Source of the DNA: Escherichia phage ESCO5
DNA: 64,000 nucleotides
Reading direction: 5' to 3' (one strand)
Sequence record: NC_047776.2
How positions within the stretch are numbered: the first letter of the stretch is position 1; each line of letters opens with the position of its first letter. A program made the translations under genes and the position numbers. Below are positions 1 to 64,000 of this stretch, piece after piece. The notes beneath the pieces are model-generated. The model searched no databases, was not told where the DNA came from, and worked only from the letters and a program-made list of their open reading frames with translations.

Positions 1-770
1 ATTTCTTCCAGGCACGCAATCTTCAATCCTTGACAGTTCTCAATAGTCTGCACGAATTGACCAGCTTCCATCAGACTGGCGTGTGTTCCTGTGTCAAGCC
101 AAGTAAATCCTCGTCCGAGAACTTCCACTTGTAACTTCCTGTCTTCGAGGTAGCTGCGATTGATATCAGTGATCTCCAGTTCTCCACGCGCGGAAGGGGT
201 TACTTCTAATGCACGTTGAATAACAGAGTTATCATAGAAATACAAACCTGTGACAGCATAATCTGATTTAGGATTTTCAGGTTTCTCTTCAATAGAAATA
301 ACTTGACGATTACTCCCAAATTCAACCACACCGAATCGTTCAGGATCTTTCACCAAACACCCGAAGATACAAGCTCCGCCCCAAACATCTACCATCTCAC
401 TAGCGTCAATCAGTAGTTTACCAAAGCTTTGTCCGAAGAATAGGTTGTCACCTAAAATAAGAGCAACAGAGTCTTCTCCGATAAAATCTTTACCGATGAT
501 GAAAGCGTCCGCAAGACCTCGTGGCTTGGATTGGATTGCGTAAGTGAGTTTTATCCCAAACATAGACCCATCTCCAAGAAGATACTCAAAGTCTTCCTGA
601 TCGCCTGGTGTGGTGATGATTAAGATATCCTTAATGTCAGCCAACATCAATACCGATAAAGGGTAGTAGATCATGGGTTTGTCATACACAGGGAGCAATT
701 GCTTGCTCACACTGCGTGTTACCGGATGAAGGCGGGTTCCACTTCCTCCCGCCAAAATAATACCTTTCAT
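1..770 (-). CDS. rmlA: glucose-1-phosphate thymidylyltransferase (RmlA), 3' end runs off the window
   Basis: Minus-strand ATG at 770-768 behind a GGAGG RBS; translation [39 protein letters not shown] matches the RmlA N-terminal nucleotide-binding motif; open to position 1. Not in the ORF track because it is truncated. Confidence 0.85.
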
Positions 771-778
771 AACCCTCC

Positions 779-1771
779 TTAAATCTTCTCACTCCACCAT
801 TGAGGGTTGTTTAAGTACCATTCAATCGTTGAGTAGAGATCTTGTTCAAATGTAGAGTTTGCACTCCAACCCAGTTCAGACTCTATTTTAGAAGGATTGA
901 TTTCATAACGCAAGTCATGTCCTTTACGATCTTCAACAAAAGTTATCAAGTTGGAAGAAGGGTAGGTTCCTGCTTCTGGATGTACAGCATCTATGTAGTC
1001 ACAAACCATATAGATGATCTCCATATTGGTTTTGGGATTACGTGTTCCAACATTATACGTTTGACCTGGTTCTCCACCTGTTGCCACTTGAAGAATAGCT
1101 CGCGCATGATCCTCAACAAAAAGCCAGTCTCGCACCTGATCGCCTTTACCATACACCGGAATCTCTTTATTCGTCAAGATACTTGTGATGATTTTTGGGA
1201 TCAGCTTTTCTGGATGTTGATAAGGTCCAAAGTTATTGGAGCAGTTGGTTATCACAACAGGTAAACCGTAGGTACGGTACCAAGCTTTCACAAGATGGTC
1301 AGATGCTGCCTTAGACGCACTGTACGGGCTTGAAGGGGCATAAGCTGTCTCTTCGGTAAAGGGAACGCCAGAGTCTGCCATATCGCCGTACACTTCGTCT
1401 GTGGAGACATGTACGAACATCTTAAGTTTATTTTTTGGGAGGAGCCTTGCAGCTTCCAATAAATTGTATGTACCAATAATATTGGAGTCGATGAAAACTC
1501 GTGGATTCTTGATAGAATTATCCACATGACTCTCTGCCGCTAAGTGAATGATGAAATCGGGATTGCACTCTACTACTAAACTTTTGACCTGGGTTTCGTT
1601 TGCCAAATCTGTTATGCTCAGTTTAACGTGAGTGATATCGCCTACATTCTCAATATCTGCTGCATAGCCCATCTTATCAACGACAAAAACTTCGTTATTG
1701 GGATCTTGACAAAGAGAGCGCACCACGGCACTCCCAATAAAACCAAGACCACCTGTTACCAGATAGCGCAT
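779..1771 (-). CDS. rmlB: dTDP-glucose 4,6-dehydratase (RmlB)
   Basis: 330 aa; N-terminal Rossmann GGLGFIGS; catalytic YSASK (YxxxK) triad of short-chain dehydrogenases; immediately upstream of rmlA. Confidence 0.85.
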
Positions 1772-1780
1772 CAGTTCTCC

Positions 1781-2107
1781 TTACCAGACATGTTGAGAAA
1801 TAATAGTTTCCGTTTTAATGTTATATTTTTCAAGTAGCTTTGCATAGGCTTCTTTTGCATTCTCATTCAATTGCTCAAGATCTACAGCTATGCTTCCTTC
1901 TCCTCCTTCTAAATCAAGGCCATATATGCAATAAGACTCATCCGCATCGTAGAAAGGAGAGATGCGGCTTAAGTCAAGACCTTCTTGTAAGAACCAGTTA
2001 AAATCTCCGTCAAATTCTTCTTCAATTCTAGGATCTTCTCCTACAGCCTCTTCCCACTTATTTAAAGGTGCACCCTGTAACATACGCCATTCGATATCAA
2101 TACCCAT
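1781..2107 (-). CDS. hypothetical strongly acidic protein
   Basis: 108-aa ORF rich in D/E; packed tail-to-head with neighbours. Confidence 0.4.
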   Translation of the reverse strand: MGIDIEWRMLQGAPLNKWEEAVGEDPRIEEEFDGDFNWFLQEGLDLSRISPFYDADESYCIYGLDLEGGEGSIAVDLEQLNENAKEAYAKLLEKYNIKTETIISQHVW

Positions 2108-2261
2108 TTTTCATCTCCTCCTCTTCTTGAGCAGCTTTAATAATTGCTTCATAAATATCGTAAGCAATGCCTCCACAACATCTAGCTTCGAAAGCTATTG
2201 CTTCTGCAATGTGATCTGTTAATTCTCGTGGAATGCGGACATACTCTTTTTCACTCGCCAT
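2097..2261 (-). CDS. hypothetical small protein
   Basis: ~54-aa ORF (MASEKEYVRIPRELTDH...) filling the gap between annotated ORFs; stop overlaps next start. Confidence 0.3.
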   Translation of the reverse strand: MASEKEYVRIPRELTDHIAEAIAFEARCCGGIAYDIYEAIIKAAQEEEEMKNGY

Positions 2262-2403
2262 CTTCTACCTCCAACCCTTCTTTTTCAAAGACTACTACTC
2301 GTCCCTCACCATGACAATTCAGGCAAGGAAATGTTACCATAATTTCCACTTCCATCTGTCCAGTCCCACCGCACACAGGACAAAAAATAAGTTTTTCAGC
2401 CAT
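2251..2403 (-). CDS. hypothetical zinc-ribbon protein
   Basis: 50-aa ORF MAEKLIFCPVCGG...CLNCHG with two CxxC pairs; below the ORF-track size cutoff. Confidence 0.35.
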   Translation of the reverse strand: MAEKLIFCPVCGGTGQMEVEIMVTFPCLNCHGEGRVVVFEKEGLEVEDGE

Positions 2404-2612
2404 TATTCCTCCTTAATTATTTCAAACTTGGCAACACCATTTACAATAATATGACCACAAGACATAACTCCTAGCCAAGGATCGCCGTTTTTCTTCAGGC
2501 GTTTACCGAATACATCACAAAAACCATTCTTCATTTCAGAGGCTTCATAAGAAGCCCCTTTATCAAAAACGTCTTTGAATGTGTCGATTATACCAACACA
2601 TTTCAAAATCAT
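2403..2612 (-). CDS. hypothetical protein
   Basis: 69-aa ORF, start overlaps nrdB stop. Confidence 0.4.
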   Translation of the reverse strand: MILKCVGIIDTFKDVFDKGASYEASEMKNGFCDVFGKRLKKNGDPWLGVMSCGHIIVNGVAKFEIIKEE

Positions 2613-3697
2613 TCGAAGTCAAGCTCCTCATCATCAGAGAGATCTTTGTTAGCTGAATTCAATTTGTAGTTAGTTAACTGAATCTCTTGGGCTGCTGACT
2701 GAATCAAATCAGGATTCAACCATTTTTCCATCCAAGCTAAAGGGCTATGTTTAGGTGCTTTAAACTTGGCTTTCATTTTCAATCGACGATAAATAGGAGC
2801 AGCATTGAAATAAACCCACTGTTTAGACAATTCGGCGTTAAGACCTACAATAAAACGACCTTCACTAAACAGGTAGTCACACCACTGTTCCTCTTGTTCA
2901 ACAACAGTGTCGAGGATCAAAGTCAACTCTTCAATATTGTCTTCGTAAATTTTACGCCAAATTGGGTCATGCATCAATGCATCAATTACAGCATAATCCA
3001 TCTTAACATGCAAGATTTCATCTAGCATAATTTTCTGGATCAGTTTACAAGCTCCAACAAACAGTTGTTGTTCTGCCATAGCAAAAGTAGCAGAGAAGGA
3101 AGATATAAACTGAATACCTTCTAACCCAATCAGGGCTACCATCCCTTTAAGAATCAGCAGTCGAAGTTCATCGTTAGCTTCAATCAATCCTAGAGCATAC
3201 TTATGACCAGCTTCTTCCAACTGACCCATGATATCAGCAATGATACCCATACGATTGAAAATTTTATCATTAATCATAATCTGATTGATGACTTCAATTG
3301 GATCTGGAGTACATTGACGGATTATTTCAGAATACGTTAACGCATGGAGAACTTCCATTTCACTCTGCTTCATCATCATAGCACAGGCTTCATTGTTACT
3401 CAAGAATGGAGAGAACAAAGTGATGATTGATTTTGCAAGAGAATCATTTTCCCATTGGAACGATAAGTTTTTAATCATAACATCATAGTTGTTTTTAGAA
3501 CAAGCTACGAAATCTTTACGTGTCTGATCCAAGTTAACTTCGTTTTCATCCCAATCTTGTGCTTTTTGAAGTTTGTAGAGTTTGTGCATTTCTGGATAAG
3601 TCACGTTAACAGAATCAAAGATCCCTAATTGCTCCCCCAAAAATACTGGATATTTCCCTGTCTTGTAAACTTCGTTGTGTAAATTAATTGCTGCCAT
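2609..3697 (-). CDS. nrdB: ribonucleotide reductase class Ia beta subunit (NrdB)
   Basis: 362 aa; ferritin-like di-iron R2 pattern (EEAGHKYAL...GLEGIQF...LDEILHVK); paired with nrdA. Confidence 0.9.
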   Translation of the reverse strand: MAAINLHNEVYKTGKYPVFLGEQLGIFDSVNVTYPEMHKLYKLQKAQDWDENEVNLDQTRKDFVACSKNNYDVMIKNLSFQWENDSLAKSIITLFSPFLSNNEACAMMMKQSEMEVLHALTYSEIIRQCTPDPIEVINQIMINDKIFNRMGIIADIMGQLEEAGHKYALGLIEANDELRLLILKGMVALIGLEGIQFISSFSATFAMAEQQLFVGACKLIQKIMLDEILHVKMDYAVIDALMHDPIWRKIYEDNIEELTLILDTVVEQEEQWCDYLFSEGRFIVGLNAELSKQWVYFNAAPIYRRLKMKAKFKAPKHSPLAWMEKWLNPDLIQSAAQEIQLTNYKLNSANKDLSDDEELDFE

Positions 3698-4022
3698 TTA
3701 AATCCTCCACTATTTCACAAAAACCTTTTAAGTTTAAAATATCTTGTTCCTCAACACCATTAATCCGGTAGAAACCTTCTAAGGCTTGCCATACGCTTCT
3801 ACCAAGTATAACAGTCACTGTTTCTTCACTTCTTGCTCTTGTTATTGCGTAAGCCGTAGCTTCTGGATAAAAAGATTCCCAAATCTGGATATTAGCTATT
3901 TGAAGTCCGCCAAGATAATGGTGACACCAAACAGGGGTAAAATCTTCAGGGGGAATCAACAAAGGCTTAAACCCAGGACGGTAGATTGGGGTTACTCCAG
4001 GTAAAACTATAAGTGTGCTCAT
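3684..4022 (-). CDS. hypothetical protein
   Basis: 112-aa ORF between the homing endonuclease and nrdB; RBS GAGGAGAG upstream. Confidence 0.45.
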   Translation of the reverse strand: MSTLIVLPGVTPIYRPGFKPLLIPPEDFTPVWCHHYLGGLQIANIQIWESFYPEATAYAITRARSEETVTVILGRSVWQALEGFYRINGVEEQDILNLKGFCEIVEDLNGSN

Positions 4023-4034
4023 AATCTCTCCTCA

Positions 4035-4057
4035 ATAAAAAAGGGGCCGAAGCCCCT
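4035..4057 (-). terminator. rho-independent terminator
   Basis: Minus strand GGGGC-TTCG-GCCCC hairpin followed by a T-run, just after the stop of 4064-4723. Confidence 0.55.
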
Positions 4058-4063
4058 GTATTG

Positions 4064-4723
4064 TTAGCCTCGGAATACTGTTTTTGTTTCTGCCAGATTG
4101 TAATAGAAATCCGACTTGTTTACAAGTGTTTTGTAAACATCCTTACAAAAATGATCTTCCTGTTTGTAACGTTCCGCTGTCTCTTTGATGGACTTGGCTT
4201 TATCCTTAAGCCAAGCAAAATGTGCTTCTTCTTCTGTTGCAAAGTATCCTAAATGTTTGCTCTTGCTACCAGAAGCTTTGGCATAAATTTTACCATCTCC
4301 TTTCCTGACGTGCGCTCCCAGTAAATACTTCCTTTCTGTTCTCTTTGAGAAACTCAAAAGGGTATTCACATACGGAGGAACAAATCTACAATATTCAGGG
4401 CAGTATACAGTATTACCTTCCAGAACAAGGTCTTTGTCTAAAACAAAACCTTCGACATTATGTTCTTGATACCAGGTATCAAAATTTGAGAAAGTAAACC
4501 AAGAATCACACACAGTAGTAAACTCATAACCAGGACGTGTGTCCTTCATTTTATAAGCCCTATCAAACATGTTCCTCCACGCTGCATAAGAAGGATCTAT
4601 GAAAGTGTTTACTCTCTTCCCATTAATGGTTCCCCCTTCCCACAGTCTACGATCTACGTCCACAATCAAGGGGATTTCTCCCCTCTCTGTGAGAACGGTA
4701 ACTTTACGTTTACCCTTCTTCAT
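4064..4723 (-). mobile_element. AP2-domain homing endonuclease-like gene inserted between nrdA and nrdB
   Basis: 219 aa; AP2-like segment GKIYAKASGSKSKHLGYFATEEEAHFAW; paralog of 21002-21607; nrd intergenic position is a classic homing-endonuclease site. Confidence 0.55.
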
Positions 4724-4734
4724 CTGTTCTCCTA

Positions 4735-6978
4735 CTACATTTTACAGGCACTACACCCTTCGTCTTCAGAATCTTCTTGTGCTAAAGAATCTGCTGATTT
4801 TGTTCTACTATTAAGGTAATACAATGATTTGCCACCCAGTCTAGCAAAATTCAGAATAAACTGCATCTCAGCTTTCACGGATAAACGTCCACCTACTAAT
4901 TTAGAATAATCTAGCCAAGAATCACAAGAAATTCCTTGGTCAGTAAATTTGGTAAAGATACCATACATTTCTGCAAGGTCTTTAGCCGGAGTATCCCAGG
5001 CAGATTGGTAGAACATTTTCAGTTTTTCGTAGTCTGGAACAATAAATAATACACTACCTTTCTGACTTTGTTTATACATAATGGTATCACGGACAGGATA
5101 CAGAGAGTTAGTAGTATTGCTTACCAAACTGCTGGACTCATTAGGTGCAATAGCAGCCAATACACTGTTACGGATACCACCTTGTTCAATGATTTCAGCA
5201 CGTAAGCCTTCCCAGTCCATTTTAAGATCAAAATTACCGATACTATCTACTGTTTTAGCATAGGTGTCAATTGGTAGCCAACCTTGAGGCCATTTGGTCT
5301 TATCGATCCATTCCGCATTACCTTTTTCCTTAGCCAGACGCAGAGAGGCTTTTGCCAACCAAAAGTAATGACGTTCTGCAAGTTCATGCATTAATTTTTT
5401 AGCATAAGCATCTGAATAATTTACAAAATTACTTGCCAAGTAATGCGCTAAGTTTGTAATACCTACACCAATAGATCTACGTGCTTTAGCAGTTATTTCG
5501 TTATGTTTAAATGGATAATCCATTGTTTCAATAACGTTGTCAATTGTCAATACAGTGTAGTATGCAACATCCTCATATTCTTCAGGTAATACACGACCAG
5601 CAACAATAGAAGATAAGAAGCATAAAGCCAATTCTTGATCTTCTGTATTCTCACCAGTAAAGAGATCCGGCATACTGTGGAAAGCTTTAGTTGGCAAGAA
5701 GATCTCTTGACACAGGTTTGATTGATACACCGTATCCAGGAAAGGTGTATGGTTGTTAACGTTGTCAGCAAAGAACATGTAAATACGTCCTGTTTCTGCA
5801 CGTTGAACAATAATCTCTGTCAGAAGATCACGAGCCTTAACAAATTTTTTCTTAATGCGACGACGACTTACTTTGTCATAAACTGCATCAAACTCTTCTT
5901 CACTTTTATATAAAGCTTCATAAAGTTCAGGAGCATCATCACAACTAACTAACATCCAGTCTTCGTTTTTTGCTGCTCGACGCAAGAACGAACGGTTAAC
6001 AACAATAGAATAATCTAGTTTATCCACTCGTTTATCTATAGGTGTTGTTGGATTCTTCAGTCGAATCAGATCGTCGAAGTCTGGTTCAAGTATGGTAAAG
6101 GTAACTGTAGCACTACCTCCACGGCTTGCTTGCTTTGAAGCTCCAACACTATCTTCCATCCATTTCAGATACGGAAGAAGACCACCGTGAATAATACGAT
6201 TATTCTTAACACCTTGACCTGTGGCACGAGTTTGAAGATTAACACCAATACCTGCGTTATTCAACGTATACTCATGAGCTAAGTAATTAGCAATGGCTAA
6301 AGACTCTGCCGTATCGTCTGCACGGAATAAACAACAAGACGCACTTCCTTTGATTGGAGTTCGTAGAGTTGTCAGATATGGCGATGGCAGATTAATCTTA
6401 AGATCGCTGACATAAGTATAAAGTTTTTTAATATCTTCTATACGGCGTTCTTTTGGTTGGATCTCCATAACCTTCATTGCGATACCAATGAAAAGGAACT
6501 GTGGAGACTCATGCACCACATCGTTTACTGCATCTCGAATAAGATATTTATCCACCATTTGACGTAAAACAGAATAACCATAAGTTAGATTTTTATTATG
6601 CTTTACAATCTTACCGATTTCTTTGATCTCTTCATCAGTATAATCCATTTTAGCCCAATGACCACGTTCTACCATATCATGATAAAAGGTATTCAGTGAA
6701 GGGATACTGTGGTATCCCCCATGAGCCTGTTTGTAAATCATACCCAGAAGAAGTCTTCCTGCCATATCACTGTAAGCTTGTGTTTTCTTGTCAATACACG
6801 CTGCAATCATTGCTTTATGCAGATCACGTGTAGACACACCGTCATAACACCGCTTCACAGCTTCTAATTCAATTTCAGACCAGTTTAGTTTACCTGCTGC
6901 AAATTCAGACCACTTGCGAAGTTTTTCTGGGTTAAACTCCTCTGTCTTACCATTAGATTTAGTTACAAAACGAATCAA
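4735..6978 (-). CDS. nrdA: ribonucleotide reductase class Ia alpha subunit (NrdA)
   Basis: 747 aa; N-terminal ATP-cone-like segment, then large catalytic domain; adjacent to nrdB. Confidence 0.9.
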   Translation of the reverse strand: MIRFVTKSNGKTEEFNPEKLRKWSEFAAGKLNWSEIELEAVKRCYDGVSTRDLHKAMIAACIDKKTQAYSDMAGRLLLGMIYKQAHGGYHSIPSLNTFYHDMVERGHWAKMDYTDEEIKEIGKIVKHNKNLTYGYSVLRQMVDKYLIRDAVNDVVHESPQFLFIGIAMKVMEIQPKERRIEDIKKLYTYVSDLKINLPSPYLTTLRTPIKGSASCCLFRADDTAESLAIANYLAHEYTLNNAGIGVNLQTRATGQGVKNNRIIHGGLLPYLKWMEDSVGASKQASRGGSATVTFTILEPDFDDLIRLKNPTTPIDKRVDKLDYSIVVNRSFLRRAAKNEDWMLVSCDDAPELYEALYKSEEEFDAVYDKVSRRRIKKKFVKARDLLTEIIVQRAETGRIYMFFADNVNNHTPFLDTVYQSNLCQEIFLPTKAFHSMPDLFTGENTEDQELALCFLSSIVAGRVLPEEYEDVAYYTVLTIDNVIETMDYPFKHNEITAKARRSIGVGITNLAHYLASNFVNYSDAYAKKLMHELAERHYFWLAKASLRLAKEKGNAEWIDKTKWPQGWLPIDTYAKTVDSIGNFDLKMDWEGLRAEIIEQGGIRNSVLAAIAPNESSSLVSNTTNSLYPVRDTIMYKQSQKGSVLFIVPDYEKLKMFYQSAWDTPAKDLAEMYGIFTKFTDQGISCDSWLDYSKLVGGRLSVKAEMQFILNFARLGGKSLYYLNSRTKSADSLAQEDSEDEGCSACKM

Positions 6979-6994
6979 CTTCTCCTCCCTATTA

Positions 6995-7249
6995 TTAATG
7001 CATATTCAAAACATCTACATCATAACCGAACTTCATTTCATTAAAAAGTCCATTAGCATATAGAAAACCTTCAAAATGAGTTATGTCATCAAACCCTTTT
7101 GCTTTTGCTCGACGATCTGCTTCTTGTCTTTTAGGAGATAAACGTTTTGAAGTGTCTAGAATTACAGTTACATTACAACCAATAGTTTCATCAAAATAGA
7201 CTTCGATTTCACAGCCTTCATATTTATTATCAGTCATTGTCCCTCTCAT
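6995..7249 (-). CDS. hypothetical protein
   Basis: 84-aa ORF. Confidence 0.4.
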   Translation of the reverse strand: MRGTMTDNKYEGCEIEVYFDETIGCNVTVILDTSKRLSPKRQEADRRAKAKGFDDITHFEGFLYANGLFNEMKFGYDVDVLNMH

Positions 7250-7689
7250 TGATTAGTATCATCTGCTTTCGCAGGATCATAAGAGTTACCGAAATCATCC
7301 ATCTTAATATGTGACGCACCCCAACCTGTAAATTCTTCATCACCAAAATGAAAAATATCATTTTCTTGATAGATTCGTTTAAAACCACAATTAGGTGAAA
7401 CAGGGAAAGTGAAAAGCGTTGTATTTGCAAACACTACTCGCTTATCGTTATTGCTTCGGATATTCACATTACGCTCAACAGAATAGTGTGAATCTTCAGC
7501 CATACCCAGCATTACAAGCGACGCTCTAATAACAGCATTTTGTTTCTCGTGTGGAATATTGCCATTGTGTTTATTTGATTCTAGTTTCCAGATAGGGGTA
7601 GACATTACAGTAGACATGCTTACGGTAGCCCAAGTTGTAGTATTTACTAATGACATATTTTCTCCTTCGTTTTGAATGGGAGGACTCAC
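7246..7689 (-). CDS. hypothetical protein
   Basis: 147-aa ORF. Confidence 0.4.
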   Translation of the reverse strand: MSPPIQNEGENMSLVNTTTWATVSMSTVMSTPIWKLESNKHNGNIPHEKQNAVIRASLVMLGMAEDSHYSVERNVNIRSNNDKRVVFANTTLFTFPVSPNCGFKRIYQENDIFHFGDEEFTGWGASHIKMDDFGNSYDPAKADDTNQ

Positions 7690-7754
7690 CTCCTCCCAGT
7701 ATTGTGCTATATTATACTAAAACTAATACTAAAGTCAATAACTATTTAAACAGA

Positions 7755-8753
7755 TCACCATTTAGTATGATTTGTTAAAAGTTGACGATGTTGAATCCAA
7801 CCTTTGAAATTGCCAGACCAAAACTTACCATTACGATCTACATGGGTAATACCTGGTTCCCAAGAGTTAAAATCCCAGGGAGCATTGATAAACAAATCTT
7901 CAAAACAGTTCTCTCCGTATTGTTCGCATGTTTCTTGCATTGGGGTGGCTTGATGTTCAAACGGAGAAGCATGAACCTTACGCCCAGTCAGCAAACGACC
8001 ATAGATATCTAAAGCTTTATCTTTAGTTGCATTCAAACGACGATAGCTAACCTGTGCACAACACGAAGCTGAAATAGCTTTGGCTTCTTCCAAAGTAAGC
8101 ACAACAACTTCTCCAGATTCATCTTGAACATAGTATCCACCAAAAACAAAATGATCGTCACCTTCTGTGCCAATATTATCATAGAAATGGTCTACATAAG
8201 GTGTGTGCCATTGCCCTGGTTTCAGCACTTCTGGTGTAGATTCTTCATACTCTTTGTGCATCTCTTTAGCCAAAGCTTCGATAGTAGGATCGGCTTCTTT
8301 GTCATCACGTAGCCACCAGAAATTTTCATATTCTGTTGCTGTCAGAACTGTTTTAATTCGTTGGAAAGGTTCCAGAAGACGGTTTGCAACTTGTTTGTGG
8401 TACCCTGCCAAAGAGAATTCTTCTGCAAAACGTGCTGCACTAAGCGCGGCAAGATCCCACCACTCTTGAGCAGTATAACCTGCATCAATAAGAGCATCAT
8501 GGTCAACACCTTTGTCCTGCATACCAGGTTGGTTAGCCCCAAAACGATAAGGACGAGCAGGCTGATTTCGCACCATTTCGATCAGTGTTTTAACAGGTAT
8601 AGCACGGCTAGAAGCAGCGTTACGACTGAACAGGCGGTGAGTCATCAGTTCTGAATGAATAATACGTGGATATTCAAGTTCGAAAGTTACAATCTCTTTT
8701 CCGTCTTCAGTGATGGAATGTGCAATAATACTAGCCGAAATCTGTTTTGTCAT
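7755..8753 (-). CDS. ThyX-like flavin-dependent thymidylate synthase family protein (divergent)
   Basis: 332 aa; THRLFSRNAASSR resembles the ThyX signature RHRxxSxNxxSxR but with T for the first R; longer than typical ThyX. Confidence 0.5.
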   Translation of the reverse strand: MTKQISASIIAHSITEDGKEIVTFELEYPRIIHSELMTHRLFSRNAASSRAIPVKTLIEMVRNQPARPYRFGANQPGMQDKGVDHDALIDAGYTAQEWWDLAALSAARFAEEFSLAGYHKQVANRLLEPFQRIKTVLTATEYENFWWLRDDKEADPTIEALAKEMHKEYEESTPEVLKPGQWHTPYVDHFYDNIGTEGDDHFVFGGYYVQDESGEVVVLTLEEAKAISASCCAQVSYRRLNATKDKALDIYGRLLTGRKVHASPFEHQATPMQETCEQYGENCFEDLFINAPWDFNSWEPGITHVDRNGKFWSGNFKGWIQHRQLLTNHTKW

Positions 8754-8762
8754 TTTTTCTCC

Positions 8763-9371
8763 TTAGTTTTTAAAATTGTTCAAAGTGTTAAAAACATCCA
8801 AACATGTTAGCCACTGATCTTCTAAACCTGTGATCACAACGTTTGGTTTTTTCTTTAGTTCTTCTAGATGGTTATCTTTATAAGGTGTATTAAAATATAT
8901 TTTAACTACTTCATCCGGAAAATATAATAGGTTATCAGCCCTGTCATCTATTGCTATATCACAAGGTAATAAGTATTTTTCTTTCGTAGCAAAAAAGCCG
9001 TTACCAGATCCTTTGCTAAAATCAATCGTATCTAATGTTCTTAAAACATGTTTATGTTTAGAACTTAAGTGACCACCTTTTGTCACACTCGCGATCAAAA
9101 GATTGCTACCTTTCCTTGAAACATACTTTAAGAAATCTGGCATACCTGGAACAAAACCCATTGTATCGTAGAGATGAGGATTATCCAGAAATCCGTAAGG
9201 ATCTATGTTGAACTCTTCCCTGAAACCAGGAAAATAGTTGGTAAGATCATAATCTGCATTTTTTGTGAATGTGTCGATTTTAACACCAAGGCCACTAATC
9301 TTATTCAACCATTCTAACCAAGCAACATCTAACGGAGCCACAACTAAATCCCAATCACATACTATCTGCAT
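8763..9371 (-). CDS. HAD-like 5'(3')-deoxyribonucleotidase (putative)
   Basis: 202 aa; N-terminal IVCDWDLVV is a DxDxV HAD motif. Confidence 0.45.
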   Translation of the reverse strand: MQIVCDWDLVVAPLDVAWLEWLNKISGLGVKIDTFTKNADYDLTNYFPGFREEFNIDPYGFLDNPHLYDTMGFVPGMPDFLKYVSRKGSNLLIASVTKGGHLSSKHKHVLRTLDTIDFSKGSGNGFFATKEKYLLPCDIAIDDRADNLLYFPDEVVKIYFNTPYKDNHLEELKKKPNVVITGLEDQWLTCLDVFNTLNNFKN

Positions 9372-9407
9372 AAAACCTCCTCTCTCTTTTAGTATAGTTA
9401 TCTTATA

Positions 9408-9983
9408 CTAACTTTCAATTTCCTGCAATAGGATTTTGACTATTTGTTTACGGCGTTTTGCTACTGTGCTTTCAGGTTCTATTTTACGCTTCTTCAGCCA
9501 TGCTTTATCTTTCTTAGCTCTACACAAAGCTATCGCTTCTTTTTCAGCTTTTGCTTCTTCAAAAGATATGCCTTGCTTGTCTGCATAAGCAAGAATAGAG
9601 TTGCACAATTTACAAACCATTCGCAAATCTTCTTCTTTCACATAAATCAAACGGAAAACAAAAAGAGGAATATCATCAAAACATTGAAGTTGTTTTGCTG
9701 CGTGAATATGATCCACTTGGAAGTCTTTCATTCCTCCTCTATGTCCACATATTTCGCACTCACAATTCCAAACTTGTTTTGGTTTTCCAGTTTTCTTATC
9801 TAGCATTACATTGCCGTCTTTATCTACGCGATCAACTTTAAAACGCCTTGCATTGATAACCTTAATTTTATTAGGGTGTCTCATCCATGCTTTTCTAAAA
9901 CATCCCCTAAGATAAGTATAAAATTCCGCTTGTGTTTTCCAGGGTGTTCCTTCACCCCACATTATTTTTGGTTCACCTGCCAA
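9408..9983 (-). CDS. HNH endonuclease domain protein
   Basis: 191 aa; CECEICGH...VDHIH...CKLCN HNH/zinc pattern; basic C-terminus. Confidence 0.5.
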   Translation of the reverse strand: MAGEPKIMWGEGTPWKTQAEFYTYLRGCFRKAWMRHPNKIKVINARRFKVDRVDKDGNVMLDKKTGKPKQVWNCECEICGHRGGMKDFQVDHIHAAKQLQCFDDIPLFVFRLIYVKEEDLRMVCKLCNSILAYADKQGISFEEAKAEKEAIALCRAKKDKAWLKKRKIEPESTVAKRRKQIVKILLQEIES

Positions 9984-10030
9984 TATTGCTCACCTTTTTA
10001 GCTGTATATTCCCCTGGTGGGATATTGTGT

Positions 10031-10060
10031 TTAAAAAACAAAAGGCGGTCTAACCCCGCC
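10031..10060 (-). terminator. rho-independent terminator
   Basis: Minus strand GGCGG(G)...CCGCC hairpin followed by TTTTGTTTTTT; downstream of 10151-10552. Confidence 0.55.
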
Positions 10061-10150
10061 TTGCACATTGTTTCTGGAATAGTCAAAGTTAGTAAAAGTT
10101 TATCACCTTTTCGGTTGAATATTTTATAAACTTCTCCTGCTCCATATTGT

Positions 10151-10552
10151 TTAGTATTGCTCGCCACTAATACGTTCCTTAAGTTGTTTAATAGCTTCGA
10201 TTGCATCTACATAAGAAGAGTTATACATGTGTTTCAGTGCTACTCGTATTAAAGGATCTTTTGTGAAGAAATCAATAAGAAGCATAGCTTGATCATGTTT
10301 AGCTGCATTTGTCATAGATGGATAATTTTCACGAACCATATACGTGTTATTTTGCATAAGGGTTCTTTCTAGTTCAATACAATGAATAGCTTTATCTAGG
10401 TTAATCTGACGTTCACCTTTAATACGTGTTGCGTATTTTGCCAATTTGCAAAAACAAGGTGTGCCACCAACCAAATAAGCTAGTTCAATAGGTTGCATTG
10501 CCATTTTTGTGTAGTGATCACCGTCAACCTGATTATCAAAAGCATTAGACAT
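10151..10552 (-). CDS. hypothetical protein
   Basis: 133-aa ORF with GDHY motif near N-terminus. Confidence 0.4.
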   Translation of the reverse strand: MSNAFDNQVDGDHYTKMAMQPIELAYLVGGTPCFCKLAKYATRIKGERQINLDKAIHCIELERTLMQNNTYMVRENYPSMTNAAKHDQAMLLIDFFTKDPLIRVALKHMYNSSYVDAIEAIKQLKERISGEQY

Positions 10553-10817
10553 AATTTTCCTCCTGAATTCCTACTGCACCTTCTTCTGGGTAGTCTGCAT
10601 AATAAGCTACCCTACCTTGATAGATAATATCACCATCGTCATTATAAATTGCTGTATCTTCTTGGATTGTTATTTCAACGTCAAGAAGATCTGGATCTTT
10701 ATTGATGGTATAGTTCAAACCTAACATTTCAAACAGTTCGAAAATTTCGTTACCTGTTAATGTAATGCTCATATTTCCTCCTTTTATTGTGGTTAGCAGA
10801 GTATACACTAATATCAA
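10545..10817 (-). CDS. hypothetical protein
   Basis: 90-aa ORF. Confidence 0.4.
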   Translation of the reverse strand: MILVYTLLTTIKGGNMSITLTGNEIFELFEMLGLNYTINKDPDLLDVEITIQEDTAIYNDDGDIIYQGRVAYYADYPEEGAVGIQEENYV

Positions 10818-10858
10818 ATTTTTGTCAATAAAAAAGGGAGCAATAAGCTCCCTGATTA

Positions 10859-11818
10859 TTAGATTCCAATGATAGTTGCTGCTCGTTTATCCTTGGATCT
10901 GGTGTTTGCTCTACTACGTGACAAACCTCCGCAAGATTCACAACGAATGATATCGAAAGAACTTACCGCAGTGTGGTATTGTTTACCAGTAACAACGTGA
11001 ACGTGATCACTGCCACAACGAGAACAACGGACCTTCTCATCTGGGTAATAAGCGGATAAGTTAGGATGCTGTGGAATCCACGGAAGGATTTTCATATACA
11101 AATCACGGAGTGAAACAACATCACCGTCATTGTAAATCTGCATACGTTCAAAAGCATCACGATCACCTTCACAACATGCTTTCCATAAAGGGAACCCCTC
11201 GTTATCCAGTTTTTCACTTTCTGTTTCGAAATATGCTCCCATTTCTTTAAGGGAGTTGGAAGGAAGTGCAAATTGTTTCTTAGCTGCCTTCAATGTATCA
11301 ACAACTACATAATTAGAAGGAGGAGCCATATCGTGATATGCAAATCGTTGGTTAATGTATGCACGGTCAAACTTATACCCGTTGTGTGCCACAACTACAT
11401 CTGCCTCATTCAGAAGGTTCCAAAGATCTTGGCAAAGCTCCCAATCATCTGTATGATCAATATCAAAAAGAGGATAAGAAGACAAATTCTTACCTTCCAC
11501 TTCACCAGTATACAGATCAGCAGAAGAATAAGATAACAAATAACCTCTGCGAATTACCTGGTCTGGAGAAATGAAGGCTTTGAATCGACGGAAAGTATAT
11601 GCAATCTCTGGTGCAGTTTCAACATCAATAATTTTAATAACTGGTTGTTTCTTTTTAACTGGTTCTTGTTTACTTCCACTGAAACGTGCAAGGAAATCAT
11701 TCACTGTGCTTTTTCTTGTTGGGCTACCTAAAACAATTGCTGCAATATTGCGAGAAGACATACCCTCTGCACTCATACTAAGGATATCTGCTTTCTGCTC
11801 TTCTGTTAATCTGCTCAC
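10859..11818 (-). CDS. DnaQ-like 3'-5' exonuclease with N-terminal HTH and C-terminal zinc ribbon (putative)
   Basis: 319 aa; IIDVETAP (Exo I DxE) and VVVAHNGYKFD (Exo II HNGxxFD); C-terminal CSRCG...CESCGG. Confidence 0.5.
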   Translation of the reverse strand: MSRLTEEQKADILSMSAEGMSSRNIAAIVLGSPTRKSTVNDFLARFSGSKQEPVKKKQPVIKIIDVETAPEIAYTFRRFKAFISPDQVIRRGYLLSYSSADLYTGEVEGKNLSSYPLFDIDHTDDWELCQDLWNLLNEADVVVAHNGYKFDRAYINQRFAYHDMAPPSNYVVVDTLKAAKKQFALPSNSLKEMGAYFETESEKLDNEGFPLWKACCEGDRDAFERMQIYNDGDVVSLRDLYMKILPWIPQHPNLSAYYPDEKVRCSRCGSDHVHVVTGKQYHTAVSSFDIIRCESCGGLSRSRANTRSKDKRAATIIGI

Positions 11819-12933
11819 TCTGCCTCCTGTTGTGAGATGTATGACTGAAGCATACTCTCAAATGTTGTATCGTCATTATCCCAGCGTTTCATGTATACCA
11901 ACTGGAAAATTGTTTCTATCCATTCATCTGTTGTCATATGGACTTCTTCTCCATCCCAAGAAGTAAAATTAACACCATCTGGGAACCACGAGTAGTAAGT
12001 ATCTTTAACTGTTTGGAAAAGCTCTGCTTGAGTTTTACAAGCTGAAAGAAGATTAAAACAAGTAATATCTCCAAACTTAATATCAAAATCTTGATAGGGT
12101 CGGATACTATCTGTTTTATCTCCCATTAGCATCTGATATGCTAACCAGTAACTGCCCCAACCTTTAACTTCTTTCTTTTTACCTTTATCTACGATCCATA
12201 TATCGCCAATAGATTCATCAATAAGAATTATATCTGGATTTTTAAAGACTCCATCTTCTTTGTAGAAATTAAAAAGAATACTAGGAGTATGTAAACTATC
12301 TTTATCTATAGATACCACGATATAAGAAAATTTACCCGTCCTTTTATAATCTTTATAACCTTGGAAACCATATTTCTCTAACTCATCGTCAGCCTCTATT
12401 ACAGTAACAACATCACCATTGTGGAACTCCACAAGATAATCTTTGGTTTCTGAAAGCTGAAGTGGTTTGATATCTAATCGTTCAGACTTATATTCTACAG
12501 GCATTTTGAAGGCGTGTCTGAAAGTTTTTCCTACGCCAATAACTCCGCAATATTTTTCTAAACGCAGATGTTTTAGAATACCTAAGACTTTTGTTTTAGC
12601 TGCTTGGAAGGTGTGTCCGATATCTTCTGGCGGGTATTGCTTATCAATAATTTCGAACTCTTCCTTTGTGAAGGGACGTTTGTTTTTGGAGGCTCTTTCT
12701 GCATTTGTATCTCCTAGCCAACCTCCAATTTTAGTCTTACTTTTACCCCAAAACTCTGTCTTATTTTTAAATTCCTTTTGAGCACCTGAAGGGATGTGCT
12801 TCGCAATGATTGTTCTTTTCTCTAATGCAGACGCTGCTTGGAAAGCAATCTGATCATAATCAATTGCAGCTATTGTCTCTTCGTTGACATATAAATGAAG
12901 ATCTTCAGGTTTAATTAAAATATAACCGCTAAT
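11815..12933 (-). CDS. T4 RNase H / FEN-family 5'-3' exonuclease-like protein, start codon uncertain (no canonical start)
   Basis: ORF track gives 11815-12504, but the frame stays open for 147 more codons up to the TAA at 12946-12948 with no ATG/GTG/TTG. The extension reads like the FEN N-domain (GYILIKPED) and the body has a GDKTDSI motif like T4 RNase H GDKKDNV. Likely ATT start near 12933-12931 after AGGGGGAAA. Confidence 0.5.
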   Translation of the reverse strand: MSGYILIKPEDLHLYVNEETIAAIDYDQIAFQAASALEKRTIIAKHIPSGAQKEFKNKTEFWGKSKTKIGGWLGDTNAERASKNKRPFTKEEFEIIDKQYPPEDIGHTFQAAKTKVLGILKHLRLEKYCGVIGVGKTFRHAFKMPVEYKSERLDIKPLQLSETKDYLVEFHNGDVVTVIEADDELEKYGFQGYKDYKRTGKFSYIVVSIDKDSLHTPSILFNFYKEDGVFKNPDIILIDESIGDIWIVDKGKKKEVKGWGSYWLAYQMLMGDKTDSIRPYQDFDIKFGDITCFNLLSACKTQAELFQTVKDTYYSWFPDGVNFTSWDGEEVHMTTDEWIETIFQLVYMKRWDNDDTTFESMLQSYISQQEAE

Positions 12934-12945
12934 ATTTCCCCCTAA

Positions 12946-13155
12946 TTATTCATCGTCATCCTCTGTTGAGAATGTTTTAGTATACGGACATTGACGACTT
13001 TTCGGGATTGCTATAACTTCATCTTGGTTAGCGTTAGAATAGTAGCAATATTTTGTGTTGCCATTAACTTCAGAATTAGACAAGATTAAAGTAATTTGAC
13101 CTGCTGCTACTGTGAAACTAAAAGCTAAAAGAACAACTGTCAGAATCTTTTTCAT
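12946..13155 (-). CDS. small secreted or membrane-anchored protein (signal peptide)
   Basis: 69 aa; MKKILTVVLLAFSFTVAAGQ signal-like N-terminus; AGGAGG RBS. Confidence 0.45.
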   Translation of the reverse strand: MKKILTVVLLAFSFTVAAGQITLILSNSEVNGNTKYCYYSNANQDEVIAIPKSRQCPYTKTFSTEDDDE

Positions 13156-13165
13156 AACGCCTCCT

Positions 13166-13194
13166 AAAAAGCCTACCTCATTAAGTAGGTAGGC
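13166..13194 (-). terminator. rho-independent terminator
   Basis: Minus strand GCCTACCT...AGGTAGGC hairpin followed by TTTTT, between 13228 gene and 13155 start. Confidence 0.5.
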
Positions 13195-13227
13195 ATAATA
13201 TCATAACTAATCCCGCAAGTCAAGAAC

Positions 13228-14106
13228 TTATTTAAGGATTGTTGCTTTGGTTAAATCTTCCATCAGACCTCGAATCTCATTGAAGCACAGAAGGACTGAA
13301 GCTTCAATACTACCTTCTTCGTCTGCAAAATATTTCGGAAAACGTAGTTTAGAAAGTTTAAACTCTTTATCAACTACAAAATCTACAACACCGTCATATT
13401 CAAGACCGATTGCAACAACATCTTTACCATCTTCTTTTAGTTCGACAGCTTTAGACTCGTATAGGGATTCTTTACTCCAAACAACAACGCCCTCGCTATC
13501 CTCCATTTTGATATAATTTCCGAGAGTAATACGATCTGCTTCGTGATTCTCCAGCAATTCACCAAAACCTTTTACAATAGCTTCTTCGTGCACACTAAAA
13601 CCTACCGAAGGGAAAGTCCCCAGGACGGAACGGAGGAAAGAAGTAATCTCTTCTGCAACCTTTTTACTTCCATTAAGAACATAAAGAAGATTCGTAGTTT
13701 TATCCAAGACAACATAGTTAGAGAAATCTTCAGGTTCTGTTTCAGGCAATAGTGCAAATTCAATATCTTCTTTCATTGCTTTGACTACTTCTTTATCGAC
13801 ATAAAACTCTTTACCTTCGCTCTCCATGTCCTGACGCATTTCTTCTAGACGTTCATTCAGAATACGTTTAACTTTCTTTTTATCTACTTTCTTCACAGAT
13901 TGACCTACATTAAGCAGTTCAAGATCTGAAAACTCTTTTACAAATTTAGAGTCATCTTCGAAACGAACAAGACCGATAGTGTGTGACTGGGAGCCTTCTG
14001 CTGTTACAAATTCCAGAGGAATATCTGTAATGCTGTTAAGGGATGCTACAGAAGCATTGTCACCAACAACCATAGGCAGAGCGGATTTAAAAGATTTTAC
14101 AAACAT
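13228..14106 (-). CDS. hypothetical protein
   Basis: 292-aa ORF, acidic. Confidence 0.45.
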   Translation of the reverse strand: MFVKSFKSALPMVVGDNASVASLNSITDIPLEFVTAEGSQSHTIGLVRFEDDSKFVKEFSDLELLNVGQSVKKVDKKKVKRILNERLEEMRQDMESEGKEFYVDKEVVKAMKEDIEFALLPETEPEDFSNYVVLDKTTNLLYVLNGSKKVAEEITSFLRSVLGTFPSVGFSVHEEAIVKGFGELLENHEADRITLGNYIKMEDSEGVVVWSKESLYESKAVELKEDGKDVVAIGLEYDGVVDFVVDKEFKLSKLRFPKYFADEEGSIEASVLLCFNEIRGLMEDLTKATILK

Positions 14107-14162
14107 GTTTCCTCCTATTTAATACATCTCACATTACCGCCCGTAAAGGGCGGCTTACAACA

Positions 14163-14888
14163 TTACTTGTTAATAATGGCTGCAATGTTAGGTTCAATGA
14201 AACCTGACCACTTCATGATCTTACCTTTATCATCAAAGAACACATACACTTTCTGTTTTTCATTATAAACAGCATGAACACCAGTGTATGCCCCTTCTGG
14301 ACGATTGGCATTTCGTTCTTCAATTGCAGCGCATTCTTGTGCAATGGCTGAATCGATATCCGAAGTTTTCCAAGTTTTCAGCAACTGTTGTTTAGTTGGA
14401 TACTTGGAATCATTACTTTTCAATACCTCTTTAATAACTTTCTTTTCTGGATATTTTGAACGGATTAGAGTGTCACGAGACATACGCATAATACCAGCAG
14501 CCATTAGTGCCATTTGAACTGGCTCTGTAAATGTTTGTTCCAAAGCATCAAAATCAGTATACACAGTTGGAGTAAAAACATCGCCTACAGCATAGTCCAA
14601 GAAATTCATCGTATGTTCTTCACCAAAGAACATGTAGGTCAGATAACTGGATACTACAAAAATATCCGCTGCTGCATCCAATAGTTCTACATGATCGTTT
14701 ACTTTCGCGGCTGTTTCATACTCTTTAAGCTCTTCACGAACGAATCCGATTTGGGACATAAATAGCTCTTGAGTGAATTCAGGTTGTTCACCACCCCGTG
14801 CTTTAGCATTCCAATCAATCACGTGCTTCGCTGCATTTTTGAAAAATTCAGTATCGAACTTAATATCTTTAAAAAAATTCTCGATCAT
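14163..14888 (-). CDS. hypothetical protein, possible MazG-like all-alpha NTP pyrophosphohydrolase domain
   Basis: 241 aa; VREELKEYETA...ELLDAAADI resembles ExxEE...ExxD metal-binding motifs. Confidence 0.35.
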   Translation of the reverse strand: MIENFFKDIKFDTEFFKNAAKHVIDWNAKARGGEQPEFTQELFMSQIGFVREELKEYETAAKVNDHVELLDAAADIFVVSSYLTYMFFGEEHTMNFLDYAVGDVFTPTVYTDFDALEQTFTEPVQMALMAAGIMRMSRDTLIRSKYPEKKVIKEVLKSNDSKYPTKQQLLKTWKTSDIDSAIAQECAAIEERNANRPEGAYTGVHAVYNEKQKVYVFFDDKGKIMKWSGFIEPNIAAIINK

Positions 14889-14897
14889 TATAACTCC

Positions 14898-15158
14898 TTA
14901 TTTAAAATAGCTTTCTAGAAAGTTGCTAATATTTACTACAGTCTCACCCATGTAAATTCCTGCGAAACCGAAAACAAGCATACGTGGAATATTGAAATAC
15001 CATTTATCCGCTGGAAAAGATGCCAGAATTACAATAGCAATTGCTATCAGCATCATAAGAATTGTTGCTAAAATTATCATAAAAATGCCTCCAGGTATTT
15101 TGAACAATGATAAGCTAAGAAACAAGAAACTACCGCATACCCAACTCCAGACATACAT
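14898..15158 (-). CDS. hypothetical membrane protein
   Basis: 86 aa, two to three hydrophobic helices. Confidence 0.35.
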   Translation of the reverse strand: MYVWSWVCGSFLFLSLSLFKIPGGIFMIILATILMMLIAIAIVILASFPADKWYFNIPRMLVFGFAGIYMGETVVNISNFLESYFK

Positions 15159-15280
15159 GAATCAATCACAACACATACGGTTCTTTTCTTTGAATTCTTA
15201 GGAAAGTTTTCTGAAGCATTCATACAATAAAAAGAAAGCACACTGAAAATGATTAAAATGGCTAAGAACATTTTTCCTCC

Positions 15281-16408
15281 TTACTCTGCTGGTTCCCAAG
15301 TGCCTGGGATCATTTCTCGAATACGAACACCAACAGGTTTTGTTGGAATACCTTCATCTGAAAATTCTTCATACTCTATTTCAACGAACTGATTAATCAA
15401 GGTAGAAGCATTCTCTGCTTTACGATAATTGATAGTCTCATGAGCATCTTTACGCATTAAGAATTCGACTACTTTACCATTTTCCATCTCACCTGTCAAC
15501 ACTCCATCGCCATTTTTATCGCTTTTTGAATTTGTTACTTTAACTTCAAGGGTGTGGCGAGGCTTACGTTTAATAACGTCATAAGAACGTTTATCAAATT
15601 CGTAAACTCCGTGAGCATTACGATATACTACACCTTCAGCTTTCTCAAGTAAAGCTTTTTCATAGAAAGCGTCAAACTGCTCTTGGTTTTCAATATACTC
15701 TGTATGAACTACACAAATAAGCTCGTCAAGACCATAATCTTCAACTACTGCCTTAAGAGCAGCAAGAGCATCAACACGTTTTTCAAACGGTAGACCTGGA
15801 ACTGGAATATCGTATACGTAATAATTCAGCAAAGGTGTATTTGCATTATGCTTCTTCCAAGCACTGTTAATTTGTTGCAGACTAAGGACACCTAACCCAG
15901 CAAACACTTCACCATCAAGAGGATGACCAACAACTTCACTAATAAAGTTTGGAATACCTTTCCAATGAGGTGGCAGGTTATACACTTCCCCAGCTTTTGA
16001 TAAACACTCCCCTTTCATGTTAATCATAGAACGTAACCCGTTCAGTTTGTATTGTGCATAACCAGGGAACACAACCCTTTCAGGATAATCTTTATAATCC
16101 TGGCATTTCATTGGTGTGGAAGGAACATGGTTTTCAGCTTCTTCTTTTGTTTTATAATAGCCATTCTTTAACTGTTTTGTCCATTTGGCAAAAGCTTCAA
16201 GTTCAGCTTGTTCTTCCGGTGTTGTTTCATTGGAACGACCAATGTTTTTTGCTTCTGCTGTATAAGATTTTTCTGTGATCTTTCCACCTACTCTTCCATG
16301 AGCTACAGTAACAACTGCACCATCTGTATATACTGTCCACTGTTTAAGTTTTCCTTTTGAATCTTTACCATACAGCGTTTGATTTGTTTGTTGCATTAGT
16401 CCTCCCAT
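15281..16408 (-). CDS. ATP-dependent polynucleotide ligase (nucleotidyltransferase superfamily), motif I variant KxNG
   Basis: 375 aa; motif I YKLNGLR (N in place of D), motif III PLDGEVFA, later YVYD and EGVVYR motifs. Confidence 0.55.
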   Translation of the reverse strand: MGGLMQQTNQTLYGKDSKGKLKQWTVYTDGAVVTVAHGRVGGKITEKSYTAEAKNIGRSNETTPEEQAELEAFAKWTKQLKNGYYKTKEEAENHVPSTPMKCQDYKDYPERVVFPGYAQYKLNGLRSMINMKGECLSKAGEVYNLPPHWKGIPNFISEVVGHPLDGEVFAGLGVLSLQQINSAWKKHNANTPLLNYYVYDIPVPGLPFEKRVDALAALKAVVEDYGLDELICVVHTEYIENQEQFDAFYEKALLEKAEGVVYRNAHGVYEFDKRSYDVIKRKPRHTLEVKVTNSKSDKNGDGVLTGEMENGKVVEFLMRKDAHETINYRKAENASTLINQFVEIEYEEFSDEGIPTKPVGVRIREMIPGTWEPAE

Positions 16409-16617
16409 TTAAAAACTGAAATTTTCAATCTGTTACACACTTCATCCAAATCTGCGTCGAGTAACGTTGTAGATGTTGCCAACATATAATCAATGCTTGT
16501 GAAACCTTGCCCTTTGGCATAGTCAAGCATATCTTCATACATATCTTCAAGATCACCGTCATCAAAAGTAGCTAGAAAATCCTCGTCTCCGCTACGAACA
16601 TAAAATGCAGTACTCAT
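16396..16617 (-). CDS. hypothetical acidic protein
   Basis: 73-aa ORF. Confidence 0.35.
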   Translation of the reverse strand: MSTAFYVRSGDEDFLATFDDGDLEDMYEDMLDYAKGQGFTSIDYMLATSTTLLDADLDEVCNRLKISVFKWED

Positions 16618-16805
16618 TCTTCTTCATCCCAAGATTCAAAAGCACAACAATCATCGGTTTCTATAATACCAACACGTCCGCAGGTATTGCAAGTGATTTT
16701 ATCCCCGTAGAATAAATAATTTTTATCACCCTCTGTGTTTACAGTTATGTCATTACTACCACAAGGGCAAGTCAGCCAACCAACAACAACGATATCTTTT
16801 TTCAT
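16614..16805 (-). CDS. hypothetical zinc-ribbon protein
   Basis: 63 aa; CPCG...CNTCG. Confidence 0.4.
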   Translation of the reverse strand: MKKDIVVVGWLTCPCGSNDITVNTEGDKNYLFYGDKITCNTCGRVGIIETDDCCAFESWDEEE

Positions 16806-16814
16806 AATCCCTCC

Positions 16815-17141
16815 TTAAGCGTTCAGTTCGTTGTTGAGTTCGTAAATCTCTTCTTGAAGAGCATCAATCTCTTCCTCCAAACGGGAGATCTCTTCTTTTA
16901 GATATACCATTTCGGACTCTTTCTCTTCTAATTCATTTTCAAATTTTACTTTATTCGCCTCATTTTCATAATGCAGTTCAGCGTAATCATCACGCATTTG
17001 TTCAATAAGATGAATCAGAGACAAGATATAATTGTCTCCCGTTTCATCACGCCACTCTTCACCGTGACGGAGAACGGTAATTCGTCCAGTATCTTCATCT
17101 AAAATTGTCTCATATTTACGATCATCTGTATAAATCTGCAT
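16815..17141 (-). CDS. hypothetical coiled-coil protein
   Basis: 108 aa; C-terminal heptad-like ELEEKESEMVYLKEEISRLEEEIDALQEEIYELNNEL. Confidence 0.4.
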   Translation of the reverse strand: MQIYTDDRKYETILDEDTGRITVLRHGEEWRDETGDNYILSLIHLIEQMRDDYAELHYENEANKVKFENELEEKESEMVYLKEEISRLEEEIDALQEEIYELNNELNA

Positions 17142-17150
17142 TATTTCTCC

Positions 17151-17555
17151 TTATTGAAGTTTAAGTGAACCACGAAGACGTTTCTCTTGCTGATCACGGA
17201 TATATTGTGGAACCTCGTGAATTGAATCATTACCGTGCCTATTTTCAACAATTAAAGAGATAACTTGATAACCAAACTCTTCAGCAAGAGCTAGATAAGG
17301 TTTAAGTTCTTTCTCTGTGGTTGAAGTATTAGAAACAATAATCTTGTTAAGATTAGATGCCATAGCATCACGAACAATACCCTGACACCATGCGTGTGCT
17401 TTACCTACATTTTCTGGCTTCCAATCGTAAACACCACTCTCTGTGTAATGATATTGATCTGCCTCACAGATAGGCCAATAACCTTCAGAAATAATTTCTG
17501 CTACTGTAGATTTACCAGCACCTGAAACGCCACGTAAAATGATAAGTTGTTTCAT
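17151..17555 (-). CDS. polynucleotide 5'-kinase (T4 Pnk kinase-domain-like P-loop protein)
   Basis: 134 aa; Walker A GVSGAGKST near N-terminus, IIVSNTSTT like T4 Pnk; no HAD phosphatase domain attached. Confidence 0.6.
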   Translation of the reverse strand: MKQLIILRGVSGAGKSTVAEIISEGYWPICEADQYHYTESGVYDWKPENVGKAHAWCQGIVRDAMASNLNKIIVSNTSTTEKELKPYLALAEEFGYQVISLIVENRHGNDSIHEVPQYIRDQQEKRLRGSLKLQ

Positions 17556-18488
17556 TTATCCTCCAAAAAAGTTTTCGATTTTTTCACGTCGCTCTTGCTG
17601 ATTTAAAGCAGCCCATTGAGTCTTCGTAAAATTATTTCGAATCCATTCTAACAAAGCGTAATATTCTTCGTCAACAATTTGTTTGGCATTTTTCGGATTA
17701 TCCCAAATCAGATCCCACTTTTTATCTCCACCGCGCATAAGAAACTTCTTAGTAAGATAGTGTGGTGATTTAATTTTTAAAAGTAAGTTGAACGGATAGT
17801 TTGTTTCACGAACTACAAACCCTTCGTGTTTACAATGTTTAGACATTTCAACAACATCTGAAAACTTAACCATTGGATAAACTTCAGGACGCTTAAATTT
17901 GGTGACAGAAGCAATTCCATCAAGAGCACCTTCAGGTAACATAAAACTTGTCCCATCAGGATTTTGAATTCTGGCACCAATTAAGTATGCACCTGGTTCT
18001 TCTTCGACAATATGCGGATCAGAAGGATCACAGATTTCAAAAAGGAAAGTTGCTTTTGCACTCTCTGTCCATTTGATGAAATGTTCTATGTCATCACACT
18101 CTGAAACAATACGATTCTTTGCAATACTTGCAAAATCTGATTCAAGGCTTCCTGTTGTCGATACAATAAGTTGACCTTTATATACACCTACAGAGGCCAT
18201 AAAACCATTTACTTTACGAACCACATCTACAAGTTCATCCAATGGTAGATCTGTGCCATTCTCAAAACGATTAAAAATCTTAGTGAAAGGCCAAATAACA
18301 ACATTGTCATCAGCATCAACAACGATTCCGCGACATTCTAGAAGACGAGAATCAATGCTCCATAAGTTATCCCAGAAAACTTTGTTCTTATACTTAAGAA
18401 CAGATAGACCAGAATACTCTCCTTCTTTATATGTTTTCTTATGAACTAAACCTTTTTCAACCAAATCGTCGCAATTAAATTTAGTCAC
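17556..18488 (-). CDS. RNA ligase, T4 Rnl1 (RnlA) family
   Basis: 310 aa; LECRGIVVDADDNVV...FNRFEN resembles T4 Rnl1 ALECRGIMF...FFNLNEN; motif I RKVNGFMASV (KxNG). Confidence 0.7.
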   Translation of the reverse strand: MTKFNCDDLVEKGLVHKKTYKEGEYSGLSVLKYKNKVFWDNLWSIDSRLLECRGIVVDADDNVVIWPFTKIFNRFENGTDLPLDELVDVVRKVNGFMASVGVYKGQLIVSTTGSLESDFASIAKNRIVSECDDIEHFIKWTESAKATFLFEICDPSDPHIVEEEPGAYLIGARIQNPDGTSFMLPEGALDGIASVTKFKRPEVYPMVKFSDVVEMSKHCKHEGFVVRETNYPFNLLLKIKSPHYLTKKFLMRGGDKKWDLIWDNPKNAKQIVDEEYYALLEWIRNNFTKTQWAALNQQERREKIENFFGG

Positions 18489-18489
18489 A

Positions 18490-19041
18490 TTACTCTCCTT
18501 TGATTATTTTGTGATGGTCTACAGTCACGATATCTCGTTTACTCATCATAGAAATTATCTCATCAAAATGCAAGATTTTTCCGTGTGCATCCCAACCCAC
18601 ATCTAACATTTTACCATAAGCTTCATCAGGGAAAGATCCGTGGGAATGCCCGTGTAGCATGATTGATCCACGACCTTGTTTATTCCAGGAGGCCATAGGG
18701 TAATGACTTAAGACGAAGAACAGCTTCTGATATTTCACTTCGTCATAATACACCACTTCACCATACTCTGCAAGCACTTCTCGGTGTTTGCTGTAGTCAT
18801 GGTTCCCAACACAGTAGGTGATATCTCCTTGGAGACGAGAAGCAATTTTACGGGTATCTTCTTCAGTTCCGAAACAGAAGTCGCCCAAATGCCACATCTT
18901 AACACCAGGAGTAGTAGCACATTTGTTCCATGCTTCGATCAAGGCTTCTGTCATGTGGTCCATATCTTCCCACGGACGATATTCAGGAGCAAACTCTCGA
19001 ATACGTTTATGCATAAAATGCAAATCGCTTGTAATAAACAT
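18490..19041 (-). CDS. calcineurin-like metallophosphoesterase (putative RNA 3'-end healing phosphoesterase)
   Basis: 183 aa; binuclear-metal motifs SDLHFMH, HLGDFCFG, CVGNHDY, LHGHSHG. Confidence 0.7.
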   Translation of the reverse strand: MFITSDLHFMHKRIREFAPEYRPWEDMDHMTEALIEAWNKCATTPGVKMWHLGDFCFGTEEDTRKIASRLQGDITYCVGNHDYSKHREVLAEYGEVVYYDEVKYQKLFFVLSHYPMASWNKQGRGSIMLHGHSHGSFPDEAYGKMLDVGWDAHGKILHFDEIISMMSKRDIVTVDHHKIIKGE

Positions 19042-19397
19042 TAGTATAATCCCTCGCTAAATAATTCATGGTCGTGACCATTACGCTCATGGTCGATCTG
19101 GTCAGCATTTTCCGCGATGATGTAAGCATCCGCACGACTCCACCAATTGTAATACTGATCGATAAAGCCTTGATTATCTGGTGTGCACAAAGTTTTGTTG
19201 ATTACACCTGCTTCTTTCAACACGTTTAACTGTGCATATAGTACAGGATTTGCATGTCGAACACAAGGAATAATTAACTCTTCACCATTATTCAAAATAT
19301 ACTTATTTGCAGCACAGACGATAACACGTTGCGCATAATGACCCTCACCCATCCAGGTAAGAGGTTGGTAACAAATATTGTTTTCAATACCACTCAT
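19041..19397 (-). CDS. hypothetical protein
   Basis: 118-aa ORF directly upstream of the RNA repair operon. Confidence 0.4.
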   Translation of the reverse strand: MSGIENNICYQPLTWMGEGHYAQRVIVCAANKYILNNGEELIIPCVRHANPVLYAQLNVLKEAGVINKTLCTPDNQGFIDQYYNWWSRADAYIIAENADQIDHERNGHDHELFSEGLY

Positions 19398-19556
19398 TGT
19401 TTCCTAATCCTCCTCTCTTAAGTTATCCTCGAAAAAACTAGTGTCTGGAAGTAAAAGATCATTACTTGTGTCGGGCCAATCCTCTTCTTCTCGGTAGATA
19501 AAGTAACCTTCGTCCTCTTCTTGTTCCGACCAAACCGAATGATGCATGTTCTCTCC

Positions 19557-19901
19557 TTAGTAGTGCACACGAATCATTTTAATACCATAACGCAGCATAG
19601 ATTCTTTTGCAAGCATGAATTTATCCCCAGCGGCGGGATTAGAAGTATGCACGAAAATGGTGGGTGAACCAAAGCAAGGTTTACCAAACGCCAGAAGTTC
19701 TTCCAGGTACAGGAAAACATCATACCCATCTTGGTCTGACTCCATACCTAAATCATTGTCAAAAGACCACTCGGTTACTCTTCGATACAGTTTAGCAGGA
19801 TCGTTGAGAAAGGCCATAGCTTCTTGTGACGTTTTAAACCAAATTGCATCCTCCTGTCCATAGTCGGCTGGGTTCCGCATATCATCTATCCAAACTTTCA
19901 T
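19557..19901 (-). CDS. hypothetical protein
   Basis: 114-aa ORF. Confidence 0.4.
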   Translation of the reverse strand: MKVWIDDMRNPADYGQEDAIWFKTSQEAMAFLNDPAKLYRRVTEWSFDNDLGMESDQDGYDVFLYLEELLAFGKPCFGSPTIFVHTSNPAAGDKFMLAKESMLRYGIKMIRVHY

Positions 19902-19911
19902 ATAACCTCCT

Positions 19912-20382
19912 TTAAGCTGGCATGATTAAAAAAGAACTTTCCACTTCAAAATGCCAATCATCAACAAGCCCTGATTCCCAATCCTTCTCTTCATGGAAAG
20001 AGCAAATCCAACGGTACATACCTGGCGGTGTATTCTCAACATCTTCTGGCAACCCATAATCCAAAGCTGTCTTACCGTTCTCTGTAAAACTAGGATGGAG
20101 ATTAGGAGCCTTCAGTACAGAAACCATACCTCCAACATCCACAGCTACGATCCACTCTGTCATGTATGGGCTGTCATATTGAGGCTCATCAGAACCTACC
20201 TCAACAGCCTCTGTGCGTAAGATGATAATAGCCTGCTCTGTGATTGGGGCTTTGACAATATAACCGTGGTCCTCAAAAAGATCGATAACCTCGAACTCAT
20301 CGCCGTTTTCGACACCATAACTCTTATTCAAAGAGATAAACTTCGGGTTATCATCGTAAGCTTTAGTTACTTTAATTCTCAT
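19912..20382 (-). CDS. hypothetical protein
   Basis: 156-aa ORF. Confidence 0.4.
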   Translation of the reverse strand: MRIKVTKAYDDNPKFISLNKSYGVENGDEFEVIDLFEDHGYIVKAPITEQAIIILRTEAVEVGSDEPQYDSPYMTEWIVAVDVGGMVSVLKAPNLHPSFTENGKTALDYGLPEDVENTPPGMYRWICSFHEEKDWESGLVDDWHFEVESSFLIMPA

Positions 20383-20603
20383 TTTTCCTCCTTCACTTTA
20401 ACCTCAAATTCTACAGGATTACCCTCAATGTAAAAACACTGATACTCTGCCTTATCATCATCATCACGAGGCCAAGTTACCAAGGAGTTATAGCAATCTT
20501 CTGGTGCTTTGAAGATGGTTTTAGTCTCCACAGTAACATTCCCATTAAGTGTTGCCAATACCACCCACCCAGCTACAGGGATCATAGTGCCTCCACTTTC
20601 CAC
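20379..20603 (-). CDS. hypothetical protein
   Basis: 74-aa ORF. Confidence 0.35.
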   Translation of the reverse strand: MESGGTMIPVAGWVVLATLNGNVTVETKTIFKAPEDCYNSLVTWPRDDDDKAEYQCFYIEGNPVEFEVKVKEEK

Positions 20604-20764
20604 GTTTTACCCTTATCAACCAAGGTCTTTGCTACAGCATACTCCTTCCCATTAACAATGAAATAATAAACTATAAAAGATTTTCCGATTGTTACTGTCT
20701 TAGTAACCTCTACGCGTTTAACACCTTGCATGTATTTTGCCTTACCGGAATAGAGTAAAATCAT
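20582..20764 (-). CDS. hypothetical protein
   Basis: 60-aa ORF. Confidence 0.3.
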   Translation of the reverse strand: MILLYSGKAKYMQGVKRVEVTKTVTIGKSFIVYYFIVNGKEYAVAKTLVDKGKTWKVEAL

Positions 20765-21042
20765 TTTGCATTCCTCTTGTTGTTGATAACATCCATAGCA
20801 GTATATGGTTTATTAGTGCCATGATACTCCAGAATCATTGGAGATCCTTCTTGCACTACTTCAAAGATACCATAAACAGAACTTTCAGCAAATACCATTT
20901 GCTTCGTACCTTCATCGTTTACAACGAGAGAAAACTTCTTGCCTGTCCCGTTGAGGATCTCGTATTTCTTGCCAGCCGTGAATAATCCAGAGTACCACTC
21001 ATTATCTGTTGCTTTTACACACTTCAGGAAAGTCTTGATCAT
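20761..21042 (-). CDS. hypothetical protein
   Basis: 93-aa ORF. Confidence 0.4.
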   Translation of the reverse strand: MIKTFLKCVKATDNEWYSGLFTAGKKYEILNGTGKKFSLVVNDEGTKQMVFAESSVYGIFEVVQEGSPMILEYHGTNKPYTAMDVINNKRNAK

Positions 21043-21607
21043 TTCTTTTTATCTCCTCTTTTAATCTATCTACTATACGAACATCATAGACGCCCTCTGT
21101 ATACATGTCAATAACTTCTTCAAGATAAACTTTTTTAGCTTTTCTGTAAGCTTCTTTTGCTGCCTCTTCTGTAGAAAAACTTCCAAGATAGAAGCCCTTA
21201 CCGAACTTACGGATGCTCGCTTGGTAGACCTTATCTCTCTTGTGATATGTAACACCCCTATAAGATGTCGAACCCATAAGTGCAAAATTCACATACTCTG
21301 GTATAAAGACACACGTGCTTGGTGAATAAACTTTAGAATCGGAAAGAAAATCCTTATCTAAAACTTTACCTTCCCAAGATTGACTCTCCATCCAGTTTTT
21401 GAAGTTAGAGAAGACCAACCATTCATCACAAACTTGAGAATTTTTGTATGCTGGCATCCTTGCCAACTGCTTCTCACAGTAACACCTACGCAACATATCC
21501 GTCCATCTCTCGTAATAAGGGCATGTCTTCCTTTTACCATCTTCTCCCCAAAAAGTAACTGGAACTTTTGAATCATTTATTCCTTTTCCGAACACTAGTT
21601 TTTTCAT
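21002..21607 (-). mobile_element. AP2-domain homing endonuclease-like gene (paralog of 4064-4723)
   Basis: 201 aa; YRGVTYHKRDKVYQASIRKFGKGFYLGSFSTEEAAKEAY AP2-like; shares VY(S/C)P..C.F(I/V)PEYVN segment with 4064-4723. Confidence 0.5.
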
Positions 21608-21926
21608 AAATTTTTAATACTCCGTTTTCTTTTGCACAGGTTGGTACTGTCTTAAGTCCTCTTCGTTTTGCATCTGGAAGATTGAGTGTCCACCATCCGA
21701 ACCAATAAATTTGGTCTGCCGTGAGTGGTTCAGCCATTGGATCTGCCTCCTGCTCCTCAAGACGTTGCAACGCTTCTTCAATCTTCTCGATTGGTGTGTC
21801 AAAGACGAATGCCTCCGTATCAAATTTATCTTTCTTAGGAACTGATTTGGCTACTTTGAGAACCTCGTTTTTCGGTTTCTTAGTAACGTTCTTTGGCTTT
21901 GATAACTTCTTCGGTGTTTTCGCCAC
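21573..21926 (-). CDS. hypothetical basic protein
   Basis: 117-aa ORF, lysine-rich N-terminus. Confidence 0.35.
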   Translation of the reverse strand: MAKTPKKLSKPKNVTKKPKNEVLKVAKSVPKKDKFDTEAFVFDTPIEKIEEALQRLEEQEADPMAEPLTADQIYWFGWWTLNLPDAKRRGLKTVPTCAKENGVLKIYEKTSVRKRNK

Positions 21927-22119
21927 TTACTACCTCCATACGATCTAAAAAGTCATTCACAAATCTCCAGTAACGTTGACCTGTTCTAAGATCTTCATAG
22001 ATAACCACAGGATCAAACACTTTAGATATTCCGGCGGGTTTTGGAAATTCCACTACTGTATATAAACCACCTTTTGCTACACAAGAATAGGTTACGCCTG
22101 TAATTGGATAGTTGCTCAT
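21880..22119 (-). CDS. hypothetical protein
   Basis: 79-aa ORF. Confidence 0.35.
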   Translation of the reverse strand: MSNYPITGVTYSCVAKGGLYTVVEFPKPAGISKVFDPVVIYEDLRTGQRYWRFVNDFLDRMEVVSGENTEEVIKAKERY

Positions 22120-22310
22120 TTCTTTACGTACTCCATGATTGGGGTATGGTCGCCAGTAAGCGTAACACGGCTGTAGGACACATCTTGTGTCTTCAATGTA
22201 TCAATCCACTCTAAGAAGTGTTCTTTCGCTTCTGTGTAGTTCTGTGTGCCTTTAACAACGTGTATACCATCTAGAGTTACACGGAATACCATTTGAATAA
22301 CGTCTTTCAT
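22116..22310 (-). CDS. hypothetical protein
   Basis: 64-aa ORF. Confidence 0.35.
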   Translation of the reverse strand: MKDVIQMVFRVTLDGIHVVKGTQNYTEAKEHFLEWIDTLKTQDVSYSRVTLTGDHTPIMEYVKK

Positions 22311-22423
22311 TTCTTACCTCCCTTGTTTTCAAAATAACTTACTAGAACATCGTGAACCACACACATGGCAAAAATCAGAACAATTGTTGTCAGGACTGGA
22401 TTCTCACTAATTAGTGCTATCAT
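22307..22423 (-). CDS. hypothetical small membrane protein
   Basis: Internal start of track ORF 22307-22504 (MIALISENPVLTTIVLIFAM...) preceded by GGAGGTGG RBS. Confidence 0.3.
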   Translation of the reverse strand: MIALISENPVLTTIVLIFAMCVVHDVLVSYFENKGGKK

Positions 22424-22730
22424 CTTTAACCACCTCCAATTGCCTTTCGAGTTTGACTTTGTTTGAGAACTGATAATGACACAACTTACATTGCATGTCA
22501 ACAATCTGATCGTGATTTAACCCTACAATTTTAACTTCCTTTGCACCATCCCACTCCAAATACTCAAAGCCATCCAAATGATTACTCTTGTCCAACAGGA
22601 ATGCTATCTGCTGCCATTCAATCTGAATGTCATTTAAATGATATGCTGCACAGAATATATCTTCATAGTAAAAAACGATCATTGTCATTGCTTCGTCCAG
22701 CACAACTACCTCTTGTCTTGTAAATCTCAT
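22407..22730 (-). CDS. hypothetical protein (first gene of the leftward early block)
   Basis: 107-aa ORF abutting the divergent intergenic region. Confidence 0.4.
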   Translation of the reverse strand: MRFTRQEVVVLDEAMTMIVFYYEDIFCAAYHLNDIQIEWQQIAFLLDKSNHLDGFEYLEWDGAKEVKIVGLNHDQIVDMQCKLCHYQFSNKVKLERQLEVVKDDSTN

Positions 22731-22974
22731 TCTAGCCTCCTAAACGCGTCTCTGACGCACTTTTTATATATAAGATGATAAATCACCTTACCTAGTAAGT
22801 GAACTTGCTCTACGAGCCTCTTATGAAGCTTATGTTATAGGCTATACTATTGCTACCTGTTTAAGCAAGGTTTTTGCACAAAGAAAATAATTTTTAATAA
22901 AACTCTTGACTTTTGTGTTCGAAGTATGCTACCCTAGAAATCTATTAACGAGCGCAGCGAGTTAAGGTTTTAGG

Positions 22975-23200
22975 TTGTTGATGTAGTACTCTGTACTCAA
23001 GTACTGTACTCCGTACTAGATTAATAATTATTAAATATTAATAATAAATAATTATTAGATCTAACAAACAGGTACAGTGTATCAGAACTGGTACGTACAG
23101 ATCAACTTCTATCAATTAAAAAATAAAATAATAAATTATTATAAATAATACTTGATCTATAGATCAGTATGAAGTACAGTACAGAACATCTTAACAAGAA
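22975..23200. promoter_or_regulatory. divergent AT-rich control region with GTAC-core repeats and GATC palindromes (candidate origin / promoter hub)
   Basis: Six or more GTACT/GTACAG repeats in both orientations flanking AT-only stretches; palindrome GATCTATAGATC; lies between minus-strand early and plus-strand blocks. Confidence 0.4.
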
Positions 23201-23211
23201 TGGAGGTGTGC

Positions 23212-23385
23212 AATGATTAGCGAGAATCCGTGCAAATGGCATCATGTACCTATTAAAGATTGTATGTCTTGTAATCCACGTTCTATTTATAACATTGCAT
23301 CTTATGACGATGACAATGTGTTAGACGATGATGAAGGCTGGGAGGATTTAGATTGGACTGGTTATGAAACCAAAAAAGGATAAAA
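23212..23385 (+). CDS. hypothetical small protein
   Basis: 57-aa ORF MISENPCKWHHVPIKDCMSCNPRS... with GGAGG RBS; below track cutoff. Confidence 0.35.
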
Positions 23386-23395
23386 TTATTCCTAG

Positions 23396-23424
23396 TTGAC
23401 TTAAGATATCCTTCGTGCTAAACT
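23396..23424 (+). promoter_or_regulatory. sigma70-like promoter
   Basis: TTGACT, 17-nt spacer, TAAACT. Confidence 0.4.
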
Positions 23425-23436
23425 AGAAGTGAGGAG

Positions 23437-23688
23437 ATGCCGATCACTCCCCATTTGGGGTTCGAAGGATATATGCAAAATAGTTTTTATTTTAGGCGCC
23501 GTGCTTGTAATAGGCATTTGACAAACCACTCCAGACGTGATAAAAATGGAGTCATCAAGGAATCAGACCTCTGTTCTATTTGCACAGGTTTGGCTTTTGA
23601 TGATAGTCCCGAAAGGGTTTATCAGCATCAATGTATAACAGACGTTCTCGTGTCAAACTTGGTAGAGGACGAACAACTAACAGATTAG
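23437..23688 (+). CDS. hypothetical protein
   Basis: 83-aa ORF with GAGGAG RBS. Confidence 0.4.
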   Translation: MPITPHLGFEGYMQNSFYFRRRACNRHLTNHSRRDKNGVIKESDLCSICTGLAFDDSPERVYQHQCITDVLVSNLVEDEQLTD

Positions 23689-23696
23689 GAGGAACA

Positions 23697-23945
23697 ATGT
23701 CTCTATTAGAAAAACACGTGTTTGAAGATGGTAACGGCAATGCAGTTTTTCTTTTCCATCCAGAAAAATACACATCTGAAAACAATGGTACAACTTCTAT
23801 TGTAATCACTAAAGATGTTAAAGTTATTGATTTCTTGGCTCTGATGCGAGAGATGGATCTTGAAATTAATACTTTTAACGCAGAAGCTTTGGTTGTTGCT
23901 CTTCTGGAAAAGAAAGATAGTGAAGAAGTAGCAGAATATGCTTAA
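23697..23945 (+). CDS. hypothetical protein
   Basis: Internal ATG of track ORF 23631-23945 preceded by AGGAGG (MSLLEKHVFEDGNGN...). Confidence 0.4.
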   Translation: MSLLEKHVFEDGNGNAVFLFHPEKYTSENNGTTSIVITKDVKVIDFLALMREMDLEINTFNAEALVVALLEKKDSEEVAEYA

Positions 23946-24192
23946 ATAACTATTGACAAACGTATCCTTCATATGTTAGGATACGTTCATCAAGTGTGGT
24001 AACAGGGTCGTTGACTTTTGTTAAGAGAGGCTTGCACTGCGGATAGTGTTAGAGACTACTTCTTCAGAGGTTAGCTACCAAAGAGGAAAAGGAATAGTCT
24101 CGGCTCAAGAACTTTTACGCTGAAAGTTGGGCTTGGTCTTAGAGAATGTAGCGGTTCCCTACAATCGTCAGCGTCTCTGTTACCACATTTAT

Positions 24193-24267
24193 GGCCCTGT
24201 AGCTCAATGGGAGAGCTGTCGGCTCATAACCGATAGGTAGCTGGATCGAAACCAGCCAGGGCCACCA
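24193..24267 (+). tRNA. tRNA with CAT anticodon (Met or Ile2)
   Basis: GGCCCTG acceptor pairs CAGGGCC; anticodon loop CTCATAA; encoded CCA. Confidence 0.7.
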
Positions 24268-24269
24268 AC

Positions 24270-24344
24270 GTCTTTATGGTGTAATGGATAGCACAGGAGT
24301 CTTCTAAACTCTTAGTCAAGGTTCGATTCCTTGTAAAGACACCA
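24270..24344 (+). tRNA. tRNA-Arg (TCT)
   Basis: Acceptor GTCTTTA/TAAAGAC; anticodon arm GGAGT-CTTCTAA-ACTCT; T-loop TTCGATT; CCA. Confidence 0.65.
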
Positions 24345-24540
24345 GAACATTTTAACATGAATTAGCTCAAGTGATTTGAACCCACTACTGATCATGGTGG
24401 CAGAGAATGAGGCAAGTATGTCAGACATTATAAACAAAGGCCACGGTTATATTAGAAGACATAAATGCTCGAAGAGCACCGTTCGTGGAGAACGGGGGTT
24501 GGTGGAGTCACCATTCATGGTAAAATGTTTTAAAAAACTA

Positions 24541-24569
24541 TTGACAACAAACATTATTTTATGTTAGAT
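24541..24569 (+). promoter_or_regulatory. sigma70-like promoter
   Basis: TTGACA, 17-nt spacer, TTAGAT; upstream of tRNA-Ser. Confidence 0.4.
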
Positions 24570-24578
24570 TATAAGTAT

Positions 24579-24669
24579 GGAAGGGCAAATCGACGTGGCG
24601 ACGAAAACGGTCTTGAAAACCGCCGAGCTTGAAAGAGCCTTGGGAGTTCGACTCTCCCTCCTTCCGCCA
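24579..24669 (+). tRNA. tRNA-Ser (TGA), type II
   Basis: Acceptor GGAAGGG/TCCTTCC, loop CTTGAAA, long variable arm; close to E. coli Ser(UGA) arms. Confidence 0.65.
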
Positions 24670-24674
24670 GATTA

Positions 24675-24760
24675 GGTAGATTGGTGAAATGGTAGCCACG
24701 ACAGTTTGCTAAACTGTAGTCGGAAACGGCGTGTAGGTTCGAGTCCTACATCTACCGCCA
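24675..24760 (+). tRNA. tRNA-Ser (GCT), type II
   Basis: Acceptor GGTAGAT/ATCTACC, anticodon loop TTGCTAA, long variable arm, CCA. Confidence 0.6.
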
Positions 24761-24890
24761 AGTTCTTTTTAATGTAGCTTACTTTAGCAGAGTAAATCTT
24801 CGGCAAGTGGCGGTAACCACTTTACCGATACCTCATAGTTAGTGGTGCGAACACTGGCTATTTTAAAAAGAATTTAAATATTAGTATTTA

Positions 24891-24978
24891 GGTGAGTTAA
24901 TTCCGTAGGGGTAGCGGGGCAGACTGTAAATCTGTTATCATTGCGATTCGGGTGGTTCGACTCCATCACTCACCACCA
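24891..24978 (+). tRNA. tRNA-Tyr (GTA), type II
   Basis: Acceptor GGTGAGT/ACTCACC, anticodon arm CAGA-CTGTAAA-TCTG, long variable arm, CCA. Confidence 0.6.
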
Positions 24979-24984
24979 AATTAA

Positions 24985-25070
24985 GATGAGTTGGCTGAAT
25001 GGTTTAAGCGGCGGACTGTTAATCCGTGTTCGAAAGAACAATATAGGTTCGAATCCTATACTCATCGCCA
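24985..25070 (+). tRNA. tRNA-Asn (GTT) with an unusually long variable arm
   Basis: Acceptor GATGAGT/ACTCATC, discriminator G; anticodon arm GCGGA-CTGTTAA-TCCGT matches E. coli tRNA-Asn; ~15-nt GTTCGAAAGAAC hairpin before T-arm; 86 nt. Confidence 0.5.
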
Positions 25071-25080
25071 GAATTATGGA

Positions 25081-25158
25081 CTTGTAGAGTTAAGGTAAAC
25101 CCCCAGTCGCCAATAGGCTTCTGGAATTGCAGGTATCGAATCCTGCCGAGTCCCAGCA
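25081..25158 (+). ncRNA. tRNA-like element, anticodon arm unresolved
   Basis: Acceptor GGACTTG/CGAGTCC and T-arm GCAGG-TATCGAAT-CCTGC present; central region does not fold into canonical D/anticodon arms by eye; no CCA. Confidence 0.3.
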
Positions 25159-25160
25159 TT

Positions 25161-25235
25161 GCTCCTATAGTATAATGGCTATTACAACGGTTTTGTAATC
25201 CGTGGATCTCTGTTCGATTCAGTGTGGGAGCACCA
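25161..25235 (+). tRNA. tRNA-Thr (TGT) (putative)
   Basis: Acceptor GCTCCTA/TGGGAGC, D-arm like E. coli Gly, anticodon loop TTTGTAA, CCA. Confidence 0.5.
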
Positions 25236-25508
25236 ACACAACATTAAGAGCACTGTGATTGATCGTCGTATCCTGTGCACAAGGTCTGCTCGAAAGACAG
25301 TGTTCTTAGTATTGTGTTGATCACAAAAAGAGTCACCCGAAACTTGACCGGAGTAGGGTTGGATGGGGCAAAATGAGAAGCGGCTCTCCCATCGACAGCA
25401 ACGAAGAATAATATTTGACTTTTGTTTTGTATTATTTTAAGTTAGCTTACCGAACGTAGGGCTAGTCACCCAACGGGATACTCGTCACTGTCCCACTCAA
25501 TAAAACTA

Positions 25509-25538
25509 TTGACAACCAATAGTAAAATGTAGTATAGT
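25509..25538 (+). promoter_or_regulatory. sigma70-like promoter
   Basis: TTGACA, 18-nt spacer, TATAGT; upstream of tRNA-Gly. Confidence 0.45.
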
Positions 25539-25549
25539 AAAGATGTAGG

Positions 25550-25623
25550 GCGTTCTTGGTGTAGCGGTAGCATTCCGTCCTTCCAAGTCGGCGGCACGAG
25601 TTCGATCCTCGTAGAACGCTCCA
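25550..25623 (+). tRNA. tRNA-Gly (TCC)
   Basis: Acceptor GCGTTCT/AGAACGC, anticodon loop CTTCCAA, T-loop TTCGATC, CCA. Confidence 0.6.
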
Positions 25624-25721
25624 AATTATTTAATAAAGGGTTGCCAGAAAACTTTCTCTTTTACTCATGGTTTTCTCCTTCTCTCACACTTCTTCTGGTT
25701 GCCCTTCATTAAATGATTTAT

Positions 25722-25797
25722 TGGTTTGTAGTGTAGTCCGGTAGCACACGACACTTTGACTGTCGTAGGTTTGGTTCAAATCCAGACAGACCAGCCA
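25722..25797 (+). tRNA. tRNA-Gln (TTG)
   Basis: T1-A72 start TGGTTTG/CAGACCA like E. coli Gln, anticodon arm CGACA-CTTTGAC-TGTCG, CCA. Confidence 0.65.
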
Positions 25798-25870
25798 TAT
25801 AACAAAGGTGAGTCACTACCTTAAGTGTGAAGTTAAAAACGAGGAGCCGCCGAACACTTTCTTTTGCGGT

Positions 25871-25947
25871 GTACCTTTAGAATGTTATCACGGGACGTAG
25901 CACAGCTTGGTAGTGCGCTCGCTTTGGGAGCGAGAGGTCGAGTGTTC
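25871..25947 (+). tRNA. tRNA-Pro (TGG)
   Basis: Acceptor CGGGACG/CGTCCCG, anticodon arm CTCGC-TTTGGGA-GCGAG, CCA. Confidence 0.7.
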
Positions 25948-25953
25948 GAATCA

Positions 25954-26027
25954 CTCCGTCCCGACCAATTAAATGTTTCGTAGTTCAATGGTAGAACCCA
26001 CGACTGATAATCGTGAGACACAAGTTC
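25954..26027 (+). tRNA. tRNA-Ile (GAT)
   Basis: Acceptor TGTTTCG/CGAAACA, anticodon arm CACGA-CTGATAA-TCGTG, CCA. Confidence 0.65.
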
Positions 26028-26028
26028 G

Positions 26029-26098
26029 ATTCTTGTCGAAACAACCAGTTTCCCGTTAGACTTACAGGATAAGAGATCCACAATTTATTGTGACGCTG
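26029..26098 (+). ncRNA. tRNA-like element, anticodon arm unresolved
   Basis: T-arm GCTGG-TTCGAAT-CCAGC and acceptor-like TCCCGT/ACGGGA; interior has a CACAAT-TT-ATTGTG hairpin instead of a 7-nt anticodon loop; no CCA. Confidence 0.3.
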
Positions 26099-26125
26099 GT
26101 TCGAATCCAGCACGGGATACATAAT

Positions 26126-26204
26126 AGCGGGATAGAGGAGTCTGGTCGTCCTCGCCAGTTTCATATGCTGGAGATCATTGGTTCAAATCCAATTCCCGCC
26201 TCCA
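26126..26204 (+). tRNA. second tRNA with CAT anticodon (Met or Ile2)
   Basis: Anticodon arm CCAGT-TTCATAT-GCTGG, T-loop TTCAAAT, 3' TCCCGCC-T-CCA; possible 1-72 A/C mismatch. Confidence 0.55.
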
Positions 26205-26318
26205 AATATCGCTTGCCAGCGGTATCTTTGAAGACCTTGCCTGGTTCCTTCTAAGATGGAGGGGTGCGACTCCTTAACGCACAATCATAATAAAGCATTT
26301 CAAATTAACAGTATTTAT

Positions 26319-26343
26319 TGGCCTCCTTATTGGAGGCTTTTTG
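26319..26343 (+). terminator. rho-independent terminator closing the tRNA array
   Basis: GCCTCC-TTATT-GGAGGC followed by TTTTT. Confidence 0.7.
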
Positions 26344-26361
26344 CTATCTATCGAATAAAAC

Positions 26362-26390
26362 TTGACTTATTATTTTTTATATGTTAAGAT
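26362..26390 (+). promoter_or_regulatory. sigma70-like promoter
   Basis: TTGACT, 17-nt spacer, TAAGAT; upstream of 26412 gene. Confidence 0.45.
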
Positions 26391-26411
26391 AAAGTTTAGG
26401 AGGATTTTATT

Positions 26412-26708
26412 ATGCCTAAACTAAAACGTGGTCGTGGAAGACCAACAGCCGAAATGCAACAGATTTACGCAATGGATGCGGCGCAAGCAAGTGTAAAAGA
26501 ATTATTTGCAGAGCATTATTTAGAAGCTATGCGGTATATTGTTGAACTTGTTAATGATAAGGATGCAGCAAAACCTCTCCGCTTCCAAGCAGCTAAAGCT
26601 ATTAAAGAGCAAGTAGAAGAATGGTTAGAAGAACATTATGAAGCTATGGAAGAAGAAACCCCTGCCGTGCAGAATACAGATGACGTTCCTAAAAAGATCG
26701 TAATCTAA
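26412..26708 (+). CDS. small AT-hook-like DNA-binding protein (putative)
   Basis: 98 aa; N-terminal PKLKRGRGRPT (GRP core with basic flanks), acidic helical remainder; AGGAGG RBS. Confidence 0.45.
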   Translation: MPKLKRGRGRPTAEMQQIYAMDAAQASVKELFAEHYLEAMRYIVELVNDKDAAKPLRFQAAKAIKEQVEEWLEEHYEAMEEETPAVQNTDDVPKKIVI

Positions 26709-26723
26709 TCCCTCTCCTCTCTT

Positions 26724-26787
26724 GGGGCTTTGCCCCTCCTCCTTGTTATTTTTAACACCCCTCTCCGAAAGGTTAGGGGCTTTTTTA
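26724..26787 (+). terminator. tandem rho-independent terminators
   Basis: GGGGC-TTT-GCCCC then T-run; CCCCT...AGGGG then TTTTTT. Confidence 0.55.
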
Positions 26788-26797
26788 TTTTTAATGC

Positions 26798-26827
26798 TTG
26801 CAATTGTATATCCTTTTGTGATAAGAT
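26798..26827 (+). promoter_or_regulatory. sigma70-like promoter
   Basis: TTGCAA, 18-nt spacer, TAAGAT. Confidence 0.4.
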
Positions 26828-26848
26828 CAGATATGAGGAGGATAAAAT

Positions 26849-27019
26849 ATGCGCAATTTTGTAGTTAAAAATGATTTTAACCGTTCTTCTTATCATAAAG
26901 ATAAAAAGAATGATTACACACGGGCTTGGAACTTGGAGGAAGAACTTTATGATGACAGAGAAGACGTGGGAAGAGATCCTAGCGGAGGCTCAACCAATGG
27001 AAGTGAAGAAGATAGTTAA
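26849..27019 (+). CDS. hypothetical small protein
   Basis: 56-aa ORF MRNFVVKNDFNRSSYHKDKK... with GAGGAGG RBS; overlaps another frame (see rejected). Confidence 0.3.
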   Translation: MRNFVVKNDFNRSSYHKDKKNDYTRAWNLEEELYDDREDVGRDPSGGSTNGSEEDS

Positions 27020-27069
27020 TAATGCCCCTTCTCTTCCTAAAATAAAATTTTATGAGGAAGTAGAAGATA

Positions 27070-27462
27070 ATGAATCTAAAGACTAAAACTGTATTAGGTT
27101 TTGTTTTAATTGTTGTTCTTATTTTTGCCGGAATGTTTGCTTATAACAAGATACGTGAGTCTGGCTACAAAGATGGTGTTGCCTATCAAACGCAATTATA
27201 TCAAGCAGCCCAAGCAAAAGCAAAACAGGATTTTGATGTTCTTCAAAAAAGAGCCGATGAAGAAAGAGCATTATTAAATACTCAAATAAACAACTTGTCT
27301 AAAAACAATGCACAATTAAGAGCAGATTTAGAGAAGAAGAAACAAACGATCAATGAGGATACAACGAATTATGCAAAAACTAATTCTGGCAGTATGTCTT
27401 GCTTTGCCCCTAATGATGATGGGTTGTTCATCATCAATAAAAGTTTCCCCAGTTCTTATTGA
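27070..27462 (+). CDS. i-spanin (Rz-like inner-membrane spanin)
   Basis: 130 aa; N-terminal TM helix VLGFVLIVVLIFAGMFA then coiled-coil periplasmic domain; overlaps o-spanin. Confidence 0.55.
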   Translation: MNLKTKTVLGFVLIVVLIFAGMFAYNKIRESGYKDGVAYQTQLYQAAQAKAKQDFDVLQKRADEERALLNTQINNLSKNNAQLRADLEKKKQTINEDTTNYAKTNSGSMSCFAPNDDGLFIINKSFPSSY

Positions 27463-27697
27463 TGAGTGTAAGGCTGTAGCCATAGAAAAGGTTAAAGGTC
27501 CAGATTCGGATTTGATGGATAAAGTATCGACACCTGTACCATACACTAAAAATCAAATTGCAAAAGGGGTTAGTAGATCTGAAGTTGTTAACAACCAAAC
27601 TCAAAACAACGCTCTTTGGGAGCAAGATAGACGAAAGGTTTTAGGTTTACAAACATATATTAAAACACTGCAAGAAAAAGGTATTATTGCTGAATAA
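27371..27697 (+). CDS. o-spanin (Rz1-like outer-membrane lipoprotein)
   Basis: Internal start MQKLILAVCLALPLMMMGCSSS gives lipoprotein signal with lipobox Cys; different frame, overlaps 3' end of i-spanin (track ORF 27353-27697). Confidence 0.55.
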   Translation: MQKLILAVCLALPLMMMGCSSSIKVSPVLIDECKAVAIEKVKGPDSDLMDKVSTPVPYTKNQIAKGVSRSEVVNNQTQNNALWEQDRRKVLGLQTYIKTLQEKGIIAE

Positions 27698-27706
27698 GGA
27701 GGGAAT

Positions 27707-29782
27707 GTGGCAAAGAAAAAGGCAGCAGGTAGTTTAGCTGGAGTAGATATTGAAGTAAAGGCTCAACCAGGTAAACAGACTCTTGCAATGGATTTAATGC
27801 CAGAAGTTATGATTTATGGTGGTGCCGCTGGATGTGTTTCTGCTGAAACGGAATATCTTACAAAAGATGGTTGGAAACAGATTAGTGAATATTCGGGAGA
27901 GGATATTTACCAATACAACCCTAAGAATAAGCGTTTAGAATTGGTAACACCTTACTTTGTAGAATACGATTTAAATGGAGATAATCTATACAGAATAACA
28001 AATGGTGTAGGATTGTTCCAAGAACTTAGTATGGAACACCGTTTTGTATTCTATAAGAAAAAGAAATCAAAGAAACATTTCGAGATTCTTGTAGGAGATC
28101 TTATTGCATTACAGCAAATAGGAAAACCCCTGCAAGGTTATGTAGAAAATCCATTCGGTAAACGTGTTCCTTTTAACATACCTGGTAAAAAGAGCACTTA
28201 CTTAAAAATACACGAGGTTATTTCAACAGATGATAAGAAATATTGTTTTGAGACTCCAAGCAGCTATATTGTCTTTAGACGTGGCGATCACTGCTTCGTT
28301 ACTGGGAATAGCGGCAAGTCTCGTCTGCTATTGCTGAAAGCTTTAAAATACGCCTACAAAGACCCTTTGTTTGGGGGAATACTTTTCCGTAAGAACACCA
28401 CTGCTCACCGTAAACCAGGTGGTCTGTTTACAGAAGCAAAACGTTTGTATCTTCCTTTACAACCGCACGTAAAAGAAAGTACAATGGATATCATTTTTGA
28501 AGCCACTGGTGGCGGAACCCTCAAATTCGACCATTTGGAAAATGATAACGTAACAGCAGAAACAAACCATCAGGGTACACAGTATTCAATGGTAGGTTTT
28601 GACGAGTTAACCCACTTCACGCAATATGAAATGCTCTATCTTCTGGGACGTATGCGTTCAGAATCAGAAACAAGCTTCATGTTGTGCACATGTAACCCCG
28701 ATGCAGATAGTTGGGTTTTGAATTGGGTGTTACCTTATCTTGATGAGGGTGGTTATCCTAGAGAAGATATGTGTGGTAAACAAAAATATTTCATCATTGT
28801 TAACGATGAACCTGTTTTTGCTGACACACCTGAAGAACTGAAAGAAAAATATCCAGAAAACTGTTTCATGGAAAACCCTAATACAGGGGAGACAGTTGTT
28901 ATTGAACCACAAACTTTCGTATTTATTGGTGGGACAATATTTGATAACCCAGAACTGATTAGGCTTAACCCTAATTACTTAGCACAGCTTAAATCACAAA
29001 CAGCAATTAAAAGAGCACAGCTTCTGGATGGTTGTTGGTTTGCACGTATTCAGAAAGAATCTTTCTTTCAACGTGAATGGTTACATAAAATATCTTATAA
29101 AGATGTTCCTAACAATCTTAAACTAATGCGAGCCTGGGATAAAGCTGTTTCAGTTCCTACAGAAACTTATCGTTATCCAGACTATACAACGTCTGTCAAA
29201 ATGGGTAAAGATCAAGATGGTAATATCTACATCTTTGGTGACTATGACTATGACGCTGTGGATGAGAAAAGTAAAATTTTCGGAAGGTTTAGAAGACTAC
29301 CTGGGGAAAGGGATAATCTGATTCTTAATCAATGTAAGATTGATGGACCAGAAGTTACAGTAGTGCTTCCTAAAGACCCATCTGGTGCTGGGACAATAGA
29401 ATATACAGAGTCTGCAAAGAAACTTATTCTAGAAGGTTTTGTTGTTAAACCAGACGCTATGCCAGGCAACAAGAAAAAGCTTCAGCGTTTTATGCCTTTT
29501 AGTAGTGCGTGTCAAAATGGTTTTGTTTATATTGTTGAAGATTCTTTCCCTAATGTGGAAACTCTAACCCACTTTTATAAAGAATTGGAATCTTTCAATG
29601 GTGAAAGATCTACAGCCACTATTAAAGATGACATTCCCGATGCTGCTGCTTCTTGTTTCAATACTCTGTCAAAAGAGAATACTTTTAAGGCAGTAGCTAT
29701 CCCTACAACAACAAATGCTCCTACAGGATACAGTAGAATGAACAGCGGATTTCACCAACCGTATAGTGTCCGTAAAAGATAA
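27707..29782 (+). CDS. terminase large subunit, intein-containing
   Basis: 691 aa, GTG start after AAGGAGGG; P-loop YGGAAG...SGKS split by insert; C-terminal nuclease-like domain; position before portal. Confidence 0.8.
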   Translation: MAKKKAAGSLAGVDIEVKAQPGKQTLAMDLMPEVMIYGGAAGCVSAETEYLTKDGWKQISEYSGEDIYQYNPKNKRLELVTPYFVEYDLNGDNLYRITNGVGLFQELSMEHRFVFYKKKKSKKHFEILVGDLIALQQIGKPLQGYVENPFGKRVPFNIPGKKSTYLKIHEVISTDDKKYCFETPSSYIVFRRGDHCFVTGNSGKSRLLLLKALKYAYKDPLFGGILFRKNTTAHRKPGGLFTEAKRLYLPLQPHVKESTMDIIFEATGGGTLKFDHLENDNVTAETNHQGTQYSMVGFDELTHFTQYEMLYLLGRMRSESETSFMLCTCNPDADSWVLNWVLPYLDEGGYPREDMCGKQKYFIIVNDEPVFADTPEELKEKYPENCFMENPNTGETVVIEPQTFVFIGGTIFDNPELIRLNPNYLAQLKSQTAIKRAQLLDGCWFARIQKESFFQREWLHKISYKDVPNNLKLMRAWDKAVSVPTETYRYPDYTTSVKMGKDQDGNIYIFGDYDYDAVDEKSKIFGRFRRLPGERDNLILNQCKIDGPEVTVVLPKDPSGAGTIEYTESAKKLILEGFVVKPDAMPGNKKKLQRFMPFSSACQNGFVYIVEDSFPNVETLTHFYKELESFNGERSTATIKDDIPDAAASCFNTLSKENTFKAVAIPTTTNAPTGYSRMNSGFHQPYSVRKR
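27833..28309 (+). other. mini-intein (~159 aa) inside the terminase Walker A motif
   Basis: Starts CVSAETEYLTKDG (intein block A-like) right after GGAAG, ends ...HCFVTGN followed by SGKS; excision restores GGAAGSGKS; too short for a homing-endonuclease domain. Confidence 0.6.
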
Positions 29783-29785
29783 TTG

Positions 29786-29814
29786 TTGACAAAAGTCACT
29801 TTAAAGTGTATTAT
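29786..29814 (+). promoter_or_regulatory. sigma70-like promoter
   Basis: TTGACA, 17-nt spacer, TATTAT. Confidence 0.45.
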
Positions 29815-29883
29815 AACTAGATAGGTGAGGTTGTATATAATACAGCCTTGCCTTAACGATTTTATACCTGACTGGAGGAACAA

Positions 29884-31449
29884 GTGTCAACAGGAAAAAG
29901 AACGTACACTAAAAAGTCAGAATACTGGGACAAAGGTGCTGCAAATAAAGCTGCTCTCTCTCCAACAAAAGAAGCAGAGAAAGAGAAAACGTTACTCCTG
30001 TCACCTGAAATAGGAACGATCGGATTAAACTCAATCAAAGCATTTACGAATTTCATGCAGCCTTATGAGACTCGTTTCCCAGAATGTATTCGAACTTTTA
30101 AAGAGATGGGTGAAGACCCTGATGTAGCTACTGCTCTTGATGCTACGTATATCTTTGTAGATAGAGCATTCTTTGATTTTAAGATAAAATACAATGTAAG
30201 CTCGGCAAAGTCAAGAAAAGCTGCTAAGTTTATCGATTATATGTTACGTAATATGCAAGCCCCTCTACGTCAATATGTTAGATCACTTTTGACATATAAG
30301 CAATACGGGTTTGCATTCGCAGAAAAAGTTTATGAGTTGGATGAAGATCCTAAGAGTCCTTACTTTGGGTATTGGCGATTAACTAAGCTGGCTTTTAGAC
30401 CACAAGATACTCTTCACATGGCTCAACCTTTTACATATTCGGCAGACGGACGTTCTATCTTGTCTGTTAACCAGAATATCACCAATACAATGTTAGCCCC
30501 AGGTAATACAACTTTAGAAACTGGTATTAAAGAAATTCCTTTCAGTAAAGTTTTATTTGTTGGTAGCAACATTACAGAGAATAACCCACTAGGAGTTAGT
30601 CCGCTTTTAGCTGTATATCGTAGCTGGCGTGAAAAATCTCTTATTCAGGAATTTGAGGTTATTGGGGTATCTAAAGATTTAGGCGGTATGCCAGTTCTTA
30701 AGGTTCCAAGTGACATTCTAAACAGGGCATCTTTAGATCCTGCTGGGGATGAAGCACAATCTCTTCGAGTTCTCCAAGCCAACATCGCTAACCTGCACTC
30801 TGGTGAGCAAGCCTACATGGTATTGCCTTCAGACGTTTATGAAGGTACAGTGATGCGTCAATACGATCTTGTATTCCAAGGTGTTGATGGCACGGGTAAA
30901 CAGTTTGACACTCAAGCACTAATCAAACAACGCAAACTAGATATTTATAACCGCTTTGGTGCGGGTGTGTTGATTATGGGTGATGGTGATGCAGGAAGTT
31001 TTGCGCTTTCTGACAACAAACAAACACTATTGTCTCATTTTATTGAGCGAGATGTAGATATTGTTGTAGAAGCTATAAACTCTCAACTAATCCCTCAAAC
31101 ACTACGACTAAACAATATCTTCCTTTCTGATGAAGATATGCCTAAGTTTGTCAGTGGTGAAATGGGTGATCCTGATATTGAAGTAAATGCTAAAGCTATT
31201 CAACAGTTGGTAGCCTCTGGTGCAATACCTTTAACCCCAGAAGTTATTAACGAGTTCCTTGAAAAAATTGGTTTTGAATATCGCATCCCTGACGATATTG
31301 TTGCCAATAAAGAGAAATTCTTTGAATTCATGGATAACTATATGCCTGACAAAACTTCACGATCAGGAGATGGTTTAGCTACAGCAGGGACTGGAACATC
31401 TGATACTGTTTCTGCTTTAGATCCTTCAGCACAAAACCTGTCGAATTAA
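29884..31449 (+). CDS. portal protein (putative)
   Basis: 521 aa, GTG start with GGAGGAA RBS; size and position directly after terminase. Confidence 0.55.
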   Translation: MSTGKRTYTKKSEYWDKGAANKAALSPTKEAEKEKTLLLSPEIGTIGLNSIKAFTNFMQPYETRFPECIRTFKEMGEDPDVATALDATYIFVDRAFFDFKIKYNVSSAKSRKAAKFIDYMLRNMQAPLRQYVRSLLTYKQYGFAFAEKVYELDEDPKSPYFGYWRLTKLAFRPQDTLHMAQPFTYSADGRSILSVNQNITNTMLAPGNTTLETGIKEIPFSKVLFVGSNITENNPLGVSPLLAVYRSWREKSLIQEFEVIGVSKDLGGMPVLKVPSDILNRASLDPAGDEAQSLRVLQANIANLHSGEQAYMVLPSDVYEGTVMRQYDLVFQGVDGTGKQFDTQALIKQRKLDIYNRFGAGVLIMGDGDAGSFALSDNKQTLLSHFIERDVDIVVEAINSQLIPQTLRLNNIFLSDEDMPKFVSGEMGDPDIEVNAKAIQQLVASGAIPLTPEVINEFLEKIGFEYRIPDDIVANKEKFFEFMDNYMPDKTSRSGDGLATAGTGTSDTVSALDPSAQNLSN

Positions 31450-31477
31450 AAATATTTAATATTTTTTAATTTTTCTA

Positions 31478-31506
31478 TTGACAAAACAACAAATATCCTG
31501 TAGACT
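31478..31506 (+). promoter_or_regulatory. sigma70-like promoter
   Basis: TTGACA, 17-nt spacer, TAGACT. Confidence 0.4.
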
Positions 31507-31542
31507 AAGATTTATGGGATATCTGTTTTTAAGAGGTTTCAA

Positions 31543-32022
31543 ATGGAACTCAATAAAGATACACTGTGGGAACTCTTCAAAACCTTCGCTGGTTTTAAAG
31601 AGAATTCTGAATCCCAACAAGATTCTATACCATCTCAAAAACCTGAAACTTTAGTCAAACAAAATAAATTTGATGAAGAAAAGATGCAGGTTATTGAGGT
31701 CTTGTATTGTCCACCTGAAGAAGACGATCTCCACGGAGAGCGCATGTCTGATTTGGAAATCAGGAAGATGGTTGACAACTTCAATGAGAATATTACCAAC
31801 ATTAGTGGTAATCTTGGTCACATGAAGAACACCGATAAGTTTTCTCCAATTAAAGCTTGGGTAAATGAAGTTGATTGTTACATTGGTGACGAACTCGTTG
31901 TGGAAGGAACTCCCCTCGTTAAAATCCAATTCAACGACCCTGAATTATATCAAGCTCGTAAAGACGGCGTTCTTAAAGGTTTGAGTATAGGCGCAATGGG
32001 CGTTAAAGTCAAGAAGGACTAA
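31543..32022 (+). CDS. head morphogenesis protein (putative)
   Basis: 159-aa ORF between portal and scaffold. Confidence 0.35.
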   Translation: MELNKDTLWELFKTFAGFKENSESQQDSIPSQKPETLVKQNKFDEEKMQVIEVLYCPPEEDDLHGERMSDLEIRKMVDNFNENITNISGNLGHMKNTDKFSPIKAWVNEVDCYIGDELVVEGTPLVKIQFNDPELYQARKDGVLKGLSIGAMGVKVKKD

Positions 32023-32024
32023 TC

Positions 32025-33140
32025 GTGGCAAATACATATTTAACTAACGTAGACTTTTCAGGAAAAGCTACGGAAGAGTCACTAGGTGCTCATATTGCTT
32101 ACACTTTTGATTTTCAAGGTGGAGCGGCATCTGGTTATAATACCCCCCTTTTATTTAAGTCAGACGGATCTCCAGACATAACTTTTGAAAAGTTAGAAGC
32201 TCTCACTAAAATGGGAGAAGATGTTACAGAGTTACGTAAAAGCTATATTCAACAAGTGATGGATCGCATTTCTGAAAAAGTGCGTGAAAAATTTGAAGCT
32301 GGTTGGGATTGGGTTTACGTTATTGATGCTGACTTCGATGCGAACGTTGCAATTTTCTGTTCAGATAACGGTATGTTCTCTGTTGGCTTTAAAGTTGACG
32401 GACTGAATGTTGAAGTTGAAGAGGTTGCTAAACCTGTTGTTCGTGTTACTGATTATCAAGTTGTTGATGGTGATGTAATGATCTCCATTGATTTCTTTGA
32501 GGACGTTTTAGACGATGCTTTGAGTAATCTCGTTAAGAGTTCCTTGAAACAAAGTCAAGTTAAAGATTATTTAGTGAAAGCTCACGCTAAAGCTAATACA
32601 AACTCTGTGGATGCAGAGGCTAACCCCGCAGGTGATAAATCTGCAAACACAACTGGAATCAATAAAGGAGAAACCCCTTTGGAAAATATCAACAAAGAAG
32701 AATTCCTGAAATCTGCTGAATTCCAAGAACTGATGAAAGCACAGATCGCTGAAGCTGTAGAAAAAGCAGCCGCAGATGCACGTGCAGCCGCAGAACTTGA
32801 AGCACAGGAAAAAATCGCTAAGGCAGAACAGGAAGCAGAAGAACTTCGTAAAGCTGAACAAGCTCGTATCGAAGAAGAATATACAACTGTTGTTAAATCC
32901 TATTCTTTCGTAGAAGAAGACAAAGTTGAAGCTCTCGTTAAATATCTGGTAGATAATAAAGATATCGCTGAAACTATCGTCAAAGCATTCGAAAAAGCAC
33001 GTGCAGAAGTGGACGCAGTTAAGAAAGAATTTGGAGCAGAACGTGGTGTTGATGTGATCAATACTCAACCTGTAGCTAAATCTTCTTCTGAACTGATTAG
33101 TCAGAAAGCTGCTGAACTTAAAAAAGCCCAGAAACAATAA
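32025..33140 (+). CDS. scaffolding protein (putative)
   Basis: 371 aa, GTG start; Ala/Glu/Lys-rich coiled-coil segment (AEAVEKAAADARAAAELEAQEKIAKAEQEAEELRKAEQ); precedes capsid genes. Confidence 0.5.
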   Translation: MANTYLTNVDFSGKATEESLGAHIAYTFDFQGGAASGYNTPLLFKSDGSPDITFEKLEALTKMGEDVTELRKSYIQQVMDRISEKVREKFEAGWDWVYVIDADFDANVAIFCSDNGMFSVGFKVDGLNVEVEEVAKPVVRVTDYQVVDGDVMISIDFFEDVLDDALSNLVKSSLKQSQVKDYLVKAHAKANTNSVDAEANPAGDKSANTTGINKGETPLENINKEEFLKSAEFQELMKAQIAEAVEKAAADARAAAELEAQEKIAKAEQEAEELRKAEQARIEEEYTTVVKSYSFVEEDKVEALVKYLVDNKDIAETIVKAFEKARAEVDAVKKEFGAERGVDVINTQPVAKSSSELISQKAAELKKAQKQ

Positions 33141-33159
33141 TCTTAGGAGATTAAATTAA

Positions 33160-33558
33160 ATGGCTAAAGGAATTACTTTATCTAACTCTCGCCAGGAATT
33201 CGGACACCTGGTTCTGGGTGGAGTGTTTAGCTCTGACCTTGGACACTGTGTACGTGAAGTTAACCTGGTTAAAACAGCAACCATGAAAATTGGTTCTATC
33301 CTGAAAGCTGACAACACTGAAGCTGCTAAAGCTGAAGCTGCCGATGCTGCTAAAGTTCTGATTTGGACTGATGCTCTGTTCGGTATTGATGATGTAGCAG
33401 TAGGTGACACTTTCACCGCAGTTGTTGGCGTACGTGATCTTACTCTGAACCGCTTTGCAGTATACTACAAAGATGGCTCCCTGGTAGATGACGCTGGCGT
33501 AGCAGCACTGGAAACACATGATCTGAAACTGACCGAAAAAGTCGTTTTCACTTCTTAA
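33160..33558 (+). CDS. abundant head protein (decoration or minor capsid, putative)
   Basis: 132 aa; strong shift to CTG/CGT/GGT codons shared with the next gene. Confidence 0.4.
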   Translation: MAKGITLSNSRQEFGHLVLGGVFSSDLGHCVREVNLVKTATMKIGSILKADNTEAAKAEAADAAKVLIWTDALFGIDDVAVGDTFTAVVGVRDLTLNRFAVYYKDGSLVDDAGVAALETHDLKLTEKVVFTS

Positions 33559-33579
33559 TTTTAATAGGAGATTAATATA

Positions 33580-34581
33580 ATGCCAGCAGTAATTTTAGAT
33601 CAGGTTGTAGATTTCAGCCCTATGATCGAACTTCAGGATTCCCCTGATACACTGATTGCCAGCCTGAATCTGTTCAGCGTTGACTATCATTCAACTACCG
33701 CTATTGAAATCGGTAAAGAAAAAGCTGAAGATGCGCTGATCTCCGCTCGTGAGCGTGGTGGTGAGCGTAACTTCCTGACCATGAAAAATCCAGAACTGAA
33801 AGCGTTCCGTATTCCGTTCTTCCCTCTGGATAAAAACATCAAAGCTCAAGATATTCAATCTTTCCGTAGCTTTGCGATGGCAGGAATCAATGACTCTCTG
33901 CGCACAGACGCTGAAGTTGTTAACCGCTATATGTCCCAGATTCTGCGTGACGTAGCAAAAACCAAAGAGAAAATCTTTGCAGAAGCAGTTATGGGTCGTG
34001 CCTATAACGGCGTAGGTGGTGCAGCTAACTCTGCATACAACTGGTATACCGAGTGGAATGCTACCCAGAAATCTGTTGCTGTAGACTTTGCTTCTACCAC
34101 TGTTTCTCCAGCAGCCACTATCGAGCAAGAAGCTCGTGCTTACATCATCGATACTAAACAAGATGGCTCTACCGCTACTCGTATCGTAGCTCTGTGTTCT
34201 CGTGAATTTTTCGCATCTCTGGTTAACTCTCCATTTGTTCGCCAGGCATATCAGTATTTCCAAGGAACTCCTAACCTTCTGCGTGACCGCCTTAGCGGTA
34301 ACATGGATGTTCAGGTGTTCGAATGGAACGGTGTAACTTACATTGAAGATATCCACGGTAACATCCCTGCTGGTGAAGCATATGTTCTGCCTATGGGTAT
34401 CGAAGGTATGTTCCAGGCGCACTACGCTCCTGCGGATACTCCAGAACTGGCTAACACCCAGGCTCGTGAACTGTATACCTTCATGATCAGCCAGCACCGC
34501 ACCATTCAGCTTCAGTCTGAATTCTCGCTGCTCGCAGTTAACACCCGTCCAGAACTGGTAGTTAAACTGACTACGGCTTAA
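33580..34581 (+). CDS. major capsid protein (putative)
   Basis: 333 aa; position after scaffold; highly biased codon usage; followed by strong terminator. Confidence 0.55.
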   Translation: MPAVILDQVVDFSPMIELQDSPDTLIASLNLFSVDYHSTTAIEIGKEKAEDALISARERGGERNFLTMKNPELKAFRIPFFPLDKNIKAQDIQSFRSFAMAGINDSLRTDAEVVNRYMSQILRDVAKTKEKIFAEAVMGRAYNGVGGAANSAYNWYTEWNATQKSVAVDFASTTVSPAATIEQEARAYIIDTKQDGSTATRIVALCSREFFASLVNSPFVRQAYQYFQGTPNLLRDRLSGNMDVQVFEWNGVTYIEDIHGNIPAGEAYVLPMGIEGMFQAHYAPADTPELANTQARELYTFMISQHRTIQLQSEFSLLAVNTRPELVVKLTTA

Positions 34582-34602
34582 CAGAACTCTGTTAATATTA
34601 GA

Positions 34603-34636
34603 GGCTCGTCCGTGATGGGCGAGCCTTTTCTGTTTA
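34603..34636 (+). terminator. rho-independent terminator
   Basis: GGCTCG...CGAGCC hairpin followed by TTTTCTGTTT. Confidence 0.6.
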
Positions 34637-34665
34637 CAACAAGAGTTTACAATGAGGAGATTGAT

Positions 34666-35010
34666 ATGTCAAACCCAGAATTGAAACGTTACTTTAGTTA
34701 TCACGAAATGATTCGTGATTTCGAATCGCTTTCACCACTGATTGATGCTGATAAAACATTAGTATCTGCGCCACCAATGTCTTTCTATCTGAAAGATGGT
34801 CGTATTGCATTAGGTGGAAACTTCATTCACTTCCTCACACGTTTGAGAGAAGAAACAGGTATTCTTGTGCATCCTTTTGCAAGTGAAGAACACATGGGTT
34901 ACTATCTTGTAAGTTACGAAGATTATGCACCTGTAAAAATCAAAGAAGAAGTTTTAAAAGTAGAAGCGGTAGACACTCCAGCTAAAAAACGTTCCCTTCG
35001 TAAAAAATAA
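34666..35010 (+). CDS. hypothetical structural protein
   Basis: Internal ATG (MSNPELKRYF...) after GAGGAG; the track start 34612 lies inside the terminator hairpin. Confidence 0.4.
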   Translation: MSNPELKRYFSYHEMIRDFESLSPLIDADKTLVSAPPMSFYLKDGRIALGGNFIHFLTRLREETGILVHPFASEEHMGYYLVSYEDYAPVKIKEEVLKVEAVDTPAKKRSLRKK

Positions 35011-35019
35011 GGTGGGCTT

Positions 35020-35568
35020 ATGCTGAATGCGGTAGAGTTGGCACCACTGATCCGAATTCTTGTTTATAACCCTTCTCAAGAAGTATTGCCAGATGCAATG
35101 CTGATTCAGATCATCCAGACTTGGATTGATATTATAGGGAATGAAGATAAGGATAAGTGTGCAGTATTGTGGAACAGCTTGATTTCTGTTTTAGAGTATT
35201 TATGGAACAACGATGTTCTTAATAACAATACTCAAACAGGAGGGGCTATGTCTCGCAGAGAAAAGATGGGTGAAGTCGAAGTTGAAGTTAAATTTAACAA
35301 CGGTCAAGTAACTTATAAGTCTCCGTGGGAAGATATTTATCATAACTATTTAAATGGTCTTATGGTTATTCCTGGGTGCACGGCAGGACGAGGAGCAACC
35401 AGTAAAGTTCTTATTGGTGGTGTTGATGCTCGTGAGATTGATCGAGTAAACAGCGATCCTAACTCTGTAAATGGTCTTGGTAATGTTGCAAGTGTTGATC
35501 GTAATACACGCAACGTTAATTATTTGCGAAATTATGGACCTGTTTCTTTTTATCGTAGGGACAAATAA
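35020..35568 (+). CDS. head-tail joining / neck protein (putative)
   Basis: 182-aa ORF in the connector region. Confidence 0.35.
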   Translation: MLNAVELAPLIRILVYNPSQEVLPDAMLIQIIQTWIDIIGNEDKDKCAVLWNSLISVLEYLWNNDVLNNNTQTGGAMSRREKMGEVEVEVKFNNGQVTYKSPWEDIYHNYLNGLMVIPGCTAGRGATSKVLIGGVDAREIDRVNSDPNSVNGLGNVASVDRNTRNVNYLRNYGPVSFYRRDK

Positions 35569-36056
35569 TGGAAAGTGAGATCTTACCAGGTGATGATACG
35601 GATTGGGAAACCATTATCAAAAAGATGATGGACCTTGAACAAGTTCAAATCGAAGCTGGTTTTTTAACAAACAAAAGGCATCCTGAATCAGATCTCACTA
35701 TTCCTGCAATAGCAGCTATTCAACAATATGGTAATGAAACAAATAACATACCTGCTCGCCCTTTTATAACAGATGGCGCTGTTATCTCACAGAACAATAT
35801 CGCTAAAAAGATGAAGCAGGTGTTTGCAAATTACTTAATGAATAATGTCGGGTTAGCTGTTTTTGAGCCTATAGCGAGAGCCTCTAGAGAAGGAATAGCT
35901 CAAGCGATTGCAATGCAACGTTATCGTCCTTTATCTCCTGTGACAATTAAGATACGACAAGATAAAGGCAACTATTCTAATCATATCTTAATAGATACGG
36001 CACACATGATAAATGCAATCGAAACAAAAATCACAAAAAGCAAGTCTAAAAAATAA
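35568..36056 (+). CDS. head-tail joining / neck protein (putative)
   Basis: 162-aa ORF, start overlaps previous stop. Confidence 0.35.
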   Translation: MESEILPGDDTDWETIIKKMMDLEQVQIEAGFLTNKRHPESDLTIPAIAAIQQYGNETNNIPARPFITDGAVISQNNIAKKMKQVFANYLMNNVGLAVFEPIARASREGIAQAIAMQRYRPLSPVTIKIRQDKGNYSNHILIDTAHMINAIETKITKSKSKK

Positions 36057-36057
36057 C

Positions 36058-36086
36058 TTGCATAAACTTTGTTTTTGATGTATACT
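36058..36086 (+). promoter_or_regulatory. sigma70-like promoter
   Basis: TTGCAT, 17-nt spacer, TATACT. Confidence 0.4.
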
Positions 36087-36518
36087 AAAAAGGAGATACA
36101 AGTGTTACTAGATCAATTTACTCTCCTTGATCTAACTGAATACCAAGGTCGTAGACGAGTCTACAAAGAGGCGGTTGGTTCAGTTATTGCTAACTTAGAA
36201 AGTAGTGTAGAATATGAACCATTTACTATTGAAGCGGCAAGCTTACAACCGATATCTGGTAAAACACTGAATGCACTACCTGAAGGTTACAGATCTAAGG
36301 CTCAATATAGTTTCTGGACTAAAACAGAAATGAAGGGGTTACAACAAGGAACAGAACAGTTATCAGATCAGATATTGATAGATGGTAAATGGTATTCTGT
36401 TTATTCCCTTAAAAATTGGACCAGAACATCTTTCTTAGTCCATCATCACTGTGTTGCAATATTAGACGATCAAAACAACTCCTGGTCTTATGGAACAGAA
36501 GGAGGAAACTTTGGCTAA
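36069..36518 (+). CDS. tail completion / neck protein (putative)
   Basis: 149-aa ORF, GTG start. Confidence 0.35.
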   Translation: MFLMYTKKEIQVLLDQFTLLDLTEYQGRRRVYKEAVGSVIANLESSVEYEPFTIEAASLQPISGKTLNALPEGYRSKAQYSFWTKTEMKGLQQGTEQLSDQILIDGKWYSVYSLKNWTRTSFLVHHHCVAILDDQNNSWSYGTEGGNFG

Positions 36519-37149
36519 TATTTACCAACAAATAGAAGCATACGAAAATGCCATCTACTTAAATATAGGTGGCTTCCTTCAAGAATTAGTGGGGTTGCCA
36601 GTCTATGTTATGGATAAGCCATTCATTAAACCGGATACTCCTTACCTAGCACTACGTATTATCACTTCCAGCGATTCTGGAGGTTGGTCTTACCGAAGCT
36701 CTATTCAAAATGATATGTATTCCTACGAGATGGATAATACCTACGAGATTGAACTTGTAGCCTATCGTGGAAGACCTACCACTTTGATGAGCTATGTTCT
36801 GGCTGCTCTCCGTGGTGCAGAGGAATTAAAATACAAACATCTCTATTCTAAAGGTCTTGGTTTTTTAGGAGCCTCTAATATAGCTCAAGCCAATACGATT
36901 GTAGACGGAGATAAGACTGAATTAAGAGCGCGTATGGTTATGACGTTCAACACTCGTATGAGTATTGAAGATATTGCTACTACACCAATAGAAGCAATCA
37001 ACATGCACATCCGTTCATTCAGAGATAGTTACAATGATCCTATCCCTTTAGATTTAATTCTAAACAGGGTTTATGCAATTACTTTGGTTCCAGGCGAATA
37101 CTCGTCAGTTAATCAAAATGGATCATTATTTAACAACCCTACCGAATAA
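36490..37149 (+). CDS. tail completion / sheath stabiliser (putative)
   Basis: 219-aa track ORF; a TTG at ~36511 after GAAGGAGG may be the true start. Confidence 0.35.
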   Translation: MEQKEETLANIYQQIEAYENAIYLNIGGFLQELVGLPVYVMDKPFIKPDTPYLALRIITSSDSGGWSYRSSIQNDMYSYEMDNTYEIELVAYRGRPTTLMSYVLAALRGAEELKYKHLYSKGLGFLGASNIAQANTIVDGDKTELRARMVMTFNTRMSIEDIATTPIEAINMHIRSFRDSYNDPIPLDLILNRVYAITLVPGEYSSVNQNGSLFNNPTE

Positions 37150-37183
37150 ACTCATTGGAATTAAGTTTCTAACAGGAGCATAA

Positions 37184-38557
37184 ATGGCAACTTTTCGTGA
37201 AAAGGTAGCAACCGTAACTTTACTGTATGGTGCTACATCAATTCGTGAAACCCAGTTCGATATTCCTCTGATCCTTACAGGTCAGAACGTAACTGGCGAA
37301 GCGATTCAATATTACTCTTCTTCCGATGCACTTTTGGAAGCAGGTTATGGATTAAATGATCCAGCGTATATTATGGCAGTCAAACTGTTTAACGGTTTGT
37401 TCCCACCAGATCAAGTCATGGTTGGTAAGCGTGAAGTTACAAACTTTACTCTAACTCCAATCGTAGAAGATAGTGCAACTTACACAATTACCATCAAAAA
37501 TGGTACCAAGAAAAAAGAATTTAAATTCATTGCTGATGACACTGCAACTGCACAAGAGATTGTAGTTGGTCTGACTGAAATGATCAATGCAGATCTTGTT
37601 TATGGCCCACTGTTTACAGTAGCTAACAACGGCGCTGCAATGACTTTCACTCCAGTAGAAGGTAAGTTTGGTTCTATTGACAGCACAGGTTTCACTCAAG
37701 AAACTGTCTATGCTAATGCTATTACGGAAGATATTGCTGCTCTGCATGATATTGATAGTAGCTGGTTCTGGACCCTTTCAGATTCCCATGAAACAGAAGA
37801 TATTCTAGCTTTGGCTGCATGGGTAGAAGAGAATGATAAAGTTTACTTCTTCTCTAGTTCTGAACCTGGAATTAAAACGAAAGCAGAAGATAACGTTCTG
37901 GAACGACTGAATGACCTCGGTTATAATAACACTTGCTTTGCATTGTGGATGACCGATGCAGATTCTGTATTCCCAGAAGCAGCAGTTGTTGGTGCTATCT
38001 GTTCTCGTCAACCTGGTTTAACTACCCTTCACGGTAAAACACTGGTAGGCGTAGAGATCGAGAAACTGGATCAGACTTCGGAAAACAATATTGTTCAACA
38101 GAACGGTAACATCTATCGTAAAGAGCATGGAACTCTGTTCTATCGTGATGGATTGATGGTTAGCGGTTTCTTTGTTGACTATGTTGTTCATGCTTTGTGG
38201 TTTAAAGCTCGCACAGAAGAATCACTGTTTACACTGTTTAAACAACAGTCTATGCTGGGTGGTGGTGTTCGTGCTACTTCAAACGGTCTGGCTTTGATTC
38301 GACAAGCTGTTCTGGCTAACCCGATCCAAGTAGGTATCCTCAACGGTTCCATCGCTAATGAAGTTGTTACTTCTGAAGAGACTGGTTTGCGTGTCGATCT
38401 GAAACCTATTGTTTATATTCCTTCTCGTGCCGATATGACCGATGCGCAAATCAATGCTCGTCTGGTTGATGGGATGAAGATTGAATATGTTTACGCTGGC
38501 TTCTTCCATTACGTTAAAGTTCAGGTCAACGTCCTGACTAACCGTACTGCAAACTAA
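37184..38557 (+). CDS. tail sheath protein (putative)
   Basis: 457 aa, immediately upstream of the tube gene; size and order typical of contractile tails. Confidence 0.5.
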   Translation: MATFREKVATVTLLYGATSIRETQFDIPLILTGQNVTGEAIQYYSSSDALLEAGYGLNDPAYIMAVKLFNGLFPPDQVMVGKREVTNFTLTPIVEDSATYTITIKNGTKKKEFKFIADDTATAQEIVVGLTEMINADLVYGPLFTVANNGAAMTFTPVEGKFGSIDSTGFTQETVYANAITEDIAALHDIDSSWFWTLSDSHETEDILALAAWVEENDKVYFFSSSEPGIKTKAEDNVLERLNDLGYNNTCFALWMTDADSVFPEAAVVGAICSRQPGLTTLHGKTLVGVEIEKLDQTSENNIVQQNGNIYRKEHGTLFYRDGLMVSGFFVDYVVHALWFKARTEESLFTLFKQQSMLGGGVRATSNGLALIRQAVLANPIQVGILNGSIANEVVTSEETGLRVDLKPIVYIPSRADMTDAQINARLVDGMKIEYVYAGFFHYVKVQVNVLTNRTAN

Positions 38558-38603
38558 TACGGCGGGGGTTAAGCCCCCGTTATCAAAATAAAGAGGATCT
38601 ATA

Positions 38604-39083
38604 ATGGATAAAATGCTTACTGGCGTAATGGCCTACGACCCATCTCAAGTTATCCTTTCATTAGGTGGTTGGGAACCGTGGGGTTTTGCGGCTGATACTA
38701 AAATCGTTATTGCTAAATCTAACGATATTATCAACCCTTATTCAGGGACTGATGGGGACGTTTCATTAGCTTTGAGTCGTAACCGTTTGGGAACACTCAC
38801 AATGTCTTTGCAACGCACATCTCCAGCTAACGAAGTACTTGCAACATATGCACAAACAATGTATTCTACTCGTCAAGTAGCATTCAGTGTTTACTTGGAA
38901 GACCCACGTGGCTATTACATTAGCACGATTGGATGGATTCAAAGTCAGCCTGAAGATACTATTGGCGAAATGATTACAGAGAACCAATGGGTTATTGGTC
39001 TTAAAGATGCAAGCCTTCTGCGTAATGAAGTTGGTGTAGGTTTGAGCACCCTTAACTCAATCTCTGCTCTGACAATTCAATAA
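38604..39083 (+). CDS. tail tube protein (putative)
   Basis: 159 aa, follows sheath, strong terminator after it. Confidence 0.5.
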   Translation: MDKMLTGVMAYDPSQVILSLGGWEPWGFAADTKIVIAKSNDIINPYSGTDGDVSLALSRNRLGTLTMSLQRTSPANEVLATYAQTMYSTRQVAFSVYLEDPRGYYISTIGWIQSQPEDTIGEMITENQWVIGLKDASLLRNEVGVGLSTLNSISALTIQ

Positions 39084-39087
39084 TAAA

Positions 39088-39108
39088 TAAAGGGCAGAAA
39101 TGCCCTTT
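39088..39108 (+). terminator. rho-independent terminator
   Basis: GGGC-AGAAAT-GCCC followed by TTTTT. Confidence 0.6.
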
Positions 39109-39128
39109 TTATCATTAGAGAGGAAAAT

Positions 39129-39611
39129 ATGTCACAAGAACAAGATAACACAATTCAAAAATATGCTCGACCAGAAGAAGTAGTTGAGATTCCGTTAGAT
39201 GGAAACAGATCTGTTACTTTCCGTATTATGAAGTGGAGTCCATCTAAAGTGTTTGACAGGATTCCAGAATTGGGTAGTGTTCTGGTTGTTCCTATGACTA
39301 TGTATAGCACAGCAACAATGTCCGCAGACGAAGACCTTGAGTCACGTATTGCTATGGCACTGATCCAACTTTTTGCAGGTTTGGAAGAAAAGAATTTAAC
39401 TGTCTTTTTGCGTAAAATTTTAGATGAGGTTTATACTCAAGACGGTTATAACGTTGCAGAAAATTTTGATGAATTATTTATGGCTCACCCAGAACTAGTG
39501 TTAGATCTTACTGCTAAAGTTCTGGAGGTAAACTACGGCCCTTTTTTCAAACGAGGTTTCGGAAAACTGTTCACACAGCTTCAGGCGATGACGAGTTTAG
39601 CAGCAAATTAA
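39129..39611 (+). CDS. tail assembly chaperone (putative)
   Basis: 160-aa ORF between tube and tape measure. Confidence 0.4.
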   Translation: MSQEQDNTIQKYARPEEVVEIPLDGNRSVTFRIMKWSPSKVFDRIPELGSVLVVPMTMYSTATMSADEDLESRIAMALIQLFAGLEEKNLTVFLRKILDEVYTQDGYNVAENFDELFMAHPELVLDLTAKVLEVNYGPFFKRGFGKLFTQLQAMTSLAAN

Positions 39612-39658
39612 CACCTGCGATTGAACATGCTATCGACACAGCAACGAAAACCCTTACT

Positions 39659-39877
39659 TTGAAGTGGTATGAGGTTATTCTTTGCAAAGTCGTTAAAGAT
39701 ACCTCGGAAACACTGAAAACATTGGATAACTACGGTGTAGATTATCTTTTAAAACTATATGAGTATTTAACATACGAAGAGTATGTTGAAGCCATGTATG
39801 TTAAAGACACTTCAATAAAGAGAAAACATCAAAACCAGACAAATAAAATGTCAGATTTGTTTAAGAAACTTGTTTAA
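39659..39877 (+). CDS. hypothetical protein
   Basis: 72-aa ORF upstream of tape measure. Confidence 0.3.
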   Translation: MKWYEVILCKVVKDTSETLKTLDNYGVDYLLKLYEYLTYEEYVEAMYVKDTSIKRKHQNQTNKMSDLFKKLV

Positions 39878-39897
39878 TCCAACACGAGGAACATACT

Positions 39898-41886
39898 TTG
39901 TTAGAAATTAACGCCTCCAAAATTAGTAACGTGGTTACGTTTAAGGTGGACAAGAACAGTCTCAAGGAAGCAAAAGATGCCGTGTTGAGTGTTCAGAAGT
40001 TTGCAAATAAAATGCAACCCACTATGAACATGACCAAGTTTAGACAACAAATGAAAGAGATTGAGCGTGAACTTAAGAAAGCTCAAACTCAAAGTCAAAA
40101 ACCTATGCGAGCACCTACTCCCGCTGGAGCGGGTGCTCCTGTAGGCGGATCTGGCAGACCTAGAACTCCTAAAACCCCGCAAGGAAGAGAAGAAGAAAAA
40201 GCTCGTAAAGCTGCTGAACGCGAAGCTAAAGCAGCAGCACGTAGGGAAGACTTAGGTAATCTTCGTTTGCAGAACTTTAACTATCGAGCAAGAGCATTTA
40301 GTAAAGCCAGTCCTGGCGCTATGCAAGAAGCTAGAGACGTTATGGGTAAAGCTGTAGAGCAATACAAAAAGGGTGAAATAACTCTTCAACGTATGAACCA
40401 AGCTCTTGCTCACCAGTTAGATGCTTTACGCAGATCGCATCGTGAAAAGAATGCTGAAATAGAAGACGAGGTTCGTGGTCGCCGTCGTATTCGTAGAGAG
40501 CTAGAAGCAGAAGCTAAAACCCGTATACGTATGCGAAATCGTGAACTTAGAGATATAGAACGCAACCGTAAGCGTGAATTAGCTCAACAAAGACGTGATC
40601 GTGATCGTCGATATGGACAATTAAAAGAAGGTGCGGCAGGTCTTAATCCACGCATGATTGCATCCTCTTTGATCGGTGCTGGGTTATTTGCAGGGGGTTC
40701 TGTAGTTGGTAACACTTTGATGAATACTAACGAAAGGATTAAACTTGTAAGCCGTGGTGCTGAAAACGTTCAGACAAACGCCAACGCTATTTTGGCAATG
40801 ACAGCTTGGGGTGAACAGAACGGTGTAGACTCTGCAAATATTATTAAGTCAATAGATAATATTAAAGACGTTCGTGAACGTCTTGGTAATACAGTTTTAG
40901 CCTCAAAATGGAATGAGAAAGAAGGGAAGTGGAAAGGCGGTGATAATGGCATAAATGACATTATGAACTTGTTTGGATGGAATCCAGAACAGCTTAAACC
41001 TTTACAGAACGATCCTTTGGCTTTTATTCAGGCTACTGTTAATGAAGGTGAGCGTCGAGGTATGAACTCTGCTCAAATCGGGCGACTTCTTGAAAACCTT
41101 GGTGATGACCTTATGCACTACCAACGTATGTTTAGTAAAAACGGCGAAGGGTATAATGAAGTATTGAAAATGCTTCAAAGAACAGGTGCAACATTAACTC
41201 AAGAACAAATAGATGCTTCTAAAGAGTTTACTCGTTTTGCTGCAACAGTTCAGCTTGTAGGTCAAGGTATGCAGAACCATTTCTTAGAGGGTTTTGTGAA
41301 AGCCTTACCTAAAGATGATTCTTGGTTGGATAACGTTAAAGTGCTAGATCAGTTTGCCAAAGATTTAGGTGAAGAACTTGGTAAGACAACAGTTCAATTA
41401 GGAGGTTTTGCTAAAGAATTGGGAGATGGTTTCGGATCTTTTACCAATTGGCTTAAAGAGACATTCCCAGACACCTTCGGAGACAACACAGATCCTAATA
41501 AATCTATGGCACAAAAGGCATATGAGGCAACGCAAAGTGGAGACAGCAATCCTGTAGCAGATTGGTTGTACAATTTAACAGGTATTGATACACAAGATGT
41601 TGGTCGTATGTGGAGAGGAGAACAAACAAGGACACGTGCTTTTGGATTTGGTAATCCTCTTGAAGATTTACGTGAATCAGCCTATACACCTAACGTAAGT
41701 TTGGCTCGTAATCAACCTATTGTTGAGAATACGGTAGCAATACCAAGTGATCTTATCAAAGTTACGATCAGCCCTTCTTCAGAGTTTGGAAATATTCTTG
41801 ATGCAAGAATTCAAAATAGCGGAAATAGCATTTTCCAACGTTTATCTCTTTCAACTCTAAGTGGACAATCTAACACTGGTGGTTAA
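39898..41886 (+). CDS. tail tape measure protein (putative)
   Basis: 662 aa, TTG start after GAGGAA; long helical Arg/Glu-rich N-terminal half; position after tube and chaperone. Confidence 0.55.
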   Translation: MLEINASKISNVVTFKVDKNSLKEAKDAVLSVQKFANKMQPTMNMTKFRQQMKEIERELKKAQTQSQKPMRAPTPAGAGAPVGGSGRPRTPKTPQGREEEKARKAAEREAKAAARREDLGNLRLQNFNYRARAFSKASPGAMQEARDVMGKAVEQYKKGEITLQRMNQALAHQLDALRRSHREKNAEIEDEVRGRRRIRRELEAEAKTRIRMRNRELRDIERNRKRELAQQRRDRDRRYGQLKEGAAGLNPRMIASSLIGAGLFAGGSVVGNTLMNTNERIKLVSRGAENVQTNANAILAMTAWGEQNGVDSANIIKSIDNIKDVRERLGNTVLASKWNEKEGKWKGGDNGINDIMNLFGWNPEQLKPLQNDPLAFIQATVNEGERRGMNSAQIGRLLENLGDDLMHYQRMFSKNGEGYNEVLKMLQRTGATLTQEQIDASKEFTRFAATVQLVGQGMQNHFLEGFVKALPKDDSWLDNVKVLDQFAKDLGEELGKTTVQLGGFAKELGDGFGSFTNWLKETFPDTFGDNTDPNKSMAQKAYEATQSGDSNPVADWLYNLTGIDTQDVGRMWRGEQTRTRAFGFGNPLEDLRESAYTPNVSLARNQPIVENTVAIPSDLIKVTISPSSEFGNILDARIQNSGNSIFQRLSLSTLSGQSNTGG

Positions 41887-41893
41887 TAAAATA

Positions 41894-41916
41894 CCTCGCT
41901 TCGGCGGGGTTTTTTC
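41894..41916 (+). terminator. rho-independent terminator
   Basis: CCTCGC-TTCG-GCGGGG followed by TTTTTT. Confidence 0.6.
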
Positions 41917-41923
41917 GTTTCCC

Positions 41924-41953
41924 TTGACACAAAGTTTCTATATGTGTTACAAT
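41924..41953 (+). promoter_or_regulatory. sigma70-like promoter
   Basis: TTGACA, 18-nt spacer, TACAAT. Confidence 0.45.
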
Positions 41954-42012
41954 AATCAATATGGGAAGATCTTGCATCTTCCTTTTGGCATTATCATTAC
42001 TACGAGGTTATC

Positions 42013-42714
42013 ATGGCAGCAATGACTCCACAACAGTCGGTGAGAGCCGTCTATAAGGCAGAACAGGAAATCAACTCTACCGAGAATAAAAATACCTCGG
42101 CATCTACTGTAAAGGGTGATAATGGTTTCTGCATTTTAGCAAGTGTTTATAATAGTTCAAGTGATCAATACATTCAAAACTTTAAAGCAATTACTTTCGA
42201 TTCGGTCCCTGAAGTAGGTGTAACTCGTGAGGCAGATGTTACAAGTTTTCCAGTAGAATCAGGATCGGATGTAAGTGACCACGTTCAAATAAAAAACAAC
42301 AGATTTAAACTTTCAGGTATAATTACCGAAACACCAATTCGGCTTATGCGAGATCAATTATACAGTGCAGGTGTAAATGGAGCAAGGATTTCTCAAGCAA
42401 TAGAATATCTAGATCAAATATTTGAGTCAAGACAACCAATAGTTCTTTTGACAGAACACAGGACTTTTGAAAATGTTATTCTGAAAGGCTACTCTTATGA
42501 TTATAAATCTGAATTTGCTATGCAATTTGATTTAGAGTTCGAACAAATTCGTCTAGTCTCTAAGGCCACTACTAATGCTATTGCTGTAAAAACAGCACCA
42601 AATAAGTCAACTGGTGGTGATGTGAAAGGTCAAGTCGCTTCTAATGGTCCTAAGTCAGATATTACAGTAAGAACTGCTGAAGCTACTAATACCCCAACAA
42701 ACAACGGAGGTTAA
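42013..42714 (+). CDS. tail/baseplate protein (putative)
   Basis: 233-aa ORF after tape measure. Confidence 0.35.
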   Translation: MAAMTPQQSVRAVYKAEQEINSTENKNTSASTVKGDNGFCILASVYNSSSDQYIQNFKAITFDSVPEVGVTREADVTSFPVESGSDVSDHVQIKNNRFKLSGIITETPIRLMRDQLYSAGVNGARISQAIEYLDQIFESRQPIVLLTEHRTFENVILKGYSYDYKSEFAMQFDLEFEQIRLVSKATTNAIAVKTAPNKSTGGDVKGQVASNGPKSDITVRTAEATNTPTNNGG

Positions 42715-42716
42715 TA

Positions 42717-43130
42717 GTGACAACTTATTCTAAAACAACAAGGTCTACAAGTAATACTGGCTACAGTGCAGTTTATCTGGAGGACCATTCTACTTATTTT
42801 GCATGGTATCTGAAAACTGAAGAGTACCCTGATCAAACATATACAGTTACATTGGATGGAGTTGATTATGACATTCGTTTAAGGTGGAACACTAGGGACG
42901 AGTCTTGGCAATGTCAGATAGGATTATCTGGAGATGATCCAAGTATAAGTTTCAAAGTTACAAATGGTTTAGATCTTCTTAAACCTTATAAATATCTTGA
43001 AAGTGTGCCAGATGGTCAATTGTATATAGTAGATACAGTTAAGATTAATGGTCGTCCTGGGTATACAACTACAGGTCGAGATAAACGTTTTGTATTGGTT
43101 TATATTGATAACAAACCTAATCAGGCGTAA
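42717..43130 (+). CDS. tail/baseplate protein (putative)
   Basis: 137-aa ORF. Confidence 0.35.
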   Translation: MTTYSKTTRSTSNTGYSAVYLEDHSTYFAWYLKTEEYPDQTYTVTLDGVDYDIRLRWNTRDESWQCQIGLSGDDPSISFKVTNGLDLLKPYKYLESVPDGQLYIVDTVKINGRPGYTTTGRDKRFVLVYIDNKPNQA

Positions 43131-43139
43131 GGAGATAAT

Positions 43140-44150
43140 ATGGCAGAAAGAGAGTATACAAAAGCTCCTGCCCCTAATTTAAACAGGGCATACAAATTAT
43201 TAATTGGTTCTGCCACAAACACAATACAGAAGAGAACTAAGAACTCGGCATTTAAATCTACAGTAGATTTGGATACTAAGTTAGGCACAACAGAAAAATC
43301 CTCTTCTAATTTGTATTTGTTGCAAGACCATCAAATAACCTTCAGCATTAAGAAAGATAATAATAAAGATCCTAACCAAGCAGAGATTGTAGTTTATAAT
43401 CTATCGGATGATACTGTTAACTATATAAACCGTGGTATCCGAAATAACTTGGCGGTTGCTCTAGCGGTAGGATACGAAGGTGAAGAGTTGGTTATGATTT
43501 TCAAAGGAACTATCCAATGGGTTAGTGATACTTTTGACTCGGTAGACAGGAAAACCACTTTACACTGTTTGGATGGCGGTATTAACATTGCAGAAGCAAG
43601 AACAAGCCGCAGTTATCCAAAAGGAACTAAAATCAAACGTGTTGTGACAGATTTGGTAAAAGATTTAGGAACTACAGAAGGTAATATACACGTAGACAAT
43701 GATCAAACCTTATCCTCAGCAACAGCTATGTGTGGAAACACTTCACATTACCTAGAACATATTTGTAAAAGTATTGATCACAATGTGTCAATACAAGATG
43801 GATCTGTTTATGTCACTCCTCGTTCACAAATGTCTAGTGCACGTAGCGCCTACATTAGCCCTGAAACTGGTCTGATAGGAAGTCCAGAACCATTCCACAA
43901 CGATATAAAACCTACTAAAAAAGTTACCAAGTCCTCTAAGAAGGCAAAGAAACCTACAGATGGTGTTAAATTCAAATGCCAAATGAATGGTGCAATACTA
44001 CCAGAAAAAACAATCTGGTTAAAAAGCCGAGATTATGATGGTCCATTTAAAGTTGTTTCTGTTTCTCACAATGGTGATAAAGAGGGTAAAGAGTGGGTTA
44101 CTGAAGTGGAGTGTGTATCCGTGTCTGAAATAATGACTAAGGAGAAATAA
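43140..44150 (+). CDS. baseplate hub / tail protein (putative)
   Basis: 336-aa ORF. Confidence 0.35.
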   Translation: MAEREYTKAPAPNLNRAYKLLIGSATNTIQKRTKNSAFKSTVDLDTKLGTTEKSSSNLYLLQDHQITFSIKKDNNKDPNQAEIVVYNLSDDTVNYINRGIRNNLAVALAVGYEGEELVMIFKGTIQWVSDTFDSVDRKTTLHCLDGGINIAEARTSRSYPKGTKIKRVVTDLVKDLGTTEGNIHVDNDQTLSSATAMCGNTSHYLEHICKSIDHNVSIQDGSVYVTPRSQMSSARSAYISPETGLIGSPEPFHNDIKPTKKVTKSSKKAKKPTDGVKFKCQMNGAILPEKTIWLKSRDYDGPFKVVSVSHNGDKEGKEWVTEVECVSVSEIMTKEK

Positions 44151-44884
44151 TGGATGCATTGAATTTTGTCACAGCAATGCGTGGCTTAATGACAGAACAA
44201 TTAGCAGAAGTCCATACAGCCCTGCCAGTCCGTGTGACTGGCGTTAATTATGGTGCTAAAACTGTCACTTTAGAATCTATTGTTAAAAACACACGATCTA
44301 GTGAAGATGAAATAGATTATCCTACTTTTGAAGATGTTCCTTTTATGGTTAATGGGGGTGGGACAGGAAGAATCTCATTCCCTATTAAAGCTGGCGATTT
44401 AGGAACTGTTATATTTTCTGAAAGAGATCCTTCTAATGCACTGCAAACTAGTGGAGAAACCTCTTCATCATCCACTTTTATGCAGCCTTGTGGATTATAC
44501 CCTATTTGTTTTATTCCCAAAATAGCTACAGGAACAGATTCAACAGAAGCCGTAGATTCTGAAAAGGTAGTTATTTCTAATAACAAAAACACGTACGCTT
44601 CTTTCGACCCTACAGGTAATATTTCAATATGGAATAGTCAAGGGATGAAAATAGATATTACTACCTCCGGTATTACTATTACAGATGGCACAGGGACTTT
44701 GGATCTAAAAGGTGGTAATTTAACTTTCAAAGGCGGCGTGGCAGATATCAATGGTCTTAAAATAGATCAGAACGGTTTGATGACAGATGGTAATGGCATC
44801 GGATTCCATACTCACACGCACACGGTTCGTAACATTCAGAGCGGTAACTCAAGTGCCGAGTCCTTAAAACCAACAGGAGCCTAA
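44150..44884 (+). CDS. baseplate spike protein (gpV-like, putative)
   Basis: 244 aa; start overlaps previous stop; Gly/Thr-rich C-terminal repeats. Confidence 0.4.
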   Translation: MDALNFVTAMRGLMTEQLAEVHTALPVRVTGVNYGAKTVTLESIVKNTRSSEDEIDYPTFEDVPFMVNGGGTGRISFPIKAGDLGTVIFSERDPSNALQTSGETSSSSTFMQPCGLYPICFIPKIATGTDSTEAVDSEKVVISNNKNTYASFDPTGNISIWNSQGMKIDITTSGITITDGTGTLDLKGGNLTFKGGVADINGLKIDQNGLMTDGNGIGFHTHTHTVRNIQSGNSSAESLKPTGA

Positions 44885-44885
44885 C

Positions 44886-45512
44886 ATGGGAATCCCTTTT
44901 GACTTAAAACTTGGGCCAAACAACGACCTCATCATGGATGATGGGGATTTGGTCCTCACTACAACCAGAACAGAAATTGCAGCACAAACTCTTGGGATAA
45001 CTCTGAACACGTATCGTGGAGAGTGGTTTTTAAATACTAACTTCGGTGTTCCTTACTTACAAGAGATTATTGGTGTTGCTAGAAAGAAAGATATTGTAGA
45101 CAGAATATTTTTAGCAGAGATTGCCAAAAACGTTTACATAGATACAATAAACAGTTATAAATCTGCTTATGACATGGATCAACGTTATTACTCAATGACA
45201 GTTATGGTGACAGTTGGAGCAGATACAGTAACATCCATATTCAATACTCAACCTTCTGAAGAGTTTATTTACCCTGAAGCTGGTGAAGACAATGCAGCGA
45301 TCATTTGTGAAGCTTACAGTATTGTTGAGAATTCGAATAGACTTTATCGCTTTATCAACTTTGTTGGTTTGCCACGTGATACCTACTCTACTTGGTGGAA
45401 TGAATGGTCTACAGAGTCAGCAGGGGAAAGAATCATGGTTAACGAAAAAGGTGATGCATTAGCTACAAACAATAATTTCGGTATAACAGCTATGACAGGA
45501 GTAGAAGAATAA
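44886..45512 (+). CDS. baseplate wedge protein (gp25/W-like, putative)
   Basis: 208 aa; N-terminal DDGDLVL...TEIAAQ...LNTYRGEWFLNTNFGVPY pattern. Confidence 0.35.
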   Translation: MGIPFDLKLGPNNDLIMDDGDLVLTTTRTEIAAQTLGITLNTYRGEWFLNTNFGVPYLQEIIGVARKKDIVDRIFLAEIAKNVYIDTINSYKSAYDMDQRYYSMTVMVTVGADTVTSIFNTQPSEEFIYPEAGEDNAAIICEAYSIVENSNRLYRFINFVGLPRDTYSTWWNEWSTESAGERIMVNEKGDALATNNNFGITAMTGVEE

Positions 45513-45985
45513 TGGCAGATTTAACTACGATCAAAGTTTCTGATCTTACACAAACAACCTCTGTGTCTGATACAGATTTCTTTGTAACAGATCAGGCTGG
45601 AATAACAAAGAAGACTTCTTTGAAAGTGCTGTTGAGTGGTGCAGGGGTAACTAGAAACCGTTTAAATGCACGGGGAACAGTAACTAGCACCTTGGCATTA
45701 GATATTAGTTCAGCAGAATATTTTTCGGCAACCTTATCTTCTGCAACGTGCACAATTAGTTTTACTAATATTCCAGTAGCAACGAATGCAGTTTTAAACT
45801 TTACTTTAGCTTTGCGTCAAGGAAGTGGCGCAAATAAAGTCGTATGGCCTTCTTCTGTAAAATGGAGTTTTGGTCGTTCCCCAGTTTTGAGTTATCGTCA
45901 AGGTGCAACAGACACTTTTGAGTTTATCAGTTATGATAATGGAGCAACTTGGACAGGTAGCTTAGTTTTAGCAGGAGTTATTTAA
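45512..45985 (+). CDS. baseplate/tail protein (putative)
   Basis: 157-aa ORF overlapping neighbours by 1 nt. Confidence 0.35.
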   Translation: MADLTTIKVSDLTQTTSVSDTDFFVTDQAGITKKTSLKVLLSGAGVTRNRLNARGTVTSTLALDISSAEYFSATLSSATCTISFTNIPVATNAVLNFTLALRQGSGANKVVWPSSVKWSFGRSPVLSYRQGATDTFEFISYDNGATWTGSLVLAGVI

Positions 45986-48861
45986 TGTCAAGAGTTAAGC
46001 ACAATATTGACAACACGTTTCAGTTGATTGAAGGGTTGGTTCAGTTTTTGGAAAGAAATACTGGGCTTACCATAGATCCTACGGTTCAGCATTACATTAT
46101 CAACCCACAAAACGTATTGGCGAACAACAGACACTTTATTAACTGGACAGCGCAGGAAGGGCAACCAAACGGTGACGCTACTACCGAAGGTCAATCTGTG
46201 CTTATCACTGGTTTTGCTTATGCATATTTGGCTACAGGGGATAAAAAATATCTTGAATCTGCCGAGAAGTATTGGCAAGCCTATATAGATCACTTCTTCG
46301 GGGGCCAACCTATTCCTGATCCTCCAGCTAAATATCGTCCCAACTGGATCATCAATGGTAAAGAACCACGTTTAGCACATTACCCTCTCACAGATGATGG
46401 GTATCCTACGCACGGCGGGTTCAAAGGTAGCATGATGACTTGGATTAACGGAAGGACTGTTATTCCTAAAGGTGCACCGCATTGGGGGGAATACTTAGAT
46501 AAAGCTTGGTTTGCTTTCAATGGCAATCTTGGTTGGAACTCCGTTAACGCAACAGTTTATGCAACTAACCCAGATGGTTCAACTAACTGGAAAGAATATG
46601 GAGATCAGTGGGATGTTGAATGGATTATAGATCGTCTAGGACGTAAAGTTGATTGGGATGGTAACATCTTATCTACAGGTCACAGCTTTGCAGAATATGG
46701 AACAGTGCAACTTAAAAATGCTTCTGTGAACGGTGACTATAAATTCAACTACGCTACATGCAACCCTGTAGAACACGGTGGATATCTGCTTAAGCGTAAT
46801 GAGATGTGGCATAACCGTCCTGTAAACGTTCCGGTAGAATTAGGTTATCAAGATAATGCTTCCGATGCGGAAACGTGGTGGTGTGATGCAAACTACTTGA
46901 TGTATCAGATCACAGGAGAGAGAAAATACTGGCTTTGCTGGCAATCTTCTTTATTGCTGTGTCAAGACTACTCAAACATTGATATGTTTGATAAATTCTT
47001 CCGTAGATCTACGACAGCAATAATTCCTTTTACAGATGGTATCTCTTATGATTACTCATACCCATCTACAGCAATACCTAAATACTCTCGTGACGAATTA
47101 GGATACACAGTAATTCGACAAGATGTTGCAGCCCAAACAACTCTAGAACAACAGGCAGTTTGGTTCAGAGTGGATCAGAATTCAAAACTGCGTATTGAGT
47201 TTCAAGGTGTAGATGATGCAGGGGAAGGTATTCTTTTCCGTCCAGAGTTAGAATTAAGCAAGACTAAGAGTGAAACAGACACAGTGACATATCGTTGTGG
47301 CTTACCTCTTGGTGCAGCTAATATGACTAAGATGGATATACCTTTATCTAGTTTTATGCGCACCGAACCTCCTGGAGGTGGTGTATATATTATTGCTGAA
47401 CCTAGAATCATTGTTGACTGGGGAAGCAATACTGTGATACAATATAAATATGCAACTGGTATTGCTGGGACAAATAGTGATCAGATAGTTTCTGCTAATA
47501 TGGATTCAGATGGTGGTTTTACTGTTGGGTTTTGGTTAACACCAACTAAAACAGCCAATTTAAAATCTATTACGTATCGTTCATACGCAGATGATTTTAA
47601 CATCACTATTACGGATTCCGCAGGTTGGAGATGGTGGGCCATGTTAGAAAAAACAAATTCTACATGGGTTACTAAAGCTTTAAGTCCTGCTGATTTCAAA
47701 TTAAGTACTTGGCAACCTAATCACGATGACACAGAGACAAAACCTTCGTCAATAAACCTGACTGCTATTGATCAGATCAATATTGCATTGGATTCTGAAC
47801 CTGCAAATGGCTTGACAGGGGCAATCGATTTTTATTGCGTTAACGATATCCCATCTTTGTATTCTTCAGCCACTGGTGATGACTACACAATGTATTTCAG
47901 GGTTACAGTTTCATCTGAAAATCCTTATACAGCAAAACTTGGAGATTGTACAATACTGGACTACAAACTTGACAGTTTGAATTATACTCCAGGAATCATT
48001 CCATTTTCTAATATTAGCGATCCTAACACAGCATTATATGACGGTTGGCGCGGTATTCCTTACCCAGGTTATCAATACCCATCCTTATATTGTTTTAAAG
48101 GGAGAGATATTGATTGGGTTCGTATGAACAACAGTATAGACTTTTTATATGATTCACAAATGTGGTTTTATAATAAGTTTGCCCCTGTGATGCCTGGGCC
48201 AATGGCACAAGCTTATGTTTGGGATCGTTGGGATGCTCATAAATACGGAAACAAGAATGAGTTCACAATGTATCATTGGAACGATAAAGCTTGGGATGGG
48301 TATGAAGCACGAGCATTCTTCTGTGCGTGTCATACAGTATACGAACTTAAACAACGAGGAGCAGAAGTTCCTGAAAAACTTTTAACAGTTTGTAAAAACT
48401 GGATCAACTATCTGAAGTGGTTCCAAGACAACAACGAAGGAAGAACACCAACAATATTTTATCCCAATGGAGAAGTGGCAGCGCCTGTAGATGACTTTAC
48501 AAGTCACATGTCTGCGCTCTTTATGGCAGGATGTGCTATAATGGGGATGGCTGGATATGATTCAGAAATTCCTAACATTAAAATAGTAGCAGACCGCTGT
48601 TTTGAACTTATTCAGGAAAATTATATTGTTCTTGGTCCTAATCATGTTATGAATGGCTGTTGGAGTTCCGCTCCTAGACCAGATAGTGATAACGGAGTCT
48701 TCTTTGGCTTCCACGCTGGAGAGTTGTTACGTGGTTTTGGGTTGTATGCTTTATACAAAAAACTTAATCCCCAAAATGCATTACCTGTTTTGGATTCGAG
48801 CAATATTCCTGCACTTACTGTTTTGACAATGGCAAACATTAGTGTGGACGTTACCGAGTAA
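45985..48861 (+). CDS. large tail-associated protein, possible glycoside hydrolase-like domain
   Basis: 958 aa; segments GFAYAYLATGDKKYLESAEKYWQAY and WDGYEARAFFCACHTVYEL resemble alpha/alpha-barrel glycosidase patterns (weak). Confidence 0.35.
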   Translation: MSRVKHNIDNTFQLIEGLVQFLERNTGLTIDPTVQHYIINPQNVLANNRHFINWTAQEGQPNGDATTEGQSVLITGFAYAYLATGDKKYLESAEKYWQAYIDHFFGGQPIPDPPAKYRPNWIINGKEPRLAHYPLTDDGYPTHGGFKGSMMTWINGRTVIPKGAPHWGEYLDKAWFAFNGNLGWNSVNATVYATNPDGSTNWKEYGDQWDVEWIIDRLGRKVDWDGNILSTGHSFAEYGTVQLKNASVNGDYKFNYATCNPVEHGGYLLKRNEMWHNRPVNVPVELGYQDNASDAETWWCDANYLMYQITGERKYWLCWQSSLLLCQDYSNIDMFDKFFRRSTTAIIPFTDGISYDYSYPSTAIPKYSRDELGYTVIRQDVAAQTTLEQQAVWFRVDQNSKLRIEFQGVDDAGEGILFRPELELSKTKSETDTVTYRCGLPLGAANMTKMDIPLSSFMRTEPPGGGVYIIAEPRIIVDWGSNTVIQYKYATGIAGTNSDQIVSANMDSDGGFTVGFWLTPTKTANLKSITYRSYADDFNITITDSAGWRWWAMLEKTNSTWVTKALSPADFKLSTWQPNHDDTETKPSSINLTAIDQINIALDSEPANGLTGAIDFYCVNDIPSLYSSATGDDYTMYFRVTVSSENPYTAKLGDCTILDYKLDSLNYTPGIIPFSNISDPNTALYDGWRGIPYPGYQYPSLYCFKGRDIDWVRMNNSIDFLYDSQMWFYNKFAPVMPGPMAQAYVWDRWDAHKYGNKNEFTMYHWNDKAWDGYEARAFFCACHTVYELKQRGAEVPEKLLTVCKNWINYLKWFQDNNEGRTPTIFYPNGEVAAPVDDFTSHMSALFMAGCAIMGMAGYDSEIPNIKIVADRCFELIQENYIVLGPNHVMNGCWSSAPRPDSDNGVFFGFHAGELLRGFGLYALYKKLNPQNALPVLDSSNIPALTVLTMANISVDVTE

Positions 48862-48869
48862 GGGGTAAA

Positions 48870-51023
48870 ATGAAACAAGCTATATTTACTGTCACGCGAG
48901 ACAAGAGAGTAAATGCGAGTTCATTTAACTACACGACTGTTGATGGAACAGCAGTCGCTGGTAGAGATTATATTGCAAAATCGGGAACACTTGTGTTCCC
49001 TGATGATGCTGATTCTGCTACCATTGTGGTTGAAGTATTTGAACGACCAAAGAACTCAATAGATCTTAACTTCTCCCTCCAAGTTTCAGGGATTAGTCAA
49101 AATAACATGATGGTTGAAACGACCATCAACTGTATTATAACTACGATTCAAGAAAATACTACTCCAATAACTTGGACTACAAAAGACGTTAAAATGTTCT
49201 CTCCTATGTATTGGACAATAGATTCTCAAGCAACGGAAAGTTGTTCTATTGTATCTCATGGAGACTCTTTTACTGCAAGATTTGTAAACAGAACAACAGC
49301 AGGTTTGGCAGGGGTTATCTGGAGCACAGTTGACAAATATGACCATAAAGGTGTTGGGTATTTACCCCACACAGATTTAAGTTCAGAGAAACTTTGGTTT
49401 AAAATGGAAGTTAGTCAAAACATGCCAGGTTTTAAAGAAGAACCTTTGGTGCCAACTTTGACTGTAACTCTCTTGGATAAAAGTGTCCACTATGTTAGTT
49501 TAGGATTTTATGCTTCAGATATTTCAGAAGATGGTAAAACAGCTACAATCAAACTAGATTTTGGTAATATCTTCTCTGGTCCTAATAATGATATTCCTTT
49601 GGACATGAGTGCTGTAGATAATATTTTCTTCTCTTTGATTACAGCAAGGTATGAAGAAATAGAAGAGATTGTACCTATTGATAGTCAAGAGGCTTGGTTT
49701 ACTTTCACTCTTCTTGAACCTACTTCTGGTTATAGTATGATGAAAGTCAGTAACCTTGTCCAGCCTGAACATGATATTCGCATGTGCACATCTTATGACG
49801 ATATGTATAACCTGACTCCAGAGAGAGTTATTTATAATACATATGCGCTAGGTTATCGTGGAATGATTAACCATTACAACGGAATGTCTCACTATTATGA
49901 GTTCTCATGGAACGGAACATCTTGGGCTTTAAATAGATCTGTCTTCCTGAATCCAGCTACAGAAGCTTGGCTAAATAGTTTCCATTCTATAGCGAACGAG
50001 AAGGGTTACACAATAATGAACTCTTTAAGTTTTGAGTTGATGAGCACAGTTTGTCCTGTAGAATGGGTCCAGCATGATTGGAACGATGCTCTTGCAGCAA
50101 CAGGGTATGAGCCTCCTAGTTACGTGTTGTCTCCAACTATTGACGAAGGTATGAAATATTTGCAAAATGTTATTAATAAAATAGCATCTATTTCGCAAGC
50201 TAATAATATTCCAGTTGTCATTCAAATTGGTGAGCCTTGGTGGTGGTATAATACAGCGAGTAAAATGCCTTGTATATACGATTACACTACTAAACTAGCA
50301 TTCAACACAGAAACAGGTTTATTTGCACAAGATGTAGGAACAATAGATAATTATAAAACAGGAACACCGTTTGACGAATACTATGCATTTTTGTCTCGTA
50401 AACTAGGATTAAGAGTTGCAAAGTTTGCAACAGATACTAGATTAGCCTATCCTGGAGCTAAAGTTACATTATTACCATTTGTGCCATCCATTTTAGGTAA
50501 CGGTATGATGGAGTTTGTTAACTTCCCTAAAGATTATTATATCCCAGAAAACTTCGACTTTTATTGTTCAGAGTGTTATGACTGGTTGTTGGAAGGTAAG
50601 ATGGAAAAATCTTTTGACGCTATCACAATACCTAATGAACAATTAGGTTTTAGTTATGATAAGATACATTATCTTGCAGGTTTTGTTCCAGATGCTACTC
50701 TTGCACCTTTGTATAGCTTTGATCCTGAATCAAACTACCGCACGTATCTTTGGAAAATGATTATAGGTAACATAGTGTTGAACGCCAATAAGTTCAATGG
50801 ACTTACACAATATATATGGGCCTATCCTCAAATAATGCACGATTCTATCACGGTAGTTAATTCTCAATCCCAAGTTTTCTATATGGGTAACGTGCCTTTG
50901 AACGTTTATTTACAGGATATCACTCTTAAACAGGTAAATGTTGAGATTGCCACCATAAGTGGAATTACATTAGCCACTAAATCTGGAGAAGATTTAGTAA
51001 CAACACAAAAATTTTATATATAG
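48870..51023 (+). CDS. tail fibre / baseplate-associated protein (putative)
   Basis: 717-aa ORF in the fibre cluster. Confidence 0.35.
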   Translation: MKQAIFTVTRDKRVNASSFNYTTVDGTAVAGRDYIAKSGTLVFPDDADSATIVVEVFERPKNSIDLNFSLQVSGISQNNMMVETTINCIITTIQENTTPITWTTKDVKMFSPMYWTIDSQATESCSIVSHGDSFTARFVNRTTAGLAGVIWSTVDKYDHKGVGYLPHTDLSSEKLWFKMEVSQNMPGFKEEPLVPTLTVTLLDKSVHYVSLGFYASDISEDGKTATIKLDFGNIFSGPNNDIPLDMSAVDNIFFSLITARYEEIEEIVPIDSQEAWFTFTLLEPTSGYSMMKVSNLVQPEHDIRMCTSYDDMYNLTPERVIYNTYALGYRGMINHYNGMSHYYEFSWNGTSWALNRSVFLNPATEAWLNSFHSIANEKGYTIMNSLSFELMSTVCPVEWVQHDWNDALAATGYEPPSYVLSPTIDEGMKYLQNVINKIASISQANNIPVVIQIGEPWWWYNTASKMPCIYDYTTKLAFNTETGLFAQDVGTIDNYKTGTPFDEYYAFLSRKLGLRVAKFATDTRLAYPGAKVTLLPFVPSILGNGMMEFVNFPKDYYIPENFDFYCSECYDWLLEGKMEKSFDAITIPNEQLGFSYDKIHYLAGFVPDATLAPLYSFDPESNYRTYLWKMIIGNIVLNANKFNGLTQYIWAYPQIMHDSITVVNSQSQVFYMGNVPLNVYLQDITLKQVNVEIATISGITLATKSGEDLVTTQKFYI

Positions 51024-51031
51024 GAGTAAAA

Positions 51032-53797
51032 ATGTCAACTACAATTACTAATTTACCCGAAACATCAAAAGTTAATGGTTCTGATTACCTGGTTTTAGAC
51101 CAACCTGATAAGACTGTTAAAAGCACAGTTTCCAACTTTCTTACTGACACTGGGGTGGTTTTAGCCACCCAGTTAAAAGATATTTCTGGAGCTACCAAGT
51201 ACCCAGAACTTCAAATGTCACGCTGGAGAGATGAAGGTGATCCTAGAGGATGGGGAGCAGTAGGTGACGGAGCAACAGACGATACCAATGCCATAACACA
51301 GCTTCTTGCTGCTATGCCTGATGGATGGATTATTGATGGGCGTAATCTCACTTTCAAGGTTACAACACTACCAGATATAAGCAAGTTTAAAAACGCTGCT
51401 TTTGTTTACGAGCGTATTGTTGGACAACCCCTTACTTATGTATCTGAAGGTTTCTTCGATGGAAATCTGACAAAGATTACGGATACACCATTTTACAATG
51501 CTTGGACGCAAGATAAGACGTTTGTTTATGACAATGTTATATATGCACCATTTATGGCTGGCGAACGTCATGGTGTACAAAACCTCCATGTAGCGTGGGT
51601 TAAATCAGGAGATGATGGACAAACTTGGTCTATGCCAGAATGGTTAACTCCAATTCATCCTGATTATAATGCCTCTTCAGCAAACAAAGTTAACTATCAT
51701 TGTATGAGTATGGGCGTATGTGGTAATCGCCTATATGCAGTCATCGAAACCCGTTATTTATCTAACATGCGATTGAAGAAAGCAGAACTTTGGTCACGTC
51801 CAATGCCTTATTATAGAAGGCCAACTGGAGGTATAACAATTAGTTCTGGGTCTACTACGGCGACGATTGTTTTAGAAAAGCATGGTCTTAAAGTTGGAGA
51901 TGCTGTTAACTTTTCCAATTCAGGTGCAACTGGTGTATCTGGAAATATGACTGTTGCATCTGTAATTAACAAGGATACATTTACTGTTACATTAGCGAGT
52001 GCTGCCACATCTAATATAGATAATACAGGAACTACTTGGCATTTTGGAACACGTTTCTGGGATAGCCCTTGGGAAATTACAGAATTACCAGATGTTGCCT
52101 ATTCTACTAATGCAGACTTATGTGTTACAGAAACCCATAGTTTTACAGTTATAGATGATGATAATTACACTTTTGCTGTGGGTTATCACAATGGTGATGT
52201 TTCCCCAAGAAGATTAGGTATTTTGTATTTCAATAATGCTTACTCTGACCCAAGTTCTTTTACTCGTAGAACAATTAGTCAAGAATATGCTGACAATGCA
52301 GCAGAACCCTGCATTAAATATTATGATGGAATTTTATATTTAACTACTAGGGGTACTTCAACTTCTGCTGCTGGTTCTACATTAGCAATGAGTGCTGACC
52401 TTGGAGAAAACTGGAATTACTTAAGATTTCCTAACAACGTTCATCATACAAACCTACCATTTGCAAAAGTTGGTAACTACCTTTATATCTTTGGTACAGA
52501 ACGTTCATTTGGAGAATGGGAAGGAGAAGAACTAGATAATAGATATAAAGGTACGTATCCTCGAACGTTTATGTGCAAGATTAATGTATCTGCATGGCCT
52601 GCATCTTTATCCGATGTTCAATGGTTTAATATCACCGATCAGATGTATCAAGGGCATATTGTTAATTCTGCATGTGGTGTTGGTTCGGTATGTGTTAAAG
52701 ATGGTTGGTTATATTATATCTTTGGAGGCGAAGATTTCTTATCTCCTTGGTCTATTGGGGATAATAGTAAAAAATTATGGTACAAGCACGATGGTCATCC
52801 AGCCGATTTATATAGCTATAGACTAAAGATTACCGAACATGATTTTGTATCACGTGATTTCAAATATGGAGCTACGCCAAACCGTACATTGCCTGTATCT
52901 ATGGGTACAGATGGGGTAAGGCATGTCTCAGCCCCTGTAACTTTTGATAATGATGTGCAAGTACACTCTTTAACAGTTACTGGTCTTGAGCATGATGGGA
53001 CACAACAATCTGCCGTTAGAATAAAATTAGATGGTGATTATGGGGTTGTTGCAAAAAATGTCCCAATAAAAAATCCTTCTGAACAGCGACTAATCTTATG
53101 TGGAGGAGAAACTCCTTACGTTACTGATGGATCGCTATTACAACTATATGGTTCAAACCATACGTATCCAAACAGAGCAGTTTTATATGCCCCAGGAGGA
53201 GCATATACCCAAAATAATTTCATGCCATATTTAGATGGACAAGTTGCATTAGGTGGTGCATCTAACAGATGGTCAGAAGTGTACGCATCTACAGGAACCA
53301 TTAATACTTCAGATGGAACATTAAAAACTAAACCTACAGAGATTGAAGATATTTTACTGAAAGCGTGGGAAGATATTCATGTAATCTCTTATCAATGGCT
53401 GAGTGCTATCGCGGAGAAAGGAGATTCTGCGCGTATTCATTTTGGTGTTATAGCTCAAGATGTAAGAGATATTCTGATTAATTATGGTTTAATGGATGAA
53501 AATAGCACTGATTGTAAGTATGCTTTTCTGTGTTATGATGAATACCCTGCTATGTACGATAGTGTTGTTACGGGACAAAAAGAAATCCCTTTATTTGATG
53601 ATGAAGGGAATGTTGTAATTGATGAAGAAGGTAATCCAGTAACAATCGTAGAAGATGTTGTAGAAACTATCGAAATAATTCCAGCAGGATCGCGATGGGG
53701 TATCCGCGCTGACCAAATGTTTTTTATTGAGATGGCTTATCAACGTAAAAAGTTAAAAGCTCTTGAAGAAAGACTTGCAACCCTGGAAAGTAAATAA
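51032..53797 (+). CDS. tailspike/tail fibre with N-terminal beta-helix motif and C-terminal S74-type intramolecular chaperone domain
   Basis: 921 aa; GAVGDGATDDTNAI near N-terminus; C-terminal ~150 aa with HFGVIAQDV and coiled-coil end, like self-cleaving fibre chaperone domains. Confidence 0.55.
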   Translation: MSTTITNLPETSKVNGSDYLVLDQPDKTVKSTVSNFLTDTGVVLATQLKDISGATKYPELQMSRWRDEGDPRGWGAVGDGATDDTNAITQLLAAMPDGWIIDGRNLTFKVTTLPDISKFKNAAFVYERIVGQPLTYVSEGFFDGNLTKITDTPFYNAWTQDKTFVYDNVIYAPFMAGERHGVQNLHVAWVKSGDDGQTWSMPEWLTPIHPDYNASSANKVNYHCMSMGVCGNRLYAVIETRYLSNMRLKKAELWSRPMPYYRRPTGGITISSGSTTATIVLEKHGLKVGDAVNFSNSGATGVSGNMTVASVINKDTFTVTLASAATSNIDNTGTTWHFGTRFWDSPWEITELPDVAYSTNADLCVTETHSFTVIDDDNYTFAVGYHNGDVSPRRLGILYFNNAYSDPSSFTRRTISQEYADNAAEPCIKYYDGILYLTTRGTSTSAAGSTLAMSADLGENWNYLRFPNNVHHTNLPFAKVGNYLYIFGTERSFGEWEGEELDNRYKGTYPRTFMCKINVSAWPASLSDVQWFNITDQMYQGHIVNSACGVGSVCVKDGWLYYIFGGEDFLSPWSIGDNSKKLWYKHDGHPADLYSYRLKITEHDFVSRDFKYGATPNRTLPVSMGTDGVRHVSAPVTFDNDVQVHSLTVTGLEHDGTQQSAVRIKLDGDYGVVAKNVPIKNPSEQRLILCGGETPYVTDGSLLQLYGSNHTYPNRAVLYAPGGAYTQNNFMPYLDGQVALGGASNRWSEVYASTGTINTSDGTLKTKPTEIEDILLKAWEDIHVISYQWLSAIAEKGDSARIHFGVIAQDVRDILINYGLMDENSTDCKYAFLCYDEYPAMYDSVVTGQKEIPLFDDEGNVVIDEEGNPVTIVEDVVETIEIIPAGSRWGIRADQMFFIEMAYQRKKLKALEERLATLESK

Positions 53798-53825
53798 TAC
53801 CGCTTAGGCGGTATTTCAATCTTTA
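53798..53825 (+). terminator. rho-independent terminator
   Basis: ACCGC-TTAG-GCGGT followed by T-rich run. Confidence 0.5.
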
Positions 53826-53845
53826 TATCTCACTTAGAGGTACTC

Positions 53846-54109
53846 ATGGTTAAAGAGAAAAACGGTTTTAAAAAATTTATTCGCGGAATGTTCTGCACTT
53901 ACCCCGGCAACGGGGTAAGCTCTACGAAAGTCTGGAACGCTGTAGGCATGTCGGTTATGACAGGCATGTTTATCTTTTTAGGAATAGAAAAAGAAATTCC
54001 TGAATGGATGGGTTGGGCTTTTGTTTTCATGATAACCCCTTCTCGCCTCATGAAAAATCTTATTGATTTACGTTGGGGCAGATCACAATCTACCAAAGAG
54101 GATGACTAA
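53846..54109 (+). CDS. small membrane protein
   Basis: 87 aa; two hydrophobic segments (VMTGMFIFLGI, WAFVFMI). Confidence 0.35.
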   Translation: MVKEKNGFKKFIRGMFCTYPGNGVSSTKVWNAVGMSVMTGMFIFLGIEKEIPEWMGWAFVFMITPSRLMKNLIDLRWGRSQSTKEDD

Positions 54110-55596
54110 TGGACGAATATGGTTTGACAGATGCGGGATTTGTAATCCCGACTTTTGACGATGTTTTAAACAACTACATGACAGCAGTAAAAAACACATT
54201 TGGTGCAGATGCAGCCACTTCGGAAGATACTGTGATCGGACAACTGTTTAGAATAATTGCATACACAGATTACACATTGTGGGAAGGTATGCAAGGGGTT
54301 TATAATACTCAAACACTGGATGGTGCAGAAGGTATTTATCTTGACGAAATCTTTTCTAAACGTGGTTTCTATCGAGCAGGGGCAGCAGCAAGTACAGGTT
54401 ATGCATATGTTAAAAGTAATAACAAAGCAGCTTGGACTTACGAGTTAGGCACAGATATTTACTTCAACTCTGATAGCGATATGAACTACTATGTTAGCAC
54501 ACCAACTATGTTGAATGCTAAGATTGCAGCTTATCAAATTTCTCGTGCTAATGCCACTGCTACAGGTGTTCCAAATATTACTTTTTATGCACAAAGTGCG
54601 ATAGATGGAGGACTAAACAGTAAAACACTTGCACCTGGTTCTTCTACATTTATAGCCGATCTTGAAACTTTTATCAAGGCAAACTTAACAGAGGCTGATC
54701 GTAGTCTTGTATTTTCTGATTCTGGTAACTTGTCAATTGGTTTTACTTCTTTAACCAGTGATACTCCAGTGGGACTAGTAACTCCTATCAAATTTTATGC
54801 TAGTGTTCCAGTTGGAACCAAATGGAGTGAAATTCCGGTAGTTGCAGCAGAGAAAGGATACAATCCGGTGGGTGTGGAGTCTATTACAGGGATATCTTCT
54901 ACCTTTACAGGTTATCTTGATAGTGGTAACTTCTATTCGTTTTCTCCTGGTCGAGATGTTGAGACAGATGCAGAATTCCGCTCTCGTTTCAATGACAACG
55001 TTGACGAAGCTAACGCAGGGACACGAGCAGCTATTGTGAAAGCTCTGTTACTTACAGATGGTGTTACTAAGGTGAAGATTTATGATAACCCTACGTTACA
55101 TGATCAAGAACATGCTCCAGCTATGACTTTCCAGACTATAGTCTATGGAGGGAGTGCTGAAGAAGTTGCTGAAGTTATTTACAAAACTAAACCAATCAAC
55201 AGTTTGACACATGGAACAACTAACATAACTGTTACAACGGAAGACGGAGGACAAGAAATTATTCGTTTTTCTCCTGGTGCTTCTGCTACGTATTCCGTAA
55301 AACTTGTTTATCAAACTGTCAACGGAACAACTTTAAGTGGAACAGAAAAACAAAACATTGTAGAAGCTTTACAAAACCTGCAAGCTTACTTTGAATTAGG
55401 TTCTTCAGTAACGAACGATCAAATCAAAGGTGTTATTTATGCAGCACTTGCTTTTGGACGCTTGACTTCTCTTCGTGTTTATGTTAAACTTAATACTGAG
55501 GATGACAGTAAATATACAGAGAATAATATAGTTCCTGCTTATAATGTTGTCCCTTCTTTTGACCTTGATAACATTTCTTACGAGTATGGAGTGTAA
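54109..55596 (+). CDS. baseplate J-like protein (putative)
   Basis: 495 aa; N-terminal YGLTDAGFVIPTFDDVL pattern. Confidence 0.4.
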   Translation: MDEYGLTDAGFVIPTFDDVLNNYMTAVKNTFGADAATSEDTVIGQLFRIIAYTDYTLWEGMQGVYNTQTLDGAEGIYLDEIFSKRGFYRAGAAASTGYAYVKSNNKAAWTYELGTDIYFNSDSDMNYYVSTPTMLNAKIAAYQISRANATATGVPNITFYAQSAIDGGLNSKTLAPGSSTFIADLETFIKANLTEADRSLVFSDSGNLSIGFTSLTSDTPVGLVTPIKFYASVPVGTKWSEIPVVAAEKGYNPVGVESITGISSTFTGYLDSGNFYSFSPGRDVETDAEFRSRFNDNVDEANAGTRAAIVKALLLTDGVTKVKIYDNPTLHDQEHAPAMTFQTIVYGGSAEEVAEVIYKTKPINSLTHGTTNITVTTEDGGQEIIRFSPGASATYSVKLVYQTVNGTTLSGTEKQNIVEALQNLQAYFELGSSVTNDQIKGVIYAALAFGRLTSLRVYVKLNTEDDSKYTENNIVPAYNVVPSFDLDNISYEYGV

Positions 55597-55598
55597 AA

Positions 55599-56228
55599 AT
55601 GGCAGTGAGTGTTGACCATGTAACAACTTGGGCCAGTATCAATGAAGATGTTAAAAACCTTCTGATTGAAGATTTTAAATCTTCTCCTAACATTGTCAAG
55701 CTCCTCTACATCGTATCCAGTGAAAAGCAAAAGATAGATCAGGCAATGATCTATCTTGCTAAACACCGCTTGATCTCCACAGCCACAGGCAAATACCTAG
55801 ATATCTTAGGAGAAGAAATGGGGATCGAACGTAATGGCTCTGATGATGAAGAGTATAGAACAATATTAAAAATCAGGGCTTACCGCGTAGCCTCATCGGG
55901 GACTCGTGGTGACATAATTGATATCTTCGCCCGTTTCACAGGAACAGAGCGTGAAACGCTTAATACTTACGTAGGTTTGAATAAAACCTTTGATGTGTTT
56001 TTCTACAACCTGTGTCTTCAATCTGATCAAGCTTTAGAGCAGTTGCTAAGTGTTTTCCCTATTATTAGTAGCTACCGTCTTGGAGCAAAAGCAGGATCAG
56101 CTTTTGGTTTTAGTTCTTATTATGCTGCCAAACCGCCTCATGGTATTGGTGGTTTAGGTTCCCTGTACATGGAATCTACTGGGGATGAAACAGGACGCAT
56201 GTGTACGCTTCTCAAGCAAATAGATTAA
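55599..56228 (+). CDS. baseplate/tail fibre-associated protein (putative)
   Basis: 209-aa ORF. Confidence 0.35.
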   Translation: MAVSVDHVTTWASINEDVKNLLIEDFKSSPNIVKLLYIVSSEKQKIDQAMIYLAKHRLISTATGKYLDILGEEMGIERNGSDDEEYRTILKIRAYRVASSGTRGDIIDIFARFTGTERETLNTYVGLNKTFDVFFYNLCLQSDQALEQLLSVFPIISSYRLGAKAGSAFGFSSYYAAKPPHGIGGLGSLYMESTGDETGRMCTLLKQID

Positions 56229-56237
56229 GGAGTTTAA

Positions 56238-57299
56238 ATGGCGAAGCCAATATATTATCCTGACTGGGCTACACAAACTGTAACGCTCCCAGGAACTTTA
56301 AACACAAACAAAATTAGACCTAAAGAAACCATCCGCACAATTGGTATGGATTATGGTCAAATCATGACTTGCGAAGAAATGAACTGGATTCTTAATAATA
56401 TCGGTTTATGGATTCGCTATTTGGTGGATGACTTTCTTCCAACTTTACCTGATACTTACTTGCCTTTAATTGGAACTAAGATTACAATGGCAGGTGATGC
56501 TACTGGTGAGGCTACTTGGAATGGTAATAAAGAAGTTACTTTATCTATCCAAGTTCAAGATAATAGTCATAATCACTTGTCGGCAAACATTACAGATGCC
56601 ACTAGTTCAACAGTAACACCAAACGTGTTGGTAAAACGTGATGCAGGTGGTGCTATTTACGGTGGTGATATTTATGTTAATGGCACTTCCACAACAGATC
56701 CTGCAACACTGTTCTTCAAAAACTTTGCAGGACAAACGAATGGTGAGATTTCTGCCGAGTATCAAAGCGGAGGTCAGCTTTACATCTATCGTAGAAATCC
56801 TAGCACAGGTAGTGTATCGGCAGGTGTTCGTTTATATGATGCAGGTTATGTTCTAATAGATAATCCAAGATCAAACAGTGGACAAGACACTTCTAACGGA
56901 AATGCTTTAGTTCGTTTAGATTATCTGAACTCTCGTTTGACTTCCCTTCAGAATACATTGCAGACGAATATTAACACTGTTCAAAACAACTTGAATAATG
57001 TTAACAACAACCTCTCTTCTCGTATAAACAATGTAGAAAGTAATCATCAAAGTCAGATTACAAATAACTACAACTATGCTAACGGAACCTTTGTAAGAGA
57101 TATTCGTTATACTAGCCAAGGTGTGTATTATCCACCAGGGAACGAGGTTTCTTGGACTTATATCTGTTCTTCTGGTTATGTTCTTTCTGGTATTATCGTA
57201 CAGGAAACAGGACGTAGCTCTGCGGATAACATCGGTGGGGTTTACTTCAAACGCCTCCAGCGCAACGTTAACGGAAACTGGTACGATATTGGAGGCTAA
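56238..57299 (+). CDS. tail fibre protein (putative)
   Basis: 353 aa; Asn/Gln-rich coiled segment LQNTLQTNINTVQNNLNNVNNNLSSRINNVESN. Confidence 0.45.
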   Translation: MAKPIYYPDWATQTVTLPGTLNTNKIRPKETIRTIGMDYGQIMTCEEMNWILNNIGLWIRYLVDDFLPTLPDTYLPLIGTKITMAGDATGEATWNGNKEVTLSIQVQDNSHNHLSANITDATSSTVTPNVLVKRDAGGAIYGGDIYVNGTSTTDPATLFFKNFAGQTNGEISAEYQSGGQLYIYRRNPSTGSVSAGVRLYDAGYVLIDNPRSNSGQDTSNGNALVRLDYLNSRLTSLQNTLQTNINTVQNNLNNVNNNLSSRINNVESNHQSQITNNYNYANGTFVRDIRYTSQGVYYPPGNEVSWTYICSSGYVLSGIIVQETGRSSADNIGGVYFKRLQRNVNGNWYDIGG

Positions 57300-57845
57300 A
57301 TGATATTTACAAACTTTAAAAAATATATTCCTGAAGACCCTGAACTAAAAGAATTGGTAGAAGCAGAGAACATTCTTTTTCTTCGTTGCGATCAAGGTTA
57401 CGATTGGTATGATTTACGTAGCACAGAATTCAATAACGATAAAATGAAAGTCGTTTTTGATGATCAAAATCGTATTGTGTTTTGGAATACTGATCCTACA
57501 CTACTTTGCCCTGAAGATCTTTCTATAGCACAAGTAGACTTTAACATAGATACTTTTGAGGATATTAGGAACAAGGTTCTGGATTTAGAAACCTTAACTC
57601 TTAAGAATAAAGAGTATTCCCGTGAAGAGTTGATGACACAAGCTAGTGCAAAAATTCGCTCTTTACAAGAAACAGCGGTAGCACTTATAACACCTTTACA
57701 GTATGCTAAAGATTTAGAAATGGCTACTGAAGACGAATTAGCTTATCTTAAAAATCTTCAAGTTTATGTAGTTAAACTAAATCGTGTTCCGCTTCAAAAA
57801 GACTATCCTTACGCTATAGATTGGCCTACATTACCGACAGAATAA
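57300..57845 (+). CDS. tail fibre assembly protein (putative)
   Basis: 181 aa; start overlaps previous stop. Confidence 0.35.
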   Translation: MIFTNFKKYIPEDPELKELVEAENILFLRCDQGYDWYDLRSTEFNNDKMKVVFDDQNRIVFWNTDPTLLCPEDLSIAQVDFNIDTFEDIRNKVLDLETLTLKNKEYSREELMTQASAKIRSLQETAVALITPLQYAKDLEMATEDELAYLKNLQVYVVKLNRVPLQKDYPYAIDWPTLPTE

Positions 57846-57854
57846 GGGATCACT

Positions 57855-58190
57855 ATGGAATTTCAAGAAGCATGGGGACTTGCAAAGGATGCAATAATCC
57901 CTTTAATCGGAGTCATCTGGTTCTTTTTCAAACAAAAAATGGATAAATTCGGCTCTGATCTTGAGGAAATGGAGGAGAAAAGTCGAGAGCTAGAGAAGAA
58001 GTTGGTCTTTGTTGAATCAACTTATGCAACTAAAGCCGAACTTACCCAGATGCTAAATCAAATTAACTCTACATTAATGGCAAATAATAACACTCTTGAG
58101 CAAAAAATTGAAAAGATTATGGACCTCAAGAATGCGACTATCCAAATGATGCTAGATGACATAGTTAAACGTACACAGAATAAGGGGTAA
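57855..58190 (+). CDS. hypothetical protein with N-terminal hydrophobic helix and coiled coil
   Basis: 111-aa ORF. Confidence 0.35.
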   Translation: MEFQEAWGLAKDAIIPLIGVIWFFFKQKMDKFGSDLEEMEEKSRELEKKLVFVESTYATKAELTQMLNQINSTLMANNNTLEQKIEKIMDLKNATIQMMLDDIVKRTQNKG

Positions 58191-58193
58191 TTA

Positions 58194-61100
58194 ATGGCAA
58201 CATTCCCAACATATCCAGCAACGTCTCTCGAACAGGGCGTAGACCTGGTTATTTTCTCATCTAACCAACTCCATGATGTTATTAATGGAAGTGCTACAGA
58301 GAGTATTGAAACAGAATCAGGGTTGATACCAACCCTGAGAAAATCCCTTGTTGACAACTTTTTCTTTAAAAGCCCATTGGATTGGGCGCAAGGCACAAAC
58401 GAAACAGTTTTTAACCAACTACGTTATTTTCAGAATGGGGTATTGAGCGGTTATTATTATGCTCCTAATGCTACATTGGTAAACCCAATTCCTATGCAAG
58501 GGACTCCAGTAGGAGATAACAACTGGGTATTGTGGGGACTGAAGACAGAACAACTAGCAACAGAAGTCACCCCTTGGGTATATTCTGGTGCAACTGGTTA
58601 TGAAACAGTAATCAGTCCTCCCTACATCTTTGATAGTGCTATTGTTACAATCAATGGTGTTATTCAGGTTCTGGGAGAAGCTTTCCGCATAGAAGATAGT
58701 AAAATCATTTTATCTGAACCTTTGGGACATGATCCTGCAACAGGACTGCCAAACAAGCTTTTTGCCTATATTGGTAAAATCGTAGCTTCCGCAGATACAG
58801 ATCCTAACTTAGAAAACCGTCTTGTCAGTTTAGAAACAAAAACTGAAGAACTGACAGAAAACATGGATAAAGTACCTTTACAAACTATTGCTCGTAAATA
58901 CGGTTTGTTGGATGACGAAGTAGCTTACGCAACAGCGGGTCAATCATTAACAGGGATTAAAGCTCTGTATGATCCGGTAGCACAATCTTCCTACACATTG
59001 CCTCCTAACATCACAGGGACTTTAACATCTTTGTCTGTTTCTGGAGTAATGACTTATTCTGGCGGATCTGTAGATCTTTCTGCATTAGCTGTTGAACGTG
59101 GACAGTTTGTTCATTTGCCTACAAGCTTTGGTAATAATGTAACTCTGACAGCTAAAAATCAGACGATTGGGCGTGGCGCTGGTCGCTATCGTTGGGCGGG
59201 AAGTTTACCAAAAAGTATTTTAGCTTCTGATACATTGGAAACAAGTGGTGGATTAGGTCCAAATGCATGGGTTCTAACTAATACAGAAGGACTGTTAACC
59301 CCTCGTGGTGGAACATACAACGATTTATTCGATGTTGTCCGCTTATCAGAATTTGCTAACAATACAACTACCTATACCACACCAGAAGCAGCTTTCCAGG
59401 CGGCACTGTTAGCAGCAAAAGCTTCGAAAAGTAAGATTCTCGACGCTTACGGTTGTGATATGACTTTCACGACAAGCTCTTTTGATATTCAAGATATCAC
59501 TTTGCGTGGGGGTGTGTTCCGTGGTCAACGCGATTATCGTGTGCAAAATGCTACAGTAGAAGGCACAACTTTCCGTAACTCTCGTGTTATGTATTGGGGT
59601 GGTGCTGTGCGCATGTTCGATTGTTTGTGGGACGGTGCTCCTCGCGCAGGTCAAGTTGGTAGCTTGGTATTCCAAGGAAACCCAATATCAGGTACTTTTG
59701 AAATTGATAATTGTACTTTTAAAAACGGGTTATATGGCATCCTTCAACAAGGAACAGGGGAACCAGTAACACGCGGTGTCTTCCGTAACCTTACCTTCAT
59801 GGACATGCAAGGTGATGCAATAGAACTGAACGTCATCAATAAACATTATGATGATGGTTGTGTGATTGAGAATATTTACCTGTCTAATATTGATGGGACT
59901 AACGCTCCTATTCCTCTGTCCAACTGGGGTATCGGTATTGGTGTGGCTGGTAAAGGACCATATGGTTACGGAATTCCTGATGATCAATATTGCAAGAATA
60001 TTACAATTCGTAACGTTTTTGCAAAACGTTGTCGTCAGATTGTCCACGTAGAAGTTGGTCGTAATATTTCTATCGAAAACATTCATGGCGATCCAGATCA
60101 AACTGTATCTGTTGGGACAGGTTTGGCAACTGGCGCAGTTGTAATGTATGGAAGTAAAGATTTTACGATTGATGGTGTTTACGGAGAGCCTAAAACAGAC
60201 GGTAGCACACTTGCAAGTAATATCCGTATGATTTATTTGGAGTGGGGAACTAACGCAGTTCTGGATGAAGAGGGCAATCCGGTAGTTCCGGCACAGGGCA
60301 GACCTTCAAACCCATGCTTTAACTATTCTGTTCGTAACATTCACACCAAAACTGGGCGTGTTTTTGCAGGAGTTTCCGCTGGGCCAGGTTATGAAAACAG
60401 AGTCAGCTTTGAGAATATCCATTGTGCTGCGTTGCAGTTGTTCGGTGTAGCTTCTTGGCTTTCAATGTCTAACATCACCTGTAATATCTTTGATTGTGTT
60501 GGTCAACCTGAATCTGGTCCAGGGACATTTTATGATGGATTCTTCCGTAGAGAAAAATCTGTTCTTGAGATGGTTAACGTAAACTGTTACCCAGATGGCA
60601 AGACTATGGTTACTGGTCGCCCACAGTGGAGCCGTTGCCGTTACTCTGATATTCATCGTGTCAACTGTAATGTTGAAGCTAATATGTATACCAATATCGC
60701 AGGTGGTATTGGAGCTATTGTAGGGACAACTGGCAAAGTTTATTACTTAGAGCCTAACCCTAGCCGAAACATTGATGGGATGCATTTCCCAACAGGGAAG
60801 GAGTTTGACAAAGGGGATATGATAGTCAAAGCGGATAATACGTTCTTCCTTGTAACAACAAGTGGGGCATACATTCCAGATATCCCAGCTTTCGGTATTC
60901 GAGCTACACAAGCAGGAGATACCTTCCTGACACAGAACTTGACTCCTAATGGGACAGCAACAAACGCTTCTTGGTTGTATCACTATCCTCTGTCAGCAGG
61001 AACACGTATCCGTATTCCTGGTGCTGGTGTAGGTGGAGCAGATTTGGACACAGTTATTACTCGTGCACCTTATCAAGATAATGATACGTGGACTAACCCA

Positions 61101-61247
61101 GTTAAAATAGACATTGCAGATCCAATTGTAACGCCTACGAGTGCTGGAGTTAGAATCAAAACCATACCTAACGATTCTAGTAATGTTTCTGTAGGTAATA
61201 CTGCGGTTATTCGCCCAACACCAGTGGTAGATGTGCCAACAACCTAA
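58194..61247 (+). CDS. tailspike-like protein with parallel beta-helix-like repeats (possible depolymerase)
   Basis: 1017 aa; repeated Asn/Gly/Val-rich segments (NITIRNVFAKRCRQIVHVEVGRNISIENIHGD). Confidence 0.4.
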   Translation: MATFPTYPATSLEQGVDLVIFSSNQLHDVINGSATESIETESGLIPTLRKSLVDNFFFKSPLDWAQGTNETVFNQLRYFQNGVLSGYYYAPNATLVNPIPMQGTPVGDNNWVLWGLKTEQLATEVTPWVYSGATGYETVISPPYIFDSAIVTINGVIQVLGEAFRIEDSKIILSEPLGHDPATGLPNKLFAYIGKIVASADTDPNLENRLVSLETKTEELTENMDKVPLQTIARKYGLLDDEVAYATAGQSLTGIKALYDPVAQSSYTLPPNITGTLTSLSVSGVMTYSGGSVDLSALAVERGQFVHLPTSFGNNVTLTAKNQTIGRGAGRYRWAGSLPKSILASDTLETSGGLGPNAWVLTNTEGLLTPRGGTYNDLFDVVRLSEFANNTTTYTTPEAAFQAALLAAKASKSKILDAYGCDMTFTTSSFDIQDITLRGGVFRGQRDYRVQNATVEGTTFRNSRVMYWGGAVRMFDCLWDGAPRAGQVGSLVFQGNPISGTFEIDNCTFKNGLYGILQQGTGEPVTRGVFRNLTFMDMQGDAIELNVINKHYDDGCVIENIYLSNIDGTNAPIPLSNWGIGIGVAGKGPYGYGIPDDQYCKNITIRNVFAKRCRQIVHVEVGRNISIENIHGDPDQTVSVGTGLATGAVVMYGSKDFTIDGVYGEPKTDGSTLASNIRMIYLEWGTNAVLDEEGNPVVPAQGRPSNPCFNYSVRNIHTKTGRVFAGVSAGPGYENRVSFENIHCAALQLFGVASWLSMSNITCNIFDCVGQPESGPGTFYDGFFRREKSVLEMVNVNCYPDGKTMVTGRPQWSRCRYSDIHRVNCNVEANMYTNIAGGIGAIVGTTGKVYYLEPNPSRNIDGMHFPTGKEFDKGDMIVKADNTFFLVTTSGAYIPDIPAFGIRATQAGDTFLTQNLTPNGTATNASWLYHYPLSAGTRIRIPGAGVGGADLDTVITRAPYQDNDTWTNPVKIDIADPIVTPTSAGVRIKTIPNDSSNVSVGNTAVIRPTPVVDVPTT

Positions 61248-61254
61248 TGGAAAT

Positions 61255-61282
61255 AGAGAGGGGGATTCCCCCTCTTCTTCCA
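61255..61282 (+). terminator. rho-independent terminator
   Basis: GAGAGGGGG-ATT-CCCCCTCTC followed by T-rich run. Confidence 0.5.
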
Positions 61283-61311
61283 ATAGAATGGTCTAATAAT
61301 AGGAGAGATAA

Positions 61312-63336
61312 ATGAATTTAACAAGACCTAATAGTGCGATAGCCGATCTAGTAGAAGCTACTTATCGAAAACGTCGCAGTTTTGAGGCAGGTTTTACATT
61401 ACGTAATTCCCGTGAAGTTTTGCTGTTAGCGGCAGAAGGGAATTATTACCAATGGAAAGGAACTTTTCCTAAAGTAGTTCCAGCAAACTCTACGCCAGCC
61501 ACCACAGGTGGTATTTCTTCCCTTGCATGGCAAAGTGTTGGGACCGCTGATGATATAGCAATTATCAATGCCAAGTTTACGGCAATGCAGCAACAGATTG
61601 ATGATCTGTCGGAAACAATACCTGAAGCTGGTAAATCGGCTTATCAGATCGCACTTGATAATGGTTTTGTTGGAACAGAAGCACAATGGCTTGCTTCTTT
61701 GAAAGGGGATACTGGTGCTCAACTTAATATTAAAGGATCATTAGCAAGCACTAGTGAACTACCATCTACAGGTAACGTAGCAGGTGATGGTTATATTGTA
61801 GGAGATGTAATCTACGCTTGGGATGGGGCTGTTTGGAAACTTATCTCTTCTCTTGGGCCAGAAGGGAAATCAGCTTACGAGGTATGGTTAGCAGATGGTA
61901 ATACAGGATCTGTTTATGACTTTCTTGCCTCTATAAAAGGTGATAAAGGAGACGTTGGTCCTACAGGTCCACAGGGTGCACCTGGTGTCAACGCTAATGG
62001 TTTTGATTACCGTGGAGATTTGCCTTCTACAAGTAACTTACCACAACCTAACTCTGAAAACGTAAGCCAAGCTTATTCTATTAATGGTAATCTTTATGTC
62101 TCTAATGGGACAGCTTGGGTCAACATGGGTAATATTGTTGGTCCTCAAGGTCCACAAGGTGAGGCAGGTAAAGACGGTCTAGATGGAACAGATGGAGACG
62201 AAGGGAAATCTGCATATCAAAGTTGGCTGGATGCTGGTAATGAAGGGACAGAAGTAGATTTTATTGCCTCACTTAAAGGTCCAAAAGGAGACAAGGGTGA
62301 TCAAGGAGAGCGAGGTCCACAAGGTGAACTAGGTCCACAAGGACCAGTGGGTGCAACAGGATCAGGTTTAGAGATTATCGGGGTTCTGAACAGCGAAGCT
62401 GAACTTCCTCCTACTGGAGAAGTAGGTGATGCATATAAAATTAATAATGATTTGTATGTTTGGGTTCAAGATGCTACAGAATGGATGAATGTAGGCAGTC
62501 TTGGAGGAACATCAATTACAGCTAAAGGTCATGTTCCGAACAGTGAAGCTCTCCCTGTTTATAATAACTACGGTGATGCCTATTTAACTGAAGACACTAG
62601 TAATCTTTACATCTATACCTACGATCAAGACACCAATTCCGCATCTTTTGTTGACATGGGAAGTATTAAAGGCGACAAAGGTGAAAAAGGGGATAAAGGA
62701 GATAAGGGTGATCCTGGAACAAACGGAACCAACGGTACTGATGGGACCAACGGTAAGGACGGCGCACAGTGGTTTGTAGCAACAACTAATCCAGTCACAG
62801 GAGACGGTGTTATCAATGATTACGCCTTCAATACTACCACTGGAGCAGTATTTAAGAAAACAGATTCTTCTACGTGGACACTTATAGGAACTCTTCCTAG
62901 TATACCAGAAGCCCCTCAAGACGGCTTGACGTATGGTCGTTCTGATGGAAACTGGATCGAAATATCAGGATCAGATCCTACGGAAGCTATAACACCAACT
63001 AGAGTTACAGCAGGTTTCATGGAACTTGAAACAACTACTGCCAACTCTGGAGCATCTTGGACTCCTTCTGGAACTTCCAATATGTATGTTGTTACAGTAA
63101 CTGACGCTCTGACAGTTGGAGCATGGCCTGGTGTCACTGGCTCTACAAAACCTAAAGCGTTTTCAGCAATGATTTATTTGATTCAAGATACAACGGGACA
63201 CACGGTTACACTAGATGCGTCTTATGGAGCACTAAATGATACAGAAATAGCAACTACTGCTAACGCAGTAACAATTTTGCAATTAACGTATCCTGGTGTG
63301 GGTGATATCGTGGACATGGTTGTTGTAACACGATAA
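61312..63336 (+). CDS. tail fibre protein with collagen-like Gly-X-Y repeats
   Basis: 674 aa; GPQGPQGEAGKDGLDGTDGDEG, GPKGDKGDQGERGPQGELGPQGPVGATG, GDKGEKGDKGDKGDPGTNGTNGTDGTNGKDG. Confidence 0.6.
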   Translation: MNLTRPNSAIADLVEATYRKRRSFEAGFTLRNSREVLLLAAEGNYYQWKGTFPKVVPANSTPATTGGISSLAWQSVGTADDIAIINAKFTAMQQQIDDLSETIPEAGKSAYQIALDNGFVGTEAQWLASLKGDTGAQLNIKGSLASTSELPSTGNVAGDGYIVGDVIYAWDGAVWKLISSLGPEGKSAYEVWLADGNTGSVYDFLASIKGDKGDVGPTGPQGAPGVNANGFDYRGDLPSTSNLPQPNSENVSQAYSINGNLYVSNGTAWVNMGNIVGPQGPQGEAGKDGLDGTDGDEGKSAYQSWLDAGNEGTEVDFIASLKGPKGDKGDQGERGPQGELGPQGPVGATGSGLEIIGVLNSEAELPPTGEVGDAYKINNDLYVWVQDATEWMNVGSLGGTSITAKGHVPNSEALPVYNNYGDAYLTEDTSNLYIYTYDQDTNSASFVDMGSIKGDKGEKGDKGDKGDPGTNGTNGTDGTNGKDGAQWFVATTNPVTGDGVINDYAFNTTTGAVFKKTDSSTWTLIGTLPSIPEAPQDGLTYGRSDGNWIEISGSDPTEAITPTRVTAGFMELETTTANSGASWTPSGTSNMYVVTVTDALTVGAWPGVTGSTKPKAFSAMIYLIQDTTGHTVTLDASYGALNDTEIATTANAVTILQLTYPGVGDIVDMVVVTR

Positions 63337-63340
63337 CAGA

Positions 63341-63366
63341 AGCCCCGAAAGGGGCTTTCTTTTTAT
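63341..63366 (+). terminator. rho-independent terminator
   Basis: AGCCCC-GAAA-GGGGCT followed by TTCTTTTTAT. Confidence 0.65.
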
Positions 63367-63377
63367 GGAGGGTTTAA

Positions 63378-64000
63378 ATGTTTCCAATTCCAATATTTAC
63401 TATTATGACCAGCACTGGTGTCGTTCCTCTGCCAGCAGGTATTGTTAAAAAAGTAATCACTCTAGATTACCCAGATAATGCTGGCAATTCTAATAGCAGT
63501 TTAGCAATTTTGCTTAATGATGGTAGATTGTTTACTCAAGGCGCAAACCTTTTTGGTGAGATTGCAGATGGAACTCGTAGTGCACGATTCAATAATTTCC
63601 ACTTAGCTTCTACTGTAGTAGCGGATGTGTTTACCGCAGATCGTTGTTTTGTTATTAAAACTAACAGTGGGGGATGGCAATATTCAGGATTGACAGCAGG
63701 GTTGGTAGGATCTATAGCAGCAGGTGGTACGGATGCATGTGTAACTACTTGGACCAGCTTTCCATCTGTAATAACAGGGACTATCTCTTTAGCCAATCTT
63801 AAAGAGGTTAAGGGAGGATATAACAACACTCTCTGGTTGATGAATAGTGGTGTTCTTTATGGATCAGGTCAAAACACAGTAGGCAGTTTAGGTGCAAGTA
63901 CTACTAACGAAGTTTCTACTCCTCGTCAGATAACAAGTGCAGCAGTTGCTTTTGATGCAGGTTACAACCAATGCTCTTATGTCAACAATGTGGGAACCTT
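63378..64000 (+). CDS. tail fibre/structural protein, 3' end runs off the window
   Basis: ATG after GGAGGG RBS; ORF open to the window end (MFPIPIFTIMTSTGVVPLPAG...); Gly/Ser/Thr-rich. Confidence 0.4.
   Translation, partial: MFPIPIFTIMTSTGVVPLPAGIVKKVITLDYPDNAGNSNSSLAILLNDGRLFTQGANLFGEIADGTRSARFNNFHLASTVVADVFTADRCFVIKTNSGGWQYSGLTAGLVGSIAAGGTDACVTTWTSFPSVITGTISLANLKEVKGGYNNTLWLMNSGVLYGSGQNTVGSLGASTTNEVSTPRQITSAAVAFDAGYNQCSYVNNVGT

Follow-up and report, generated by a model that had tools for sequence, protein, structure and literature searches.

The divergent junction and its features

The window – the whole 64,000-nucleotide stretch that was analysed – holds a sole divergent gene junction, a 482-bp spacer at 22731-23212 with a leftward gene block on one side and a rightward block on the other. 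To the left lies a DNA-metabolism block; to the right follow small ORFs, a tRNA array and a lysis/packaging/structural block, with the large terminase gene 4.5 kb downstream of the spacer. The 5' leader of the leftward gene is unchanged in 11 relatives, and the 56-aa ORF at 23213-23383 (phrog_26411) is conserved. A hidden gene or ncRNA in the spacer is ruled out by an ORF scan, which found no credible ORF in 22731-23212, and by an Rfam search, which found no match for the intergenic region at E<=1. The features recognised are as follows.

22731-22768, minus strand: 5' leader of the leftward gene 22407-22730, with Shine-Dalgarno GGAGG (22736-22740, on the plus strand) and hairpin GCGTCAGAGACGC (22746-22758), from sequence and a hairpin scan
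22775-22803, minus strand: PL, predicted leftward sigma70-type promoter; -35 TTCACT (22803-22798), 17-bp spacer, -10 TATCAT (22780-22775)
22884-22902, plus strand: A/T-only run of 19 nt, UP-element-like, directly 5' of the P1 -35; the genome's sixth-longest such run
22906-22935, plus strand: P1, predicted rightward promoter; -35 TTGACT (22906-22911), 18-bp spacer, extended -10 TGc-TACCCT (22927-22935)
22949-22961, plus strand: conserved box CGAGCGCAGCGAG, at ~+8 to +20 in the transcript predicted from P1
22985-23019, unstranded: fivefold GTACT cluster AGTACTCTGTACTCAAGTACTGTACTCCGTACTAG, units 5-8 bp apart, its right part belonging to arm 1
23001-23057, unstranded: arm 1 of a large imperfect inverted repeat, whose partner, arm 2, is 23127-23182
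23020-23057, unstranded: A/T-only block 1, 38 nt, lineage-specific and internally palindromic; the genome's longest A/T run
23055-23064: palindrome TTAGATCTAA, overlapping GATCTAACA
23058-23113, unstranded: central spacer, with GATCTAACA (23058-23066), GGTACAGT (23071-23078), palindrome GTACGTAC (23091-23098) and GATCAAC (23100-23106)
23114-23150, plus strand: A/T-only block 2, 37 nt, next to the P2 -35; resembles a UP element and makes the best unwinding element of the genome
23152-23180, plus strand: P2, predicted rightward promoter; -35 TTGATC (23152-23157), 17-bp spacer, -10 TACAGT (23175-23180)
23174-23184, unstranded: GTACAGTACAG, within arm 2, overlapping the predicted P2 -10 and start site
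23202-23215, plus strand: start of the 56-aa ORF, with Shine-Dalgarno GGAGG (23202-23206) and ATG at 23213

As a genome of reference we used the Phapecoctavirus vB_EcoM_REC (REC; OM386667.1, 156 kb), which differs from the window at 1 of 64,000 bases. A broad comparison covered six diverged Stephanstirmvirinae lineages, including REC, phiWec, phi92, a Klebsiella phage and Citrobacter Tr1, and a close one covered 11 close relatives, including BI-EHEC and KKP3954; an IMG/VR search with the flanking protein gave no matches. Few E. coli therapy phages are isolated as often as Phapecoctaviruses and their rV5/phi92-like relatives; a literature search on transcriptome, origin or termini found nothing specific to the genus. 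The 'repeat_region' annotations of three public records, 55 bp long and without labels, are uninformative.

Three predicted promoters and a conserved box

The hexamer pairs of PL, P1 and P2 stand 17-18 bp apart and are co-oriented with their downstream genes, and all three are now given exact coordinates, as is the promoter-proximal box of P1. The hexamers and spacing of P1 are identical across all six lineages compared. P2 follows the pattern TTGA[C/T][T/C]-N17/18-TAnnnT with an abutting long A/T-only run in six of six – TTGACT-17-TAGAGT in phi92, TTGACT-18-TAGAGT in phiWec and TTGACC-17-TACACT in the Klebsiella phage – and TAGATCT is found again in the P2 spacer of phi92 and phiWec; in KKP3954 and BI-EHEC its -10 reads TACAAT. 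PL was detected by scan in three lineages, namely REC, the Klebsiella phage and Tr1, whose equivalents by position read TTGACA-17-TATCAT and TTGACT-17-TACCAT, respectively, and it is invariant or nearly so in close relatives. P1, its box and the A/T run of P2 remain conserved even where the product of the flanking gene retains only about 33-44% amino-acid identity, with the sequence between them diverged, and hardly any change is seen in the promoter hexamers, the box or the A/T blocks of the 11 close relatives. From hexamers, spacing, orientation and conservation between diverged flanks, we infer promoter activity, start sites and a UP-element role for the A/T tracts. The initial annotation had offered a divergent promoter hub and/or a replication origin with iterons and Dam-sensitive sites: the hub is upheld by P1 and P2 in six lineages and PL in three, but the origin, as stated, is not.

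The P1 module represents a recurrent promoter/leader class, with three paralogous copies in the REC genome and further copies at 8 IMG/VR loci in Stephanstirmvirinae-like contigs, some of them immediately 5' of ORFs. In all six lineages the box, GAGCG[C/A]AGCGAG, lies 14-17 nt 3' of TACCCT; in two REC paralogues it lies 14-15 nt 3' and reads GAGCGATAGCGAG. More broadly, TTGAC-N16-18-TAnnnT occurs at 73 sites in the genome, 58 of which are co-oriented with their own block, and host-type promoters, as predicted from such motifs, are the norm in REC.

Both rightward promoters are preceded by A/T-rich DNA. Every lineage has 83-97% A/T in the 35 nt 5' of the P2 -35, with an A/T-only run of 16-35 nt that directly precedes P2 (two phi92-like IMG/VR contigs reach 47-50 nt), and the 30 nt 5' of P1 are 80% A/T. 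With E. coli rrnB P1 and early coliphage promoters, the predicted promoters share hexamers 17-18 bp apart and, in P1, an extended -10 (TGn); as in UP promoters of the rrnB P1 type, the A/T tract of P2 adjoins the -35 and fills about -38 to -75, the downstream genes are co-oriented, and the host polymerase is the presumed reader. They differ in the weakness of the P2 hexamers, which match at only 4 of 6 positions each, and in the transcribed box of P1, which has no known counterpart; the REC tracts, at 100% A/T over 37-38 nt, are also longer than a canonical UP element. The P1 -10 (TACCCT) would be poor without its TG extension.

A duplicated A/T block and a cluster of GTAC

The two A/T-only blocks, of 38 and 37 nt, are the longest such runs in the 156-kb genome, the next being 31 nt, which bears out the earlier mention of runs of pure A/T; among the lineages compared, two long runs are seen in the REC type only. 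Block 1 is 72% identical to block 2 in register, and the whole of 23001-23057 repeats 23127-23182 imperfectly in inverted orientation (z 4.7-5 against shuffles), the two arms flanking a 69-bp core. The duplication, as directly observed as the sequence statistics and the conservation, explains why repeats had been noticed in both orientations. The inverted repeat dominates the predicted RNA and ssDNA folds (z -4.45 for ssDNA), and in relatives there is partial compensation between changes in the two arms, an observation that counts against neutral duplication. No duplex in the genome is less stable than the surrounding 22994-23194 at any window size from 40 to 300 bp; this instability (z 4.0-5.2) exceeds what a UP element needs, and so counts against a plain one.

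All the GTAC, GATC and palindrome strings quoted in the initial annotation are present where it had placed them, and the clustering of the GTACT/GTACAG repeats is indeed non-random. GTAC starts at 22986, 22993, 23001, 23006, 23013, 23072, 23091, 23095, 23174 and 23179, so that 10 of the 72 GTACs in the window (226 expected) fall within the 200 bp of 22986-23183; the maximum in 20,000 random placements was 6, and the cluster is the top one in the whole genome. It is also lineage-specific: the region has 10 GTACs in REC vs 1-3 in sister lineages, and the fivefold GTACT cluster is absent from the phiWec, phi92, Klebsiella and Citrobacter relatives and mutated in BI-EHEC and KKP3954, which have lost 9 and 7 of the ten sites, respectively. 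GGTACAG is the sole GTAC kept in BI-EHEC and among the three kept in KKP3954; GATCTAAC of the central spacer is also found in phi92 and Citrobacter Tr1.

GTAC is purged from the rest of the genome

GTAC is the most depleted 4-bp palindrome of the REC genome, with a Markov ratio of 0.34, vs 0.65-0.83 in the Stephanstirmvirinae sister lineages, 0.46 in the rV5-like phage Murica and 0.85 in E. coli. Genome-wide, 56-60% of GTAC sites are gone from BI-EHEC and KKP3954, vs 4-29% for other palindromes. The purge is real, because the changes are mostly synonymous (15 of 18 in BI-EHEC and 9 of 13 in KKP3954, against null expectations of 6.5 and 3.9); for the substitutions, the same overwhelming synonymy rules out a nanopore artefact, which had been suspected from the ONT-only BI-EHEC sequence and from in-CDS indels at GTAC in KKP3954. 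The indels are probably errors.

Depletion relative to both composition and host, together with ongoing synonymous loss, resembles restriction-site avoidance, and this phage group is reported to be exceptionally restriction-sensitive (PMC8594841). The survival of a ten-site cluster in noncoding DNA is, however, not predicted by simple avoidance, and its retention in a lineage that depletes GTAC genome-wide also counts against neutral duplication. A purge so strong, lineage-specific and ongoing points to restriction pressure aimed at GTAC, or to some GTAC activity that the phage encodes, and bears on the host range and engineering of Phapecoctavirus, rV5- and phi92-like phages.

GATC, palindromes and host-factor sites

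The Dam-sensitive architecture once proposed for the region is not borne out. GATC starts at 23058, 23100, 23154 and 23162, and such a density (4 in 110 bp) is at chance, random placement reaching at least 4 at P ~0.92; the relatives' regions hold 1 to 8, and neither a Dam-family methylase nearby nor an initiator or HTH domain in the neighbouring ORFs was found. The perfect palindrome GATCTATAGATC is present at 23154-23165, where it coincides with the P2 -35/spacer, but as such it does not rise above chance, the genome having 44 perfect 12-bp palindromes where about 51 are expected.

A search of the region for LexA, IHF and exact TrpR sites found none. GTACT-N9-AGTAC is present as a near-operator, a pattern that we take to resemble the TrpR operator, with a spacer of N9 instead of N8. 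The single relaxed DnaA box, TTTTGCACA at 22872, has 2 mismatches to TTATCCACA and is not part of a cluster. Control by these host factors was discarded on these counts, as was an oriC-like origin under Dam/SeqA or DnaA control, with GATC not enriched and DnaA boxes not clustered.

Possible signatures of replication

The GTAC repeats had been likened to iterons, a comparison that does not hold: their units are 5-8 bp apart, lineage-specific and mutable, and a repeat search gave 2-copy families only, with no set of at least 3 direct repeats of ~17-22 bp. They are not classical iterons because they are absent from sister lineages, are eroded in two GTAC-purging relatives and derive in part from inverted duplication of the P2 core. 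The suggested cumulative GC-skew analysis, run on the genome, does place a minimum here but fails to discriminate, since a second lies at 136.49 kb. The skew turns at all four strand switches (the maxima are at 19.6 and 100.5 kb), as was reported for rV5 (PMC3606486); because its turns track strand switches and transcription, GC skew is no guide to the origin in these genomes.

REC has two origin candidates, the present region and a noncoding site at record 143,075-143,284 (143.1-143.3 kb), where genuine direct repeats of iteron type occur (29 nt x3, 72 nt x2) and duplex stability is the second lowest in the genome; the genes beside it have no informative domains. In rV5-like phages, the candidate is a lambda-like iteron array. 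In Murica (L103:7372-8012), four 22-nt iterons phased at 21-22 bp lie with a GTAC cluster, GTACTAGATCT and an A/T block at the head of the tRNA/lysis/terminase block, beside a winged-HTH gene whose product weakly matches replication-initiator families. Murica shares with REC the GTAC cluster, the junction of GTACTAGAT(C)T with an A/T run and the position ahead of the tRNA/lysis/terminase block, and by this analogy a second, replication-related function of the REC region is possible. Homology of the two elements was considered and dropped, their alignment being not significant. With lambda-type origins in general, REC shares an A/T-only block adjoining short repeats; unlike lambda-type origins and the iteron region of Murica, it has no phased iterons of 19-22 nt and no adjacent winged-HTH gene.

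A probable transcription control region and its rivals

Overall, this is an ordinary promoter region with one unexplained twist. The 482-bp spacer is probably, if with confidence only somewhat better than even, the transcription control region of the two divergent blocks, in which the GTAC repeats and A/T block 1 are an accessory, lineage-specific duplication. Host sigma70 RNA polymerase would read the heads of both blocks from the spacer, PL (TTCACT-17-TATCAT) driving the DNA-metabolism block and P1 and P2 together the small ORFs, tRNA array and lysis/packaging/structural block. The 37-nt A/T tract would act as a UP element for P2, and the GATCTATAGATC palindrome would serve as the P2 -35/spacer, not as a Dam switch. 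The GTAC repeats and block 1 would be a lineage-specific addition, arisen by inverted duplication of block 2 with the P2 core plus short tandem duplications. The GTAC tetranucleotide itself would be dispensable, because BI-EHEC keeps only 1 and KKP3954 only 3 of the ten sites, and the repeats would not function as iterons.

Compatible with such a hub, though rather unlikely, is a transcription-primed replication origin, at which a P1, P2 or antisense transcript would invade the A/T blocks and the resulting R-loop or open complex would be used by the phage's T7-gp4-like primase/helicase and its own polymerase, both of which REC encodes. T4 ori(uvsY) and ori(34) and the T7 primary origin are transcription-primed, with a promoter followed by an unwinding element. 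The REC region resembles them in being intergenic, at the head of a transcription unit, and in placing promoter and unwinding element within ~100 bp: the P1 -10 ends at 22935, ~85 bp 5' of block 1, which starts at 23020, and P2 abuts block 2. The least stable duplex of the genome, its place 3' of a strong predicted promoter, the large inverted repeat with its strong ssDNA fold, the skew minimum and Murica's positional analogue all favour the idea, but the minimum tracks transcription, the Murica-type iterons, a homologue of Murica gp208 and an adjacent initiator-like gene are absent from REC, and the REC and Murica elements align no better than chance. Unlike the T4 and T7 origins, moreover, the region has host sigma70-type promoters, and half of its A/T element is lineage-specific; sister lineages without block 1 and the GTAC repeats must still replicate, and the 143-kb site is a rival. 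In a more specific and quite unlikely form, the palindromic module – GTAC, block 1, the 69-bp core, block 2 and GTAC – would be the primary transcription-activated origin, its GTACs methylated by the phage's own N6-adenine methyltransferase. If true, GTAC methylation would couple promoter firing to initiation, as a phage-private analogue of Dam control at oriC, and would explain why GTAC-avoiding lineages gather GTAC at this site and, in rV5-like phages, next to an array of iterons.

That the GTAC repeats are instead an operator array or methylation-sensitive switch for a lineage-specific GTAC-recognising protein is unlikely; the protein, perhaps a regulator or perhaps the phage N6-adenine methyltransferase REC_00261, would adjust read-through at P1/P2 or the way the promoters are used, and would itself be tied to the genome-wide avoidance of GTAC. 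It would account for the strongest GTAC concentration within an otherwise GTAC-avoiding genome, for the two GTACs that overlap the P2 -10 and start site and for the near-operator, whose TrpR-like pattern nevertheless has the wrong spacer. Strong depletion and a control-region cluster also co-occur in the two lineages that have the N6A methylase, at >=95% identity in 63 main-lineage records and at ~53% in Vequintavirus, a correlation from small samples and few lineages. Against it, the 5-8 bp spacing is too tight for independent dimer sites, BI-EHEC and KKP3954 have shed most of the sites, and the methylase matches the Eco57I family below threshold only and lacks a PDB relative; matches to both phage methylases stay below threshold, one being Eco57I-type and the other C5-type. 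Control at the RNA level, with a ~270-nt P1 leader governing processing, stability or translation of the first rightward ORF through a predicted long-range helix (23000-23022 with 23160-23182), is very unlikely. The fold of 22943-23215 is strong (MFE -60.4 kcal/mol, z -3.5) and encloses the Shine-Dalgarno in a small hairpin, two relatives share one C-G to U-A double change, and own-arm duplexes beat the additive expectation (-16.1 vs ~-4.9 in BI-EHEC, -15.4 vs ~-10.4 in KKP3954). Yet the helix is simply the DNA inverted repeat, its 5' arm would be missing from P2 transcripts, and it has neither a counterpart in sister lineages nor an Rfam family; the compensation comes from two sequences and should arise in about half of the cases in which transitions destroy palindromic GTACs at mirrored positions, and templated mutation of the quasi-palindrome could equally yield it. 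A packaging (pac) site or physical genome end is extremely improbable: the large terminase gene is near and the public nieznany record starts and stops inside the region, but its ends overlap across 23003-23239, one copy having a 66-nt internal deletion (23077-23142), and the remaining 60-odd records open at positions that bear no relation to it. The overlap points to a break in assembly where the locus is polymorphic or repetitive, rather than to a defined end, and a terminus or pac site was rejected.

The design of P2, a pure A/T run next to a -35, is seen again elsewhere in the genome, at record 65917-65968, there with a TTGACA hexamer (A/T run 65917-65950).

Setting of the spacer

The 3-kb query 21500-24500 matches OM386667.1 (vB_EcoM_REC; Phapecoctavirus, Stephanstirmvirinae; 156,300 bp) at 100% identity, and one base is the only difference from it across the whole window; window coordinates are record coordinates minus 34,473. 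DNA-metabolism genes lie to the left of the divergent spacer on the - strand, while the + strand beyond it carries a 10-tRNA array, lysis genes, terminase and structural genes. The spacer (22731-23212) holds no credible ORF and gave no Rfam match at E<=1.

Features of the REC spacer and its flanks
22407-22730, leftward: REC_00203
22803-22775, -: predicted promoter PL
22906-22935, +: predicted promoter P1
22949-22961, +: conserved box downstream of P1
23001-23057 and 23127-23182: arms of an inverted repeat
23020-23057: A/T block 1 (38 nt)
23114-23150: A/T block 2 (37 nt)
23152-23180, +: predicted promoter P2
23213-23383, rightward: REC_00204, a 56-aa ORF

Nearby, an HNH endonuclease gene with an AP2 domain (21002-21607, -) seems to be a mobile insertion of variable occurrence, shared by REC with a few others (536P1, EF1-1), as the match to most relatives begins only at about 21627. 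In the tRNA array, an eleventh tRNA-like Rfam match (24891-24975) scores low (39 bits) and is not called by ARAGORN.

A probable divergent promoter hub, conserved across lineages

The same spacer occurs at 94-100% identity in about 63 Phapecoctavirus records. Five diverged versions – two of the phiWec lineage, phi92, Klebsiella phage phi1_175008 and Citrobacter phage Tr1, all tabulated by one script – retain its core, even with flanking-gene identity down to 33-44%. In all six lineages P1 reads TTGAC[A/T]-N17/18-TACCCT, with TGn ahead of TACCCT, and is followed 14-17 nt past TACCCT by the box, GAGCG[C/A]AGCGAG. P2, equally general, reads TTGA[C/T][T/C]-N17/18-TAnnnT about 25-35 nt 5' of the first rightward start codon, and a single long A/T-only run of 16-38 nt, or 47-50 nt in two phi92-like IMG/VR contigs, ends 1-12 nt ahead of it. 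In REC, the Klebsiella phage and Tr1, the promoter scan also recovered a leftward promoter, its hexamers 17 bp apart. Among 11 close relatives, hardly any variation touches the promoters, the box or the A/T blocks.

These designs recur. The P1-plus-box module, TTGACT-N17/18-TG[c/g]TACCCTA-N11-14-CGAGCG(N1-2)AGCGAG, is present three times in the REC genome and in eight Stephanstirmvirinae-like IMG/VR loci, in some directly 5' of ORFs; the P1 box is conserved across genera.

Copies of the P1-plus-box module in REC (L013 and L011 are pieces of the genome record)
22906-22961 of the window, +: copy 1
L013:34785-34841 (record 134,785-134,841), -: copy 2
L011:16274-16330, -: copy 3

Copy 3, antisense to its neighbours within a 360-bp gap and with no ORF behind it, may specify a non-coding RNA. 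After the portal gene, a 31-nt A/T-only run abuts TTGACA-17-TAGACT (31444-31495; record 65,917-65,968), the same 'pure A/T block plus promoter' design as at P2. Canonical sigma70-type sites are abundant, 58 of the 73 TTGAC-N16-18-TAnnnT matches being co-oriented with their own gene block. On the strength of the conserved promoters, these abundant sites and the recurring designs, the core is interpreted as a hub of divergent promoters for host RNA polymerase, with A/T tracts resembling UP elements, one of two roles proposed in the initial annotation; the spacer is a previously unannotated element of an already known kind.

Two further observations concern promoters. A leftward promoter-like sequence, TTCATA-17-TATTAT (23145-23173, -; 9/12, a consensus match only), overlaps P2 face to face, the two having the palindromic spacer in common, and could direct antisense transcription into A/T block 2. 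Record 144-155 kb (L013:44300-50000 and L014, a further piece) carries about 15 early promoter modules of nearly identical sequence, TTGACA-16-TAAGAT/TAATAT, with one module to each small early gene; every module is followed by a conserved hairpin of GGCGG...CCGCC type at the 5' end of its transcript.

The GTAC cluster is a lineage-specific insertion

Every string quoted in the initial annotation is present where it was placed, and part of what was seen there is real and exceptional: 10 GTAC sites fall within 22986-23183, against at most 6 in the densest 200-bp window of any of 20,000 random placements, and the two A/T-only blocks are the genome's longest. The GATC features are not exceptional: four GATCs are not significant (P about 0.92), and 12-bp perfect palindromes number 44 against about 51 predicted from composition. 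The palindrome singled out, GATCTATAGATC, is the -35/spacer of P2, and the P2 spacers of phi92 and phiWec likewise contain TAGATCT.

The REC-type spacer has 10 GTACs against 1-3 in the other five lineages, beside which the repeats and A/T block 1 stand out as an insertion; by this comparison the GTAC repeats are lineage-specific. The first arm is an imperfect inverted copy of the second, which comprises A/T block 2 and the P2 core (z 4.7-5 versus shuffles), hence the GTAC motif in both orientations. The units lie 5-8 bp apart, out of helical phase, and substitutions among the 11 close relatives concentrate in them: BI-EHEC keeps 1/10 and KKP3954 3/10, every loss being GTAC to ATAC or GTAT.

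Oddly, the densest GTAC cluster of the whole genome is carried by the very lineage that avoids the tetranucleotide. The window holds 72 GTACs against 226 expected (about 3-fold depleted; Markov ratio 0.36, lowest among 4-bp palindromes).

GTAC Markov ratios
REC: 0.34
BI-EHEC: 0.14
KKP3954: 0.16
rV5-like Murica: 0.46
phiWec: 0.65
phi92-like: 0.71
Citrobacter Tr1: 0.79
Klebsiella-like: 0.83
E. coli K-12 sample: 0.85

Over about 50 kb, 28/47 REC GTAC sites are lost in BI-EHEC and 25/45 in KKP3954 (56-60%, versus 4-29% for other 4-bp palindromes), with 0 and 2 gains; losses are partly in parallel, several sites being replaced differently in the two phages. Since BI-EHEC is a nanopore-only assembly (PMC8686590) and KKP3954 has indels at GTAC that break reading frame, substitution-type losses were scored against reading frame. 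Synonymous changes make up 15/18 in BI-EHEC (6.5±2.0 expected if frame is ignored, P about 5e-5) and 9/13 in KKP3954 (3.9±1.6, P about 0.003), an excess by which sequencing artefact is rejected; the substitutions are mostly real, and the tetranucleotide is, on this evidence, dispensable in the cluster. Across the genomes compared, the depletion is lineage-specific: in the main Phapecoctavirus lineage no other 4-bp palindrome is as depleted as GTAC, and the purge is still under way in BI-EHEC and KKP3954.

The KKP3954 indels are probably sequencing errors. At five GTAC sites (matching REC record 35861, 42873, 67723, 71976 and 77297), insertions of 1-2 nt interrupt conserved genes, among them those for thymidylate synthase and a head decoration protein, and errors piled at GTAC could hint at chemically modified GTAC in virion DNA. 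Site avoidance fits the report that this phage group is exceptionally restriction-sensitive, without protection (BASEL study; PMC8594841). The paradox is possibly linked to the lineage's N6-adenine methyltransferase-like gene, REC_00261 (L013:6477-7271; EPSAGEG...NPPF motifs, sub-threshold Eco57I-family match), present in 63 main-lineage records, with a Vequintavirus counterpart at about 53% identity. Neither it nor the short, widespread C5-cytosine methyltransferase-like REC_00133 (L011:21952-22635) belongs to the Dam family. The second-densest GTAC cluster (6 sites, 1272-1470) falls in an rml-like sugar operon, within its gene for dTDP-glucose 4,6-dehydratase; this would fit a bacterial gene that was acquired more recently and is not yet purged of GTAC.

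Is the spacer a replication origin?

The other proposed role, an iteron-bearing, Dam-sensitive origin, is not supported: the spacer's repeats are unphased, GATC is not enriched, no neighbouring gene is initiator-like, and there is one DnaA box, a relaxed match. Whole-genome cumulative GC skew, the suggested check, does have a minimum at the spacer (about 57.5 kb), but another lies at 136.49 kb, and these and the maxima (19.6 and 100.5 kb) all coincide with strand switches, as reported for rV5 too (PMC3606486); the skew therefore lacks power to discriminate an origin.

A promoter-primed unwinding origin is an unlikely, minority reading of the spacer. In its favour, 22994-23194 is the genome's least stable duplex by nearest-neighbour stability at window sizes from 40 to 300 bp (z 4.0-5.2), with P1 a short distance upstream, the layout of the T4 and T7 transcription-primed origins. 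Against it stands a rival outside the window: the 800-bp noncoding stretch at record 142,856-143,665 (L013:42856-43665), the genome's second least stable duplex, contains A/T-rich direct repeats (29 nt x3 and 72 nt x2, the latter at 82% identity, in 143,075-143,284) and is a candidate alternative origin.

A parallel exists in the Vequintavirus Murica, where a noncoding gap (L103:7372-8012) heads the corresponding tRNA/lysis/terminase block and probably corresponds to the 'non-coding' box of the rV5 paper. It combines a GTAC cluster, the junction GTACTAGATCT and an A/T-only block (about 42 nt); the junction ahead of the A/T block is GTACTAGAT in REC and GTACTAGATCT in UP17. The Murica layout is lambda-ori-like: four 22-nt dyad-symmetric iterons (7855-7940, 21-22 bp phasing) lie beside the small winged-HTH gene gp208, which weakly matches replication-initiator families, is labelled 'replication initiation protein' or 'transcriptional regulator' depending on the record, and occurs only in Vequintavirus. 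REC lacks both such iterons and a gp208 homologue, and alignment of the REC and Murica elements is no better than chance; the likeness is an architectural parallel only.

The inverted repeat, RNA structure and record ends

An RNA leader structure is a possible role, given a fold at z -3.5, but this fold amounts to the DNA inverted repeat itself, and its conservation does not extend past the lineage. Arm changes, compared in two genomes, are partly compensatory (one C-G to U-A pair in two relatives): own-arm duplexes reach -16.1 (BI-EHEC) and -15.4 (KKP3954) kcal/mol versus about -4.9 and -10.4 expected additively, which could arise from quasi-palindrome templated mutation.

A packaging end at the spacer is unlikely. 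Only the nieznany record opens there; its ends overlap across 23003-23239, and one copy lacks 66 nt (23077-23142: central spacer and most of A/T block 2), which together indicate an assembly break. The 66-nt loss suggests that the phage stock contained a deletion variant or that the inverted repeat was assembled wrongly.

Follow-up and report, generated by a model that had tools for sequence, protein, structure and literature searches.

Structured RNAs lie between the tRNAs of Escherichia phage ESCO5 and include one antisense to a plasmid gene annotated for abortive infection

The tRNA array of Escherichia phage ESCO5 carries, on the same strand, 12 tRNAs and at least six conserved non-tRNA RNAs (the tRNA-like elements E1 and E2 and the spacer RNAs S0, S1, S2, S3a and S4; Table 1). 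The array was analysed within a window of 64,000 nucleotides (the whole stretch of DNA considered here, record NC_047776.2), to which the phage vB_EcoM_REC (Phapecoctavirus) is 100% identical. In the reading put forward, the region is an operon of tRNA genes in a phAPEC8-like myovirus, served by three promoters and a single terminator, and its accessory RNAs act in trans, S2 against a plasmid abi gene among them; this is given a probability of roughly one half.

Table 1. Features of the ESCO5 tRNA array, in window coordinates
Feature	Position	Strand	Evidence or remark
Promoter P1, AACTATTGACAA, spacer 18 nt, TG-extended TAGGAT	23948..23982	+	TTGACA at 23953
S0, 5' leader RNA, ~203 nt, closing helix ~23 bp	23990..24192	+	MFE -73.2 kcal/mol, z -4.34
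tRNA, anticodon CAT	24193..24267	+	ARAGORN: Met; tRNAscan-SE in ASO2A: Ile2; Rfam
tRNA-Arg(TCT)	24270..24344	+	ARAGORN, Rfam
S1, structured RNA, ~190 nt	24345..24535	+	z -3.99; also in Seunavirus tRNA arrays
Promoter P2	24536..24570	+	TTGACA at 24541
tRNA-Ser(TGA), D arm atypical	24578..24668	+	tRNA-Sec model below threshold; ASO2A annotation
tRNA-Ser(GCT)	24675..24760	+	ARAGORN, Rfam
S2, cloverleaf-like, closing helix 11 bp, three hairpins	24761..24890	+	z -3.52
tRNA-Tyr(GTA)	24891..24978	+	Rfam; ASO2A annotation
tRNA-Asn(GTT)	24985..25070	+	ARAGORN, Rfam
E1, anticodon-less tRNA-like RNA, T5/BF23 RNA3 family	25078..25154	+	covariance model, covariation
tRNA-Thr(TGT)	25161..25235	+	ARAGORN, Rfam
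S3a, long hairpin, ~21 bp, branched tip	25236..25320	+	z -4.01
S3b, spacer conserved in part	25321..25503	+	middle replaced in phiWec181
Promoter P3, 11/12 consensus matches	25504..25538	+	TTGACA at 25509
tRNA-Gly(TCC)	25550..25623	+	ARAGORN, Rfam
S4, long stem with conserved CU-rich loop (UUUCUCUUUU.CUCAUGGUUUUCUCCUUC)	25624..25721	+	z -5.16
tRNA-Gln(TTG)	25722..25797	+	ARAGORN, Rfam
S5, unstructured insertion	25798..25890	+	z 0.00; related to rIII 3' flank of T4-like phages
tRNA-Pro(TGG)	25891..25967	+	ARAGORN, Rfam
tRNA-Ile(GAT)	25974..26047	+	ARAGORN, Rfam
E2, tRNA-like: acceptor stem, canonical T arm, 4-nt loop at anticodon position	26050..26119	+	
tRNA-Met(CAT)	26126..26204	+	ARAGORN, Rfam
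S6, 3' trailer	26205..26319	+	z -1.83
Intrinsic terminator	26320..26345	+	called at 26320-26338

The 12 tRNAs named in a first-pass annotation of the sequence were all recovered. Ten were called by ARAGORN and 11 matched by Rfam, the additional one being Tyr (24891-24975, 39 bits). Ser-TGA scored 37.4 bits against the tRNA-Sec model, which is under the Rfam threshold, and was called by tRNAscan-SE in ASO2A, a phage 98% identical; the ASO2A annotation lists exactly the same 12 anticodons, with the first CAT as Ile2. These calls, together with three promoters in the array, bear out the description of the region as a dense, promoter-punctuated array with sigma70-like promoters. The promoters have in common an exact 12-mer, AACTATTGACAA, which occurs three times in the 64 kb, each time inside the array, while promoter-like sites overall showed no excess over chance (10 found, 10.7 expected). 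The single terminator thought to close the array was likewise found, from 26320.

The 12 tRNAs correspond to codons in heavy phage use, AUA, AGA, ACA, GGA, CAA and CCA making up 0.19 to 0.71 of their families, and the set is consistent with plain codon compensation. Nothing was found to tie the odd members of the array to evasion of tRNA-depleting defences, the role first suggested for them; the link to defence that did emerge is of another kind, namely the antisense match of the S2 spacer RNA to a plasmid gene annotated for abortive infection.

Spacers S0, S1, S2, S3a and S4 are conserved structured RNAs and not junk. The folding of native sequence was compared with that of shuffled sequence, and the resulting z-scores of the structured modules lay between -3.5 and -5.2, with clear covariation in S0, S1 and S2. 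Compensatory changes affected 9 of 74 pairs in S0 (against phiWec181), 15 of 47 in S1 (over eight sequences) and 6 of 37 in S2 (over 11 phages). The plus strand folded better than the minus strand, in S0 at -73 versus -54 kcal/mol with 14 G.U pairs, which points to RNA made from the tRNA strand. S3a shares ~82% identity with an intergenic hairpin of a prophage, which carries a compensatory change, the loop of S4 is kept across genera on differing stems, and the first ~85 nt of S6 are conserved at the array end in Justusliebigvirus too. S5 was ruled out as a structured RNA by its z-score; it is missing from Mt1B1_P17, where the tRNA-Pro allele differs, and this coupling indicates a recombination mosaic and not precise excision. 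The suggestion that the long spacers might hold small RNAs or further tRNAs therefore held for S1, S2 and S3a as structured RNAs, but not for further tRNAs; S0 and S4 had been absent from that list of spacers.

Searches of S0 to S6 against Rfam 15, at the gathering score and at E <= 10, returned tRNA matches and noise only; the best non-tRNA match, to RyhB over the terminator, reached 27.5 bits where 55 are required. Neither Rfam nor ARAGORN supported a group I intron, ribozyme, tmRNA, Y RNA or 6S RNA. S4 was discarded as an anti-Shine-Dalgarno or antisense RNA, there being no second site in the window complementary to its conserved loop. Scans of IMG/VR yielded almost no further relatives of S0 and S1.

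In some annotations the spacers hold short ORFs or array members are labelled pseudo-tRNAs, and E2 is possibly a tRNA minus 3 nt of the anticodon loop; the odd elements could on these grounds be decaying tRNA pseudogenes, and the spacers neutral junk or small-protein genes. This is very improbable, and for E1, S0, S1 and S2 largely refuted, given their strong covariation. Reading frames are not conserved among relatives: the 63-aa ORF of S1 is disrupted by frameshifting 1-nt indels in the near-identical phages ASO2A and phiWec181, and the minus-strand mini-ORF of S4 is frameshifted between genera although its nucleotides are conserved. Coding potential in the spacers was rejected because of these indels.

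Two elements with tRNA-like ends had been described as unfoldable. The first, placed at 25081-25158, is real and lacks a standard anticodon arm as proposed, but its core lies slightly upstream and it does fold, into a tRNA-like cloverleaf (z = -3.68 against shuffled sequence). Neither element was assigned as a tRNA by ARAGORN or by the Rfam tRNA model (RF00005), even at E <= 10, so one outcome named as refuting the first-pass annotation, their assignment as ordinary tRNAs, did not arise. A covariance model, R1, scored E1 at 85 bits, BF23 RNA3 at 82.7 bits and the T5-like copies at 86-87 bits. The homologue is annotated in BF23 and T5 as rna3, "tRNA-like RNA with unknown functions", and E1, being homologous to it, is therefore not new.

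Across six phage lineages, the acceptor stem, T stem and variable hairpin of the E1 family are kept through compensatory changes; the acceptor stems differ in sequence and retain full complementarity. In the family alignment 95% of cells are paired, both sides have changed in 12 of the 20 pairs, and the covariation score is 0.62, whereas sliding the partners gave no more than 0.185. The family is without a 7-nt anticodon loop, and the hairpin that replaces the anticodon arm varies between lineages, spanning 16 to 47 nt and ending in a loop of 4 to 7 nt. Beside its acceptor and T stems E1 has an 8-nt T loop (UAUCGAAU) that is kept family-wide, and the E1/RNA3 family shares the invariant block G-UAGAGUUAAG(N)UAAACC. 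T5 RNA3 encodes ACCA after the acceptor stem, whereas E1 has C-AGC there, so CCA addition to E1 would be post-transcriptional. No host counterpart was found in 5,426 E. coli genomes or among 17 bacterial pattern matches, and the window holds no site complementary to E1. E1 would keep the tRNA outline of acceptor, elbow and T arm without decoding capacity, and most likely acts as a mimic of tRNA shape that is bound by a tRNA-recognising protein.

The second element was recognised correctly by its hairpin and tRNA-like stems, but the range assigned to it (26029-26098) overlaps tRNA-Ile and leaves out the T arm. E2 too is foldable, as a cloverleaf in which a short hairpin, CACAA-UUUA-UUGUG, replaces the anticodon arm; it has an acceptor stem, a T stem and a canonical T loop (UUCGAAU), with a fold z-score of -2.72 against shuffled sequence and 22.6 bits to the E1 covariance model. 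Substitutions in E2, which is confined to the genus Phapecoctavirus, fall in loops and junctions only. Conservation of E2 was dropped as evidence of selection: it is uninformative, since the sole diverged relative matches the right half of the array at 95-100% identity. For E2, as for S3a and S4, the sequences available for comparison are few or nearly alike.

The closest known counterparts are found in the tRNA regions of T5 and BF23, considered here as annotated in NC_042564.1 and NC_005859.1, where RNA1, RNA2 and RNA3 are called "tRNA-like" and RNAI, RNAIII, RNAIV, RNA2H and RNAX "stable RNA with unknown functions". Like the modules of the window, these RNAs are interspersed with tRNAs downstream of strong promoters, and each is closed by a helix between its 5' and 3' ends. 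RNA3 and E1 are homologous in both sequence and structure and both lie directly 3' of tRNA-Asn, a position that E1 also occupies in Justusliebigvirus. When all modules were compared with eight BF23 RNAs, E1 with RNA3 was the sole match, and S0, S1, S3a, S4, S6 and E2 have no sequence similarity to any T5/BF23 RNA. In T4, the species 1 and species 2 RNAs (rnaC and rnaD) are likewise small stable RNAs at a phage tRNA cluster, and rnaC resembles E1 and E2 in having an acceptor-like stem and a T arm. No module has sequence similarity to rnaC or rnaD, which are late RNAs, whereas the window promoters are of sigma-70 type; the roles of rnaC and rnaD are still not known (PMC3014915, PMC9697503). In kind, the spacer RNAs correspond to T4 RNAC and RNAD and the T5 "stable RNAs" RNAI, RNAIII and RNAIV.

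From the same T4 and T5 precedents, the accessory RNAs are predicted to be excised from tRNA precursors by host tRNA-processing enzymes, RNase P cutting the 5' ends of tRNAs and tRNA-like elements, and RNase III or RNase E, followed by exonucleases, acting at the long closing helices. Once released, the RNAs would work in trans, their targets being factors of the host or of plasmids. The accessory elements could instead act solely in cis, as RNase III and RNase P punctuation and stabilisers in precursor maturation, with the S2-abi match a by-product of DNA exchange. The modules are closed by terminal helices of 18 to 24 bp (11 bp in S2) that suit RNase III, and every one is flanked by tRNAs; the analogous T4 and T5 RNAs have had no function found in ~50 years, the arrays are mosaics shaped by recombination, and homing endonuclease genes adjoin S1 and S2 in relatives. 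Yet E1 sits between two tRNAs that RNase P would separate regardless, and is retained in phiWec181, where tRNA-Asn has been lost. In S0 and S1, conservation extends into the interior for more than 100 nt past the closing helix, and three separate allele-specific matches between S2 and abi, which cut across phage phylogeny, are hard to explain without selection at the sequence level. Action confined to cis is considered unlikely.

The plasmid match of S2 resides in its core (24778-24839, hairpins 1 and 2), which is antisense to the 3' end of abi. The core is identical to ColIb-P9 at 60 of 62 nt, with a longest contiguous run of 55 nt, and matched 367 conjugative plasmids, 341 of them at 95-99% identity. 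Among 5,426 complete E. coli genomes, 164 plasmids (~3%) carry the match of this phage's S2 core at abi. In ColIb-P9 the S2-like segment is antisense to the final 19 codons and the stop codon of abi, a 114-aa ORF that is annotated "abortive infection protein" and adjoins the colicin Ib immunity gene; the antisense orientation is the same in two further plasmid abi alleles. The phage S2 sequences form three allele classes whose distribution cuts across phage phylogeny, and each class pairs with a different plasmid allele (1, 3 and 3-4 differences, against 8-14 with non-matching alleles). Hairpin 2 covaries in phages and plasmids, although the Abi C-terminus is changed thereby. RNAduplex energies were set aside, their shuffled baseline looking unreliable, and the claim of an S2-abi duplex rests on these identity counts.

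The shared segment may equally be considered as DNA. A mobile or recombinogenic S2 core, serving for instance as landing pad or as target of a homing endonuclease, might move between plasmids and phage tRNA arrays through selfishness at the DNA level. Its distribution in Stephanstirmvirinae, Vequintavirinae and Demerecviridae is patchy, yet identity reaches 98%; in KKE7M, S2 is followed immediately by an HNH endonuclease gene, the 5' arm of S2 is replaced in two IMG/VR contigs, and homing endonucleases are associated with phage tRNA loci (PMC13096335). Such mobility as the explanation is quite improbable, since the RNA helices are preserved by compensatory substitutions, the limits of the segment coincide exactly with hairpin boundaries, and the 62-nt core has no target-site duplication or terminal inverted repeat. 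One U.G pair of the core is invariant and further G.U pairs are specific to an allele; their direction would favour the antisense strand as the one that is folded and transcribed.

The trans-acting reading of S2 can be put in more specific, tentative terms: S2 may be an anti-defence RNA, excised from a tRNA precursor, that neutralises the abi of ColIb and other IncI1-IncF plasmids, abi itself being a type I-like toxin-antitoxin with an overlooked antisense RNA. At least three matched allele pairs would then be engaged in an arms race, and the stable RNAs of T4, T5, rV5-like and phAPEC8-like phages would form a counter-defence reservoir. S2, near-perfectly complementary over 55 to 62 nt, would pair with abi mRNA from IncI1 and IncF plasmids at its 3' end or, alternatively, stand in for a plasmid-encoded cis-antisense antitoxin RNA; by either route, expression of the membrane-damaging Abi would be blocked or destabilised and the phage would escape abortive infection. 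The plasmids carry a conserved TTGACA-17-TAGC(G/T)T that ends 7-8 nt before the shared segment, a putative antisense promoter with a weak -10 (TAGCGT or TAGCTT) that the promoter scanner did not call. The 114-aa ORF, whose core is hydrophobic, is conserved in the three alleles with no frameshift; it matched no Pfam, NCBIfam or PADLOC model, and neither the plasmid abi region nor the prophage region matched Rfam. T5 and BF23, the classical abi-sensitive phages aborted by ColIb, are without S2.

Several observations bear on how this proposal is to be read. The name "abortive infection protein" is a database annotation only, and the equation of the ORF with the mapped abi/ibf locus is putative. 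Antisense pairing to the coding 3' end would be an uncommon means of halting a toxin, which might by then be present, and the allele match is also explicable by repeated DNA exchange without RNA-RNA function. The proposal presumes that phAPEC8-like phages are abi targets, and in the literature the trigger of the ColIb abi system is the T5 A2 protein rather than the loss of an RNA.

Two known strategies are comparable. Phage-borne Pseudo-ToxI reportedly mimics a type III antitoxin RNA and defeats ToxIN abortive infection (Blower and co-workers, 2012). As proposed for S2, it is a phage RNA that copies or matches the RNA part of an abortive-infection toxin system; ToxI, however, binds the toxin protein, whereas S2 would pair antisense with the toxin mRNA in a type I-like manner, and S2 is embedded in a tRNA operon, its role being proposed from sequence. 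In type I pairs such as bsrG/SR4 and txpA/RatA, the toxin mRNA and its antisense RNA overlap at the 3' end of the former. The plasmid locus resembles these pairs in that abi, a small ORF and putative hydrophobic toxin, has a structured, covarying antisense segment over its last codons, and differs in that its antisense transcript is putative, its putative promoter having a weak -10, and that the described trigger of abi is a phage protein.

Stable non-tRNA RNAs in the tRNA clusters of T4 and T5 have been known since the 1970s without an assigned function, and none is in Rfam. The present analysis places such RNAs in covariation-supported families common to at least three phage groups and, with S2, provides a concrete proposed role for one of them, the antisense neutralisation of ColIb abi. 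For the ColIb abi/ibf locus, which brings about a loss of membrane potential, the literature has yet to name the gene products or the mechanism (PMC10644984). If the proposal is true, RNA-based counter-defence by type I antitoxin mimicry would join the phage repertoire, the standing of tRNA arrays as exchange hotspots would be explained in part, and the plating of therapeutic coliphages on strains with IncI1 or IncF plasmids would become predictable.

Over the 2.5 kb surrounding the tRNA array, identity is 100% with Escherichia phage vB_EcoM_REC (REC; OM386667.1; Stephanstirmvirinae, Phapecoctavirus) and 95-99% with many phAPEC8-like phages. Ten tRNAs were found by ARAGORN and 11 by Rfam; the twelfth, Ser-TGA, scored only below threshold in Rfam, with the tRNA-Sec model, and is annotated by tRNAscan-SE in ASO2A, a 98% identical phage. 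The 12 tRNAs, internal promoters and single terminator listed in the first-pass annotation were all borne out: ASO2A carries the identical set of 12 anticodons, the three array promoters (P1-P3) share an exact 12-mer, AACTATTGACAA, that is absent from the rest of the 64 kb, and one intrinsic terminator ends the array. The codons read include AUA, AGA, UCA, ACA, GGA, CAA and CCA, which are rare in E. coli and heavily used by the phage (phage family fractions of 0.19, 0.20, 0.15, 0.44, 0.28, 0.71 and 0.38, respectively), and the set fits ordinary codon compensation. When phage phiWec181 was compared with REC, the left half of the array was approximately 80% identical in the spacers and the right half 95-100% identical, a pattern that, judged from sequence, is clearly a recombination mosaic. 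Over the interval matching 24891-25070, phiWec181 has a different tRNA-Tyr allele, and a small annotated CDS replaces the REC tRNA-Asn; the neighboring tRNA-like element, E1, is kept.

It had been proposed that the long spacers (numbered from S0, the 5' leader) hold further elements. Conserved, structured, non-tRNA RNAs were indeed found in S0, S1, S2, S3a and S4, but not in S5, which is unstructured. Each of the long spacers forms a closed domain in which the 5' end pairs with the 3' end, and a counterpart of S1 lies inside Seunavirus tRNA arrays. Folding is stronger for the plus strand than for the minus strand (for S0, -73 versus -54 kcal/mol, with 14 G.U pairs), which points to the spacer RNA being transcribed together with the tRNAs. 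The short spacer ORFs were rejected as genes, as 1-nt indels break their frames in near-identical phages. The conserved S4 loop has, on its minus strand, a strong Shine-Dalgarno sequence followed by an ATG (GAAGGAGAAAACCATGAG) that opens a 12-codon ORF; this is probably non-coding, because in Justusliebigvirus the nucleotides are conserved and the frame is shifted.

Coordinates of features in the window (NC_047776.2) and in comparison sequences (L-numbers)
Feature	Sequence	Coordinates	Details
RNA-repair-like gene set	window, minus strand	17151-19901	~5 kb upstream of array
Promoters P1-P3	window	23953, 24541, 25509	
S0	window	23990-24192	-73.2 kcal/mol, z = -4.34; nine compensatory pairs versus phiWec181 alone
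S1	window	24345-24535	z = -3.99; compensatory pairs 15/47
tRNA Ser-TGA	window	24578-24668	
S2	window	24761-24890	z = -3.52; compensatory pairs 6/37 across 11 phages, 0 broken
S2 core	window	24778-24839	62 nt; hairpins 1 and 2
E1	window	25078-25154	cloverleaf, z = -3.68
S3a	window	25236-25320	z = -4.01
S4	window	25624-25721	z = -5.16; stems vary between genera, CU-rich loop conserved
S4 conserved loop	window, minus strand	25664-25681	
S5	window	25798-25890	z = 0.00; polymorphic among close relatives
E2	window	26050-26119	
Terminator	window	26320-26338	
Interval matching 24891-25070	phiWec181, L018	1699-1932	
tRNA-like elements or hairpin domain	Justusliebigvirus, L004	1339-1565, 3532-3608, 3788-3933	unannotated
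tRNA-like element or hairpin domain	Justusliebigvirus, L005	3102-3278	unannotated
HNH homing endonuclease gene	KKE7M, L004	1920-2293	directly 3' of S2
HNH homing endonuclease gene	SSE121, L145	516-871	directly 3' of S1
HNH homing endonuclease gene	Salmonella phage R7, L146	615-985	directly 3' of S1
S3a-like hairpin	E. coli prophage, L197	3001-3074	
DUF4238-protein gene	plasmid, L198	1825-2826	same place in L199 and L200

The spacer modules had no match in Rfam, T4 rnaC/rnaD or the BF23 RNAs. They resemble the "stable RNAs with unknown functions" of BF23 and T5, all of which likewise close on a terminal helix, and are of the same kind as T4 RNAC and RNAD, which are still without a known role; the spacer RNAs add new members to a class that is known but functionally blank. 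Two of the spacers have relatives elsewhere. S3a is approximately 82% identical, with a compensatory change, to an E. coli prophage hairpin located in a non-coding stretch of about 750 nt that runs from promoter to terminator between the portal and terminase genes. This hairpin occurs in 13 E. coli chromosomes and one Salmonella plasmid, and no Rfam family was found for it. S5, absent in phage Mt1B1_P17, is 86-90% identical to sequence immediately 3' of rIII in T4-like phages, and the phi92 array contains an rIII fragment. Unannotated copies of a 36-nt segment of S5, at 97% identity, are carried by 10 plasmids from E. coli, Serratia, Shewanella and Pantoea.

The first of two elements that had been singled out as not forming an ordinary tRNA, E1, was called by neither of the tRNA detectors used (ARAGORN, Rfam). 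Its counterpart lies directly 3' of tRNA-Asn in Justusliebigvirus and T5-like phages, and in BF23/T5 is annotated rna3, a "tRNA-like RNA with unknown functions"; E1 therefore belongs to a family that is already known, though obscure, and is not new. A covariance model built from 12 sequences found members in IMG/VR and metagenomes and none in bacterial genomes. In six lineages the acceptor stems differ in sequence and each is fully complementary (GGACTTG/CGAGTCC, TGCTTG/CAAGCA, TCTGTG/CACAGA, GAGCAAG/CTTGTTC, GGTCTAG/CTAGATC and GTGGAGG/CCTCCGC). Pairing holds in 95% of cells across the family, both sides have changed in 12 of 20 pairs, and covariation scores 0.62, whereas slid controls reach no more than 0.185; the possibility that E1 is a pseudogene was rejected on the complementary stems and this score. 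The D region is invariant (G-UAGAGUUAAG(N)UAAACC). Almost as constant is the 8-nt T loop, UAUCRAAU (one purine position; AUU in one lineage). The hairpin that occupies the anticodon position is 16-47 nt long, and its loop 4-7 nt. Given this covariation, the invariant D region, the nearly invariant T loop and a variable hairpin in place of the anticodon arm, E1 is, on sequence grounds, a tRNA-shaped RNA under selection and unable to decode.

The second element, E2, is also present, but had been misplaced so as to overlap tRNA-Ile. Besides an acceptor stem and a canonical T arm, it has a D-like hairpin and, at the anticodon position, CACAA-UUUA-UUGUG; it scores 22.6 bits with the E1 model. E2 was seen in Phapecoctavirus only, with substitutions confined to loops or junctions; selection or covariation cannot be inferred, because the only diverged relative is 95-100% identical over the whole right half of the array. 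Justusliebigvirus arrays hold further tRNA-like elements, one with a TCT anticodon loop and a long variable region but lacking a normal D arm, and another with a CAT loop; between Phe and Leu they also contain a closed hairpin domain that is not a tRNA. The odd members of the REC array are real, as is the array itself, and the probability that it is a tRNA operon in which conserved accessory RNAs are co-expressed with the tRNAs is put at about 85%.

The S2 core matched 164 plasmids in a search of complete E. coli genomes and 367 in PLSDB (348 conjugative; 341 at 95-99% identity), among them the IncI1 prototype ColIb-P9. The identity is 60/62, the first 55 positions being contiguous, and the core is antisense to the end of a hydrophobic 114-aa ORF, covering its final 19 codons and stop codon; the colicin Ib immunity gene lies nearby. 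This ORF is annotated "abortive infection protein", and is identified as abi by that annotation alone. In the classical case, ColIb plasmids cause infections by T5 and BF23 to abort through loss of membrane potential; the products of the abi/ibf locus "have not been identified" (PMC10644984). S2 was not found in T5 or BF23, which are abi-sensitive; it is present in some other T5-like phages. A convergently oriented gene for a DUF4238 protein precedes abi in each of the three plasmid alleles examined, and the two genes may form one defence locus; neither protein was found in PADLOC.

Each of the three plasmid abi alleles has a matching phage S2 allele. Counted over approximately 58 nt, the S2 of REC, KKE7M and JES2013 has 1 difference from the ColIb-P9 type and 10-14 from the other two; that of phi92 has 3 from the pDR162 type and 8-9 from the others; and that of JLBYU50 and Mt1B1_P17 has 3-4 from the pB17 type and 9-14 from the others. 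The pDR162-type and pB17/pSE11-1-type plasmid alleles carry compensatory differences in hairpin 2 that change the Abi C-terminus. Allele class is uncoupled from phage phylogeny, as Justusliebigvirus (KKE7M, phi92, JLBYU50) and Phapecoctavirus (REC, Mt1B1_P17) each carry different classes. Repeated DNA exchange between phages and plasmids could mimic co-evolution.

S2 shares its strand with the tRNAs, lies downstream of P2 and is flanked by tRNA-Ser and tRNA-Tyr, and its predicted transcript is therefore an RNA complementary to abi mRNA; folding of the S2-sense strand is favoured by an invariant U.G pair and by the G.U pairs of allele 2 (pDR162 type). A 130-nt S2 RNA would be freed when RNase P cuts at tRNA-Tyr and the 3' end of tRNA-Ser matures, and its core would pair with abi mRNA or substitute for a labile plasmid antisense antitoxin, thereby suppressing Abi expression during infection. 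The logic is that of pseudo-ToxI escape from ToxIN. The plasmids have a conserved TTGACA-17-TAGC(G/T)T ending just before the shared segment, with a weak -10 box that was not called by the promoter scanner, and a putative plasmid antisense RNA to abi has a candidate start at CTTACTTT. Against an antisense role, the trigger described for abi is a phage protein, and 3'-end antisense is an unusual means of stopping a toxin. S2 as an anti-abi RNA is accordingly a tentative proposal, held at somewhat less than even odds; the S2-abi antisense relationship is unreported as far as the searched literature shows.

Recent work links phage tRNA-Tyr, and the homing endonucleases of tRNA loci, to escape from a tRNA-Tyr-cleaving nuclease (PMC13096335), and HNH endonuclease genes adjoin S1 or S2 in several relatives. 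Upstream of the array, a gene set encodes a 134-aa AAA_33 P-loop kinase-like protein, an RNA_lig_T4_1 (Rnl1-type) ligase (55.6 bits), a calcineurin-like metallophosphatase and a cREC_REC 'cyclic-phosphate processing' domain protein (63 bits); by domain content it resembles a split T4 Pnkp/Rnl1 tRNA-repair pathway. Together, the link to the tRNA-Tyr-cleaving nuclease, the HNH genes and the repair-like set suggest that host defences exert pressure on this region.

Follow-up and report, generated by a model that had tools for sequence, protein, structure and literature searches.

Results

A tRNA-Asn gene with an extra arm in the tRNA cluster of ESCO5

The window analysed here, a stretch of 64,000 nucleotides from Escherichia phage ESCO5 (NC_047776.2) with a G+C content of 39%, is 100% identical to Escherichia phage vB_EcoM_REC (Phapecoctavirus, Stephanstirmvirinae). 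The tRNA cluster of this virulent coliphage, with ten annotated tRNA genes, contains a gene already annotated as tRNA-Asn (REC_00209, OM386667.1). It is the only tRNA-Asn gene called in the cluster by ARAGORN, Rfam and the annotation, and Asn codons make up approximately 58 per 1000 codons (5.8%) in the long open reading frames of the window. The gene, its parts and the features around it are as follows.

24541..24570, + strand: promoter-like sequence TTGACA-18-TAGATT (with TG), upstream of the tRNA block that holds the Asn gene; a consensus match only
24675..24760, + strand: tRNA-Ser(GCU), 86 nt, with variable arm GUCG-GAAA-CGGC in the register 1 nt, 4 bp, 2 nt
24891..24978, + strand: tRNA-Tyr(GUA), the upstream neighbour, with A73 and a variable arm of its own (Rfam, 39 bits; no call by ARAGORN)
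24985..25070, + strand: the whole tRNA-Asn(GUU) gene, 86 nt with encoded CCA (ARAGORN, Rfam and the REC_00209 annotation)
24985..24991, + strand: 5' strand of the acceptor stem, GAUGAGU, pairing with 25060-25066 (ACUCAUC)
24994..25009, + strand: D arm, GCUG-AAUGGUUU-AAGC (sequence, Rfam alignment and a survey of D arms in the family)
25011..25027, + strand: anticodon stem-loop, GCGGA-CUGUUAA-UCCGU, with anticodon GUU at 25018-25020
25028..25039, + strand: variable-arm hairpin, a 4-bp stem GUUC/GAAC with a GAAA (GNRA) tetraloop (fold and covariation)
25040..25042, + strand: unpaired 3-nt linker AAU, leading from the variable arm to the T stem, a tRNA-Tyr-like register
25043..25059, + strand: T arm, AUAGG-UUCGAAU-CCUAU (Rfam and alignment A1)
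25067..25070, + strand: discriminator G73 (25067) and encoded CCA (25068-25070), from the sequence

It is virtually certain that positions 24985-25070 hold a real and conserved tRNA gene. ARAGORN calls a tRNA-Asn of 86 nt with anticodon GTT and with bounds of exactly 24985..25070 (+), and Rfam family RF00005 matches 24985..25067 over model positions 1-71 with 62.1 bits, against a gathering score of 29. All four helices are present in the Rfam alignment, in which a 12-nt insertion falls in the variable region, and the MFE fold of the single sequence is a four-helix cloverleaf with an extra hairpin, in agreement with the reading by eye. The initial annotation had described an 86-nt tRNA with an Asn anticodon, an extra hairpin and a G discriminator; ARAGORN, Rfam and the MFE fold agree with this description, and the G is found at 25067. 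Two of the checks that it had suggested, ARAGORN and covariance-model scoring (here with Rfam), support a long-arm tRNA-Asn. A standard 76-nt fold with a different anticodon was considered and excluded, as ARAGORN, Rfam and the MFE fold all return Asn(GUU) with the extra arm.

The anatomy of the molecule is mixed. Its acceptor stem opens with the pairs G1-C72, A2-U71 and U3-A70, and its T loop is GGTTCGAAT. The D stem consists of 3 bp and a G13.A22 mismatch, which is class-II-like, and the 15-nt variable region (25028-25042) comprises the hairpin GTTC-GAAA-GAAC followed by AAT. A class I tRNA would have a variable loop of 4-5 nt and a 4-bp D stem, neither of which is present here. The long stem-loop is that of a class II tRNA, but the anticodon, GUU, is not one of the class II anticodons (Leu, Ser, Tyr or Sec). 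The acceptor/T domain is of the 7/5 type and not of the 8/4, 9/3 or 8/5 configurations of allo-tRNAs and tRNA-Sec. According to textbooks, long variable arms in bacteria are confined to Leu, Ser, Tyr and Sec tRNAs.

The gene lies directly downstream of the tRNA-Tyr(GUA). A canonical tRNA-Tyr had been placed here by the initial annotation; its position and its anticodon loop, CTGTAAA, stand, but the word canonical does not, since ARAGORN misses the gene and its Rfam score is only 39 bits, in an alignment where 3 nt are inserted ahead of the D stem. Among the neighbouring genes there are also tRNA-like RNAs that have no anticodon loop. Promoter-like sites with a perfect TTGACA, all of them consensus matches only, occur on the + strand ahead of three tRNA-gene blocks, and the total number of promoter-like sites in the region is no greater than in shuffles.

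Comparison with known tRNAs

With E. coli tRNA-Asn(GUU) (asnT/U/V/W), a class I tRNA, the phage tRNA shares the anticodon, G26 and the 17-nt anticodon stem-loop, G73 and the 7/5 domain. The stem-loop, which had been described as the same as that of E. coli tRNA-Asn, is indeed identical at 17/17 nt, and G26 agrees as well. Elsewhere, the two molecules differ: the host tRNA has the 5-nt variable loop AUGUC where the phage tRNA has its 15-nt hairpin region, a 4-bp GUUC/GAAC D stem with another D-loop where the phage has 3 bp and G.A, and U1-A72 instead of G1-C72, so that overall identity is only about 60%. The E. coli reference sequence has a 100% match, annotated as tRNA-Asn, in 5,425/5,426 complete E. 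coli genomes.

Bacterial and phage tRNA-Tyr(GUA) have in common with the Asn gene a short arm (3-4 bp with a tetraloop), three unpaired nucleotides and a class-II-like D arm. The anticodons are one base apart, and the two genes adjoin in ESCO5. However, tRNA-Tyr has A73 and A36, whereas the phage tRNA-Asn has G73 and U36, which takes its identity away from TyrRS. The phage tRNA-Ser(GCU) at 24675-24760 resembles the Asn gene in its length of 86 nt, its 4-bp GAAA-capped arm, its G73 and a similar T arm, with 65% identity; its arm is laid out as 1 nt/4 bp/2 nt, against 0/4 bp/3 nt in tRNA-Asn, and the anticodon arm and the acceptor stem differ. Long arms combined with anticodons other than those of Leu, Ser or Tyr are known from allo-tRNAs and from (8/4) phage tRNA-Ser/His, which are partly of phage origin (Mukai et al., PMC5389517). 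Unlike the ESCO5 tRNA, with its 7/5 domain, Asn elements and Tyr-type arm, allo-tRNAs are of the 8/4 or 9/3 type and are serylated or alanylated whatever their anticodon (PMC5389517).

Covariation and geometry of the variable arm

Substitutions were counted in two alignments, A1, which has ten members from across the lineages, and A3, which holds 26 distinct sequences with a 15-nt variable region; a covariance-model alignment (A2) was left out since other tRNAs had been drawn into it. In A1, the acceptor stem has compensatory changes at 7/7 pairs, and the arm helix has changes on both sides at 4/4 pairs, with 97% of its positions paired, compared with 35-50% when the 3' partners are slid. Compensatory changes are likewise found at 4/4 pairs of the arm in A3, where the three inner pairs are formed in 25-26/26 sequences by three to five pair types each (AU/GC/UA, GC/UA/CG/AU/UG and CG/AU/GC/UG), a variety that equals that of the T stem. 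The arm hairpin is far beyond chance and is maintained by compensatory substitutions. Its loop also has a preferred sequence, being GNRA in 58/85 unique family members and GAAA in 47.

Arm geometry was compared with that of other phage tRNAs. Three to four unpaired nucleotides before the T stem and a stem of 3-4 bp are found in 99/115 long Asn genes; phage tRNA-Tyr has a 3-nt linker in 38/56 cases, and phage tRNA-Ser has a single nucleotide in 78/127 and a stem of 4-7 bp. The register of the arm is tRNA-Tyr-like, not tRNA-Ser-like. In approximately 25 of the 85 unique members, the arm is accompanied by a class-I-like D stem of 4 bp, one version of which is the GTTC/GAAC of the host tRNA-Asn. 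The occurrence of the arm with D stems of either length, 3 or 4 bp, suggests that retention acts on the arm itself.

Distribution among phages and cells

Whereas the initial annotation had treated the long-arm tRNA-Asn as a singular oddity, it belongs to a large phage family with hundreds of GenBank records in which it is annotated as tRNA-Asn. BLAST and ARAGORN searches identified long-arm tRNA-Asn(GUU) genes of 80-90 nt (83-88 nt by ARAGORN) in Stephanstirmvirinae, Straboviridae, Demerecviridae and phiKZ-like phages. The carriers, which comprise phAPEC8-like, T4-like, T5-like and phiKZ-like phages, include Justusliebigvirus-like phages, Winklervirus and Karamvirus among T4-like phages, and Priunavirus, Epseptimavirus, Tequintavirus and Novosibvirus among T5-like phages, the T5-like version alone accounting for 279 GenBank phage records; they also include phiKZ itself, other phiKZ-like phages and further Pseudomonas phages. 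In IMG/VR, a pattern scan found at least 120 contigs in which the ESCO5-type anticodon stem is followed by a long variable region. A scan that admitted both lengths gave 15 long and 105 short tRNA-Asn genes among the matches listed, or about 12% long, and the long share was about 20% in loci with at least three tRNA genes, again among the matches listed; these frequencies are rough, as the viral scans used one anticodon-stem sequence only.

Cellular genomes present a different picture. The long-arm tRNA-Asn has no match in 5,426 complete E. coli genomes, and 185,579 cellular species yielded only 33 pattern matches, 17 of which are long tRNA-Asn genes according to ARAGORN. Eleven of these 17 lie in loci where at least seven tRNA genes are packed into about 8 kb, the tRNA arrays of Micromonospora among them. 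Matches in Saprospiraceae and other Bacteroidota were rejected, being 3' halves of tRNA-Asn or copies with a 16-nt palindrome and not long-arm tRNAs. The long-arm tRNA-Asn looks like a selected design, because it recurs in many unrelated phages and almost never in bacteria.

The scaffold is also used with other anticodons. Phages of Caulobacter, Xanthomonas and Roseobacter carry a Lys(CUU) anticodon on the same long-arm scaffold, and short GNRA-capped arms also occur on some Cys, Trp, Thr, His and Gly tRNAs in phage clusters. No description of a long-arm tRNA-Asn was found in the searchable literature, reviews of non-canonical tRNAs included, with older subscription papers on T5/BF23 tRNAs lying outside the search. 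The gene has long been annotated as a plain tRNA-Asn, phiKZ and Salmonella phage 5 (AJ604531) being two examples; the novelty is in the architecture and its distribution, not in the gene itself.

Amino acid identity

The bacterial determinants for Asn are G34, U35, U36 and G73 (PMC9976931). All four are invariant in A1, in line with the Asn isoacceptor on a type-II-like body that had been proposed from the ESCO5 sequence, and G73 is present in 116/119 viral copies among the matches listed. In addition, G73 is an antideterminant for LeuRS and TyrRS (PMC9976931), which leaves SerRS as the sole plausible competitor. The ESCO5 gene has G73 and not the A73 that marks tRNA-Tyr and tRNA-Leu. It shares G73 with tRNA-Ser, in which the arm has 4-7 bp and about one unpaired nucleotide, but combines it with a stem of 4 bp and a 3-nt linker.

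The first base pair differs between groups of phages, being G1-C72 in ESCO5 and the enterobacterial-phage copies and U1-A72 in 4/4 Pseudomonas-phage copies, which come from four related phages (PA1C, phiKZ, Psa21 and Y1-MI). U1-A72 is a determinant for the amidation of Asp-tRNA-Asn by GatCAB (PMC9976931; PMC1635274). The Pseudomonas-phage copies carry this pair; it is not needed in E. coli, where the ESCO5 copy has G1-C72. To our knowledge, Pseudomonas has no AsnRS, and its Asn-tRNA is made by the GatCAB route. U1-A72 is also the ordinary bacterial state, E. coli tRNA-Asn included. The acceptor end thus appears to vary as the Asn-charging pathways of the hosts would predict, as judged from four related Pseudomonas phages.

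Given the Asn determinants, the register of the arm and the pattern at 1:72, we infer that the gene encodes a working Asn tRNA, and the ESCO5 gene is predicted, with good confidence, to be an Asn-accepting decoder. Class II synthetases approach the tRNA from the variable-loop side, and AsnRS could therefore be hindered by the arm.

Discussion

A putative anti-defence role for the arm

Our overall reading, to which we assign a probability of roughly 0.6, is that the locus encodes a genuine, selected phage tRNA from a class-II-shaped Asn family, which is charged with asparagine and whose arm has a putative anti-defence role. Under this reading, the AsnRS of the host would charge the long-arm tRNA with asparagine, and the tRNA would decode AAC and AAU; in hosts that lack AsnRS, the copies with U1-A72 would make use of a non-discriminating AspRS and GatCAB. 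The short-stem arm with its 3-nt linker, together with G73, should not attract SerRS, TyrRS or LeuRS. The arm would alter the tRNA body and the D-loop while the anticodon stem-loop stays host-like, and a body reshaped in this way could protect the phage copy from host immune nucleases whose recognition involves the body as well as the anticodon stem, such as AriB of PARIS. The host-identical anticodon stem-loop would be kept for recognition by AsnRS and for decoding, and the arm and D-loop would block nucleases that grip the body.

The PARIS nuclease AriB has been shown to attack E. coli tRNA-Asn(GUU) as a secondary target, with a cut between positions 40 and 41 (U36AAUC|C41); in an AlphaFold 3 model, AriB touches D-loop nucleotides 16-17, and the supply of phage tRNA-Asn contributes to escape from PARIS (PMC12409363). 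The variable arm is not mentioned in that study (PMC12409363). In the ESCO5 tRNA-Asn, the AriB site UAAUC|C is intact and has no escape substitution of the T5 type, which means that only the body could provide an escape. Evasion of an anticodon nuclease by the long-arm tRNA-Asn is plausible, and we put forward a body-based escape, only tentatively, as the most likely function of the arm.

The anti-PARIS tRNAs of T5 offer a parallel, being likewise phage copies of tRNAs that are cut by a host immune nuclease. They owe their escape to base changes in the D-loop and around the point of cleavage, and the T5 tRNA-Asn, the sole published anti-PARIS tRNA-Asn, is a 78-nt molecule with a mutated anticodon stem; the long-arm type, in contrast, keeps the anticodon stem of the host and alters the body, and its escape is putative. 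The T5 tRNA-Asn was not accepted as evidence on the long arm, as the T5 allele is short and different and has a mutated anticodon stem. The position between Cys and Asp is occupied in T5-like phages by one of two alleles, of which one is short and has a mutated stem (134 records) and the other is long and has a host-like stem (279 records); the two look like alternative solutions. It is conceivable, if doubtful, that the GNRA-capped arm is an alternative to the anticodon-stem mutations of T5 and that the same strategy has been applied to Lys CUU, Thr UGU, Cys and Trp tRNAs. The tRNA-Asn of Bas34 was reported to be insufficient against PARIS (PMC12409363). The long-type tRNA-Asn of Bas34 (phage SelmaRatti) is a chimera with an acceptor stem that cannot pair, for which ARAGORN makes no call; being broken, this gene is uninformative on the long-arm tRNA-Asn.

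Alternative explanations

The main rival to the anti-defence reading is that the tRNA-Asn works but its arm has no function. A class II tRNA, Tyr- or Ser-like, would have been duplicated in a phage cluster and its anticodon shifted, from GUA to GUU or from GCU to GUU, along with the gain of G73, and the arm would be needed only for folding of a class-II-type core. Several features of the ESCO5 copy would be accounted for in this way, including an arm geometry like that of phage tRNA-Tyr, the class-II-like 3-bp D stem with G13.A22, and the position directly after tRNA-Tyr, which recurs in VivaForever; the closest paralogue, moreover, is the tRNA-Ser(GCU) of 86 nt with its 4-bp GAAA-capped arm (65% identity). 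The occasional use of the same scaffold for Lys CUU, Cys, Trp, Thr, His and Gly would also be expected if anticodon shifts are frequent. Nevertheless, about 25 of the 85 unique members keep the arm without the class II core, having a 4-bp D stem, Tyr is the upstream neighbour in only 8/119 cases among the matches listed, and the conservation of the GNRA loop sequence goes beyond the needs of a merely stable hairpin. The near absence of the design from cellular chromosomes, compared with about 12% in viral contigs among the matches listed, calls for a phage-specific pressure. We regard a purely inherited, functionless arm as rather unlikely. A clear descent from either tRNA-Tyr or tRNA-Ser was considered and rejected, since identities to phage tRNA-Ser, phage tRNA-Tyr and host tRNA-Asn are about equal (60-65%) and the D arms of the family are heterogeneous.

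Two further readings call the charging or the decoding itself into question, and both are improbable. The long arm and G73 might recruit SerRS, or another synthetase for class II tRNAs, and so place serine at Asn codons or give the tRNA a dual identity, an option that the initial annotation had raised. The main determinants for SerRS are indeed a long variable arm and G73 (PMC7609411), and serylation in E. coli extends to allo-tRNAs whose anticodons are arbitrary (PMC5389517). The arm of the phage tRNA-Ser(GCU) itself has only 4 bp, so a short arm need not exclude SerRS. However, the register of the Asn arm differs systematically from that of phage tRNA-Ser (3-4 nt and 3-4 bp against 1 nt and 4-7 bp), and the ESCO5 copy has A2-U71 and not G2-C71, which is an element for E. 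coli SerRS. Furthermore, the full AsnRS set is invariant in A1, the GatCAB determinant U1-A72 is present in the Pseudomonas-phage copies, and G73 blocks TyrRS and LeuRS. Serine in place of asparagine would also hurt the phage itself, because this is the sole tRNA-Asn called and Asn accounts for 5.8% of codons. With G73, a Tyr-like arm geometry and U1-A72 in four Pseudomonas phages, mis-charging is not supported, and we consider it very unlikely. Hardly more probable is the proposal that the molecule is not primarily a decoder but serves to distract a tRNA-targeting nuclease, as a decoy or competitive inhibitor, or is another regulatory tRNA-like RNA. Inhibition of AriB through competition by over-expressed viral tRNAs is a possibility raised in the PARIS study (PMC12409363); a host-identical anticodon stem-loop would suit as bait, and the tRNA-like RNAs without an anticodon loop among the neighbouring genes could be taken in the same sense. 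Against this, the elements needed for translation are all conserved (the 7/5 domain, the T loop, G73, the encoded CCA and an intact 7-nt anticodon loop), and the 1:72 pair varies between hosts with different Asn-charging pathways, a difference that matters only if the tRNA is aminoacylated and which therefore counts against a decoy.

Implications

The ESCO5 cluster illustrates that standard tools miss neighbouring non-canonical tRNAs, which is of consequence for phage annotation. If AsnRS charges the long-arm tRNA, a class IIb synthetase would tolerate an extra arm, which would be useful for tRNA engineering and for the rules of tRNA identity. If the arm protects the tRNA, phages would possess a second route of counter-defence, in which the shape of the body is changed instead of the anticodon stem being mutated. 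A class-II-shaped tRNA-Asn appears to be common and under selection in T5-like, T4-like, phiKZ-like and phAPEC8-like phages, in contrast to the textbook restriction of long variable arms in bacteria.

Flanking tRNA genes and tRNA-like elements

The neighborhood of the long-arm tRNA-Asn gene in the window contains the following additional tRNA-related features:

24579-24669, + strand, tRNA-Ser(UGA)-like gene that has a long variable arm as well as G73 and CCA; its loop reads CUUGAAA
24891-24978, + strand, tRNA-Tyr(GUA), just upstream of tRNA-Asn (Rfam, 39 bits)
25078-25157, + strand, tRNA-like element directly downstream of tRNA-Asn

The upstream tRNA-Tyr is not quite canonical: 3 nt are inserted after position 9, ahead of the D stem, and its Rfam score is only 39 bits. 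It was not called by ARAGORN and is unannotated in the GenBank record of vB_EcoM_REC, the phage that the window matches. The tRNA-Ser(UGA)-like gene, whose D arm is extended and irregular, was likewise missed by ARAGORN; its top Rfam match was tRNA-Sec at 37.4 bits, below the family threshold of 47. Two tRNA-Ser genes are annotated in some related phage records.

The downstream element combines a 7-bp acceptor-like stem with a T-arm-like hairpin bearing an 8-nt loop (UAUCGAAU). It lacks a D stem, and the place of the anticodon arm is taken by a long, irregular hairpin whose loop has 4 nt. Neither ARAGORN nor Rfam returned a call for it. Its homologs are T5 "rna3", a putative tRNA-like RNA by annotation that likewise lies immediately downstream of T5 tRNA-Asn, and an element at the same position in phage VivaForever.

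Variable arms in other phage isoacceptors

The long-arm tRNA-Asn scaffold is shared by lysine tRNAs of 88–90 nt from three phages, which show approximately 80% identity to the long tRNA-Asn of Pseudomonas phages:

L282:300-389, tRNA-Lys(CUU) with a GAAA-capped variable arm, Caulobacter phage CcrColossus
L283:283-371, tRNA-Lys(CUU) with a GAAA-capped variable arm, Xanthomonas phage X1
L284:290-377, tRNA-Lys(CUU) with a GAAA-capped variable arm, Roseobacter phage DSS3P8

Among IMG/VR phage tRNA clusters, a short GNRA-capped variable arm occurs occasionally in normally class I isoacceptors, with counts of 9/66 for Cys, 7/71 for Trp, and 11/101 for Thr, and also, in small numbers, in tRNAs for His, Gly, Glu, and Ala. 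Examples from IMG/VR are as follows:

L016:9032-9115, short-arm tRNA-Cys
L025:1347-1430, short-arm tRNA-Trp
L023:4406-4492, short-arm tRNA-Thr
L189:2720-2805, short-arm tRNA-His
L063:9423-9508, short-arm tRNA-Gly

Introns or mis-calls may account for some of the long ARAGORN calls, for example Ile(UAU) and Phe of 96 nt.

Comparison with phAPEC8-like or T5-like coliphage tRNA queries also drew attention to several host labels in GenBank. MG065650.1 (Campylobacter phage B15) is 99.1% identical to the coliphage query over the 2.2-kb tRNA region, and MG065642.1, OR847827.1, and OR848495.1 (the latter two labeled Listeria phages LM 4-11-1 and LM 4-14-1) are 96–100% identical to the coliphage query over the 83-nt tRNA-Asn. 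Judging from these identities, the Campylobacter and Listeria phage labels of the four records are probably wrong, or the records are contaminated.

Related loci in cellular genomes

Long-arm tRNA-Asn genes of 83–90 nt with a U1-A72 pair were identified inside dense cellular tRNA arrays, comprising 21–36 ARAGORN calls within 8 kb, in Micromonospora and Verrucosispora (L135, L136, L140, L161) and in L144 and L162; the last two also carry a normal-length tRNA-Asn alongside the long-arm gene.

Loci of a different kind were found in metagenome-assembled genomes:

L143:5498-5800, three tandem palindrome-bearing units, 128 nt apart, adjoining a normal 75-nt tRNA-Asn
L141:3185-3229, L147:4924-4967, L148, and L155, conserved tRNA-like unit in Hyphomicrobiaceae and other Alphaproteobacteria

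In Saprospiraceae and other Bacteroidota (L143, L133, L146, L152, L158, L159, and others), a palindrome of 16 nt, CCCGATAGCTATCGGG or a variant of it, takes the place of the variable loop in tRNA-Asn copies or 3′ halves. These units look like integrated-element junctions or a palindromic insertion rather than functional long-arm tRNAs. The alphaproteobacterial unit combines a GUU-bearing anticodon loop with a GAAA-capped arm and a T arm; it is directly preceded by other irregular tRNA-like units, has no recognizable acceptor pairing, and was not called by ARAGORN.

A chimeric tRNA-Asn in Bas34

The following annotation concerns Escherichia phage SelmaRatti (Bas34, MZ501103):

L278:12597-12681, annotated 77-nt "tRNA-Asn"

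The sequence is that of a long-arm tRNA-Asn over its 5′ two-thirds and continues into a foreign 3′ end. The acceptor strands (GGGTCGT and ACCCGCT) are unable to pair, and ARAGORN called no tRNA there. Rescue of Bas34 from the PARIS defense system required T5 tRNA-Asn (PMC12409363), a dependence that is probably accounted for by the chimeric nature of the phage's own tRNA-Asn.
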